Source: Trichoplax adhaerens (taxonomy: Eukaryota > Animalia > Placozoa). From it: DNA of 64,000 nt. Position 1 is the first letter of the stretch. Every line of letters starts with the position of its first letter. A program made the position numbers and the translations under genes. The notes under the pieces were generated by a model, which searched no databases, was not told where the DNA came from, and was given only the letters and a program-made list of their open reading frames with translations. Shown here one piece after another: positions 1-64,000 of the stretch. The stretch covers positions 84,197 through 148,196 of the forward strand of contig NW_002060970.1 in NCBI RefSeq assembly GCF_000150275.1, given 5' to 3'.

Positions 1-184
1 TAAAATATTTGTCTAAAAGTTTATAATCGCTCTTTCGCCGATTACTTTCTTAGAAGTAAATATTTGCTACCAACGAAATTAAGCATTTATCTTTCTAAAT
101 TAGAAAAGTTTTTTAATGTTATGATCAAATTTACGATTAAATATGAGAAATAAATTGATCTGGTTTATATAATTTTTTGTCAAG

Positions 185-3100
185 ATATGCAAGATATTTA
201 TCAGTTCTTCACTACTGACAACAAATCGACCATCGCAAAATACACTGCAACCTCAGATGTACAAGAAAAAGTAAATACCAATTTGTATAGCTCTGGAAGT
301 ACATTCACATTTGATTACAACAAGAAAAGCCTCTCTTCCAGAATTGAACCAAATATCTATTTAACTACCGTTGACGATATTGAGTCAGCTTCCTCGTTCT
401 CTCAGCTATATTCTAGCTGTTATCAGCCGTCCATAAGCCACTGGCCTACATTTTCGTCACAATCTATCTTGAATAGTAATCAGAATATCAATACAAATGC
501 AGATAGACTCAATAGTGTTTCCTTCAAATCCTTAGCCGGTAAGCCATAGAACTTCGTAAAGTAATAAACTAGTGGAACCATTTAATGTAGTTACGATGTT
601 AGCATTGTTATCGATTCATGTTACAGTGTTATGCACTGTAATATCGAGATTATAGTAGAAACATCTATGACAGGATAATTTTGTTGATTTACCCTTATAT
701 GAACGGTTTCTAATTTAGATAAGTGATATTTAAGTATAGCATTAGTTTTTATGGTGATATATACAGCCTACTGAAATTAATAGTTTAATTAGGAAATCGA
801 GAATAATCTTTTTAAAATTCAAGTCACCGTGATTGAGATTTAATTATGGTAGATTGTATATTATCGTAGAAATGTTCCGTGATTGGACATATTGTAATTT
901 GACAATTTTGTATTAGTCATTCGATGTCTATGTTCGTAAATACTGTTGTCTTCATTAGGTAGCAGTAGATAAAATTAGCTTTAGATTCACTATCAGATTT
1001 CAACATTAATATTACTAGCTAGAATGCCTTTGCTATTGTAAAAGAGTATATAAAAGCGATACATCGTATACTAAAGTTAGTTCTTATGATTATTGTTTAA
1101 CGTAAGATACGAGGCGTCTAAGTCTTTTTGTAGTCTACTGCTATAGGAAAACTGTTCCTGAAAGAGTAGATGTTGCTCCCTGATACGTGGTTTAGGGAAT
1201 CGACTGATTGATCATGCATTACGTTATCTTATTGCAAAGCTGTTTTGTAACTATTCATAAATAAGTAATCAATAATTTTTTTAATTAAATTGATTAAACT
1301 TGCCTAATATTCAACAGCGTCTACTGACATCGATGTAACTACGCATCAGATCCCCTTCCATCCTACACCTACAGACCAAGACATTACTTTTAATCCTTTC
1401 GAGGAGGTGCTATAATAGTTATCTCTAATACAAACACGATGAAATCTTTTACTATATTTGCATTTGTTATTATTTTAGTATTCTAAAGTTCCTATTGTAA
1501 CAGCAAATGATACACTCAGGGCATTAGCAAAAATTAATGAAGAACTAGCGATCCATCCAATTCTAACAGTTCAAACAGCAAAGATTTACGGTCAAGGTTT
1601 AAATCAACTTATATCCAAGCTTATCACAAATGCATCAAATACTGAATTAATTATAGCATTATCACAGGTAAAATAAGTATTAGAATATGAGTGAAATTTA
1701 GTTTATTGCATCTTTAATAAAATTAGAATTAATTCTAAATTACGTACATTTTTTTAATTTCAATCTGAATGAATACTAAAATAAGTCTATGATCAAAACG
1801 GTGGAATCTGTCAGCCGCACAATTTCAGCTCAATCTGATAAGGTCTGCTAATAGCTTAGTTTTCGTAATAGTGAATTTTTACCGTGTAAATATTGTGTAA
1901 TATTCTAAATTTTGCATTTTAATTTAATTTGTTAAGGTCAATAATTTAAATAACTATCTCAATGATGCAGTATATGTGAATTGTAAAACAACCTATTTTT
2001 CATATTATTCTTAAGTACCAGTCGTGAAAATTTCGTAGTAAAAGGAACTTCATTACAGATTTTTGTTAGATTTCTACAGTTTTCAGATTATGATTTCAAC
2101 TGATACCATGATCATATTTGTACCGGTTGTAGTTAATTATAAATCTGATTATCCTATTGACAAGGATTGATAGTTTTCAAAGTTTAGGAATAATATAATT
2201 TTCCTGTAGATGCATCCTCAATAATTTAATTTTATTATATAAGAATTTCTTTACATCTCCGTGCATCATTTCATGTTCTAAACTGCCGTAGCATGAACTT
2301 TTTAATGCTATCAATTAGTTCTAAACGTATATAGATTAAGAAATTTAGATTACACCTTAATATAGTTACTCTCAAATGATTTCGTCTATTCCTCGATTTG
2401 GTAAGCAGAAAATAGAATTATCTATAAATTATACGAAGATATTGGACAGATTTTTCTTACGTGTGGCCGATAATTTGTTTCTGGGTCAATCATTAAACAT
2501 AACAGACGGCGAAACAGGTAAAATTATTATGATTCCAAGTAATTTTAGAAATTATGAGTAATATCTAGTAGCAAATATAGTTAAACTTGATTACAATGTC
2601 CAAAAATTTTAAAGTGGTCAAGATTCAAAATTCGAAACTTTTGGATTACAGAATATTATTAATAACTAATTATGAAAACAGCCAAAATCAAGAGATTTTA
2701 TTTATTTAATTAACCCGTTAGTAAATATCTATTTATTAATATGGTTATAATGATTAGGAGATACAATTATCAAAATCCAAAAGCAGCAACTTCCTGCCAA
2801 TATTTATCATAATTTTACTGCAGTATTCAACCTTACATCTTCAAACCAAAATGGGATTACGATGCATTTATTCAATGTTTTCTATAATCAAAGTTTGTAT
2901 TGAATTAAGATTCTTTCTCATGCTAATTATCAAAAATTTGATTTGAAACCTAGATTAAGAACAAATCAACTTATAGATGAATTTGCACTTGAGTATTAGA
3001 CAATCAATACTTATACTATACTACTTTGTGTAGGTCAGACCATTAATATTTTAACCGGAATTTACCCCTTTTTGCGGAATGAAATTACACAAGGAGCTGC

Positions 3101-6100
3101 AAGGTAAGTCAATTTTGATATTTGCATATCTAGATTTTTTTGGCAATCGATACATGATTAAATTTTGTGGAGACTATCAAATTATAATTAAGACATAATA
3201 GCAGCAATGGTAACTAATTTCTTTTTACTTTAGCGATGATATTATTTCCGATATAATAACGTGTAAGATAGATCCGTATCCACCAGGGGAATCAGAATTA
3301 AACTTCCATTATAGTATTATCAAATCGGAGAATATTCCGCATCAGTATATCAATGTAAGGGGTTAAAATGTGATTTCAAGTTTGGTCAATTCAATTTTAT
3401 TAGGAAATGCTCTTATTAGTACATCAGTTTTTAAATATCATATCTTTTTAACTATTTCTAAAATCTCTTAATTGTTGTAATGTAAAGATATCAAAATAAA
3501 TATAATTGAAGTTAAGAGAGCGCATTTATAGTACTAAATTCAGTTCCATTAGTGACTTTCTGATTATTTTAAATCAAGCAAAGAACGTTAGCAATCAGTT
3601 TTAAGCCGACTAATGGCAAAGTTTATGTTTTGATGTGCTAGCTACTAGTATAGTAAATCAAAACATATTTCACAAGTGAGTTTTAACTCTTTTAGGGCAC
3701 AAAATCGCAGGTACTTAAGTGCGTTTATTTAAATCTTACAACAAGGTATGTTAATTTAATTGCTGATTTAAGTATAAAAAATCATTAATATACAGCATAA
3801 AATAATTAAACTGACCTTCCAGCGATTTAAGAATCATTGTAACGTAATTTTACCTTACATGATTATATGCATATGCCAAACAGGAAATGGTCTCATTCTG
3901 GATGCACTTTAAATCCTGAGATTTCGAAATATGCCATGTGTAACTGCAATCATTTAACACATTTTGCCATCATGTTTCAATTCAGTAATGTTAGTAGATG
4001 TAAACGGATTCTATAAAGGAATTAATAGATTCCAATTTATAATTGCATTTTGACGGTCAGATATTTAATATGCGGTCCAATAACTGTATAGTATCTGTAG
4101 CAATGTATTAATTGGTCATTTTATATCTGATAGCTCAATGATGTTCAATCGCTACTGGCTCCAATTATAATTATTGAATATATTGGTATCGGATTTTCCA
4201 TAATTTGCATTGCTATGACTCTTATAGTTTACGGAATTTTAAGGTACTACGCCAATTTTCAGTAATGAAATTGTAAAATATACGTACCCTATGCTTAAAT
4301 AAAAAATAATACAATAGCGTGAAGATACTTCGTAACTATACTTACTTTTAGCCTGTATTGGTTACCTTTTAAATAAGTAATTTTCCGTAGAGATTCAATT
4401 TAATAAACGTAGTAATGAAATAAAATAAAATATTCCCAATAATAAATCATTCCTCTTATTTTCGGTTTATTAGGCTTAAATCTGATCGATTCATAATTCA
4501 TCGAAACTTGCTAGTCGCTTTATTCTTATTGCAGTGTTCTATTATAGCTGGATCTCAATCAGTAGAAAATAAGGTAGACTGGTTTAAGACATATTTTCTA
4601 TAGAATATTCTTCTAAATATTAAGTTGGTAACACGCTATGATCATAATTATTACTAGTAAGCATATACTAGTTATACTTCGCGTACTGTATATATATATT
4701 ATACATTCTATACGTACTTGTACTTTTTACTTTACTATTTTTAAAAACAATTTTATTGCCTTTAAAAAATGCAGAAATTATCATTTTCTCGTTAATAAAT
4801 AGAGCAAATCACTTATACTTAAAATTTCATTACTATCAACCATGTTTAAAGCTTTAATTTAATCTTATACTTATAGACTTTGCTGTAATTATTTTTATTT
4901 TTTAATTTATATTTGCATAGACCTAAGCAGTGTGTCCTAAACCTATTTTTTTGTTTGATTGCGCGTTATAGAATCTGTGTACCACAATGGCAATCTTGAC
5001 ACATTTCTTTTGCGTAGCAACGTTCTCCTGGATGTTAATCGAAGCTATCCATTTGTATTTTCTCATCATCACAGTCTTTACCAAAAAGAATCGAATTTCA
5101 ATTTATTACTTCGTCGGTTGGGGTACGTTTTACAAGCGTAATCAATCTTAGACTCAAAGACGGTATAGTAAATGCACCGTATTTAGACAAGTTTTCATTG
5201 CAGGCTTGCCGATTATTACGGTTGCAGTAACATTAACGGCCAAATTTGAAGGTTACGTAAACGATACGGGGTCAGTAGTGGCGAAATGCTAATATCATAA
5301 GCCAATTATCAAAAATTTCATTGCTATATCTATTATAAGAATTCTATTAGCTAGCAAAAAATGATAAATTTACAATCAATAATGATCTATGAGCTTTAAG
5401 GTCGCAATAAGATATTTTAAATTCTAATTTCTCTATAATAAATTGGCCATATTTTATATTGGTTTTATAATAGGATTTCTAATTTAAATAAATGCTGGTT
5501 AAACTTACAAGATGGGTTTAAATGGGCAATCGTAGGACCTGTTATTTCAATTATTGTTGTGTGTATTTAATAGGCAGCGTACTATAATAGTATATTTCTG
5601 AAATTTATACAGCATATGTATCTATTTATAAATTCATAAGGTATCAAATTTGATTTAGAAAAGATATTTAAAAGAAGGATCTTTTAATTCAAATTTGTAT
5701 TGTCTTATATTATATAGGTTAATACTGTCGTAATGATTTGTGTAGTCAAGGTTACTGTTTCATCTACTATAGCTGATGCTTATAAAAATGATAGCCGTAA
5801 AGGAAGATTGCAGGGTACTAAGTAAGTTGAAAAGGAGACATATTAAAAAATTTAAATGATTTATTCAATAGATAAAAATTAAACTTATTGAACGTTTCAT
5901 CCATAGATCAATGGTCAAGGCTAGCGCAATACTAACGCCTATTCTAGGTCTAACATGGCTGCTGGCTTTAATTCCGATTACAAAGCAAACCATTGTATTT
6001 ACCTATCTCTCCGTCATATTAAATTCTTGCCAGGTAATAATTTATGGATGTTACTTTTGAATAAAGTCGTATAATTGCCAATATATATGCAAGAAATACA

Positions 6101-8282
6101 TACTAGTGTCACGGTACGAACTACCGTGAAGAAATAGCTATCTAAATTTGGTTAATATAGTATAGTGATATTATATTACAACTAGTTACTTACAATAGGA
6201 ATTACTCTAATTATAAATGTGTTACAGTAAATTTATTGCTGTGCTGTAATATGTGCTGAAATGATTCTGTGAATGGACATATTGTAGTCCGACTGTGAAA
6301 AACTAGTTAGTAGATGTTCTCACCCAAGTGTTATTATAAGATGACTTGTGAATGTTAGCTGCTGTAGAAGGGTATATAAACCCGTCAGATAGTTGAATAA
6401 AGCAGTTCTCAATTGTATAGTTGTTTTAACGTAGAATCAAAGGCGTCTAAATTCTTGTAAGTAGGGATACTGAATCCCGGAGACTATAGTAATTTAGAGA
6501 TTTGTTTTACGTTATACTTGTCACGAAGTTGGTTTGTGACAACTAGATCTTTCGGGTCTCTTCTCTATCATACTGGTATAATCTATAAAGTAGAATAAGT
6601 AGGGATTTTTCAATAGTGCTCACTGTTCGTACTAATTATTTTGCATGATCAAACCTTTGATTCATGGTCTTCGATGTATTTTCTATATCAGCGTATTACA
6701 AATATTTTACCTTATAAAAATTCTTTCTGATCATTTTCAATATCTGTATAATTCTTTATTTGCTGTTTGCAGGGTATTACTATCTTCGTGTTCCATTGCG
6801 TTTTAAGTAGTGAGGTAAGATTAAAAATTTTTAACAATAATAAGCTATTACAACTGGCTTTTGAAGTATGAAGACGCATGTTACAGTGTTATATACTGTA
6901 TTACAGTAGAAATATCTATGTTAGGATAATTCTATTAGACTATCCTTATTTAGTTAACTTCTAATTTGGATATACTGTGTTTTAATATAGTACTGACTTT
7001 TTATGACAGTGACACTTATACACATACTGAAATTAATAGTTATAATAGGGAATGCAAATCATCTACTTACAGTTCGAATCATTGTGATTGTAATTTACTT
7101 ATGCTAGATTGTAAATTATCATGGAAATGTTCCGTGATAGGACATATCGTAATCTGACTATTCTGTATTAGTCATTACATGTCTATGTTTGTAAATACTG
7201 TTGTCTGCATTAAGGGAGCAGTAGCTAAAATTAATATCTAATTCAGTAAATGATTCCGAGGTTAATTGTATTAACTATGACTCATGAACTATTGAGAAGT
7301 AGTATATAAATGCAGTATATCGTGAAATAAAGGGAATTCTCCAACTTAGTGTTTAACGTAAAATACGAGGCGTTTAAGTCTTTGTGTAGTCTGCTAGTAG
7401 AGCAAAAGTGTTTGTGATAATGTAGATATCGTTCCTTGATACGTGGTTCAAGGAATTGACTTATTGATCGTATATTACGTTATCTTGCTGCAAAGCTGCT
7501 TTGTGACAACGCAATATATCAGAACAAATTGTCGGATATTAGAAGAATGAATTTTGTTTTTTGACGACTGTACTACACAACCAGAGAGTATGATCAATTA
7601 AAAAGTAGGAAACTGAAATATATTGTCTAACAGGTTCGTCAGAAATATACGCTTTTAATATCAAGGCGAAGTGCCGTACAATCTTCGAATAAGGTAAATA
7701 GTATAAGGATAAGGTTGATTCATTATTGTACATCAATTAAAAGTAGCGATATAACGTATAAAGCGAAATAATTATATAATAAATTTTTTTAATGTTATTA
7801 TTGTGATTACCAAGCTCTTTTTCTTAAATACGTAGGCTTCCTTATTTATTGAGGACAACGCAAACCTAAAAACTGATAATTCAGTAAAGAAAGGCAAGTC
7901 ATTGTTCAAGCTATTGCATTTCTACTAGCAAATGATAATCGATGTTTAATCTCATTTATATCCTAGCAAGTATTATGATAAAATTTCTGCTTAATTAATT
8001 TAACCGAGATAGAAAATAACAAAATGTACGTCATTATTACGTAGATGATTTAAAAGTGGTACGGATAACATCGGTAAGCTTGTATTGCACTAGCTGAAAA
8101 ATATTCTTAGTAAAAGGTTCCATCAATAATATTGCGAAAATCATATAGACATGTTAACTTTGTTTGATACTTATTAGCTTATTTGCTTATATCCCTCTCT
8201 CCGACTATGTATATAAAATATTTATGAACAGTCCAGATCTCTGACCAACCACAAAGAAAATTATATTAATCACCCTAACTAA
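185..8282 (+). CDS. Adhesion GPCR paralogue A (stalk end, GAIN/GPS, secretin-type 7TM, C-tail); 5' part lies upstream of the window
   Basis: Spliced exons 185-538, 1318-1406, 1479-1667, 1786-1842, 2409-2517, 2758-2892, 3034-3103, 3234-3354, 3696-3745, 3884-3989 (GPS: KWSHSGC...CNCNHLTHFAIMF), then TM exons (e.g. THFFCVATFSWMLIEAIHLY, KCWLNLQDGFKWAIVGP, LTPILGLTWLL, LNSCQG) to a stop at 8280-8282. Collinear exon-for-exon with paralogue B; no frame break found. Confidence 0.93.
619..1252 (+). mobile_element. Solo-LTR-like element, family A, in an intron of aGPCR A
   Basis: TGTTAC...GTAACT termini, 5-bp TSD ATTCA/ATTCA, TATATAAA near 1047. Absent from the matching intron of paralogue B. Homologous to the copies at 6879, 29029 and 55595. 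Confidence 0.9.
6107..6541 (+). mobile_element. Solo-LTR-like element, family C (short relative of A), in an intron of aGPCR A
   Basis: TGTCAC...GTGACA, TSD ACTAG/ACTAG, TATATAAA at 6373 followed by AATAAA at 6396; empty site in paralogue B. Confidence 0.9.
6879..7508 (+). mobile_element. Solo-LTR-like element, family A
   Basis: TGTTAC...GTGACA, TSD ACGCA/ACGCA, TATATAAA then AATAAA at about 7303-7331; empty site in paralogue B near 31610. Confidence 0.92.
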
Positions 8283-8324
8283 AGAGCTTTCGTGAAACAA
8301 AGAGAGAAGCTAGATTTTGTTTAT

Positions 8325-8764
8325 TGTCACGGTAGTGAATCTACCGTAATGAATGATATCTTACTTAATTTAGACATGTATACGTATCACGATAAGATAG
8401 TTATTGATTTGGATATGTGCATGAATTATTTTATGACTTAATATAGCCGATACAAACCTGTTCCTGATACAGGTTAAATTATACTAAATATAGTATATGA
8501 ATTGTCAATGGTAAATTTAATATAAATCCTGTTAATTATAAGCTAGAGCAAACATAAAGTTAATCTATAGTAATATTAAAAATTCATTGGATTAGACTAG
8601 CAGTCATTTAATGCATTCACGAAATCTTATTGATCGAAATATATTACACATCGTAAACCGAATAAAGATATAGTTAGAAGATTCAGAAAGTGCATTTCTC
8701 AGTTATTGTTACTTGTCTAGGGTAATCTAATTAGTTTAGATTAGGCAAGTGTAGTTAAGTAACA
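8325..8764 (+). mobile_element. Solo-LTR-like element (family E) in the 3' UTR region of aGPCR A
   Basis: TGTCAC...GTAACA with flanks GTTTAT/GTTTAC. Paralogue B is continuous across this site (about 32425). Confidence 0.8.
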
Positions 8765-9379
8765 GTTTACAATACTTTAAATGAATAAAACTAAGTAAGT
8801 TGGCTATTACCTTTAATATTATTATCTGCAAGGATTCAATATGTTTGGTATTTTATGGCACTGATTTATTTCATACGGTAACTGTTTTATAAACTGCAGT
8901 TTATAACATCCTATAGGATCAAGTACAATTAACCTTGCAGAAACTTTCAGCTAAATTATTGTATATGTATTATGGTGTATATGCGACTCCATGCTAATTA
9001 CATTTTTAATGACAAATGATAAGCTGATGGAGATTGTTATAATTTAAAAAGTATGGACAGGAAATAGCTTAGTAAAAAATAGATGCAATTTTTTGCAACA
9101 ATTGTAGCACACTCTATTTGATAGTCATAATAGATAAACGCTAATGCGAGACTTGAAAGCTGAAAGTGCTATCGTATAATAATTGAAATATATAGAAATC
9201 TATCGTATCTCATTTGCAAGAAATATTTTGATAATTAATGTATTTGATGTCAAACAATTTTCTTGTAGACATAATTGTCTAAGCTGTAATGGTGCAAAGC
9301 TAGAAGAATCATTGCTTCATTATGCAAAGGCTATTTAGACTATAACCGGATAATTTAACGCACACACTTTACCGCATTG

Positions 9380-9520
9380 TATTAATTTTACGCTGTATAG
9401 GATTGAATGCTGTAAATATTTAGTCCACCCTTGTTGTATTAAAACAGGTACATTACAGCATTAGTTTAAATTTACGGTGTATAGGATTGAACACTACAAA
9501 GTATTCAATTCATGTCCGTA
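9380..9520. repeat. Two-copy direct repeat with a period of about 84 bp
   Basis: ttacgctgtataggattgaa at about 9388 and ttacggtgtataggattgaa at about 9472. Confidence 0.6.
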
Positions 9521-11181
9521 ATATCAAATCCGTATTGACATTGTTTTCGTCCTATACTACACATTGCACAGAGATAAATTGTCTTAGACCCTGTTGGATC
9601 AAGTCCTAGCGTATACGATTAGAAGTTACTTCGTAAAATGGTACTTTACCAAATAATATCGGGTTGTCATGCATTACGTTTCTTGATGTAACTTATAAAA
9701 TGGTACATATACTCGTATGTAACAACGAGAGTATTGTAATCGATGTAAAAATTACTTTTCCTATAGGATATCGTAGATATCGACAAGAAATAGTTATTTT
9801 AAGCTTCATGATAACGTATTAATGTAGTAGACATGCATAATCATTATTCCGTTACTAGTCTACATAAAATATCCAACTTAATGAAAATAATAATTGCAAA
9901 TAATTAATTTTGACCTGACTAAATTCATCATGTGCAATTAAATAATCATTTATACATCTATCTTTAAGGAGGCATGCTTGCACCTTATTTGAATATCATG
10001 GAGCTTATTATGCAATTTAAAATACGGTGATATGTACTAAATGTTTACCAGGGTGGAAAAACTTCCTAAATTTCCGATTAGTTATGGATTATATACCAGC
10101 ATTCTTGTAAGCATAGACATGTTTATGTATCTATATGCACAACTTTATTGACTTGCCAAGCATGATAATATTTTTCAATTCATAGCTAGTTGTATCTTGA
10201 ATACGAGTATACAATTACATTTCTTATACTCGCCTAACCCATCTTTTCGCTGAAAAAATTCGGTAAGCTTTACATGATCTTCGATACAATCATCGGTTGC
10301 AATCTAGTATCCAGTATTTGATCTTCTTCGATAAAGAATATTCCAATTGTATAAAGCCTTGAAAATATGAGGTGAAACTTGAGATACTTTCTATCTTGAT
10401 TATTACTTAAGTGCTAATAACTTAGTGCATAGACATAATTTATCTCATTTGTCGATGTCAGCGGCGAAAAGCTTTATCTTAAATCACTATTTACTTTGAT
10501 TTAAAATGAATTATAGTGAAGCTTTATCTGGACAAATATGTTTGAAGCCGGTAATACTTTAGCCAATCAATCAAAAACCAATCAAAAAGTTTAATAGAAT
10601 TTTGGGAAATACTTTAGACAATCATGTTTAAAATTTTAAAAATGTTGGTCTGATCCATTTTGCAAATGTAGAGAATAATAACACACTAGTAATCGAATAC
10701 TATTGAACTTCCCTAATCATCTTTTAGCTATAGTTACCTACGATGCTACGATACACTTATAAGACTGTACGCTGAATACGATGTATTACTATATATAGCA
10801 TTAATATATTTAAATTGCTAATGTGTGTTTACTTAAATTCGATATCACCTGAATTTGGTAAATTACAAACATGATATTATCACATGTTGCATAATAATAA
10901 TCGTGATTGATTATGTATATTATTCTACACAAATAATATTCTACACTTGATAATTCAGTATGTTAATGTGGATTGTGTTACGTACACTAAGGAATCCACT
11001 GTTACACAAACTTGCAATAACATTGCGTTATAAGTTTAAACGGCGCACGTATATAAATCACAGTTTTCAATGCGATAAAGAGAGAATAGGAGTTAGAAGT
11101 AATTTTTACAAAAGCTTCAACTATATGTTCATTTTCTTGACTTATGCTAATTGAGAATAGTACGAACCTTGAATACAGTTG

Positions 11182-11724
11182 TGTAAAGCAACTCAGTGTT
11201 GTTATTATAGACTTATAGCCATGTTTAGTATAACGTACAGTAGTCTTTTCTATATTTTTATCTTATGATATATTTAGTAGCCCACAATTATAAACTGTAG
11301 GGATAGACTCTATGCTAAAGTACAGATTACCACATACAGTAAAATTTTGAGCTACTAATAAGGTTACAGTTAGAAATGGAATTTTAAATCATATATTAGG
11401 ATTTCTTAGTTCATTGTACTTTGAGCGGTAGGAATAATGTCTACAAAAATAATGTAATCATTTCATATTGGATTAACGATGGCTTACTATAAAATATTGT
11501 GGCTAATGAAAAGGTGAATATGTGTAAAAATATGGTAGAATATTGCTATGTTGATTGTAGCTGCTAAGGATACAGAGAGTATAAAAGCAGGAGACATTAG
11601 GTTATCTGATTTTTCTTTCTAGAAGTCTTTCAATAATTGTATTCGGCTATAGTAGAGCTGTGAGTAGCTAGTAAAGTTTTAATTTTCTATAACTTTGGAA
11701 TTTTCGTGATAGAATTTTATCCCT
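11182..11724 (+). mobile_element. Solo-LTR-like element, family D (decayed)
   Basis: Full-length similarity to 42134-42697; TSD AGTTG/GGTTG; TATAAAA at about 11580. Confidence 0.85.
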
Positions 11725-11882
11725 GGTTGTTAGTGTTAACTCTAGATAGTAAGATAGTAATACACAACAATATGATCAATTTTTAATTATCTTCTGAATT
11801 TGCAATCAACGGATAAATCCATAATATCATCATTACTTGGGCCAGAGGATATTCTCAGTACGGTTTAAATCTTTAAATTGCA

Positions 11883-12810
11883 TGTCCTATGCGTTATTGT
11901 AATGTATAATATAACTCGCCGCGAAGAACGAGTAACGTGTGAGTAGTGTGCTGAGCCTCCTTCGTTTATTTGGCTATTTATTAGTCATTGCCAATTAAAG
12001 TTGTTTCCTAGTTGTATCTACAGTAAACTGTACAGTTTATTGAGGGTTGTTTCCCTACCCGAACGTGTAATACTGAATTACTTCCAACCCTACAGTATCT
12101 AGTCACTCAAGGAGATTTACCCTCTCTGTAGTGGTCAAAAATAGTTTATGATTTAAAATATTATTGTTAAATTTTACAGTAGTAGCATGTTTACCCAATC
12201 CCTATTTCAGTCAATTCAAGCAATATCTTATTTTAGCTTCGTATACTACTTCTTATTCTAAATTATATTTAATATGGGCCTTGCGAGTGCAAGACCCCAA
12301 GATAGGTATTATTGTCATCCCTCACTTTGGGCCAATCATACGTCATTTACTCAGACGTACCGGTGTCACTTATCAAGGCGGCATACAGTCCCAATTGACC
12401 GCACTATACCACTAACCTCCTTAGCGCTATCCACTAGGCCTATAACACCTGATAGAGTGCCTCTAGCACCGCTAATCTACTATCTTATTTATTCGGAGCT
12501 CAACATAGTCTAGTTTTCCAACAGAACCATGTAAACGTTATGTTGCTTAATTACTATGTGTGCACCACAAGTTTGGTGGTAGGGTATAAAAGGAGGAACG
12601 AATACTCAGCTTCTTAGTTCGTGATTAGATAGTGTTTCGGCTATTCTATTAATAAAACTATACTAAACTCTTAGAACACTCTTATGCCTGTATGAGCATA
12701 AGTAGTATAGAACTATTACTGTTACCACACAGTAGACCTCCAGGTGTAGTGGAGATAGAAATAAGTAATCTATTAGTTTAGGCTAGTAGTTCGTAAGTTA
12801 CGTTTGTGAT
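11883..12810 (+). mobile_element. Probable solo-LTR-like element, single copy in this window
   Basis: TGTC...TTTGTGAT ends with flanks TTGCA/GTGCA. TATAAAA at about 12585 and AATAAA at 12651; locally higher GC. Boundaries uncertain. Confidence 0.55.
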
Positions 12811-15800
12811 GTGCATCTGCTCTGAATGCTTACAGCAATTACTTCTTAAATGGCTAAAATACTTTTTCTTCTATCTATTTCTTTACGGTAATAATAGAAT
12901 AAATCTATAATAATACCTATTTTGATCTAGTCTAATTTATATCTCAAATTTTAGTGTGCTGGCACTTCATGGTGGTATAATATTACACATAAATAAATTT
13001 TACCATAACTGGGTAATTACTACTAATGAATACCACCTGATGTATTACTATCACATTAGCCCTATAACATGATAAGAATGCTCGGATTCAATATCTTTTA
13101 AAGCTACAGTTAACTAACAGGAAATTTATGAAGTTATAAGAAAATCTTTTAGCTGCCTTTTATAAATCCTTAACATAGTTCGTACAGATTGTGTACTATC
13201 GCTATGTAAGCAATTTACGGAAGTCCTGAGTAGTCACGATGAATAAAGAGTTCATTTAGATAAAATAGTACAATGGGAGTGTTAATCTATTGTCATTTCA
13301 ATCAAGTTGTTTATCATACTAGTTTATTATGTCAAATTCAAACAAACATGGAAGAAATCCACTTGAATATGTATCTGCCAGGACATAAATTGAAATGTAG
13401 TGATACTATAATAATATCGCATGTGTCTCGAGAAAAGTGAATAAAGCGATGTTATTGTTCTGAGGAGTTGATCTATATCTTACTGTAAAATAGAACCTTG
13501 AAATTTGATACGTGAGATATTCTTTATGATAGATAAGATCACTGTCAGTAACGACTATAATTTTTTGGACTGAATCAATTAACTTTTAACTTGATGAGGT
13601 AAACAATTAACGTCAATAACATTATATTGAGACGTAACTTGTTCGATTTAATCATTTCTCTAAAATACATTGAAATTAGAATAAAATTTTAACCAGATAT
13701 TTTTAGCAACAATCAAGTATCATCTTACGTAACAATAACACGATCATAAAAGTCAATAAAGCTCAGCGTGATTTGAATAATCAGATACACCTGCTTGTCG
13801 CATATGCACCTGCTTGTCATCAACTTGATATTATAGTCAATTGAATAGAATTTCATTCATGGCTATGACGTTAATAAATCATATCATTAGCAACTAGATT
13901 CTTGTTCAGTAACAACTATTCATTCGGATATGGATGGAGATATACTAAAACCTCAGTTAAAATACAACGTCTCCTGTATAAACATGAGCTACATAGAATC
14001 GCCAACATAGACATTGATTATGTTAGAATAATTGATTTCATACCTTCACTTATATGGGTAAAGATAGTCTATCAATGCATACATAATATTTTTTAATGAG
14101 TCATTTAATAATCTAATCATTTACAGCAACGAGTCTAGAAATTCTACAATACTTTAGAAACTTTGATAATAATTGAGGAAGAAATTACTTTAGGGTTTAT
14201 CGATACCAATACGCTGAAAATGTGCGTATAATCGTTAACATAGAAGCTCAATCGATTGGTTTACCGTGAGAAAAATATTCAGTAGCTACGGAAAGAAATA
14301 CTAGCAAATTTAATAGAGCTGATTTAAGACGATTACGCCGGAGGGATCAGTAAAAAGAACTTTACGTACAGTTTGGTGAGTTATTGAATATTTGATAGCT
14401 AAAAATCTGAAAAGTAGCGTACTTATTTTCGTTTTCAGTTGATTTTTCATTTTCATCTTGAATACATAACAACAAAACAATACAAAATAGTAACATTAGG
14501 TAAAATAGATTTTATCAATTATAATCATAGAATATCACAATTGACTATTTTGACGAAGAATATTCAAAGACACATACGTTACTCTACCATATCTCCATCG
14601 CCAAATTATTTTGTCCGTATAGCTTTCTATTTCGATTACTTTATAACATGTTCCATACTTAAAATGATATAGTAAAATGATATAGAAATCGTGAATGATT
14701 TATTAGTTACAATCCTTCGTCACCCTTTAAAATAAGAAAGAAAAAACTTAACTTATTACCCTAAATATCGGCCGTTTACTGGGTATTGGTATTCAAATAT
14801 TTAATGAGCCATAAGGATCATAGATCGATAAGATATCGTTTAACTTGCATAGGTAATAAAGGTTGACACAGGTTGTTATATAGCAGTAATCATAAATAAA
14901 AGTAGTTTAAAATATCATCGAGTTATCGCTGATTCTACTATAGTTAATATAATTTCATGACAAAAACATACTATAGCACATTAGTTGGGATTACTGTTGC
15001 ATTAAGTAAGCTCCATTGTGAGTAAAATGTAAGGGATAGAGATAAATCCTCGTTCTCATTTTTAAAAAATTTTTGGCATAATGAATTTACGTATATTCCT
15101 TAATCGAATATGATTTATTTTCCTTAAACTGCCAAGAAAGCTATTCGTTATAATGCTACTTTTACTTATTCTTCCTCGTTGCCAAATTTGATAATTTAAA
15201 TTTGTGAAGGAAACCCAGAAATTAACTATTCTATCTAGATATCGTCGCTAACAAAGTTACAGCTACTAAAATAGAGCGTATATATATACAAATTGTTACT
15301 TGAAGTAAAAACGTTGTTAGTGATTAATTCTTTAGCATAAAGAGCTATAAATATAATGAGTCTAAAAATATCAACTAATTCAGGCAACGCCCAATGTTTT
15401 AGTTACTTTAGAATTGAATTGAAATAAATAAGTGTTGCTCGATTACTGTGAAATTTTATTTAATGCCTTTCATATCAATACTATACAGAAAATTAAACCG
15501 CTAGTTGAAACACTAAAATTAATTGTAATATTACTATTTCTATTAAATTCTTATTCTCGCAAATTAAATACTACATCGTCATTATCAGATTCATAACGGA
15601 TTTCTACATTTAAGGCATAATGATTATCTACGATAATAACCCAGGATGATCTAAAACACTCTTATCACAATATGTTTATTCCGATTAATATAGTTAAATA
15701 AATACTGTAAAAAATGTTGCAAATCATTTAAAATAGAAATTTGATCGCATTGTTTTTCAAAACTTAAAATAATATGAAGTCTTAGATTTACTCTTAATAT

Positions 15801-17064
15801 ATCAAATAGGGTAGGTTCATCGTAAAGTAAACTAGACATCCCCCAAATATCAAAAAACCGTTATTGGTATCTTTATTGACATTAGGTCTATTTATTAAAC
15901 GTAAGAATTATAAATTGCAGATATTAACCAACAAATTTTAGCAGCTTAAGGTTTAAATAATTTAAATATCCGTATAGGCGGTATTGACACAATCTATTCC
16001 ATTGATTCCTGAGCCAAGCCTGAAATAAAAATGGAAACTATTACGACTTTAAAAATTATGATATCATACAACTGCAGCATAAACAATATGGATTATAATA
16101 ACTGTTCGTAAAGTAAACTAAGAATATCTAGAATATTTAGCATAAGTATATAGATTTCAAATGATGACTAAGCTAGTGCAGCTTGACTTTAAGTATGATT
16201 TATCAATCCAAGCATATATTGTTCACCAAAGCCTTTCGAATTTGGTTAATTTAACAATGTCAACTTTCAAAGTACTAGTATTTAGTGAACTTAGGTTGTA
16301 GATAAAGTCTATTTCTATATACAACCGGCATTATTAACGACTAAATATGACTGCTAACAATGATATCATCTGCTCAATATTATGTCAGTGACATAGGGTT
16401 GACATCATTTTTATTAGAAATTTAGTTTTGATACATTGCTACTAATATAGTTATCATATAGATATTTTGTTTAGGGTCAATCTACTACACTTTTTGATCT
16501 GACATTATAGAAAATTTGAGGATAAACTCAATTATAATTTAAAATATAGCTTAATTATAGACTTCCTACATCGAATTTTCCTTTGAAATTAGATGTAATT
16601 GTAGACCGCTATAGTCTATGTAGCGGATATAAGGGGTGATTGAAATCTAGATATATTTTTGGTCAACATTTATATTTGGCAATCAGGTATCTTATTGTCA
16701 AAGGTACAAATTTCACTGAGACTTTCATATTTATTATAATAACTAGATGTGATTGCAATAAATATGATTCATATAAAATTCTGAAGCTAGGTGACGAGCT
16801 TATAGCCTTATACTTTTTCAAGTACATTTCATAAAATTTGATAGTAAGTGTATAGGGTAAGGCCAAAAGTATAGTTTGATACATTAAATCCCTTTATCCT
16901 GATAGTCTTCCGCTTTGGCGACAAAAAAAAATTCTTATTCTGAAATAATGCAGGGCAACATACGCGTAATAACAACTTTATATAGTATTAAATTTTTGTC
17001 ACTAGCTTTACAAATATCCTAAATTTGTCATGTTAACCTATCCTTCATTTTTTGCTTAGGAAGC

Positions 17065-20000
17065 ATGCAGATTCACTTGAAATACTTTCTTCCGTTTGTA
17101 ATTTGGATTTTTGGAATACAGGTGATTTAATCAATTAGCTAGATATCATTTTACTAATAATCTATAATTGCTTTCAAGGGATATTTTGATAGATATTCAG
17201 ATGGAATCGTATTCAACAATATAAACTAGGTTTAAGGGATTTCTGAATCCTCGTAGTATATGATACTATTCTGACTATTCTTATTTAATTTCTTACAGAA
17301 GCACATTCAGCCAACTTCAGGTAAAGTAAATTTTTAAACCGGTGTATGCTTTTTTTAACTTTATCGCTAGATGAATTACTATTAAAATGAAATAATTTAG
17401 TTCAGCAATCTCTTCTACCCTAATTAAGGAATGAGCTGCAAGATACGTCATAAAAATATTTAGTCGATTATTTACGTAAGCATACAGTGAAACTTGCAAA
17501 CTAGTCATTTCAACAATAAAATAATTTTTGAATATAACTATAGTGGACTATGATCTAGCCTTATTTTAGAATTATGAGTTCAACTCAATAGACAATCTAA
17601 ACAAGAAAAAGTCATTTTTTGAAATTAAAAAATTATAAAACGACTTACGAAGACAATATTTTCAATTTCAATTTAAAAACTTACTACATTATCAAGTACA
17701 AAACATTTTTGCTTTTGTCTCCCTTTTGTAAAGATATAAATAATGGTGAGTGGAGATTTTGTTATCTTCCATAAATATTTGCGATCGTTTTATCGCAAAC
17801 AGCTTTATATATTAACTATATTAAAAACTTAATGGATAATCTCCTTTGAGAGGTTCCTTTTTTCAAACAGATTTCTTTCCCATTTATTATTTTATTAGTT
17901 TAAAAATCTTCGACAACAATTTAAGTCGTAGAGATCTTATCATAAATTTTCTCATTTAGGATAACACACAATAAGACGATAATATCTATATTTTATTGAA
18001 AAAAGTTTTATAAAACTTCCAATAATGATTAGATTCATCCTTAATATTAAATTATACTATTATTTAAAGCAGTAAACCTAGCTAATGAATGGTACCTCGA
18101 TTAAAATGAAACTTCTGTCACATTGCAAGGTTCTAATTATTTTAAGTTTAGTTCTTTTTATTTTATTAAAGCTAAGCTTACTAAAATAAAAATTATATAT
18201 GTGATATAAGAAATTTTAGCAAAATTCACTGAAGCCAGATTTATTTGATTAAAACATTAATTGACATCTCATTTACATACAATAATTGTAAATGATTAAT
18301 AATATACTATAGTGACGATAATTTTTCAATGGTTTTATTATTAATGTTTTGTTGTCATTAAATATTATAATACGCTTAGCGTATCTTCTTCACTAGCATG
18401 TAGCATTTGCGACAAACGTCAATTTTTCTAACATCGTGCATTCGCGAATACTACATGAATCTAATTTAAAAATAATTTCCAAATTTCCTGCAACTTAATT
18501 TCTTGTTCAATAGTAATGTTGTCATGTTTTTCTATTGATTTACGTCAAATTGTGATCATGACTCAAAATTATGGCAAACATGTTTTACTAATTCAGAGTT
18601 TAGAGCTCTTGAAGAATTTATAATAACAGATTTTCTTACTAATTCTCTAATGATCGAGATACTATTTAAAATAGTACAAACAGCTCTAACAGACAAGGAA
18701 AACTTCTTGCAACGGTTGACTTTAGAAAAAGACAGAGAACAATAACAACAGGAAAGCATAGCTACAAAAATACATTACTTAATTTATTAACAAAATAAAA
18801 ATTGTGAACAAAATCTTTTAATACTGAAAGAACTTAGTATGAGAACTAGGCTTAAATCAATATACTTGAATCATCACTAGCATTCCTCATCTGTCTTAAT
18901 TATTGCGAATAGCCTAAATTTGATATCATTTTTAATTTATATTCAGTCTATTTCTATATAAAATGATAACAACCATATCTTATTTACGACTTCAATACAG
19001 TCAATAACACCTTTTCGAGATTCATAGTTGCAAATAATGATTCCAAATTTTTTAGCTAGCTTTCACTTTATTATAGTTTGATAATATTTAAGTAGTTGAC
19101 TACAATTTACGAAATCTAAAGATTACTAATTAAACTTACAAAGCTTGTGTTCCAACGTACACTAATATAACGAAAACGGTTAATATCATTTCCTTAATAG
19201 CCCATAGTTATTTCTTGATAAACAGTATACTCATGTACTGTAGTTCTCTACTAAATATTTTAGAAATACTTAGACAACATAGGCGGCTTATAGTATAGAT
19301 ATTAGACTGGATCATCATTTTCTTTAATTCGTTGAATAATCGTATTTGGAATTAATAGAATAAATAAGCAGATACGATAAACCTTATTAGCCTACTTTTA
19401 AGACTACGATCATTTTGATATAACAATAGATGACCTTTTACTAGCTTTACTTTTCATTGTAAAATCTCTATCGGCCAAATCATCTCCAGACATCTTCCAC
19501 AGTGCAATTAACTTCGCGAGATTTATTGTTCCAATTAGAACAAAATCAGATCCTTAGATTTAGCCAGGATCAAAGAAAACTGGATCACTTTATAGTCCAG
19601 TTTCCATCTTCATTTTGTGCTGTTAGCTGGCTCTTATATTAACTAAAGTACTAGAGCTAATAAAATTAAAGGTCTCAATTTGAATGTATCTTTGACTTCA
19701 TATATTACATTTAAGCAAACTAAATTCGATGGATTGTATAATTATTAATTCGGTTATAAAAATATTAGTACAGTTTATCATGGCTGATTACTTGTTTTGC
19801 TGCATATTTATTAAATCTGACACGGTAAGGGTTACAATAAGGGTTAAATTATTATAAATCTTTAAGATAATAAGCGAAAATTACAAAGGTCTTGCATATA
19901 ATCTTGAGAAGATTTCATCGTCAAATAAGCTAATTTGAATTTAATGCAGGATCTGAGCCTTGTCCAGATGGTTGGCACTTTTATGGTCAAGACAATATCT

Positions 20001-23000
20001 GCTTACATTTAGTTGACAAGGCCGCTAAATTTGACGTAGCCAGGTCAATCTGCCAGGACGATTTTAAAGCTTGGCTTCTGTATATTAATGGTGCTGACAA
20101 GGAAAACTTTATAAATACTAAGATTATCAGTGATAAGTATAAATTTTATTGGCTTGGATTGAAAGACGTTATTGGTGATGATAAGCCAGAGTCTCATAGA
20201 TGGCTAGCTCAGAATAAAACCTTGACGGAAAACAGTTATACGAATTGGGCTAATGATAAACAGCCCAATATCCGTTCACATGAATGCGCCATCATCTGTT
20301 TCCAGCAAAAGCCTAAATGGTTGGAAGAAAAATGTTACTTAAATAATAAATATATCTGTGAAAAAGGTATAGTTGTATTGTTAATTGATCTTCATTTTTA
20401 AAACCAAACAATAAGCATATAATGCCTTTCTAAATCGGTTTAATATATTGATCGACAAGTTTTTGCCATATTATACCTGAATTTAGTCATTTAGTGATCA
20501 CTTCTCCATTACAGTTATTAAGTATGCTTTGAATAAGTGTTTTCTTTAGGCTTATTCTTTGCCATACATTAGGAAAATTTTACTTAAAGATTCACTATTC
20601 TATTTAATTTTAATGCAGCTGCCGATAGTAAGAAATTTATTAAATCTAGTAAAATCTCTTAATATTCTTTATTCTTATAAAAAATACTAACTAAAAATTG
20701 AGCAATGTTTCTCTTTACTTAGCTGCAAACCCTTCAGCAACGTCATCCGTAACAAAAACTTCCTTCGGTAAGTTTGTTGAAGAAATTTTTTGTAGCTTGA
20801 AATTTGTCGTAGTTGATTTCTATTAAAAATTTACTAAATATTACGGGAGCGAATAAATTACGGTATTTCATTTAGTAATTGTATCATTCTCAGAACGACA
20901 AAATTATAAGAATGTTAAAGATTTAATTCATTTACATGTAAATGCTAATTTAATGAGTATTAAATTAGCTCGTATAATGATCGAAATTATTTTTATCATT
21001 TGGCTCTGAGTTTATGCCATTCTTGACAGTGATATTAGGTATGCATCGCAGATTCTACTAAATCAACTAAATTAAGCTGGGCTAATTTTATCACAGCTAT
21101 CATAATACAAACATAAGAACAACTATAGCTATTTCTAATTTTTTAACGTTATAAAGCGTCCTTACGGCTATCTTACAAATAAATGTAGCCGCAGAGTGGA
21201 TCATTTCTGCCAAAATTTCAAAAAGCTCATAAAAAGTAGCTGACAACCCTAGTATCATATGTTGCAAGGAAAATGTTTGTCTATGAAATACCTAAGCTAA
21301 CGTTACTTGTTTCTTTTGCTGTTTCAAAAAGTATGATATTTACTACAACTATTTCTCACCAGTTGATTCTGAAATCACGCCATCACCAACAACAATATTA
21401 GGTATAATTTCTAGCCACACATGATTATTCCTAAATTAGAATAAGAATACACTCGCAACTATGAAATGAAAACTTAAAAAGGATAGATAGTCCAGATACA
21501 ATAACGTCTAAAAATAAATATGCTGCTAATCTTCATAATTTATGAACGCTATTTTGTATCAATCCAAAGATTTCTAGCAGTTTAAACAACAAAAGCAGTC
21601 AATGCGACTATTGCACTAAAATAGATTAAATTGTAGTAATAAGTCACTAATGATGGTTGACAACGCTAATATTGAGTATTAAATATAGCAGCAACCGCTG
21701 TCAGCTACGAATGTTTAGCTGATGATCAGAATAATGATACCTGCTGCAGTGTAAATTATAGTGACTAATAATAGTCAGAAATCCATACAAGCATCTATAT
21801 GCCTATTTACGATTTCTGCGAAATATTTACGAGCAACACTACCTGATTTGCAACAAGGTTTCAGACTGCATTTTCTAGCCTATACTACTGTAATTTATGA
21901 ATAGCAATTAGTTGGTATTTCTAAGTAGATTTAAATATGATTAAACACAGCGACACCTCCAAATTTTCTGGAAAATCGCAATCTAATTTATTGTCGCCGC
22001 TTTTATAGGCTTCGGTATCTAAAACCGATTTAACTGCACGAATCACATTTTCTATTTGAAATTAGCCAAATTAATACTCTAAAGAACCTCTATCTTACTA
22101 AGATATTTCATCTAAACTTAAAAATCGTGCTTTCAACCTTAACATCCTTTGAAGCAATATACATAATTTAGTTAAACTAGTAGGTAGTTACTATTTTATT
22201 CTATCTAATCCTAAATTAAGAATTGCTAACACATCAACTGTTAACCACTAAAATTAAAATTAAAAAGAACATAAACATTACCGAAACATACGTACATCAT
22301 TTTGAACGTAATATTGAAATAATATACTTTTCACTAAGATAGCTTCTTACCAGTTGTATAGAAGGATACGATAGTATAAATCATGCTTAAATAATTAAAC
22401 TTATACTTAATAATATAAAGTAGCGTTCAAAGCTGCAAAATAATGATTTAAGACTTATGGCAATAGTCAGTATCAGATAAACATTTCGGTACGTAATAAA
22501 ATAGCAGCAAGTGATCTTTTATTGTACAACGAGAAATAGAAAATTTGTACTTTAGTGCTACAAATCGAAATCTGTAACAAGAACAAGTTAAACCGTTATA
22601 GAAATTACACACTACAATTCTTCGAGTCTGCAGTCAGGTTTATCCTCCTTGACATCTACCTACAGTACGACTCTGTATACTGACCATCCCCTATCGTCAG
22701 GATTAACAGTTACCCAGCACTAGTCTCTATCATAACTGAACTCAAACTTTACTGAAAAGTTAGCCAATTTATAGTCAATTTGCCTAAACATTAATTATCA
22801 GTTTATGCATAATTTTATAAAACTATCCAGTTATCTATTAAAACAGGTATAACGTCATATATAAATTCATGCTAGCACATTTCTAGGTAAATTAGCTTAT
22901 TGGAATCTATGTTGCGACAACTACGCAACAGCTACTCCGCAATAATCAGTCTACTTATAATATTTTTGTAGCTTACATAGCTACAACTTCATAATGTATT

Positions 23001-26000
23001 GATACATTTTCTTACCAGCAGGTTACCAGACAACACCACTTCCAACAGTAATATCAGATATAGCTCGTAAACTCTGACGATTACTTGTATTTAGTAATAA
23101 ATTTTCATCTGCATAATAGTAAAGGCTATCCTAAAACCAAATTACAACTATTCCGATATATATACTTGAAATAAAAAGCTTGTAAATCAGTAACATATAA
23201 TGTTTTTGTAGCTATTTACATTTCAGTCAGATTTGTATAACATTTTGATAATATTTTCCTCCTGCAAGTAGGTTACCTAAGTACACCACTTCCAACAATA
23301 ATATCAGGTATAGCTTATAAATTTTGATGATTATTTGTGCTAAGTAATAAATCCCATCTGCATAAAGCCAAAGTGTAACCTAATGAAAATTACAACCATT
23401 TTGATACTTGTATACAGGTACAAATTTGGATAGCAATTAATAAATTACAATAGATACTGCATGTAAAACCTTCTACTGCACTTCGTATTAAAGTATCGTG
23501 CAAAATAGATATGAGACTGTAATAGACTCTTTGCACCTACGTTACTTCAGCGTTTCATCATCAGCCACAGCCCACTAACATACTATAAAGTACTAGTGCC
23601 CCATGGTTGTCTACCAAAATGGTAAACAACCGGGTTAATTAATTACTATTGCCTAATTTATAATTTACGGAGCTACACTTCGTAACATGTGTATTATACA
23701 AAGTTTCTATCCAAACAGGAATACAGTACTGTAGAATGCTAACTTGCTTAAAAATCTATATCGTTTTACATTAATTCTTGAGTTTTATTTGTTCTTTAAT
23801 TTGACATTTAGCTATAACAAGTGGTTTATCTACGACATTAGTACAAAATGGTAAGTAGAAACTAAGGGTATCAAATAAGATTACAAATCCAGTTGGAGAA
23901 AATTAAACTTAAAGTCCTGATTAACGTAGGAAATATCATGTGTTCTTGTTATTATCTAATTTGTTCTTCTCTTTCAGATTTCTCTACTACCACAACCTTA
24001 TTAGGTTTGCTGATCTTAATTAGATCTTAGAGATGTAATTCGACATATTTAGATCCTTAATTAATTTTTTACTAAAGAAATTTCTTATACCAGTACTTGT
24101 AAGTTGAGATTAGACTGTTAGGAAATGATAAAGTAAGAGTTATCTCCTGAGTTACATTTTTGCAATTGATAATAACTGTTTAGATACAACAAGTATCTCC
24201 CTATCAACCGAACATGAAAATATTGACAGTACTTTTGGTACAGTAATAGTAATTTTCATTATTTCACTTATCTAGTAGAGTATGGTACAATTAAATTTGC
24301 TTTCATCATTTCACATACTTTTCTTTATCATTCTATTAGCAGAATTTTCATCTATAAAAACTGCAAGTTCGCAAAATACTATTATATTGCTGTCTGATAC
24401 CTATATTCATGCAACAAGAGCAAGTACAGCCAGATTTGGTAAATAAGTGTAATCTAAATTTAATATTGCAAGCTAATAAGCTTAAAAATAATAGCTGAAA
24501 ATGGTAAAATAAAAAGAAATCGGGTTATATTCAATAGGTCTCGAGTCGACAATTGGTTATTCTGAACCGATAATATCATCTACAACTTCTACTATTAGTG
24601 TAATATCTATGCCTTCACTTATCGACACTAACGAAATATCACCCTTTACAGTTGCCGATAGCGGGGGATTATCCTTGTCTACAGCTTTTGAAGATGCCAG
24701 AGTATCATCACCTACAACTATTGAAGAAAATAGATTATCTTTATCTACAGTTATTGAAAATAATCGATTATTGCCATCTACAGTAGCTGAAAATGATAGG
24801 TTATCATTAGATGCAGCCATAATAGGTAACAGATTGTCAGCATCTACATCAGTTATAAATGATAGATTATCGTCGAATACAGGCATGGAAGATGACAGAT
24901 TATCGTTATCTACAGAAGTTAAAAATAGCAGATTATCATCAGATACAGCCACTGAAGATGACAGGTTATTCTCATCTACAGTTGTTAAAAATGATAAATT
25001 ATCATCAAATATAACCACTGAAGATGACAGACTAACATCATCTACAGCTACGGAAGATGACAAATTATCATCATCTGCAGTCATCGAAAATACATCGCTA
25101 GCAGCATCCATAGCTATTAAAACTGATACTTTTAGTGCATGGTCAACCGATTTCAGCGTTTCAATATCAGGTATATATATATATTATTTTTTATTACCGA
25201 TGCCATTTATAAGATAGCAATCCTTTCATTAATGGAAATTTAAATGTTGATATTTATAGAATTTGTGCATGAAAGCTTTCTATCGACCTTTAACCGATTA
25301 TTTTCTTAGCATAGATATTTATTACTAACGAAATTAAACAGTTATCTTTCCAAATTAGAGAATTTCTTCAATATTGCGATCAAATCCATCATTAAATCTA
25401 AGGAATAACTTATTTCGTTTTCTGTAACTTTTTCTTTTAACAAGATACGCAAGATACTTACCAAGCTTACTCTACTAAAAGCGAATCGCTCATCACTGGA
25501 TATACTACAACCTCCGATGCAAACGAAACATCTTCTACCAATTTACGTAGTTCTGGTAATATGTTCATATTTGATTACGGAACAAAGACTTTTTCTTTAA
25601 GAACGGAACCGAATATCTATTTAACTAATGATGACAACATTGAATCAGTTTTTACGTTCTCTATTCCAGATTTTAACTGTTATCCACTGCCTACATGTTA
25701 TTCATCTAAATTCTCATCGCAATCTACCGTAAATAATAATCAACATATCATTACAAATATAGATAAACTAAGCAGTGTGTCCTTCAAATCTTTAACAGGT
25801 AAGTCGTAGAAATTCTAAAAGTAATGAACTAGTAGCACATTCAGAATAATGTCAATGCTAATATAAATTTACAATCCATAATTTGCTCATTCTATTCACT
25901 AAACCTACCAAATATTTGATAGCATCCTCAGCTACTGATGTACCTACGAATCAGACTTTCCTCCATCCTACACTTGCACATCAAGACACTACCCTTAATC

Positions 26001-29000
26001 CTTTCGATAAGGTGCTATAATACTTTCCTCAAATACAGTTACAGTGAAGCTTTCCATTGTAGTTTCATTTGTTGTTATTTTTCAGTACTCCGAAGTTCCT
26101 TTTGTAACAGCGGATGATACACTCCGGATATTAGCAAATATTAATGAAGAATTGGCAATACATCCATACATAACTGTTCAAACAGCAGAGATTTACAGTC
26201 AAGGTTTAAATCAACTTATATCTAAACTGGCTACAAATGCATCAAATACTGAATTAATTATTAAACTATCACAGGTAGAATAAGTATTAGAATTTGAGTG
26301 TAAATTAACTTACTGCATTTTTAACACAATTGGAATTTGATTTTAAATTACGTATATTTTTCGAATTTCGATCTAAATGAATACCAAATAAGTCCATGAT
26401 CAAAACGGTAGAATCTGTAAGCCGCTCGATTTCAGCTGATTCTAACAAGGTCTGTTATTAGCTTAGTTTTCGCTATAATCAATTTGTATCGCTTACATAC
26501 GTGTATTCTGTAATATCATAAAATTTGTATTTAATGTGGCGAGGTAAGCCATTCAAACAACTAGTTCCAAAATACAGGATATGTGAATTGTAATTAAATG
26601 AATTCTTATTTTTTCAAAAGTACTACTCGCAAAAATTTAGAAGCAAATAGACTTTATTACAGGTTTTTATCAGCAATATTCCTACAGCTTGATGATTATG
26701 ATTTCAAGGACAATCCCTACTGTGATAATTTATCTACCTGTAACCCTAGCTTGTCTGCTACCCAAGAATTTTGAGCAACGGTTATTGATCGCATCAATAA
26801 CACTTATATAAATATACTATTACTGCTTATACATATGAATGATAATTTCCAAAGTTTAGGAATTGTATATAATTTTCTGGTATACACAAGCTCAATATTT
26901 TAAGTTTATTATACGAAAAGATCTTTCCATCTTCAAGGATCATTATCATTTTCGAAACTGTCGTAACATAAACTTTTAATATTATTTATTAGCTTTCAAT
27001 ACATGTGGTATAAGATAATCACATATCACTCAGATGTTCTTTTGTTATGGTTTTACTCTAATGATGTTATTTATTCATCAATTTGCTTAACAGAAAATTG
27101 AAATATCTGTAAATTATACCAAAGTATTGGACAAATTTTTCTTACGAGTGGCCGATAATTTGTTCCCAGGCCAAACATTAAACATAACGGACGACGAAGC
27201 AGGTAAAATTTTGACAACTACTAGTGATTTTAGAAATTATAAGTAAATTAAGTCTAGTAGCGAATTTATATAAGCTCCACTACAATGTCGAAATTTTAAT
27301 TAAGAGGTTAAGATTTAAATTTAGAATGCAGCATATGATAACTAATAATGAATGGAGTGATACCTACAACATTCCATTAAATAAATCTTCATTTGGTAAA
27401 TATTCGTTTATTAATATGGTTATAATGGTTAGGAGATACAATTATCAAGGTCCAAAAGCAGCAACTTCCTGCCAATACTTATCATAATTTTACTGCAATG
27501 TTCAATATTACATCTCCTAACCAAGACAGAATTACGATGCATTTATCTAATATTTTCTACAATCAAAGTTAGTATTGATATTAAAATTCTTTCCCATATT
27601 AATTTATTGACTTTATTTCTTAAATCTACGTTAGGAACTAACTAATTTAGGGATAAATTAGTCGTGATTTAATATTCAATATTTTTACTATTCTACTTTG
27701 TGTAGGTCAGACCGTTAAAATTCTAACGGGAATTTATTCCTTTTTACGGGATGAAATCACGCAAGCAGCTACAACGTAAGTTATTTTCTGATATTTGTAT
27801 ATCTGGAAGATTTATTAGAAAATCGACATATAATTAAATTTTGAAGAGGCTATCCTATAATTGTAATATGACTGAATACCAGCAATGGTAACAAAGTTTC
27901 TTTTATTTTAGCGATAACATCATTTCCGACGTAATAACGTGTAAGATAGATCCAGATCCTCCTGCGGATTCTGGATTAAATTTTCGTTATAGTATCATCA
28001 AATCGGAAAATATTTGGCATCAGTTAGTCAATGTAAGTGAATTAAATGTGGTTTAAGTTAGTTCATGTTTAAGTTCGTTTAGAAATTTCTCAATATGAAC
28101 GTACATTAATAGCACATTATCATATCACTTAAGCTACTATTTCTAAAATTAGTTGATTATTATAGCGTAGAAATATTTAAATTAATGCTAAATCAAGTTG
28201 TGCAATAACTATATGATTATTATTTTTGAATTAAACTAAGCACGCTAATAGTCTGCTTCAAGTCATTCAGTAAAATAATTTACGTTTTGATCCGCCAACT
28301 ATCCGTATATGAGATCGAAGTAAAATAGTTAATAAGCAAATTTAATTGGATTAGGGTACGGAATCGCAGGTGCTTAAGTGCGTGTATTTAAATCTGACAA
28401 CAAGGTATGATTCCTAAATTGATGATTATTCAAGTATAGCAAATTATCAATATGCTACAAATGATTTTCGAACTAAGTTACCAGCAATTCAGAAATCATT
28501 GCCACATGGTTTAAGAATAGTCATTTACATATGCAAAACAGGAATTGGTCTCATTCTGGATGCACTTTAAATTCGAAGATTTCAACACATGTGACGTGCG
28601 ACTGCAATCACTTAACGCATTTTGCCATCATGTTTCAATTCAGTAACGTTAGTAGACATGAACAGATTCCAAAAAGAATTAGGAGATTAAAATTACATTC
28701 TAACGGTCATAAATTTAATATATAATCCAATAACTATATAGTAGTTATATTTCTGTCTAATTTGGTCTTTTTATGTCTCCTAGCTCAATGATCTTCAATC
28801 GCTATTAGCTCCAATTATAATTATTGAATATATTGGCATTGGATTTTCCACGATATGCATTGCTTTAGCTCTTATTGTCTTCGGAGTTCTAAGGTACTAA
28901 GCCCATTGGCAGCTATAAAATTATGACATACTGTATGCCGAGTTCATAGCTAAAATGGTAGAGTAATGATATGGCATAAATCAGCTTATTTCTTTCTAGT

Positions 29001-32000
29001 AACTGTTATTATTTAAATTACTAGCTTCTGTTACAGTATTATACACTGTAATTTCGAGATTAGAGTAAAAATTTTTATGTTAGGATAATTTTTGTTGGTT
29101 TACTCTTATTAAGTGAGTTTCTAATTTAGATATGTGGGGTTAAATATAGCACTAGCTTTTACGGCAGTAATATCCGTATGTTATGTAAACATATAGCATA
29201 CTGAAATTAGTAATTAAACCTGAGGAATCGAGAATAATCTTCTTACAATTCAAATCACGGTGAATGTAACTTATAATAGATCATCGTGGAAAAAATTCGT
29301 GGTATAGCATATTCTAATCTGACTATTTTGTATTAGTCATTAGATGTCTATGTTCGTAAGTACTATTGTCTTCTTTAGGTAGCTGTAGATAAAGTTAGCT
29401 TTTGATCCATTAGAAGGTTTCAACGTTAATATTGCTAACCATGATGTCTAGACTATTATAAAAAGTATATAAATGCAGTATATCGTACTGTAAAGGTCGT
29501 TCTTAAGATTAGATTTTAACGTCAAATACAAAGGGTCTAAGTGTTTTTGTAGTCCACTTGTATAGGAAAAGTATCCTGATAGAATTGATATTGCTCTCTG
29601 ATATATGGTTCAGAAAATCGACTTATTGATCGTAAATTACGTTATCTTGCTGCAAAGCTGTTTTGTAACAAATTTTCATAGAGTTCGATTTACTAAATCA
29701 AGTAATATGTTGAAATAAAATACCCATAATAATAACAATTTCTCACATACTCCTTACGTTAGGCTCAAATCTGATCGATTCATAATTCATCGAAACCTCT
29801 TAGTAGCCTTATTCCTATTGCAGTGTACAATTATTGCTGGGTCTCAATCAGAAGGAAACAAGGTAATCTGGTTTAAGACATATTTTGTATAAAATTTTAT
29901 AGTTAATAATACCCTGGCAGAATATGAGGACCGTAATTACTGTTTTTAAATAATCTAATCGCCTTTAAAAGTCCAAAATTACAAGTTACTCATTATTAAA
30001 ACATGTAAATCGCTTATATTTGAATGCCATTATAGCCTAGCATGTTTAATTATCTACTTATAGACTTTGATTAAATTAATTCTCATTTTTCGGTTAGAAG
30101 TATTACAGACCAATATCTTTAGCCTATTATATTTTGATTGCTCATTGTAGAATTTATGCACCGCCATGGCAATTTTGACACATTTCTTTTGTGTAGCAAC
30201 TTTTTCTTGGATGTTAATCGAAGCTATCCATCTGTATTTTCTCATTATCACCGTATTTAAGAAGAGCAGAATTTCAATTTACTACTTCATCGGTTGGGGT
30301 ATGTTTTACCAACGTACATAATCCTAAACTCAACCATAGTATTTTGAACATACTTAGCTAAGTTTTCATTGCAGGTTTGCCGATCATTACTGTTGCTGTA
30401 ACATTAACAGCCAAGTTTGACGGTTATGTAAACAATAATGGGTCAGCAGTAGCAAAATACTAATATCATTAGCTAATTAACAAAAATTTCATTGTTAAAT
30501 CTATCATTGAAATTTTACTGACTAGCAAAAAGCTATAAAATTACATTCAATAACGATCTTTAAGTTTTACGATCATGATAAGGCTATGCTACTTTATAAG
30601 TTCTTAATAATAAGTCGGTTGTATTATATATTGATTTTATAATAGGGTTTCTAGTTTAAATAAATGCTGGTTAAATACACAAGATGGATTTAAATGGGCA
30701 ATCATGGGACCTGTTATTTCAATTATTGTCGTAAGCAATTAACAGTATTAAGAAAGCGTAACACTATATTTTAGAAATTTATGTAGCACATTTACCCGTT
30801 TTTAAATTCTTGAAGATAGCAAGCTTAATTCAGAAAGGGTGTTTAAGGATTAAGAGCAGTATCTCTTAATTCAATTTTTACTATTTTTATATTGTATAGG
30901 TTAATGCTGTCGTAATGATTTGTGTAGTCAAGATAACTGTTTCATCTAGCATTGCAGATGCTTACAAAAGTGATAATCGTAAAGGAAGATTACAGGGAAT
31001 TAAGTAAGTAGGATAGAAAACCCATTCAACAATATAAGTAATTCATTAAATAGATAATAATTAAACTTATTGAATGTTTCATCGATAGATCAATGATCAA
31101 GGCTAGTGCAATACTAACGCCTATTCTAGGTCTAACATGGCTGCTGGCTTTAATTCCGATCACAAGGCAAACCATTGTATTTGCCTATCTCTCCGTCATA
31201 TTGAATTCTTGCCAGGTATTTATTCATGAAAGTTACTTTTGCATAAAGTTATGCAATTGGCAATATATGCAAGAAATATACAAGGCCTTCTTAGCCCCCT
31301 CTCTCACATTAGCGTAATTTATAAAGTAGAATGAATAGCAATTTCTTTATTATGTACACGCTTTCGTATTAGTTGTTCTGTACAATTAAACCTTTGATTG
31401 ATAACGTAAACTCGATTTAATTTCTATAACAGCGTATTTTAAATATTTTTCCACATTAAAATTCTTTCTGATTATTTGCAATATCCATATATTTTTAATT
31501 ATTATTTGCAGGGCATTACTATCTTCGTATTTCATTGTATCTTAAATAGTGAGGTAAGATTAAGATCTTTAACACTGATAAATTATAATGACTCACTTTT
31601 AAAAGATCAAGACATAACATATCCCAACTAGTTGTAAGATATTAAAAGAATGAATTTTGCTTGTGATGACTGTACCCCATAACCAGAGAGTTTAATCAAT
31701 TATTAAATAGTAATCTTAAATATATTGTCTCGCAGGTTCGTCTAAAATATACTCTTTTAATATCAAGGCGAAGTGCCATCCACTCTTCCAACAAGGTAGT
31801 GTAGAAAAAATGATGATTTATTTTTAGGACATCTAAGATATTAAATACGCGAGTGTAAGCGTAGGGTGCAATTTAATTATTTAATTAAAATTCTTGAGTT
31901 TTATTATTGTGATTACTAAGTTCTCTTTGAAATAAATACGCAGGCTTCCTTATTTATTGATGACAAATCAAACTTAAAAACTGGTAATTCCGATCAGAAA

Positions 32001-32390
32001 GGTAAGTTAGTACACTTTCTGTTTCATTTTTACTAGCATGTTACAATGGGTATTTACTGTCATTTTCTTGCTTTCAAGTGTTATAATAATGTTCTATTTA
32101 ATTTATTTAATTAAACGTGATCAAAAATAACGAATGTACTTCCTTATTGTGTAGATGGCGATTTGAAAGTAGTGCGAATAACGCCGGTAAGCACTAACTG
32201 AAATATGTCACTAGTCAATAGCTTCAACTATGTACTGTATATTACGAAAATTATGTAGAAATTTTAACTATGCTTGATAATTATTGCCGTACCTTACTAA
32301 TTTATATCCATTTATATATAAAAACTATTTTAAAAACAGCCCAGATGTCAGACTAACTGCGAAGAAGCTTGTATAAATCACGTCAAGTAA
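17065..32390 (+). CDS. Adhesion GPCR paralogue B: signal peptide, C-type lectin domain, Ser/Thr-rich stalk, GAIN/GPS, 7TM (about 33 exons)
   Basis: Signal exon 17065-17121 (MQIHLKYFLPFVIWIFGIQ), 17299-17320, CTL exon 19950-20366 (CPDGW...YWLGL...YTNWA..QPN...CA...W....C......ICEK), stalk exons 20723-26011, GAIN exons 26086-28647 with GPS NWSHSGC..TCDCNHL|THFAIMF, 7TM exons 28784-31553, last exon 32340-32390 (PRCQTNCEEACINHVK*). Intron phases are consistent. Confidence 0.92.
22620..22860 (+). repeat. Dispersed repeat, copy 1 (intron of aGPCR B)
   Basis: gagtctgcagtcagg...atctacctacagtacgactct...cctatcgtc aligns with 32550-32785. Confidence 0.8.
23019..23057 (+). pseudogene. Probably dead duplicate of a 39-nt stalk micro-exon (donor GT changed to AT)
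   Basis: Region of about 22960-23200 is a tandem copy of about 23205-23410. The first exon copy ends atatcag|ATATAG, the second (23269-23307) ends atatcag|GTATAG. Confidence 0.7.
24660..25100 (+). repeat. Coding tandem repeat with a 33-nt / 11-aa unit ([DN]xRLSxST..E/K) in the largest stalk exon of aGPCR B
   Basis: Units such as NDRLSSNTGME / DDRLSLSTEVK / NSRLSSDTATE / DDRLFSSTVVK / NDKLSSNITTE / DDRLTSSTATE in exon 24538-25170; about 12 copies. Confidence 0.9.
29029..29670 (+). mobile_element. Solo-LTR-like element, family A, in the TM1-TM2 intron of aGPCR B
   Basis: TGTTAC...GTAACA, aligns along its length with 619-1252; empty site in paralogue A (about 4385). TSD not clean. Confidence 0.88.
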
Positions 32391-32549
32391 AGAATTTTCG
32401 TAACTAGCGGAGAAAAATTATATGCTCTTTACAGTACTATGAATGAATAAAACTGAATGTATTTTGTTATGCAAAATATTGAGGTTGGTCTTGCAAATCT
32501 ACATTTATAACGTGAGAAAATTTAAATGATTGCAGAAAACTAGCTCAAC

Positions 32550-32785
32550 GAGACTGCTGTCAGACTTATTCTCCCTAATATCTACCTACAGTAAGACTCT
32601 AAATACAGACAATCTCCTATCGTCTATAGTAATACCACTAGTCACTCGTAGACATGACTGAACCCAAGCCTTACTGAGAAATTGTTCAATTTTCATTCTA
32701 TATTAAATCAATAAGCATTAGCCATCCATCTATATATATTATTATAAAATGATGCAATTATCTACTTAAAAAATGTATAACATGC
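32550..32785 (+). repeat. Dispersed repeat, copy 2 (downstream of aGPCR B)
   Basis: Homologous to 22620-22860. It lies in a segment missing from the corresponding flank of paralogue A. Confidence 0.8.
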
Positions 32786-34198
32786 AGATAACGGAATATT
32801 AACCGACGTATATAAGAGAAGTGTTTTTGTAGGAAAGTCTCTTAGTGACAGTTGGCTATTACTTTGCACCTACCAGGTAAATCTGGTAATCCATGCTATT
32901 TCCTTGACTGCTATTATCTGCAAGGATTTAATACATTTGGTAATTCGTTGTGATTATTTATTTCATGTTTATTTGAAAAACTGTAATCAATAAGAACCTT
33001 TTGGATCGATCGGTTTCGCCTTGCAATCCCTTCAGCTAAATTACTATATAATGAAAAGTGTGTGCCTATGTTGCTCAATGTGAATTATAAGTGATAAACC
33101 GAATGGGAATTGCCACGATTTGAAAGGGTGAGCATGAAATAACGTGTTTAAAAATTAGACGCAATTCTTGCAATAATGACACGTCGCTCTATTTGATAGT
33201 TATGGCAGGTGAACCTTACCGAATAATGTCGGGTAGCTTAGAATATTATGATCGATTTGCAAACTGTTTTACCAATAGAGAGTCGTACCTTACAACAGGA
33301 ATTACTATTTTAGGCATCATCAAAGCGTACTACAGCAGTAGAAATTGTCATTCATGCCGCAGTTACTAGTGTACATAACGATTCAATTTGGCGAAAATGT
33401 TCAAGGCAAATTATTAATTTGGAGTAGACTAAATCATTATGATGATTTTAATGATGATACATGGGTCATTCGTAGGTGTACAGTACTTGTTCGTTATTTC
33501 CATATCACGGAAATTATTATGCAATTTAAAATACAGTAATTCTATACGTAGTACATATTCACCAGAGGGTAAAAATTTTACTAGTAATTTATAAATTGCT
33601 GGCTCTTGATGGACTATATGCCAACATACTTGCACGCCTAGATGCCTTTACGTTGTCGATGTATGTGTACGACGAGATTGGTCTAGTTAAGCATAAAACT
33701 GCTATCCGAATTCTATCCTGATTACAAGTATGTACTTCTTACACTCGTCTATCTCACTCAACCCTTGAAAAATCCGGCAAACTTTATCTACTCTGCCAGA
33801 GTTGCTCAAATTATATTGATATGTCACGACTACTTATACCACAAGTAAATCCATGGATTGCATGCAAGAGGGAGAGAGAGATTTTTAAAAACGTTATTCA
33901 TTGCAATACAATCATCGATTGTAATCTTGTTTTGAGTATTGGATCTTTGACGAAGAGTACAGCAGTCCAAATGTATTACAACTTTGAAAGCATCTGGCGA
34001 AACTTGAGATCCTGCCTGATTTTTGGATGGTTATCCAAGTAACAGTCACTTCGGAGATGAACATTCTAATCAGATTGCAAGGCCTCTATCATCAATGTGC
34101 TAGCTAGAAATTCCTATACAGTAAAATTACATGGAATCTTATTATCTACGACTAGAGTTTTGCTAGGAAATAGCTCAATAAGAAGGCAAATCCCACCC

Positions 34199-34622
34199 TG
34201 TTACGGTGTTATCTCACCATTTGAATAGATTTACGTAATGTTAGCTAATATGGTAGAACTGATGATAACTTGATGTTGTTGTTTACTAAATATTGTCGAT
34301 ATATGACCATGTTATGTTAAATGGATTATTTGACAGTATCGGTAATATGTAATAATGATTACTATGACTTAACAGAATAATCTCATACTATCTCTTAGTC
34401 GTAATCATGTGTAATGAGGTATCCAAGTTGTTTTTATTATTGTTATGTTCGATTATCATCGAGCCCTATGAAAGCGAGTGCGCTGCGCAAAAGGCTCTAG
34501 TTGTTGTAGTTCTCCAGTTTGTAAGTCGTCTTTACGTAAAATAAAAGGGCGTTTAAGTCATAAGTTTGCTTAAGGACTTTTATCTTGCGTTTCCTTGCCA
34601 CAAACAATTCCGGTTTGTGACA
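34199..34622 (+). mobile_element. Solo-LTR-like element, family B
   Basis: TGTTAC...GTGACA, TSD CACCC/CACCC; near-identical copy at 55735-56145. Confidence 0.93.
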
Positions 34623-35084
34623 CACCCGATTTCAATTTGGGCCAGTGATTGAGAAAATAGACATGCAAGTTCCATCTATACCAGAGAAATTATTTTCCAC
34701 ACTGATTCGGTCGCCAAAATGTCCGTCCATCTATAATCCAACCACTGCAACTCACTCACACCGTACAGTGTACAGTGTACAGTACACTGTACAGTACTGT
34801 CGTTCCGTATCATCCTGTGTTTTGGTAACAACCGATTGGATATCATAACAGTACCGTAGTCAAGATGAACTCAGTCTGAGCTGGTACAAAGTCATGATCA
34901 AGCAATCATCGCTTAGCACAGCAATCATGGCTAACCGGAGTATCAAACTTATAATTACATTTCCTCCAAACAAAAACAAGAGAAACAGACCCAATATCAC
35001 GAACTTAATACAATACTAGAACCCGCAAAGATCGTCAGATCCTCAGCCATGATGGACGATCGGACAGACAGACTCAGTAAAACA

Positions 35085-35310
35085 CTCTACAGTGTACAGT
35101 ACAGTACAATATTCTACTGTACTGTACTGTACTGTACTGTACAGTACTGTACAGTAGAAAAGCATCAATCTCAGTGGACCTACACATTGCACACTCAATT
35201 TGCACAGTGCTCTATTGCGCAACACTACTGTACCGCACCGTACCGTTCCGTTCCGTACCCGATTCAACTATTCAATTCGTACCAGCAGTCTGTATTGGCT
35301 CATTGGCCAC
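35085..35310 (+). promoter_or_regulatory. Putative PLEKHB promoter: (CAGTA/TACTG)n array followed by two inverted CCAAT boxes
   Basis: Pentamer arrays at 35088-35155 and 35226-35260; ATTGG at 35294 and 35302; ATG at 35335. A second short array lies at 34762-34800. Confidence 0.6.
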
Positions 35311-35334
35311 TCGGAAAATTTTCAAGTAGCAAAC

Positions 35335-37888
35335 ATGTCCTATCCTCAAGTTGCCCGTGAAGGATACCTTCAGCGATTAAGTAAGTCGACAAACATAGAA
35401 TGAAAATAGTGATTGAAAGCTTGTTTAACTCTTTCTTGGCTTGCCCTTCCTGATTGTACTGGTAACCACACTTTACAGTACGCGTTATGGCGCTAATAAT
35501 ACTCTAGTCTTGATTAAGTTGAACAATCATCATTGACAAGAAAGCGTATCATAGCAATGAGATAATTGCCCCGTTCCAAGGATACCGCAATAATCCATCA
35601 TCATCATATGCAGTCTACTGTCAATACACAACAAGGATACTTTACTCACTTATTTCTGTCGTCTCCTTGAATCAATCAACACCTACGGTATTCATAGAAC
35701 GACTTTTCAGTCGTGTCAGGATAACATCAACCACGCTCATCAACGGTCGGCCATACGTCTGTACTTTGCCATCGCGTTAAATAAATAAAAAAACGAACCT
35801 AAATAAACCATCTTGCTAATTAAAGTATGTCGTATCATCAATACAAAAAGGTAGATGTACTGATCCTTCTTTCCAATACGTAGAAATAATGCTACAGAAG
35901 TCGTTACAACAGTATTTCTAGACTGTCAAAGAAGATACTCATTTTTTTTTTCAAGTCGACGCATAGAGGTGTACTGTAAAGCCGTCGAAGAAAAATTACA
36001 AGTTCAGTAGTTTACATTAAACCAAAGATGCCAGTGATGTCACCTGCAGATAGGCTAAATTAACCATCTTTCCATGGGGTTGCTCATAGGAAAACGAAAT
36101 TAGATTTCATTGAAAACGTTCACACAAATTGCTTCATACTCTACAGCTAGATAGACTAATTCAACACGATTAAACTCATCTCTTCCATTATCTTCATTGT
36201 ACAGCCACAATCCTTAAAAGATGGAAGTCGTCCTATTGCTACTTATATCATACTGGAGAATTCGTTTATCATGAAAGCCATGGTGGTAATGTTGACGGCC
36301 GAATTTACACTAAAAAAGGAGGCTTAGCTGTCTACAGTGGAATCAGTTATCAATCGCCTCGAAAACCTGAAGGTGTTGATTATTATAGCATGCTTGTTTT
36401 TGTCGAAAATAATGGTACAGAAACTTACTTTTTGTGTAAGGATGCCGAAGACGCCCGGTATGCAATTGCTAATTATTATCTTAAAACCGCCTTTTAATTG
36501 TTTCACTGCCTGCAGATAATAGTAAACAAACTGACAGTACTAGTTGATAGGATAGTGACTAGCTTGCTAAAATCCTGCACAGTATTCTGTAGGCAGCTCA
36601 GTTGGTGTTGATAAGGATAAGCTATTCGTTGTTTTAACTATCTCTTATTGATGAACTTTTAGACAGTGGAAAGCTGCTCTAGATTATCAGTTAGGAAATG
36701 GTACCATGGTAAGTTAAGTTCTGCCCGCAATATTAGATAATAAACATGACATGGTCTTGCCGGTGTGACTTAAGCACTCTAAGTGACTTTGATAAAAAAT
36801 CATGTTCACGTTGTGTTAAAGTATGAAGAATAGAACTATAACAAGTCATACTAAGTTACTAAAAATGATTACCAAATACATAATGGTAATCGATAATTTT
36901 GATATAAAATAGTAGATGCTTAGGCAAGATTTGCCACAGTAGTCAGTGTTTCACCTGTTGTTCAACGCCCAAATTGGTAATGTCATGTAAATTCATACAG
37001 TATCAAAATGCTGATATTCCTTTTATCAATCCTTCAGCCTCAACCTGGCACTGCCTATCCTGGCGCAGCGCCACCACCTGCTGTTGGAAGTGGACCTGCA
37101 CCACCTGGTTTTACAGCTGGAGTTCCTCCTCGTGAGTATTTCTGCTTTATATTAAAATATAATCTTAATATGGCTATTCCATGTCAACATGGAATTCTTG
37201 TAGATCATTTGAGCGATACAAATCGATTTGTGTTATTTCAAGTCGTTATATTGTAAGCTGGGAATAGTACAGTTTAAGCAAATTACACAATTATTCTGTA
37301 AGACAAGATAGATTTAAGGTCACTGAGAAGCCAAGGAAATCGTCGACTTATACATGATAGACTAAATTAAAAACATTCCATTATTTTATCCTTGCAGCAT
37401 ATCCAGGACAGCAGCCATCAACTACTTATCCATCACAACCACCAAGTGCTTATCCAAAACAACCACCAAGTGCTTATCCAACACAACCACAAACCGCTTA
37501 TCCAACACAACCACCGGCGGCTTATCCGGCTGCTGGACAGCCACCTGTAGTAGGAGCCCAATACCCGTCTTATCCTGCTACTCAAGTACAATATCCAGGT
37601 GTAACTCCAACAAATGTTGCTTCAACCACGACAGTTCACGTACATGCTGGCTATCCTCGTCGCCATGGACATTCAAGTGTGGGTGGCTTTGGCGTTGGTC
37701 TAGCTTTAGGTGCTGGACTCGGCTTAGCCGCTGATAATCATTTCCATCACCATCATCATCATGGTTTTGGACATCATCATTTCGATCATCACCATGACTT
37801 TGGGCATGACCACTTTGAACATCATGACTTTGGGCATCATGACTTTGAACATCATGATTTTGACTGTCATGATAGCCATTTTGATTAG
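35335..37888 (+). CDS. PLEKHB2: Evectin / PLEKHB-like PH-domain protein with Pro/Tyr-rich repeats, Gly-zipper hydrophobic segment and His-rich C-terminus
   Basis: Exons 35335-35380, 36205-36457, 36663-36708, 37038-37131, 37398-37888. EGYLQRLTTILKRWK...PEG....ML......ETYFLC....AR.WK.AL matches the evectin PH domain (human: SGWLLRQSTILKRWKK). GVGLALGAGLGLAA matches the evectin C-terminal anchor. Confidence 0.85.
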
Positions 37889-40182
37889 TATTATAATCTT
37901 CAAATAATGATGTGTCATATTCTTACCATACTATGGAATAGTAACCGTTTTTAGCAATTTATCTTTGCTAATGTTACGATCAAACAAACTCTTACTCTTT
38001 GTCAATATTTGATGTATATTATGAATAGAATTTAGCTAAGAAAGTAAAATTTTTATGTTAGGACCATATGTATAGTTTCTGTTTGAAAAATGGAGTTGCT
38101 TTGCGTAGTAAATTTCTGTAATATTAAAAGTTGCAGCTATTATCAACTGTACGACTTCAACAAACATTTTTGTAGTTTAGAGTACAAAAATTATCGAAAC
38201 CATATTGTAAGCGGCAAAGTTCCAGTATAATTGAGAGTAATAAAGTATTAATCTTAGAAATTTAGGAAACACCATCATGTGGTAATTGCTTTCGGCAAAA
38301 TGTCATCGCTCCTTAAAAGCAAATGATTATCATCATCGTTTTGCCAACTTTATTATTGTACATCGCTGTAATAAATCTTGCTCATTTAGAGTATTTTTGG
38401 ATCGGTTTTTCAATCATATATATTCAGCAATTCTGTAGGAAATCGATGCTATATAATTGGTATTCTTGCATGAATAGCGTGCATATACGCATTGAGTTAT
38501 CGACAATTATCAAGACAAAACTTGTGCAATAGAATGAATTATAACGAAACTTAAACATAATCACTCTGTTTCTATTAAACCTTATCCAAAGATTTACTTT
38601 TCGCTAGAACTATTTTTTCAGCTACTTTCCTCATTAAAATGGCACAAAAAAATTTATACACTTTAGTGGAAAAGTCTTTAACGACTTTAAGACTTACGAT
38701 CGTGATATTAACGTATAGCGAATTCTACAGCGATGTTATAAACGTATAAACGATAAATATAGGTAACTGCAGTTAAAAGAGTTAATAGAATTTCCATTTT
38801 CTTCGAGAGGGTTGTTATAATTTAGTTATACTGAAATACTAGACCGTACGTTGCACAATCGATCGCAATTCCCATATTAGAATCAGTACATACGCCATCT
38901 AGTCCTATTAGTCATCTACTGTACTACTACAATTATCTGAGATCATTGCATTCTGTTATTCTTCCTCTGAACGATCCCTAAAGTTTTTTTCAGATCTTAC
39001 TTTTACCAACTTATTTTTATCATTATTTAACGTACTGCTACTCTAGAAGGTCTGTCACTATTAAATTAGCTTATGGCGCATATCTAAACGACATAACCTT
39101 AATTACGATACCACTTTACTAGATAAAATACTTGTCATAAATAATACTATACACTAAAGATTGATGTAACTCATTATTAATTCTATTTTATTGCCTCATA
39201 ATGTAGGCAGCCATAGATGGTGGTGCACAACTTTCATTTTATCATGCATGCAGCATGTTCAATCGCTACTAACGATAGTATTTCATTCCATCTAACCCGA
39301 AATTGCAACAAAGTTTAAATAAATTTGATTACAAATGATTACCAATGTTTTTTATATTCATACAATTGATATGAAATGTAGTTGCCAGTTATATCCATAG
39401 ACAAAATACTTGCATTGGTTTCTAAAGTAAAATGACTATTTAATATCTTTATCGATCATCTCTCTATAATATTAGATATTAATACAGCTGCACAGAAGCT
39501 AGCTAGAATGTCATGAGGTTAAAAAAATAATTAAAACATTTTAGTACTAATCTAGAAATTCTAAATCACAGCAGCATACCTGGTACACTACATTAAGAAT
39601 TAGATCAGAGTAGTCCTGTAAAAAATTTATAAATAATCGATGTTCTATTTAAAACGAATCATTTAATCATCTATAAACGTTAGTAACGATGGGCCATTAT
39701 TTGTTTAACAAAATACAACGTTACGGATGACAAATCAGACACTTATCCATCTAAACTGCGTCATTTCATTTTTATACAATCGCAAGAGCAATCAGCCTGT
39801 TAATTATTTGAAGTTTTAGCCTTACAAGAATTTAAATGGATCACATCAGCGACATAACATTAGTTTTCGCAAATGCAGTATTTCAATAAGTTAAAGACAT
39901 TAGCATTTAAGATAATTTCACTAAGTTGATCATATGAATCATGTGAGCCAATGACGTATCAAAAAATTAATTGAAAACTTGATGAGAAATTTATTCTCAT
40001 TATATAAAAAGTATAAGCGGCAAGTAGTATTATAAAATAACCGACAGACTTTCTTGATATGCAGTAACAAATCCTCGGTAATGTTAGGATTTGTACCCTA
40101 AATGAAGTCATTCTATCATAGAGTTTGTATTTCTAAAAATCTCAGCGATTGCAATATTTCACAACTCTACTAAAATATACAA

Positions 40183-43100
40183 TCAAATGTCAGTAGATTC
40201 ACCAAACACGCTATCTCTGGGATCAGTTAACTGAGTAGCTTTTAAAATGCAATCGAACCATCTAAATATAACAAAAGCGAAGCAATACAGTCTTTTACTT
40301 AGAGTATTCCATGCTAGCAAATTAATATATTTGCATACCAATTTTTATGTATGAAATATTGTATATCACTTACTCATTGAATTTATCTGCTGGTGGTCGA
40401 ATGAACATCAGTTGATTAGCATTATGGTTAGGCGATACAGGTGCATCAGCGCTGGACTGATTGAAGTGGCTTAATTCAATGATATTATCCGTAGAAGTAC
40501 TGTCATCTTCCTAAAATTATTTTCCGAAACAAATGAGACATTTTTATTCAAGTTACTAACTAATAATCTAAATAATCTTTATGTGCGTACAATATTTGAT
40601 AATGTAAATGTTAGACAATTTGCAACAAATTCTTAACCTTTGCTATAGTTTTCTTCGAAATTGTCCAACCTACTAAGACAACTTCTTTTGCTGCTTTTTT
40701 ATCCTAATTTAATAAATATTGTATATTTAAGTATACACCCAGTTGCAACAAAATAACCTCATCTTCATATATGTTATCTTGCAACAGATAAATTTTCTCA
40801 ATGAAGCCGCTAAACTAATTTAGTTTTTTTTTAATTGGAAATATCTACGAAGTGTTTGGTTTTATGTTATCTCGTGTTAAGCATCAAACCAACAATGCTA
40901 CACAATTAACGGCGTTATGTACTACGGATGGAAGTGACTTTACTAATATCAAAATCAAATTTAATTATTTTGTTAATAAATCACAAATATGCTAAGTCTC
41001 AAAATTTAATGACCATTAATAAATTATCCGCAAACGTATAGTACCATAGTTACTTATCAAGCATCAGATTACCAAAATATTACAAGGCAGCTGAGGATAA
41101 TCATTCATTAATTATAATTTTCAGCGAAATTATAGCTATTGTAGCATTACTGAAGAAATCTATTTAGAAACGTATAGATTGGCCTACAACTTGTATAGCA
41201 AGAAGATTATACTCTGCAAAGGATTAACATAGAATATTTCTATTTCGTCAATAGTGATCATACCTCGACAGCATCATAAATGTATAGAACATTTTCATTT
41301 CCTCGAACAATGCAGAATTTTCTCTTCCAATTTTTAAAGTCTCCTTTATTAGAGACATCCACGGGATCCTTTAGAGAATAGGCATTACCAGTCTCCTAAA
41401 AGTTATCATGATATATTTATATTTGATCAGGCAAAAATTTTCGAAAATTAATATACATGTTGCCCGTTTTAGCCTGTTTTAACCGCAATTATTACTATTT
41501 ATTGTACGTAATCTACTCATAATCATGTAAAAAGCTACTAAATAATACCATTTATAGCATAGAAATGCTACCTCTTTCAGGAAAGAACAACGATCCTTTC
41601 TACGACGAATCTTTGTTCCAGTTTTCGAACTATGCTTACGAAATCTTGTCACTACTTCGTCTCGCCTTTCATATTGGTACTCCAGAATTGGATAATGATC
41701 TGTAGGACGGTTGTTTATTCTTTCCGTGAGACCGGACAATAAAATTTCGTAGCATGCGTCGCATACGCGATCAGCTTTATAGTCTTTGTATTCCAGTGGG
41801 GCCTTATTATTAGAACATTCACCACATACAACCTAAAGAAGAAAAGATATAAAGTAAGCAAATTGAATTAACGGCTTCATTCCCAGGATTTATTTATGAT
41901 CTACTCTGATTATAATTAATCGCACCTTGCCACATCCCCTACAATGATGTCTTCTAAAAAATGTCGTAAACATCTTATCGCATATTTGGCATCTAGTAAC
42001 GTGGTCATCGGCTATCATTAATGGAGCTTGTTTTCCGATAATAAAGGTCTATTTTCAAAAGCGAAAGCTAACTTAATTCTGATGTATAATTGACTTCTTT
42101 AATTCTATTACCTATCTATATTAGTTTAATCATTGTATAGTAACTTAGTGTTGTGACTGTAGAATAATAGCTATGTTTAGTATGATATGCGGTAGTGTCT
42201 TTTCTATATTTATCTCATGATATATTTAGTAGCCCATAATTATGAACTGTAAGGATAGATTCTATACTAGAGTACAGATGATTATATACAGTAAGATGTT
42301 GAGCTCCTATTAAGATAAGAGGAAGAAATAGAATTGTACAGTAAATCATATGTTAGGATATACTTAGTTCATTGTACTTTGAGTGGTAGGAATAATGTCT
42401 GCGAAAATACTGTAACCATTTCTATATTGAATTAACGATGGTTCGCCGTAAAATATTGTTATTAATAAGCTGAATATGTGTAAAATATAGTAGCATGCTG
42501 CTATACTGATTGTATCTGTGAAGGCTACGGAGAGTATAAAACCAGGAGACATTAGATTATCTGATTGTTCTTTCTAGAAGTCTTTTAGTAGTTGTATTCG
42601 GCTAGAGTAGAGCTGCGTGTAGCTAGTCTTTGTATTAGATCTGATGAAGTTCTAATTTTCTACAACTTTGGAATTTTCGTGACCGGATTTTATCACAATC
42701 ATTATTCATATACTAGAGTCCAAGCCAATAGTAAGTGATAAAATAACATTCTAACGACCCATCTATGACATTATGCGTAATCTAATGGACAACTGATCGA
42801 GATTGTTTTCGCAATCTGGTGATTAAAATAGCTGCGTAAACCAGAATTGAAGATATACTAGTCTATTTTATAACAGCAACGATAACAATCAAAGAATACA
42901 GTATTGTAGTTACTAGTCAGAAAAAATTAAAATTTAGATACTAGTAGAAGAACATCGGAAGAACTATAAAAATTACTGGTGCCAAACCTTAGGCATGGCC
43001 ACGTTTTCTCCAAATGTTGCTAGTCGATTACGTTCTTCCTCTGCAGCTGTCTGTAATTCCTAAATTGGAATAAATTTTACTTGCTTAACGATACGAATAT

Positions 43101-46100
43101 CGAAATAACTGTACATGTAAATTAGACTTACTTTAACCCATTCATCGCGCTCTTCGATTGATCTAAAATTATTACGGTGTAACTAAAAGATAAGTAACAT
43201 GGTTGCAACATAGGTATACCTACTGTAAAATGTAGGTAATTTTCTGGTACGATTATCTTAAACTTAAATGTTATTCAAGTCTACAATGCACTTACTTTGC
43301 TTTAAGAATAAATTGTCTCTTTTTATGGTTAATTTGAAATGCAAATGATTCACCATATAAATTTTGATCAGTTGGTATGGTGATCTGAAGGGTAAAAATC
43401 GTCTATTTAAGCTATTTGATCCAAAAAGTCGTAAGTGGCAGAAAACTTACAAGTTAAAAAGTATCTACCAATCTTAGTTACAAGTAGAACTATCAGTTAC
43501 TTTGATACTGATATAAAGATCACTGATATAGCACTTTTGAAGCAAAAGAACTGTATGATAGAGTATCAAGTCTATCAGGCAGACTCTGTAAGTGTACAGC
43601 ACAGCCATAAAATAAGTTAGCTAAAAAATACGCCAAATTTTTTGAGTAGTACAACTAAATATATTACAATGGATGTCACATAGTACAATATTTCTCTTAA
43701 AGAAATAAAATTATTAAATACAACTAACATAAAATAAAAAGTATTTAAGTAGTGCTACGGAAAGCGTTGAAATAGATGAAGCCAGAAATTGAATTTTGTA
43801 GATTTTTATATAATACTAACTTGCATATTTTTTAAATCAAATTCGTCTTTATACCGAAATGAATGGGTTACAGCTTCTGGCTCAGTATAGAGCAAGATGT
43901 CACTAAACTAAATAATGAAGCCATTGTATATTTTTATAAAAGCGATTTTAAATCGATGAATTTGCAATAGAAATTGTACGTTCTTACTTACTAGGAAAAA
44001 CATTCTTATTTGAACAACCTTTCTGCAAACTTTTCCAAGTAGTCCTTCTTTAATAAATATCTATCATACCCAATTATTTTAGAAAAGTTAAGGCTCTTTT
44101 ACTACAATAGTTGTTAAAGATTAACACTATCTCAAAGAAGGAAAAGATTTTAAGTAACTTGGATGGTAACTAGACTACTCAACTTACTCTGTGTGGGACA
44201 ACTAAATTATAGTCCTTTCTAATTCTTAATCGTTCCTGTACCCTGAGAATTTTTTTTAAATTATCCTAGCAATATAATTATATATTATTATCAACAATCA
44301 AATCTATTCTGGTGCACCAAGCACTTTATAAGATATAAATTAAGCCTAATTTTTGGCATTAATTGATATTAAACGCTGTTTCATATCATGATAAATTAAA
44401 AGATTAATTAGTATGCCTCTTACCCCTATTTTCATATTTTCATTAATTTTATTAGCAGCGTCAATTATCGACGCTAGCGCACCTGCATTAAGTTTCAAAT
44501 CAGACTCATTAGACTTCCTCTGATAATTAATAATTCATAATATACAACTACCATGACATACATGATGCAAAACAAATTTCATATAGTGAACACTAATACT
44601 TACTTTGTGCATCTGGTAACTCTTCTGAATCCGCTGGTAAATTTTTTAAATAATCTATATACCAAAAATCGCAGTAAGAACAATTATAGCTATTTATATA
44701 AATAGTATCACAAGGTAACGCCAGTTCGATAGTAATATATTATACTCCGTGTTTATAAGTAACGCCATCTGACGATCTGCTATAACGCGGTAAATAGCAG
44801 CATAAAAAACTATTTGTATAGGTAATGACCGTTACCTTCCATCAATAGTCTATATCGAGGTATACGTTGGATAGGTTTCAGCATATAAGATGAAATGGTT
44901 AAATTCTTGCAACGTGATGTCTGCCATCGGAAAATTATTGTAAGTTTGATGTTAGTTGCATTAAATGCATTGCGTAGCAATTCAATATACCTGGAAAACC
45001 TGCACAGCTGTAGCAAATTCTGGATGTATTTTCATCGTTTCTTGCAGTAAAGTATTCGTTTTTTCGTAATCGGATACATAAGTTGTGTAAGTCTGAGATA
45101 GATAATATTGAAAATCATTCATTATGACAGCCTAAAACTGTATAATGGCCTTATTTGAGTACAATAGCTATCGTGCCTTGAAGAAAGGAGCAAAAGTTTT
45201 CATTATGTCAGAAATCCGAGGACATTCATCCCTATAGGAAGAGAATAATTTCAAATACTAAATTCAGTGGAATGCGAAAAAGCAATTAGCTTCTTACATA
45301 GTATGATGTTTGTAGACATTAACTAAATCGATATTACCAATTCGAAAGTCGTTCCTGAAGGTCTTTTAATAAACCTTCATTTAGGCCACAGATTTGATTT
45401 ATAGAGGAGAACAAATCTGATTCTGAAACAAATTCTTTATCAAGGTTTATCTTTCTGATCACTTTTCTAAAATCCTATAAGAAAGATAGCACCAAATGCG
45501 ATATTTTATCGCATTAACATGATTCTGCATTACTTTGTTATCGAATACAATTAATGACTGTATAATTATCTTGTCTCTTCACCTCATCAATTAATTTAAG
45601 TCCTTCAACATATCTGAAATTCGACAAATATTATGTTTTAATTATTTACCAGTAAATGTATCAAATTATACATCAATTATAAGTTAGTCAAATCCATAAA
45701 ACATTGAGAATTATCAGTCGGTCTCGCTTACGCATTTTCGGTTTGATAAAGCTCATGAGCGATTTTGTATATTTTAGGTCGATTGTATTGATGTTGCTGT
45801 GAATAAATGAGCAAAGTAGACTCGTTAAATCATGAACAAAATCAATTCCATATATTGATGATTTAAATACAAATCAGCAACAGTGGAATGTGATTATTTC
45901 TAACTAGAAGTTCCAAGCAGACTCACATCGTTCTCTTCGCGTGAACCACCGATCTCGTCATCCGATGATTCGTCTGTAATCAAATTAAGCGATTTTATTA
46001 ACTGAAATTTATTATTACATGTTTTAATAAGAATTCCAATCTTTTCTATCACTTTTAAGCAGGTACACAATGCAGTACTTGTATTGTGTAAATTTTAAAA

Positions 46101-46999
46101 TCGCAATTGATAACATCTCCCTCCATTATTTTTCAAGTGCCATAATAAATATTTTTATCACTGCAGTATCATGTACCAAATTATTATTTAAAATCAGGTA
46201 ATATTATTTGCAACATTTGAATTAATTACCTACTTCATCCTTCTATATATATGAGTAATTTTGAAAGTTTTACCTGATGCAGCACAGGAATTAGGAATAC
46301 TAAAAGTCTCATCTAGTATAACAGCAGGGTGATTGCTACCGCCATTATCGTTAGATATCGTCGACTGTCGGGAATCTACACTCTCTTCAGAAATTGGTGA
46401 TTCGCTGTAGCAATATAGCAAGCAATGTATGGTACAGATAAAAGAAAGTAATCATGATTAATCTATCCATTTCTGGAAAGTGTATTATAAGTCCATGGTT
46501 GTAGATACGATAGGAAAACAGTGGCACTTCAAATTCGTGACAGATAATAATATTATGAAATTGCCCGTATTCAATACCAACTAAAATGAATTTCTATTTG
46601 TACTTTGCAATTTGTGTATCCATATATTACAAGTGTGTATGAAGGTGGTCAACTACTATTTGTATTAAATTCAATTTAATACATGTTACGATATTTTAGT
46701 TTACTAGAAACATCAGATTTATTGATGGTATTGCGTAGAGAAGCTCCAGATAGAAGTACAATTTGAAACTATCTGGTTTTTATATTTCAAGCGCATATTA
46801 GCGGCAATGATTTCACCTGTTAACCACAATAGTCTCATATAGAATTACGTGATTTAATGAAAACTTACGTTGATGTATTTGATGAAACCATATTATCATC
46901 ACCAGTAGGATTGTCTCCATTTTGGGGAGTAGCACTTGCAGGACTAGATATAATTCTTCTGGAAAAGTTTCTTACTGAAGTGCTAAATTTAGATATCAT
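40183..46999 (-). CDS. FGD6: FYVE, RhoGEF and PH domain-containing protein (FGD5/6-like Cdc42 GEF; DH-PH-FYVE-PH), about 23 coding exons
   Basis: ATG at 46999 with an in-frame stop just upstream. DH motifs KIAHELYQTENAYV, APFFKTY..YV, YMLKPIQRIPRYRLLMEDYLKNL. PH motif FIKEGLLGKVCRKVVQIRMFFLFSDILLY. FYVE motif CQIC..F..FFRRHHCRGCGKVVCGECS...RVCDAC. Second PH domain; stop at 40183-40185. A non-coding 5' exon donor lies near 49689. FGD6 versus FGD5 cannot be resolved by eye. Confidence 0.9.
42134..42697 (+). mobile_element. Solo-LTR-like element, family D, antisense within an FGD intron
   Basis: TGT...ACA, TSD ATCAT/ATCAT, TATAAAA at about 42535; homologous to 11182-11724 and, inverted, to 62023-62573. 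Confidence 0.92.
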
Positions 47000-49979
47000 G
47001 TTCTAGTTGTACCTGCAAACGTAAGGGAAATACGAGAATTTGAAAGAATTATTGAATTGTTCATAGTAGTGATTCTGCGGCTTGTTTATCAATACATTTG
47101 TCAATTACATTCTAGGCGTGAACCATTAATGTAGGATATCATTATGATAAAAGTTTTCGTCTCCTTCATATTGTATTAAGTTTATCGGTAAATTATTTAT
47201 TTGAAATCATAACCGACGTAGGTGTAGTGAATTGATTATACTACATCTAGATCACGCAGAGAGCTAGATGTACGAATATTCCACTAGTGATTCTTAGTCA
47301 ATAGCATTGCATAGTTTTACATTGTGACTTTCTTTCAGTATAGTCTATTAAACTACTGGTATTTAGAAAGCATCTATCACGATAATATAGTCTGTGGCTA
47401 AGCAATCAATTCAATTGGTAATCAAGCAATAGCATAAGTTAATTTCATTTCTTTGCAATCCTATCCGTATTGCACACTGAAACAGCTATCTTTAAAGGTT
47501 ATGATACGATAGCCGCTGCTGATCACTGAACTAGAGTCGTCAATATTACTGATGGCCTTTACTTGAAGATTCACCTTTGCATAGCGGAAGTGGTAGAAAA
47601 GACAGTTGCTACGCTATAAGATACGCAAATCGAAAATAGTGCTATCTGTATAATTACAGTGACGTAGTTAGAGAATAATGGTCATGGATCAGCAGTAAAT
47701 CGCCCTGATTACATTGCTATCATAGAAGGCTTAGTCATTTCCTTTGAAAACTTTAATAAGTGCCTCCATTCCTTCTTTCTGAATTATTTTTTTCCACCTT
47801 GCCCATAAAATCGGTAATTCGACGCTAATAATATGAGGAAACTTTGTTCTCATTTTAAACGCATTCGTTCTTGGGATAAGCAAGAGGGAGGGTAGCAAAA
47901 ATAAAATCAACAGGTAACATTATTCATTGCATCAAAGCTACGATAGAATAGCGGCAGTCGACTTTGATTTAAATAGCTAGTGGGCGGCTTTAATGAGTTA
48001 AGTCATTATTAAATCGAAGTAAGCTACAGTTTAGCAGCCGCAAAGAGCAACAACATTGCGTTCTTTAATTGACAAATAACAGTATGATTTTATATAAAGA
48101 CATCAAATAAAATGATGAAGGATAACTGTTAATCCTAGTTTACTATAATGATACACGTAGGCTGATATGTAATCTGAGCATTAGCAATACAATTAATCTA
48201 TAATTTAGGGGATATTTCATTTCGGCAATCTTATTTCATAGGAAAAGAGTATCTCATTGTCAAGGCTTTAGTTATATATATTTAACTTCTAATATAGGAT
48301 AATGTGAATTTGAATTATTTCCATTTTGTATACATACAAGTATATACAAATTATTATTGCTGTTGCGCCGTTGGCGATATAGTCTACAGTATAGGAATCG
48401 AAGTCCAGGTTGGGGTTTAAAAGCTTTTAATGAACAGGGAAACCATTCTAATTGAGTGAAGTTAGGACGTTAATTTGAGAAGTTTATAAATGAAGATGCC
48501 ACATTCATTAATGTACTCTTGAATGGTTACGATCATCACTTTAAATCTATCTGTAATTGCAATTCATTGCTGGTTATATCGTAAATTACTTTTCAAACAA
48601 GAATTCTAATTCAATTTTGCTCTATCTCCTTCATGATGACAAAATCACGACGTATACATGAATTGAATTCACCCACTATGGCATTCTCATACCAATTTAA
48701 AGAACTGAAAAAAAGAAATAATCTTGATCAATTTCGTATCACTAAATCGTCATCCCAACTCTGTACCTTTACTTTTCCCTATTTGTCTAACCAATCGACA
48801 TTAAGGTTAATTAATAATAGCTCGATCTGACAGAATATTGTATATTCATGGAGTAGCGTAGGCGAATGATTAAAAATTCAAAAGGGGATTCAATGTACCC
48901 CCCCCCCCCCCCTCTCCCTAAAAGCGCCTAGTCAAAAAATCCATTCAACTATTTTAACTACCGTAACGATACAAGTCGCCCTAGTGAGCAAAGGTGACGG
49001 TCGATTCTTCTCCAAAGCAGCATTTATTGGATTGGTCAAGGAACGTAATAAATAAAAAAAAAAATAATTAACATGATTTGCCATGATTGTATAAAAATCA
49101 AGTAACACCTGTTGATAATAGACTTGGTCGCCGCGTCTATACTATAACATGAACAGGAAGAGAAATGATGATCATCTTATCTGATGGTTTATTACTACAA
49201 TATCTAAGCCAAGCTCGTGTAGGCGTATATATTAGCGATGTTCCTTCTCTATTTCCACTCTCTTCTCATCGCTATCGTTATCACCTTTGGCTGTATTATG
49301 CGCAAAAGTGATCTTATTTTTAGATAACGATGGAGATAACTACATTTTATCAATCAAGTACTTTCTATCGTACAGTACCGTACTGTACCCAGCCTCCACC
49401 CATAAGTGTCATCAATCAGGCTATATCGATATTTAGAATCATCATTATCCTCTATTCTACAGTATAATCACGGTTATTCCATGTTGGCCGTAGAAAATTT
49501 GCGTCAATTTCTATGTACCAATGATAAACTGAAAGCAGCGAGAAAAAAAAAAAAAATTGTAATCGCTATTCCTTGGAAATGAAGCAACCGTTTACGCTAG
49601 ACTGTACTGTACTGTACGTCCATGGAAATCAATATTGCAATACTAAACGTCGATTCGATTGCCATGACGGCTCGCTAACGTCCACTTACCAGAAAGGCGA
49701 AGGTTGAACAGTTCGCAATTTTGATGTAGTCGTTGAAATCAAAGCTTTCCTCAAGACGTACAAATTATTTTACTCTGCTGAATGATTTTCTACTTCAACG
49801 AATCCCAAACGGACAGTCTATACCAATAGCATCGCTGTATCTTTTCTCTCTTTCGATAGTCTTGTTCTGCAGGCGGCTAATTGCAACGACTAGTAATAAT
49901 ATACATTACATATATAGATTGTTATATGACAATATATTAATGAATGATTGATTCTAATTTACCACGATCGTACATTACA

Positions 49980-50450
49980 TATCTTCATTTCACAATGACG
50001 TCAAAGTTCATTTGCATAATGTATACTCATTGTACAGTACACTGAGTACGTTACAATACTTTGCACTCAGTGTCTGCTCTTTACTGTACTGTACTGTACA
50101 CTGTACACTGTACTGTTCACATACAGTACAGTACAGTACGGTACTGTACAGTCAACTCATTCGCACATTTTAAGTTACAGTACCGTACAGTACTTCATTT
50201 TCACAATGACGTCAAAGTTCATTTGCATACTGTACCGTACAGTACAGTACAGTACAGTACAATACTTCGCACTCAGTGTCTGGTCACTACTGTACACTGT
50301 ACACTGTACACTTGTAAAATACTGTACAATACTTCGCACTCAGTACCTGGTCACTACTGTACACTGTACACTGTACGGTACACTGACAATACAGTACTGT
50401 ACAGTATTTGGGAAACTACACTACAGTACACTGTACTGTAGTGTACAACA
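49980..50450. promoter_or_regulatory. Putative bidirectional FGD/ABITRAM promoter: (CAGTA/TACTG)n array with two perfect CRE palindromes
   Basis: TGACGTCA at 49996-50003 and 50207-50214 within a duplicated block of about 35 bp. Dense CAGTA/TACTG/TACAC pentamers. Lies between the divergent 5' ends of the two genes. Confidence 0.65.
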
Positions 50451-50535
50451 CGATGTATCGTAGCACGACTGCAGGCTTGCAAACTGAAAATAGTCAACGG
50501 ACTGGCGTTGTCAATCGGGCGTCAAGGTGGCCAAG

Positions 50536-52159
50536 ATGCAAAGATACCTCCAATTTGTGGATCGCTATTTTACTCCCTTGTATCAATTAAGTAAGTCATA
50601 ATCACGCTTCTATTCAGCTGTCTTGACGTGCACGAGTATCATGGAATGCTCATGAATGATATGAAAATAAAATGAAAAATCACTGCAAAGTGACATCTTT
50701 CGTACTGTATCATGCAATACTGTCATGGCTGACCTTGCAATGGATGCCTATTGCGATCATTGTCAACGTTCAATGTGTGTAGTCTTAGTAGTAAGTCAAT
50801 GCTGTAAGCTTGCCCAATAATTTGCAACGCAATAGGGTCATGTTGCACTTGAAATTCATTTCTTTCGTCGTCATTGTATACTATATGGTCAATTAGTGCA
50901 GGCCAAGATTCTTGACTTGCTTAGTTTATGATGGAGGAACTACGGTTAGATGGCATGATATATGAATAAATGGATTCCAATAGGATAACCCGATCAACTC
51001 CGCACACTATTCTGCTAATTTTATAGCATTTGTTAGACTTGCACCATATCTCTCAATGTCTTATTCATTGGATAGAAATGCCTTCTTTTTGGACTGCTTG
51101 TAGAACAGTACAGTATCACCAAAGGCAATACATTCCTATCCTTATTCATTATTGTTATTATATTATATTAATTACAATTATAGATGTAAAAGGCAAAGCC
51201 TTAGAAGATCACCTAATTTTACAGCATAGCAATAGGTATGTTCAGTATCCAAGATGGTTATAAATAGACCATGCACAACATACCAGGATATGTATAAATT
51301 CAGCACTGTATCTACAAATATTCCATGCTTGGATAGAAAGTAAGGCAATGCCTATTTTATTTCTATATTCTTCAAGAATATGTATCGTTGCTGTTGCTCC
51401 ATCGCATGCCATGTTTCAATGCCGCAGAAAGATTACCAATGTCGATTTTCAAGTGACATCAAAACTGAATCGTTTAGATAATAAAGTATCAGGAAAGAGA
51501 AAACGTTAGTCAGTTGTCAATTCCTCTTGACAATCCGTACCAATTGATTTGATTTCCATACATATCAATTTCTACGGTCTTTATAGCCTTATTCTCGAGC
51601 ATGGAATATGCCCGTATTGCAATACATTAATACCATCATGTGCTATCAAATTTGAATATTATCTTACAGGTGGAGCTCAAATGGTCAATGAAACTTCTCC
51701 TCTGTGTCACATTACTTGTGATGATGGAAGCAAGTATACTATTAGTAGGTAAAACACGTATTGCATAATGCTTGTAGAGCGATTACAGGACATTTTAAAT
51801 ACAAACAAGAATTCATCTTCGGATAACGATTTCTTTATTATCATTTTATAGTTGCGTCAAAGGCAAACTTATTGAAATTAATGAATTATTAATAGAAAAT
51901 CCAGATCTACTTGCAGAAAAGGTTCGATAACCAGCATTGATACTCATAGCCATTCATAATGGTGATTAAAATCAGGCTAAAATATTAACCTAATGTTGGC
52001 TTTTCTCTCTATCATTAGCCATGTACTGAAGGCTTCATCGCTGTAATCTTGCCTCGTAAAGTCAATCGCGACAAAAATGGTGATGACCCTATACTAGGTG
52101 ATGGCTTTCTTAGTAAAGAAAGTTATTGTAAAGCCATTGCTGATAGAGTGTCTGACTGA
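50536..52159 (+). CDS. ABITRAM: Actin-binding transcription modulator (Simiate / FAM206A)
   Basis: Six exons 50536-50590, 51184-51235, 51378-51504, 51670-51747, 51852-51921, 52019-52159. They encode FVDRYFT...[27 protein letters not shown]...NRLDNKVSGKRKRGAQ...CVKGKLIEINE...KPCTEGFIAVILP, all ABITRAM hallmark motifs. Confidence 0.95.
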
Positions 52160-52558
52160 AATATTTCAAATGTCAATTCGCCATTTTTAATTGCATACAC
52201 CTAAAGTCAAATGATTCGTATCGATTTCATTGACTTATTGTAAATACTGTACGTGTCGGATTTCGTTCCATAAAGATATTAGATGCTGTAAAAAAAACTG
52301 CGGTGAAACTGATTTTTTAGCGACGTTATAAACGTTTATTTAAAAAACGTAGCCTACATTGAAGCTAAATAGTAATGACAGTATCAGCTACTAATGCCTA
52401 AATTCTGATGAATCCATAAGCATTCAAGAAATAAATTGTGATATTACCCTTCAATGGAGGTTTTCCAATTGAGTTCGTTATTAATTATAATCATCATCAC
52501 GTTTCCACTATCCTCAACATAGTTAATGAAATATGCATGCACTTTAGACAGAAATAAA

Positions 52559-55176
52559 TTATTGTCCTGATGGAGATATTCTTTTACATAGCTCATCGAT
52601 TAAATCATCAATTCCATCGGAAACAACCAACCCTTGCATGGACACATCATCAATAAAGCCGGATGTAGCGGCATTTTCTGCCTACATCACATCAATAATT
52701 AATCCTCAATTACTTGACAGCAAAATCTGCTATATTAAATATCTGTGATGCTCAACTGCAATTATTATAATAGATGCCTTACCCATTTAAGAAAATGGTC
52801 ATAATATCCTTTCATATTAAATAAACCCACTGGCTTCGAATGTTTTCTAATACGAAAACTACAGCAATGGCATTGAACAAATTTAATGAAACACAAAACA
52901 GTGGCTAGTTTTATGACATTTGTGCACTGTAATTATAAGATATAATTTCAATCAAGTATCATTTATTAGCTACCCATGCTTGTTACTCATAAAATCATCT
53001 TACCCGGTCCAAATGTCAGTGACTTCATCAACGGTGCCAATGCCTCCAGGTAAGGCAATAAATGCGTCTGACTATTTTATGGAATTGCGATTTAGTATCC
53101 ACAAAGGTAAACGATGTTCATTAGCCCGGTACCATAATAATAATACAAGTGCATTATACATTCCAAGAATGTTATATTAGCAATTACACAAGAGTATTCC
53201 TAAAAACTATTTGATACCAGCAGCATTTACCTTTTCAAACATAATCTTTTTTCGTTCGTAAAAATTGGGGACAATAATGGTTTCGCCGACTGCATTACGA
53301 TGCCTCGAACCTACAGTAAAACGTTTGCATGCATCCAATGATGTGAATAAGAAACTCTCAAGCATAATGTTAACGGTACTTTTAGCAAGGGCGGTCGCTA
53401 ACAAGGGCTCTAGCATTCATGGTTGATATTCGGCAAGTTGCCCTCTATCGTTACAAAGCTTACAATAATGTAGAACGATTCCAAAATTGCAGCATACTTT
53501 CTACATTCATACGGAGTAGCTATTGCTTTCTAAACTGTAATGCTATTGCAATCGAAAGAACTAACCTTCAAAAAAATCGGGTATAACACCAGTAATATGA
53601 CCACCTCCTTCAGCAACGCCGTTGGCTACAGCTCCCATTAAGCCCAAATTGCCACCACCATATACTAAATCAATTTTCCTAGCAGCTAATCGTGCTCCTA
53701 ACTCTGTAAGAATGTTTGCATATTATTAATAACTCCTTATCACCCTGCTTTTATTAGTAGATGTGTTTATGCTAAAGAATCCCATATTTTTATAGTTTAC
53801 TTTTTCGTTCATAGCTGCATTAGGACAATCCTCCAGTTCTGTCAATATCTACATATAGTATTTTACTATTATAAGGAAATTAATTGATAGGTTTAACAAG
53901 TATTTATGATTTTTTTGGTTGGCATGGGAGCTGAAATAGTTGGATTATCACAACTATGCTAGAACAGCACCAATCATACAAAGATTAATTCTAAATCACT
54001 GCAACACACTAAGCATACAGAATAGGCATAGATCAGGGAAGTACTTACAATTATCAAAGCATTCTAATCTTACACTATTTATTTAGTCATATATCGATTA
54101 AATTTTCTATTTCTTAGCCTACTTGCAACTGTTACATTTCTGTATGCACGACCTTCTCTGTATACCTAATGTACTTTACTTAGAATGAAAGTAATTGAAT
54201 CTACGCGTATGATCAGTATGAAAGTAATTATATTCTAGGTCAATTTTTGATACTATTTTTCCAGAATCGTTCGTAAGTCTAGAAATAACACTGTTTTTAT
54301 ATTTACTTATATGTACGAACTACTGCAGAACTACTGTAGTTGACACAAGGAATGTGTAGTGTAGGAAAAATACGTTCTATGGTGCGACTCCCGATTATAT
54401 CATCGTAAGTAAGATGGCAGCGTTAGACTTGAGTAGACCAGTGGTATCAGAGATTCTATTTAGGCAGTAGGATAGATGAGTACTGCGAGTGGATCATTTT
54501 CGAGATGATCGCTATACCTTTACGTGAGAATACAGGGAGCTTCGGAAGTTGGCATCAGTCTGTATCAGTAACTCGTTATGATAAATCTGGAGTAAGATGA
54601 CAATCATAACTAACCTGAGGTCTCTCACTCTGAAAAGCAATACTCCATATTGAGCTGGATAAGGAAATTGGCAGATTAAAAGAAATTTGACTAGGGAGAA
54701 TCATTCAATTTGTTCAATATCTTTATCAATACGCTATCATGAAGGATAACATAAGGCTGACTCCTCTTGAAGGGAGCAGAGTCTGAAATCTAAGATGTCG
54801 CTGTGTGAATCTTATGTTTTATACGTTTAGGGCTACTGTAACTTTCAACCCTGATTTTAAGCAATAAACTGTTGTTATCTGCTACCGTTAGGAGCTGTTT
54901 ATTTGAGTTGCAGCTGCATAGCAAGGATAGAAATAGTACTTTACTACACAATGTTACTTTACATTCTGCCGCTGTAGCAAAGTCGACCTCAAAGCGCTTT
55001 ATTTGCCTGATCAACAGCTCCATCTTGCAGACTCATCCAGTACTCGTACATGTAACTCATTCACTGGCGGTAAACCCATTCACAACAGGCTCGCACATAT
55101 AAAACTAACCTTTGGCTAATCTCATATAAGATTCATCATTACCAGGCAAGCTACCACAATAAACGGCAAATTTCAT
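52559..55176 (-). CDS. LOG: LOG (LONELY GUY) family nucleoside 5'-monophosphate phosphoribohydrolase, type-I-like, 183 aa
   Basis: Six exons 55176-55110, 53703-53566, 53310-53231, 53071-53004, 52858-52783, 52681-52559 with consistent phases. Protein: MKFAVYCGSLPG...LVYGGGNLGLMGAVA......GG...GVIP...FYERKKIMFEKSDAFIALPGGIGTVDE...HSKPVGLFNMKGYYD, including the PGGxGTxxE signature and the catalytic R of ERK. Confidence 0.93.
54130..54843. mobile_element. Probable solo-LTR-like insertion in the first coding intron of LOG
   Basis: TGTTAC...GTAACT with flanks TGCAAC/TTCAAC; accounts for half of this unusually long intron. Single copy in the window. Confidence 0.6.
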
Positions 55177-55594
55177 GTTGGAATTGATATAACCAGCTGA
55201 CTCAATGTAGCGAAAATTCTTTTGCAGTCTTTTGCAGCAGCGATGCAGCGATGGCAACAGCAGAATGATCTAGTACGGTACTTACCGCCTCGTGTCTGTC
55301 TGTCTGGATATCTGTACAGTCTTCATTGACCAGTTTGACCACCTGCACATTCTATGACAAGATTTCATTTTGCTGGTCATTTCAACTGAAACGCATACCT
55401 GAAGCAATACGTTAGACTATCGGCAAATTGCCATCCAAATTAGATGCTTGGTGGATTTTGTTAATGATAGTTTTGATTTGGGTGCATTATTTTGCACTGA
55501 ACGGCCATTTCTCGTCGTCTCTTGTTCGACAGTAGTAGGCCCCGATGGTACGAGTATAGCATACTGCATTTATAATATATTGTAAATATACCAT

Positions 55595-56538
55595 TGTGAC
55601 AGTGTTATATAGAGTAGTCGAGTAGAAATATCTATGTTAGGATAATTTTGTTAGCCTACCCTTATTTACTTAACTTCTAATTTTGGATATATTGAGTTGG
55701 AATGTAGCACTGGCTTTTTAAGACAGTGACATATTGTGACGGTGTTATCTCACCATTTGAATAGATTTACGTAATCTTAGCTAATATGGTAGAACTGATG
55801 ATAACTTGATGTTGTTGTTTACTAATTACTGTCGATATATGACCATGTTATGTTAAATGGATTGTTTAACAGTAATAAAGATTATTATGACTTAATAGAA
55901 TAATCTCATATTATCTCTTAGTCGTAATCATGTGTAAAGAGGTATCCAAGTTGTTCTTGTCGTTGTTATGTTCGATTATCATCGAGCCTTATAAAAGCGA
56001 GTGCGCTGCGCAAAAGGCTCTAGTTGTTGTAGTTCTCCAGTTTGCAAGTCGTCTTTACGTAAAATAAAAGGGCGTTTAAGTCATAAGTTTGCTTAAGGAC
56101 TTATATCTTGCGTTTCCTTGCCACAAACAATTCCGGTTTGTGACACATATATGCAGTACATATACTGAAATTAAGAGTTACTAGTGCAAACTCCCGTCGC
56201 TTTACTGACGGTTTACGATAATGTGCTCATTTAACAGAGGTTCAGTAACTTTATACCGTACCGTGTAGACCTGTCAGAGGTTCAGTAACTTTATACCGTG
56301 TACTGTGTACTTTATCAACTATTGAAGAAGAGTATATAAATGCAGTATATCATGTGAAATAATTAATTCTGAAGCTTAGTGTTTATCGTAAAATACGAGG
56401 CGTCTAAGTCTTTGCGTAGTCTACCAGTAGGCCAAAAGTGTTCCTGATAATGCAGATATCCATTCCTCGATACGTGGTCAACAAATGGACTTATTGATCA
56501 TACATTACGTTATCTTATTGCAAAGTTGTTTTGCGACA
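55595..56538 (+). mobile_element. Solo-LTR-like element, family A variant, hosting a nested family B element
   Basis: TGTGAC...GCGACA, TSD ACCAT/ACCAT. The 5' and 3' thirds align with family A. Confidence 0.9.
55735..56145 (+). mobile_element. Nested solo-LTR-like element, family B
   Basis: TGTGAC...GTGACA, TSD CATAT/CATAT, near-identical to 34199-34622 apart from scattered substitutions and one indel of about 12 nt. Confidence 0.93.
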
Positions 56539-56669
56539 ACCATATATGTAGGTTTTATAATACAGTTCCGAAACAGTCATAGACCAAAGTCGTCAAGAAT
56601 CGACAGACTGTAGGGTCAAAATCTGCAATTTTTCAAGATTCTGAAATAGGAGTATGGCCGGTAGTTGGT

Positions 56670-57840
56670 GATAGAACCCAATGCATAGATATTTCGTACA
56701 CTCGTTTTACTGAATACCCTATTTCAATATCCTAATAATTAATCGTTATGATAGTAGGATGCGCATATATGAGTGGAAGTAATAAGCATAAAGAGAACCT
56801 GAACTCGGCAATGGTTGCGAGCCTTGATACACGTGTATTTTAGTCAGTGCGATCTCAACAATAATGATCCAACGTTAGACGTTTTTGTAAAATGTCCCGC
56901 GAAAGATGATAGATACATTTGTGTCTAAACACATGTACATTAATGCATTAAATCTCTTAACTGAGTAGCCTATTTCAGTATCCTGGTAAGGGAAATTAGA
57001 TAAAGCGTATGGAATTGTCGATAATTTATATTCAACGTTAAACGTTCTAGTAAAATTATCCCTGTGATATAATATATATCGGTATTTAAACCCACCTACT
57101 ATACAATGTACATAAACAGTACATCTTTATACTGAGTAAGTTAGACATGTTATTCTCCTCTTACTCTCTGGGACTCAAACTCGTTACAAGCCCCAGCTTT
57201 TACTCCCAGCAAGATAATGTGCAAATCTTAGAACTTTAAAATTACCTTTTATTCACGCACCCTTATTTCGGAAGTAGCTTAGTAATTCCAATTTCTACAA
57301 ACGTGATCACTCACAACGTTATGATTCTAAAAGAACTGTTCCTTGTGCTAGTGCACGAGTCTATTTATCTCTTAGTTACGCGATTCTCAGTCGAAACAGC
57401 TGGTCCTGAGCTATACCCATATACAATATCATACGTCGTACTTTACAATTACAACAAGACATTTTGTAAAATATCCTTGTGATGGATGATATACATCCGT
57501 GTCTAAACCCATCTACGTAACCTCGTACATCTTTTTACTGAGTATCCTAATTCAGTATCCTATTAAGGGAAGATACATAAATGCGGAACTGTCGATAATT
57601 CATACAACGTTAAACGTTTTGTAAAATGTCCCCGAGATGGATGCTATACAGCCATGTCAAAGCCCATTTACACAGGCGGTATATCTTTTTACCGAGTAGC
57701 CTATTTCAGTGACTTTTTAATTAAGGGAAAATATATACTGCATGAGGAACTATCGATGATTTATACAACGTTAGACATTTTGGTAAAATATTCACGTGAT
57801 GAATGATATATATCCGTGTCTAAAGATATCTACATATACA
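56670..57840. repeat. Degenerate tandem repeat with a unit of about 160 bp, 5-6 copies
   Basis: Recurring aacgtta(g/a)ac..tt.gtaaaa..tccc..ga.ggatgata...gtgtctaaa...actgagta.cctatttcagt at about 56871, 57034, 57139 (split by the insert), 57607 and 57767. Confidence 0.85.
57148..57456. mobile_element. Short (309 bp) TG...CA element inserted into the tandem repeat array
   Basis: TGTT...AACA, perfect TSD AGACA/AGACA; splits one satellite unit at gttagaca|ttttgtaaaa. Confidence 0.85.
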
Positions 57841-58805
57841 ATATATCTATACTCGTGTATACGCGTAATAAAAATAATTAAAGAGATTGATAAAAGGAGA
57901 TTTACAGCAGACATTTATAAAATATTATCATGATTGATAAATATAGCTTCTTGCTTAAATTACCTCATGGAAAACTACCATTTGTTCCGACTTCTGTGCG
58001 AAAGTTTACGGTAATTCGTGAACAAGGAAATTTGCGGTTGAATTTAAAGTTTGTGTACTAAGGTAATCTTAAAGCTCATGTTTTGCTAAATATTTGAACT
58101 ATGCAGTAAGTAAGACCTTAAGAAGGCTTTGGATGGTGATAACTTTACTATTTTACAACTATTTCAAGCCAAAATTTGTCACCGGGTCCCTAATTCATAT
58201 AGCTGATGTTTGTCTATTTAAACTGATTTCCTTTGGACAGCAATTATATCTTAAACACAAAGACAGACGGATACAGAATGGCTAATTTCTTAAATCAGAA
58301 TCATTTATCCAAGATATTCCTTAAAGGTTATCGTAACCATAATATCAGCAAACCTAGAACTAGTAATAAGACCTTATATCGGAATAAGAACCTTTAATAA
58401 ACAAAAATTTTTTGATATCAATGCGTTATTAGTCTGAATAAACGTGGCTGCTGACATTTGCTGACTTTCCCATAGACTTATGATACAATTAACATACTCT
58501 TTAGCTCATACAAATAATGTGGAAGTAGACCTGGGTAATAAACACACGGTGGAAGCGTAATGAAAAGATTTTAAATATTATATCGGCCTTTATTAGTAGA
58601 AATCATGGTAAGAATCTACATACTGCACGTTATCTAAATCTTAGTTAATTTTATAGCGTTTAATAACTGAATTTTATCTCCTAATAAGAACGCGTGCGGC
58701 AAAAATTTCACCTGAAGCTGACTTCAAGATTTCGATCATACTATGATAATAAAAACAAAAACAATACAGGTGAAATAGAAAGAACACAAATTTTTTTTGT
58801 TACTA

Positions 58806-59912
58806 TTATAAACAACGAAAACGTTTTCGAACAGCCCTAAAATTGTCTTGAGATAGGAATATGATCGGAATAACAACACAATCTGCATGTAACATAATAA
58901 CCAAAATATACTCATAGAATAAATTTATTTTCAAGATACCGGATAAACTAAGTGCAATCAACGTCGATACACAAACATAGCAAATAAAAAATATTAAGCA
59001 GATAATAACTAATCGAATAATAATTTTGATATCAGCAGCATTGGTTTTGTTGACTAGTGGATTTGTTGACCGAGATAACTGATCGATAATTCGCCTTCGG
59101 GCTTTACGAACAATTTGAAATATTTTGGAATAATAGTGGCATACTAAACAAATTGGAACGGCAAAATAAAGTATAGTAAGTAAAATGTTATAAGTAAAAT
59201 GCCATGGTTGTACTCTTCTCATATCATCAAATAATGAGCAGCTACCAATAATGCCATTGTAGACAAATTTTCCCCAAACATCACCAATGGAGGGAGCCAA
59301 AGTTAAGATTGGTAGTACCCACGTAATAATGATAATGAAAGATACTTTACGAAAGAGTATAAACCACTTTGATCTAGGACGACGGGATACGCAGCAGTAT
59401 TGAATAATAGCTAAACTAGTTAGCGTTAAAACATTTGTCATATTGAATGCAATCGATGAGCCACCAAGTAACCGACAACTGAAGCTATTGCTGTGAAAAA
59501 TTTGAAAGGATGATGTCGTATAACGAAAGATGACTTTGATGGTCCTAGGAAATCAGTAAGATTAAAATTAATAATGCAATCAGAAAAGAACAATTGGAAA
59601 TTTTCTCATAGATGAAACAAATAAGAAATAAAGATCTTGACTTCCAGATAAGAATACATTTTGCCTGAAGATGAATACGACAGGAGATAGACTATCTACT
59701 TACTCTATGATCATAAATCCTAAATCAGAGATTGCCAAATTAAGGATAAGCCAATCGGTTGGAGTAATTTTGCTTTGTTGATTGGTTTTGCTTAAAATCA
59801 GTAATGCGTTACAGAACAGTGAAGCAATAAGAATAATCGACATTAAAACCAATGCGCCAGTGCTATTAGAAATTAAAAGTGGATAGGTGATATTCGATAA
59901 ATTGTGGGCCAT
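58806..59912 (-). CDS. Divergent rhodopsin-class (class A) GPCR, two exons, about 315 aa; loosely moody/Tre1/melatonin-receptor-like
   Basis: Exon 59912-59704 (N-glyc sites, TM1 with N, TM2 ILNLAISDL) splices in phase 2 to 59544-58806 (TM3 C...LAIIQY, TM4 W, ECL2 WGKFVYNGIIGSC, TM5 FAVP....YY..IF, TM6-7, helix 8 NFR). Confidence 0.88.
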
Positions 59913-62022
59913 GATCTGCCTTTTCTTGAAGTAACTCTTCTATAAAAAGATCAAAGTTGAAACCGTTGCTTTAGCTCAATTTTGCTCACCGCCAGCAGGT
60001 AATGGGTAAGAAAGTTATAAAATTAAGCTATTCCAGTAGATAATACAATCAGTAATAGTGTGAAATAGTAGGCAGATTTCTAGTCTTTCCTTCCTTTTAT
60101 ATACAACTACGTGATGTTTTTGAGATAGCTTTCAAATGATGCCAATTGGTTTACTTGGAAATAATACTGAATTCATCTAAGTAATTCGAATCCAATTTAA
60201 ATCTGGTATTGACATGATGTCCTCAATGTTATTTTACTATTTAATCTTGCTATTGTTATTTAACTTTACGTTTAATAATCCTTATTGATTACTTCATGAT
60301 ACTGTCTTGATGGGACTGCTTTAAATGACGTCTTAGCTGTTGCCACTGTTATTACGGCTGTCAACGCCGCTACTAAATGAGGGGCTAGTCAATAACTTTC
60401 AAATTTCTCAATATTACAAATCGTTAATTTTTTTGTATAATATCTGAATTCGCAACAATCACTGCGTTCTTATTCGAAAGCTGTTAATTAAAGGATATGA
60501 CGATAACTCATCTAATATCGACACACTTTCTTATAAATATTACTAATAACTTTGGAAATACCGAAAGACCACCTTCGAATACAATGTTATGTCTTATTGA
60601 AAGCGAAACCGGGCACAACTGATATTTAGGCTTTGACTAACATCACTTACATTAAGGTATTTATATCTATGAGTAAGTGAGATAATGAAGCAAGAATTAT
60701 GTCTTTCAAAGGAGTGCAAAGGAATATTGCTTTAATAGTGATGTTAAACAATAGCTGGTGGTATAAGCGTAGGTAAACTGCAGCATTTTGTGATTGCAAT
60801 ATTAGGATAACAATAATTCAATTAACCAATATTTATTGCAACTCCCAGTTATTAACTTCTGATACATAAACAATAGTTTTGTCAATATAGAATAAATCTA
60901 ATTTTCCATTAGATTTCTAACTGATACTGGCTAACTTTCTATCACTTAGTGATCATTCTGTCACCTGAGTTAATTCATCTGTGAATTAAGTCTAAATAAT
61001 ATATTGTCAAAAATTAGATGTTTAACAATGAACAATACTAAAAGAATTTATTAGAAAATCTATCATTTTCCTTTAGAGGTAAACAGAAGACAATTAGCAG
61101 AATAGATCTTTCATTGTCATAAATATTAACTTTACTGCCTATCAAAATTTTAATTATTTTTCGAATAACAAAATTCAGACAGTTTATCCGACTCTTTTTT
61201 TAAATTAGATTTTTTCAGGTAAAAATGCTTGAGGATTTTATAATTTAGAACGACAATAACAATAAACAGGAACTAATCAATTCCATACAACGCATTGGAT
61301 TAACGTAATATTACTGCATTTGTTTTTGTAATTCTATTCATCATTTCCCGATTTACACGAATATCTGGAAGTTTACAATTCTTGTTTAAGTTAGGCTTAC
61401 ATTTTAAACACCTTTTTACTTTAATTTTACCTATGGAGTAATAATATGTATTAATAAAATTATTTACTATCTCGTGGATTGAAGTCTCTATAATAATTTA
61501 TTTCAGAAGTAAAATTTTCTATTATGAATTGCACTACTATTTGCATTCATTCCCTAATGATTATAATAGATTATATTATCTAAATAAGAGTATAGTCTAC
61601 TAGTGCGACGTTATATGGCTAGGTAGGTATGAAAAATAAAGAATTAAATCATTTATTGTATTATTTCTTTACGGCCAAAAACTATGTACAGTATTTCATA
61701 GCTTTCACTCCTAACTATGAGCACGAAATTGGATTATATACGTTTGAGATATTAGTATCAATCAGTTAGTATAATTAAATGACCTCATTTTATCTAATTA
61801 TTCTGGCAAAAATATCTAAAATGAAATCTTAAAGGTCAACAAGGATATGTATCATGTTAAGATTCTTTCTGCAATTCTCTATATCAATTAATTAGGAGAT
61901 TCTCATTTTTTTCATGGCAAGTTTAGTAGTCTTGGTTTTACCATAGAAACTGATCCATCCTGTTATAATCTTAAAGTGAGTCTTAAAATTTGGAATCGTA
62001 TCAGCACTTGCATAAACACGGT

Positions 62023-62573
62023 TGTGATATATACCGATCACGAAATTCCAAATTTTAGAAAAATAAGGGCTTTATTGAATCTTATACAAAGATTAACTGC
62101 ACACAGCTCTACTCTAGCCGAATACTACTTCTAAAGACTTCTAGAACGAACTAACAGAATAATCTAAAGTTGCATGCTTTTATACTTTTCGTAGTATTCG
62201 CAGCTACAATCTGCATGGCAACCTTTTACCTTATATTACACATAGTTAAATTATTCTTAGTAAGACTATTCTACTGCGGACCATCATTAATCCAATATGG
62301 ATACGACTACAGTACTTACGTAGACATTATTCACACCAGCCAAAGTACAATGAATTAACCATATCCTAATGTCTGATTTACAGTTCTATTTTTACCTATA
62401 ACCTTATTAGTAACTCAACATCTTACTGTATATAGTCATCTGTACTCTAGCATAGAGTCTCTACCACTACAGTCTATAGTTATAGCTACCAAATATCTCT
62501 TAGGATAAATATCTACCGTATATTATACTAAACATGGCTAACAGTCTACAATCACAATACTAGTTACATTACA
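62023..62573 (-). mobile_element. Solo-LTR-like element, family D, inverted
   Basis: Reverse complement aligns with 42134-42697; TGT...ACA, TSD ACGGT/ACAGT. Confidence 0.88.
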
Positions 62574-62690
62574 ACAGTATTTATTATGTGAGTGATCAAC
62601 TAACTTACGAGCTACTTAGTCACTCCAACTAACTACGGAGAGATACTGTAAGTAAGACTAACAACTTCCTCACATGTATAATAAGCGGCT

Positions 62691-63247
62691 TGTTGTAAGA
62701 TTAGCTTTATGAGTTTTTACTTCTATTCAAACAACGAAAGTATAGTACCTTGTCGTGCACTAGAGAAGTATCAACTTGTAATTTTAGTGGTTAGCAGTTG
62801 ATACCCTAATTTAGGATTGCATAGTCTAAAATAGTAATTGCCAACTAGCTAAACTGGATTATATTTATCGCCTCCGAGATGTTAAGGTTCGAAGTACAAC
62901 TCCTATGTTTAGAGGAAATATCTTAGTACGATAGATTTATATGTATCTGTTAAACTATTAATAAGCATTGATTATTTTAATACTGTTACAGTAAATTTAA
63001 TAGGATTAGACTGTATCTAATCTGTACGGATAGAATCTCTTTCGGGTATTAATTTGGTTAATCTCTAATGGACGAGGTGACTTGTATAGCTAAACCGGTT
63101 TTAGGTTTGAAACCTATATAAACGAAGAGTTCGCCGACAATAAATTAGATTCTGATTTTCTAGTAAGTCTGGAAGGTCTCCCTGTATTAAACCCTATCTG
63201 ACTTAAAGTACCAATTGTCTGGTATTCCAAAATTAATAGAATTTTAC
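62691..63247 (+). mobile_element. Possible further LTR-like element
   Basis: Starts TGTTGTAA, has TATATAAA at about 63115 and AATAAA at about 63139, flanks CGGCT/CGGTT. The 3' end lacks the terminal CA. Confidence 0.35.
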
Positions 63248-64000
63248 CGGTTATCTAGAATGTAATATCAAGCAAATTATTAGCAGTCACCTTTGAAGTT
63301 CTGTCGGGAAAATCCTCTTGGAAGCTTAAGAAGCTAAGCAATATGCGGATATTAGATGTAAAAATCAAACGATAGATTGGAATGAGTACATGGTATATTT
63401 GCTTGCGAACGATAGCAGAGGATTTAATTAATTTTACTGATACTTATATATTGAATATATTTTAATATAGCAGTTGATATCTTCATGCAATTTTCGGTAT
63501 GGTTAAAACAGTAAGGAAATTTCGGTAAAACTTAAGCGTTTTTATTTCTATTGCTTACATCACATCAGCCATGTTTATTGACTGCAAAATATTAATACTA
63601 AAGAATATTTAATTTACAATAATATTTATACCGAGCTAAAGACATGTACAAATATTTTGATGATATAGTATATGAACTCAATACTATAGAACAACGGACT
63701 GTAGTAACTACATGTACAGCATAAACTTACATTTTGACGATATAATAGCTCAGTATGGCACAAAGTAAATGGCTACGGTGATTAATATAGACATAACAAT
63801 TAGGTGCTGTGCTCAAAATCGTAGTAAGTTTAACGTGTATTTACAGTTATTAAAGTTACTTATAGACGTAATAGCCAATTTTCGAGATGTTATTACAAAA
63901 AAATTGATTTATTATAAATTCATTATACACTAGTCCCGTCTTAACCGAAATAGATACATTATCTAGGTAACTTTATAGTAATATCAAGTCCATAGTTTTT

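What the first reader, a model, noticed from the sequence alone, without database searches (positions are those of the whole stretch)
52559..55176. Intron-containing LONELY GUY (cytokinin-activating-type) enzyme embedded among animal genes
Seen: a complete 183-aa LOG with five spliceosomal introns, lying tail-to-tail with ABITRAM and near adhesion GPCRs and FGD, so it is not a bacterial contaminant. Known: type-I LOGs release free bases (cytokinins, adenine) from nucleoside monophosphates in plants, fungi and bacteria, and are not a recognised part of the well-studied bilaterian gene sets. Inference: either a domesticated horizontal acquisition or an ancestral gene lost in most animals. It would give this animal a one-step route from modified (e.g. 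tRNA-derived isopentenyl) AMP to cytokinin-like bases, possibly relevant to algal food or symbionts.
Basis: partly seen in the sequence, partly recalled or inferred. Interest (0 to 1): 0.85.

Follow-up and report, generated by a model that had tools for sequence, protein, structure and literature searches.

The report
Trichoplax LOG-family nucleotide hydrolase gene
A real, expressed, five-intron gene of the placozoan Trichoplax encodes a LONELY GUY (LOG)-family nucleotide-cleaving enzyme. It is already catalogued in public databases but unstudied, its origin (inherited or transferred) stays unresolved, and the pocket that recognises the base differs from that of the plant cytokinin-activating enzymes.

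Summary
A six-exon, five-intron (all GT-AG) gene lies on the minus strand at 52559-55176 and encodes 183 aa. Spliced contigs carry all five joints in two runs whose RNA label is a guess, and three joints in one run on record as RNA. The protein scores 175 bits on TIGR00730 (cut-off 96). It is letter-for-letter the public record TRIADDRAFT_61856 / XP_002117840.1 / UniProt B3SC66, and RDD37694.1 of Trichoplax sp. H2, already auto-named a cytokinin phosphoribohydrolase. The gene is therefore catalogued, though I found no paper that discusses it. It is single-copy in this genome and not a contaminant.

Its nearest relatives, bacteria and plants alike, are only 41-50% identical. ML trees put it on a long unsupported branch outside a supported eukaryote LOG clade, but an AU test does not reject eukaryote monophyly. 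HGT versus ancestral retention stays open. One coral paper names a host LOG3-like gene.

New here: the catalytic Arg and Glu and the nucleotide-binding motifs are intact, but four of the five residues of the putative N6-prenyl pocket differ (F-Y-K-D-G against M-H-K-E-W in 247 of 275 homologues). The genome has one IPPT-family (isopentenyltransferase) locus and no CHASE or CKX match. I read it as a dimeric nucleotide N-glycosidase of altered specificity, not a proven cytokinin activator.

The parts
55110..55176 (-). Exon 1 (ATG at 55176; codons 1-22 plus 1 nt)
   Evidence: GT donor at 55109-55108; joint 53703/55110 in spliced contigs of X9 and X16
53566..53703 (-). Exon 2; holds the nucleotide-binding loop GGGNLGLMG (53633-53659)
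   Evidence: best exon match to TIGR00730 (33 bits) and to Arabidopsis LOG8/LOG3 structures
53231..53310 (-). Exon 3; holds FYERK (53249-53263) with the catalytic Arg88 (53252-53254)
   Evidence: joints on both sides in spliced contigs
53004..53071 (-). Exon 4; holds PGGIGTVDE (53024-53050, catalytic Glu111 at 53024-53026) and the variant pocket residues D114, W116 and part of G118 (53004-53017)
52783..52858 (-). Exon 5 (acceptor fixed by RNA at 52858/52859)
   Evidence: Joint 52858/53004 in X14, X9 and X16
52559..52681 (-). Exon 6 with TAA stop (52559-52561)
   Evidence: joint 52681/52783 in three runs
55177..55248 (-). 5' untranslated stretch covered by transcript contigs; no upstream ATG in it
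   Evidence: Contigs reach 55190, 55233 and 55248; sequence read
52200..52558 (-). 3' untranslated stretch, or overlap with the convergent neighbour's 3' end; the spliced contigs run through it and beyond 52200
   Evidence: records 12 and 14; AATAAA/ATTAAA hexamers 219 and 368 nt after the stop
53704..55109 (-). Intron 1 (1406 nt); its 5' part (54727-55139) is also covered by unspliced contigs
   Evidence: records 10 and 17; weak dispersed-repeat similarity

Best explanation
This is the single-copy Trichoplax gene TRIADDRAFT_61856. It is a host gene with five spliceosomal introns and it is transcribed and correctly spliced. It encodes a short (183 aa) type-I-like LOG-family protein with a Rossmann-like fold, modelled as a homodimer whose interface carries the PGGxGTxxE motif. 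Shown: the gene model, splicing, family membership, retention of the catalytic Arg88 and Glu111 and of the nucleotide-binding motifs, and replacement of four of the five putative N6-substituent pocket residues. Inferred: it is an active nucleoside-5'-monophosphate N-glycosidase (phosphoribohydrolase) that releases a free base and ribose 5-phosphate from AMP-type nucleotides. Also inferred: because the pocket is remodelled and the genome shows no cytokinin receptor or oxidase, its main job is more likely turnover or salvage of plain or modified purine nucleotides (from its own tRNA/RNA or from digested prey) than hormone-like cytokinin signalling. Whether it descends from the ancestral eukaryotic LOG or from an old bacterial transfer is not resolved.
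For: Gene model and splicing. Identity with the public protein P0001 (XP_002117840.1, EDV19683.1, RDD37694.1, B3SC66). Family: TIGR00730 175.1 bits and PF03641 120.5 bits. Best solved relatives are Arabidopsis LOG3 (137.9 bits), LOG8 and B. subtilis YvdD. The Atlas model has pTM 0.90 and TM 0.95 to a LOG cluster. Single locus in the genome. Conservation: 34 of the 40 columns that are at least 93% conserved in 274 homologues are kept, and Arg88, Lys89 and Glu111 match invariant columns. Pocket: F85, Y86, D114 and G118 replace M, H, E and W; the combination F-Y-K-D-G is unique among 275 sequences, against M-H-K-E-W in 247. Residue roles come from PMC4979012. Homodimer model: ipSAE 0.82 against a best control of 0.00; that mark was reached by 21 of 30 proteins solved as pairs of one chain and by 0 of 23 solved as single chains (eukaryotes: 17 of 29, and 0 of 30). 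The runs agree in at least 98% of contacts, partner pLDDT is at least 88, and the interface includes 86, 103-110, 113-114 and 116-117. Pathway context: one IPPT locus, no CHASE, no Cytokin-bind. The one letter difference reported inside the coding sequence in a second strain's RNA is synonymous.
Against: No enzyme assay exists for this protein. Pocket roles are taken from a bacterial structure with modelled substrate, not from a complex with a cytokinin nucleotide (PMC4979012). Characterised LOGs with non-canonical pockets (mycobacterial type Ib, type II) still act on cytokinin nucleotides in vitro according to PMC5379747, so a changed pocket does not exclude that activity. The dimer pass may be memory of solved LOG dimers. 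Absence of CHASE and CKX rests on a six-frame exon-wise search of a draft assembly. Contigs cannot give expression level or cell type.
Confidence: 0.7

Rival explanations
1. Canonical cytokinin-activating LOG: the enzyme converts tRNA-derived isopentenyl-AMP and similar nucleotides to free cytokinin bases, which the animal uses as signals towards algae, bacteria or its symbionts.
For: It is a LOG family member with intact catalytic residues. Its best solved relative is Arabidopsis LOG3. One IPPT-family locus could supply i6A-type substrates. LOGs with variant pockets still cleave cytokinin nucleotides (PMC5379747).
Against: Four of the five putative prenyl-pocket residues are replaced, a combination unique among 275 homologues. 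No CHASE receptor and no cytokinin oxidase were found. LOGs also cleave plain AMP (PMC4979012, PMC11228631). No cytokinin measurements exist for placozoans in the searched literature.
Confidence: 0.2
2. Origin A: vertical inheritance. The gene descends from the ancestral eukaryotic LOG, was kept in placozoans (and perhaps cnidarians), was lost in bilaterians, and diverged fast after its pocket changed.
For: LOGs of plants, Amoebozoa (Balamuthia, Polysphondylium, Filamoeba) and Pharyngomonas form a starred clade, so the family is old in eukaryotes. The AU test does not reject Trichoplax joining that clade: p 0.856 with the small set, where the constrained tree was even 18.7 lnL better, and p 0.266 with the wider set. 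There are five introns. Exon-like ORFs from unknown contigs (P0003 on a short contig; P0011 and P0014 on contigs of 255 kb and 92 kb) end or begin at or next to the Trichoplax exon-2 borders. A coral host gene is named LOG3 (PMC13581030).
Against: Free ML trees place it outside the eukaryote clade among bacterial sequences. Mean identity is slightly higher to the hits of the Trichoplax search, which are mostly bacteria and metagenomes (43.2%), than to the hits of the Pharyngomonas search, which are mostly plants (41.4%). No named animal or holozoan protein stands among the 120 best hits. The organisms behind the exon-like fragments are unknown.
Confidence: 0.5
3. Origin B: old horizontal transfer from a bacterium into the placozoan lineage, followed by intron gain and compositional adaptation.
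For: In the free trees it sits among bacteria, weakly next to a Microbacteriaceae sequence (94/73, unstarred). D110 (31 of 117) and W116 (37 of 117) are common among the hits of the Trichoplax search, mostly bacteria and metagenomes, but rare or absent (2 and 0 of 117) among the hits of the Pharyngomonas search, mostly plants. The C-terminal half shares D-E-x-x-D-x-W-T and an M-x-x-L-V-V-x-D stretch with mycobacterial type-Ib LOGs. An Actinacidiphila plasmid LOG has the same W-S/T-G pattern in place of the pocket Trp.
Against: No donor is closer than 50% identity in 5.8 billion clusters, metagenome contigs or 185,579 species genomes. No starred branch holds it with any bacterium. The gene was not listed among the bacterial-like genes studied by Driscoll et al. 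2013, whose screen was built around Rickettsiales (PMC3641634). The long branch (1.45-1.65) invites misplacement. Adding five actinobacterial plasmid LOGs gave only a polytomy.
Confidence: 0.4
4. Bacterial contamination or assembly artefact, or an inactive relic.
For: The family is overwhelmingly bacterial, and Trichoplax harbours endosymbionts (PMC3641634).
Against: Five GT-AG introns are removed in transcript contigs from three studies. The contig is long and AT-rich with GPCR genes. The same protein stands in two independent Trichoplax assemblies. The reading frame is intact, 34 of 40 conserved columns are kept, and the catalytic residues are intact.
Confidence: 0.05

Closest known systems
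Type-Ia LOGs (Arabidopsis LOG3/LOG8, PDB 2A33/1YDH; C. glutamicum CgLOG 5ITS; Claviceps LOG 5AJT)
   Same: Same length class with no N-terminal extension. GGGxxGLMG loop, xxERK with the catalytic Arg, and PGGxGTxxE with the catalytic Glu are all present. These are the best sequence matches among solved structures (137.9 and 127.1 bits). A homodimer is modelled.
   Different: The putative prenyl pocket M-H-K-E-W, identical in AtLOG3, OsLOG, CpLOG and CgLOG (PMC4979012), reads F-Y-K-D-G here. Overall identity is only about 40%. The host is an animal.
Type-Ib LOGs of Actinomycetales (PDB 7W2I, 3QUA, 3SBX)
   Same: Asp at the positions of CgLOG Glu121 and Glu125. W-T two and one residues before the usual pocket Trp, and no Trp at that position. 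An aromatic residue in place of the pocket His. A similar C-terminal M-x-x-L-V-V-x-D stretch.
   Different: The nucleotide loop is Ia-like (GLMG, not SAMG). Tyr stands where Ib has Trp, and Gly stands at the pocket-Trp position, where the Ib structures aligned here have Asp or Ala and PMC4979012 gives Glu128 for MmLOG. Scores are lower than to the plant LOGs (121.6, 121.5 and 118.3 bits). I could not place Ib sequences in a tree because I had no usable reference for them.
Dictyostelium LOG (DdLOG, PMC11228631), yeast LOG1/YJL055W, and E. coli PpnN (the last two from my own knowledge)
   Same: Non-plant LOG-family enzymes that cleave ordinary nucleotides as well as, or instead of, cytokinin nucleotides. 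This is the functional model I favour here.
   Different: Not compared residue by residue here. PpnN is a much larger multi-domain enzyme. A Polysphondylium homologue sits in the eukaryote clade that Trichoplax does not clearly join.
[quoted passage not shown]
   Same: A LOG-named gene in a non-bilaterian animal's gene set, reported as expressed in oral epidermis.
   Different: Known to me only as a name in a paper.

Membership tests
LOG / TIGR00730 / PF03641 family | Full-length match to the family profile above the curated cut-off | tested here: met
   TIGR00730 175.1 bits (cut-off 96.35), positions 3-175 of 178. PF03641 120.5 bits (cut-off 27). The exons map collinearly.
LOG / TIGR00730 / PF03641 family | PGGxGTxxE motif and glycine-rich nucleotide loop | tested here: met
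   PGGIGTVDE at residues 103-111 and GGGNLGLMG at residues 38-46.
LOG / TIGR00730 / PF03641 family | Catalytic Arg and Glu (CgLOG Arg99, Glu122) | tested here: met
   Arg88 and Glu111 align to columns that are invariant in the 234 hits counted (117 of each search). Roles are from PMC4979012.
LOG / TIGR00730 / PF03641 family | Rossmann-like alpha/beta fold of solved LOGs | tested here: met
   The Atlas's own model has pTM 0.90 and TM 0.95 over 179 residues to a LOG cluster. I made no model of my own.
LOG / TIGR00730 / PF03641 family | Phosphoribohydrolase activity on nucleoside 5'-monophosphates | not testable with these tools
   Needs a recombinant enzyme assay.
Type I (dimeric) as against type II (hexameric) LOG | No N-terminal alpha-1 extension; homodimer | tested here: met
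   The conserved core starts at residue 3 of 183. Type II structures score only 51 and 42.6 bits. Dimer model: 0.82 against a best control of 0.00; the mark was reached by 21 of 30 proteins solved as pairs and 0 of 23 solved as single chains; contacts agree at least 98%; pLDDT at least 88; the pass may be from memory.
Type Ia, the cytokinin-activating subgroup | Prenyl-pocket residues Met, His, Lys, Glu', Trp' (CgLOG 96, 97, 100, 125, 129) | tested here: not met
   Phe85, Tyr86, Lys89, Asp114, Gly118: only Lys is kept. 247 of 275 homologues have M-H-K-E-W.
Type Ib (Actinomycetales) subgroup | Trp for the pocket His, Asp for Glu125, Glu for Trp129, Asp for Glu121 (MmLOG, PMC4979012) | tested here: inconclusive
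   Both Asp are shared, and W-T precedes the position as in 7W2I and 3QUA. But Tyr replaces Trp, Gly stands where PMC4979012 gives Glu for MmLOG, and the G-loop is Ia-like. No tree with Ib sequences was possible.
Cytokinin pathway in the plant or Dictyostelium sense | Companion genes: isopentenyltransferase, CHASE-domain receptor, cytokinin oxidase | tested here: not met
   One IPPT (PF01715) locus on C1408. No CHASE (PF03924) and no Cytokin-bind (PF09265) match in the own genome. The genome is a draft, searched exon by exon.
Metazoan orthologue group | Orthologues in other animals that form a clade | tested here: inconclusive
   No named animal stands in the best 120 of 5.8 billion clusters, and nothing exceeds 50% identity. 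No protein shares the variant pocket region. One coral gene is known by name only.

The most novel reading that the evidence does not exclude
The placozoan LOG is a neofunctionalised enzyme. Its uniquely remodelled base and N6 pocket (F-Y-K-D-G) gives it a substrate no characterised LOG prefers, for example a bulky or polar modified AMP from tRNA turnover, prey or the endosymbionts. It would be either a lone animal survivor of the ancestral eukaryotic LOG or an old bacterial acquisition that gained five introns.
Probability: 0.25. Interest if true: 0.6.

Novelty: new member of a known kind. Interest (0 to 1): 0.35.

Why it matters
LOG enzymes are studied as the last step of cytokinin synthesis in plants, fungi, bacteria, archaea and Dictyostelium. 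The reviews I read do not list animals.

An expressed, intron-bearing LOG in one of the earliest-branching animals bears on two questions. One is how free N6-modified adenines, which have been reported in animal tissues, can arise. The other is whether early animals kept or re-acquired a nucleotide N-glycosidase that bilaterians lack.

The practical value is modest. The gene is already catalogued. What is added here is RNA proof of the gene model, the failure of current data to decide its origin, and a concrete, testable oddity: four pocket substitutions beside an intact catalytic core. That oddity argues against copying the 'cytokinin-activating' label onto it.

Tried and rejected
- **First hand model (179 aa).** Its exon-5 acceptor was wrong and was corrected from the spliced contigs.
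- **P0151.** This was the best non-self hit at 206 bits. It is a tandem, partly duplicated, bacterial-like LOG, not a placozoan relative.
- **The look-up of encoding contigs.** I therefore could not fetch the DNA or sample of the exon-like fragments P0003, P0011 and P0014, nor plant or amoebozoan genes for an intron-position comparison.
- **Metagenome and species-genome scans with the protein.** They found only uninterrupted bacterial genes at 39-47% identity.
- **Region-limited search for the variant pocket (residues 76-125).** It found no protein sharing it. P0389 has M-Y-K-E-H.
- **Search seeded with the Pharyngomonas LOG.** It returned mostly plants. It gave a few Amoebozoa for the tree but no animal.
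- **Plasmid tblastn, used to obtain actinobacterial LOGs.** It gave five usable sequences. None grouped with Trichoplax. The careful tree of that set was killed by the sandbox, so only a quick tree exists.
- **Mycobacterial type-Ib sequences.** They could not be put in a tree because I held no reference for them.
- **Literature.** No paper holds the gene's accession numbers. None links Trichoplax and cytokinin in substance. The 2013 list of bacterial-like Trichoplax genes does not name it.
- **The neighbour 'ABITRAM'.** Pfam and the Atlas gave nothing.
- **Rfam on 52000-56000.** Nothing.
- **NCBIfam equivalog NF058542.** It is too narrow to discriminate: Arabidopsis LOG also scores only 132 bits against a cut-off of 300.
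Full report
**What is there**

On the minus strand between 55176 (ATG) and 52559 (end of the TAA stop) lie six exons:
- 55176-55110
- 53703-53566
- 53310-53231
- 53071-53004
- 52858-52783
- 52681-52559

They are separated by five GT-AG introns of 1406, 255, 159, 145 and 101 nt. My first model chose a wrong acceptor for exon 5 and gave 179 aa.

Laying public runs on window:52200-55600 corrected this:
- Contigs of runs X9 and X16 carry all five joints. Their RNA label is only a guess.
- A contig of X14, a run on record as RNA-Seq from a second organism label, carries three of the joints.
- Transcript contigs reach at least 55248 upstream and run past 52200 downstream.

Contigs cannot give strand, ends or expression level.

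**How the searches were done**

The spliced model was searched exon by exon, by reference. The joined sequence was built only inside the sandbox, to translate it and compare it.

The exon-2 search of 1.84 billion representatives returned a 183-aa protein, P0001, that is 100% identical over that exon. The sandbox comparison shows P0001 equals the joined model letter for letter. All later full-length searches used P0001, the database's own record.

**Identity**

P0001 carries these public names:
- EDV19683.1 / XP_002117840.1, 'hypothetical protein TRIADDRAFT_61856' of Trichoplax adhaerens
- RDD37694.1, 'putative cytokinin riboside 5'-monophosphate phosphoribohydrolase LOGL9' of Trichoplax sp. 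H2
- UniRef100_B3SC66

The own genome has 105,631,681 bases in 1414 contigs and the window has 31.5% GC. This fits the public T. adhaerens assembly; that is my inference.

Family scores and structure:
- The protein scores 175.1 bits on TIGR00730 (cut-off 96.35) and 120.5 bits on PF03641.
- Its best solved relatives are Arabidopsis LOG3 and LOG8 and B. subtilis YvdD. Type II LOGs score far lower.
- The Atlas's model of this very sequence has pTM 0.90 and matches a LOG cluster at TM 0.95.
- A two-copy model scores 0.82 against a best control of 0.00. That mark was reached by 21 of 30 proteins solved as pairs of one chain and by 0 of 23 solved as single chains. The runs agree in at least 98% of contacts and the partner's pLDDT is at least 88.
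- The modelled interface runs through the PGG motif and residues 86, 113-114 and 116-117. Because LOG dimers are solved, the pass may be memory rather than evidence.

The genome holds only this one LOG locus.

**Not a contaminant, not new as a record**

Three things exclude bacterial contamination:
- splicing of five introns;
- the long AT-rich contig with class-A GPCR ORFs upstream at 58806-59912;
- presence of the identical protein in two Trichoplax assemblies.

Earlier notes of this scan place adhesion GPCRs just beyond the window; I did not test them. The neighbour called ABITRAM could not be verified with the tools.

The gene is thus catalogued and auto-named. Literature checks:
- No paper in the library holds its accession numbers.
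- None links Trichoplax and cytokinins in substance.
- The cytokinin/LOG papers I read list or sample plants, bacteria, fungi, archaea and Dictyostelium, not animals.
- The 2013 survey of bacterial-like Trichoplax genes does not name it.

**Relatives and origin**

Among 5.8 billion clusters nothing but the protein itself exceeds 50% identity. The best 120 hits are bacteria, metagenome proteins, a few plants and the protist Pharyngomonas, with no named animal. Scans of JGI metagenomes and of one genome for each of 185,579 prokaryotic species found only uninterrupted bacterial genes at 39-47% identity.

A search seeded with the Pharyngomonas protein added Amoebozoa (Balamuthia, Polysphondylium, Filamoeba) and many plants.

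The trees and tests gave the following:
- In ML trees (LG+C20 PMSF), plants, Amoebozoa and Pharyngomonas form a starred clade.
- Trichoplax sits outside it on a long branch (1.45-1.65). No starred set holds it. It lies weakly beside a Microbacteriaceae sequence or another long branch.
- With the small eukaryote sample, forcing Trichoplax into the eukaryote clade gave a tree 18.7 lnL better than the free search had found (p-AU 0.856).
- With the wider sample, the forced tree was 11.8 lnL worse, but it was not rejected (p-AU 0.266).

The data therefore do not decide between descent from the eukaryotic LOG and an old bacterial transfer.

Hints for descent:
- the five introns;
- three exon-like ORFs from unknown contigs (P0003, P0011, P0014) that start or stop at or beside the exon-2 borders and are 61-71% identical to that exon;
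- a coral paper that names a host 'LOG3' gene up-regulated in oral epidermis (PMC13581030).

Hints for transfer:
- the free-tree position;
- character states (Asp110, Trp116) that are common among the hits of the Trichoplax search, mostly bacteria and metagenomes, but rare or absent among the hits of the Pharyngomonas search, mostly plants;
- a C-terminal half that resembles mycobacterial type-Ib LOGs;
- an Actinacidiphila plasmid LOG with the same W-S/T-G pattern.

I put descent at about 0.5 and transfer at about 0.4.

**The active site**

I aligned 275 homologues of 160-260 aa. Trichoplax keeps 34 of the 40 columns that are at least 93% conserved. These include Ser9, the glycine loop, Arg88, Lys89, the PGG motif and Glu111.

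Of the six departures, two are conservative (V59I, L67F). The other four are exactly the residues that Seo et al. assign to the putative N6-prenyl pocket of CgLOG, where they are identical in AtLOG3, rice LOG and Claviceps LOG (PMC4979012):
- Met96 becomes Phe85
- His97 becomes Tyr86
- Glu125' becomes Asp114
- Trp129' becomes Gly118

Only Lys is kept. The combination F-Y-K-D-G is unique in the set, while 247 sequences have M-H-K-E-W. A search restricted to residues 76-125 found no other protein with this pocket.

The changes are thus concentrated at the substrate-selecting site beside an intact catalytic machinery. This pattern looks like a shift of specificity rather than decay. The one letter difference reported inside the coding sequence in the second strain's RNA is synonymous. 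That is too little for a selection test.

**Function**

Shown: family membership, motifs, fold-level likeness, a modelled dimer, and transcription.

Inferred from the family's established chemistry: hydrolysis of the N-glycosidic bond of AMP-type nucleotides to a free base plus ribose 5-phosphate.

The genome has one IPPT-family locus, which could supply i6A-modified tRNA. It has no CHASE-domain receptor and no cytokinin-oxidase domain. With the altered pocket, I favour a role in turnover or salvage of plain or modified purine nucleotides (about 0.55 within the 0.7 given to the whole explanation). I give about 0.2 to a dedicated cytokinin-activating role. The caveat is that LOGs with variant pockets still cleave cytokinin nucleotides in vitro (PMC5379747).

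**Verdict**

The feature is a catalogued but unstudied, divergent member of a known enzyme family in an unusual host. Interest is moderate to low unless the distribution survey or the enzyme assay turns up something unexpected.

Noticed in passing
window 54727-55139 (5' part of intron 1 and the exon-1 border): Unspliced contigs cross the exon-1 donor and cover about 380 nt of intron 1 in X14 (word depth 34.9, against 6.7 for the spliced contig) and in X9 (4.5, against 42.8). This could be intron retention, an alternative short transcript or a separate RNA. Part of the stretch (query positions 63-225) is 69-74% like three other places in the genome.
   Followed up: partly
window 52200-52558 and beyond 52200: The spliced LOG contigs continue 183 nt (X16) and 330 nt (X9) past 52200 into the convergent neighbour. 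Either the 3' UTR is long or the two genes' 3' ends overlap and the assembler merged them.
   Followed up: no
window 55367-55516: Contigs of three runs match only 55367-55388 and 55485-55516, with 146 other letters in between and long loose ends. This may be a related sequence elsewhere or a structural difference upstream of the gene. It is unexplained.
   Followed up: no
window 58806-59912 (-): Two ORFs match the rhodopsin-type GPCR family: 7tm_1 at 43 bits for 58806-59441 and 18.9 bits for 59700-59912. They look like two exons of one class-A receptor gene upstream of the LOG gene.
   Followed up: partly
proteins P0003, P0011, P0014: Short ORFs from Logan/ENA contigs (4.5, 255 and 92 kb) look like single LOG exons flanked by intron-like sequence. 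Their borders lie at or within a codon of the Trichoplax exon-2 borders. The organisms are unknown, and they could be other placozoans or other eukaryotes.
   Followed up: partly
L171:46-735 (Actinacidiphila glaucinigra plasmid NZ_CP109145.1): This plasmid-borne LOG has V-W-S-G where most LOGs have the pocket Trp. It is the only other sequence seen with Gly at that position. It is about 40% identical to the Trichoplax protein and does not group with it in the quick tree.
   Followed up: partly
G000:C1408:1285103-1286086 (L004, L005): The only IPPT (PF01715) locus of the genome, split over at least three exon-like pieces. I presume it is the tRNA isopentenyltransferase, but I did not model the gene.
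   Followed up: no
proteins P0002, P0005, P0151: These database proteins consist of tandem or partly duplicated LOG domains (426, 286 and 293 aa). They score high through two matched stretches and can mislead a best-hit reading.
   Followed up: partly
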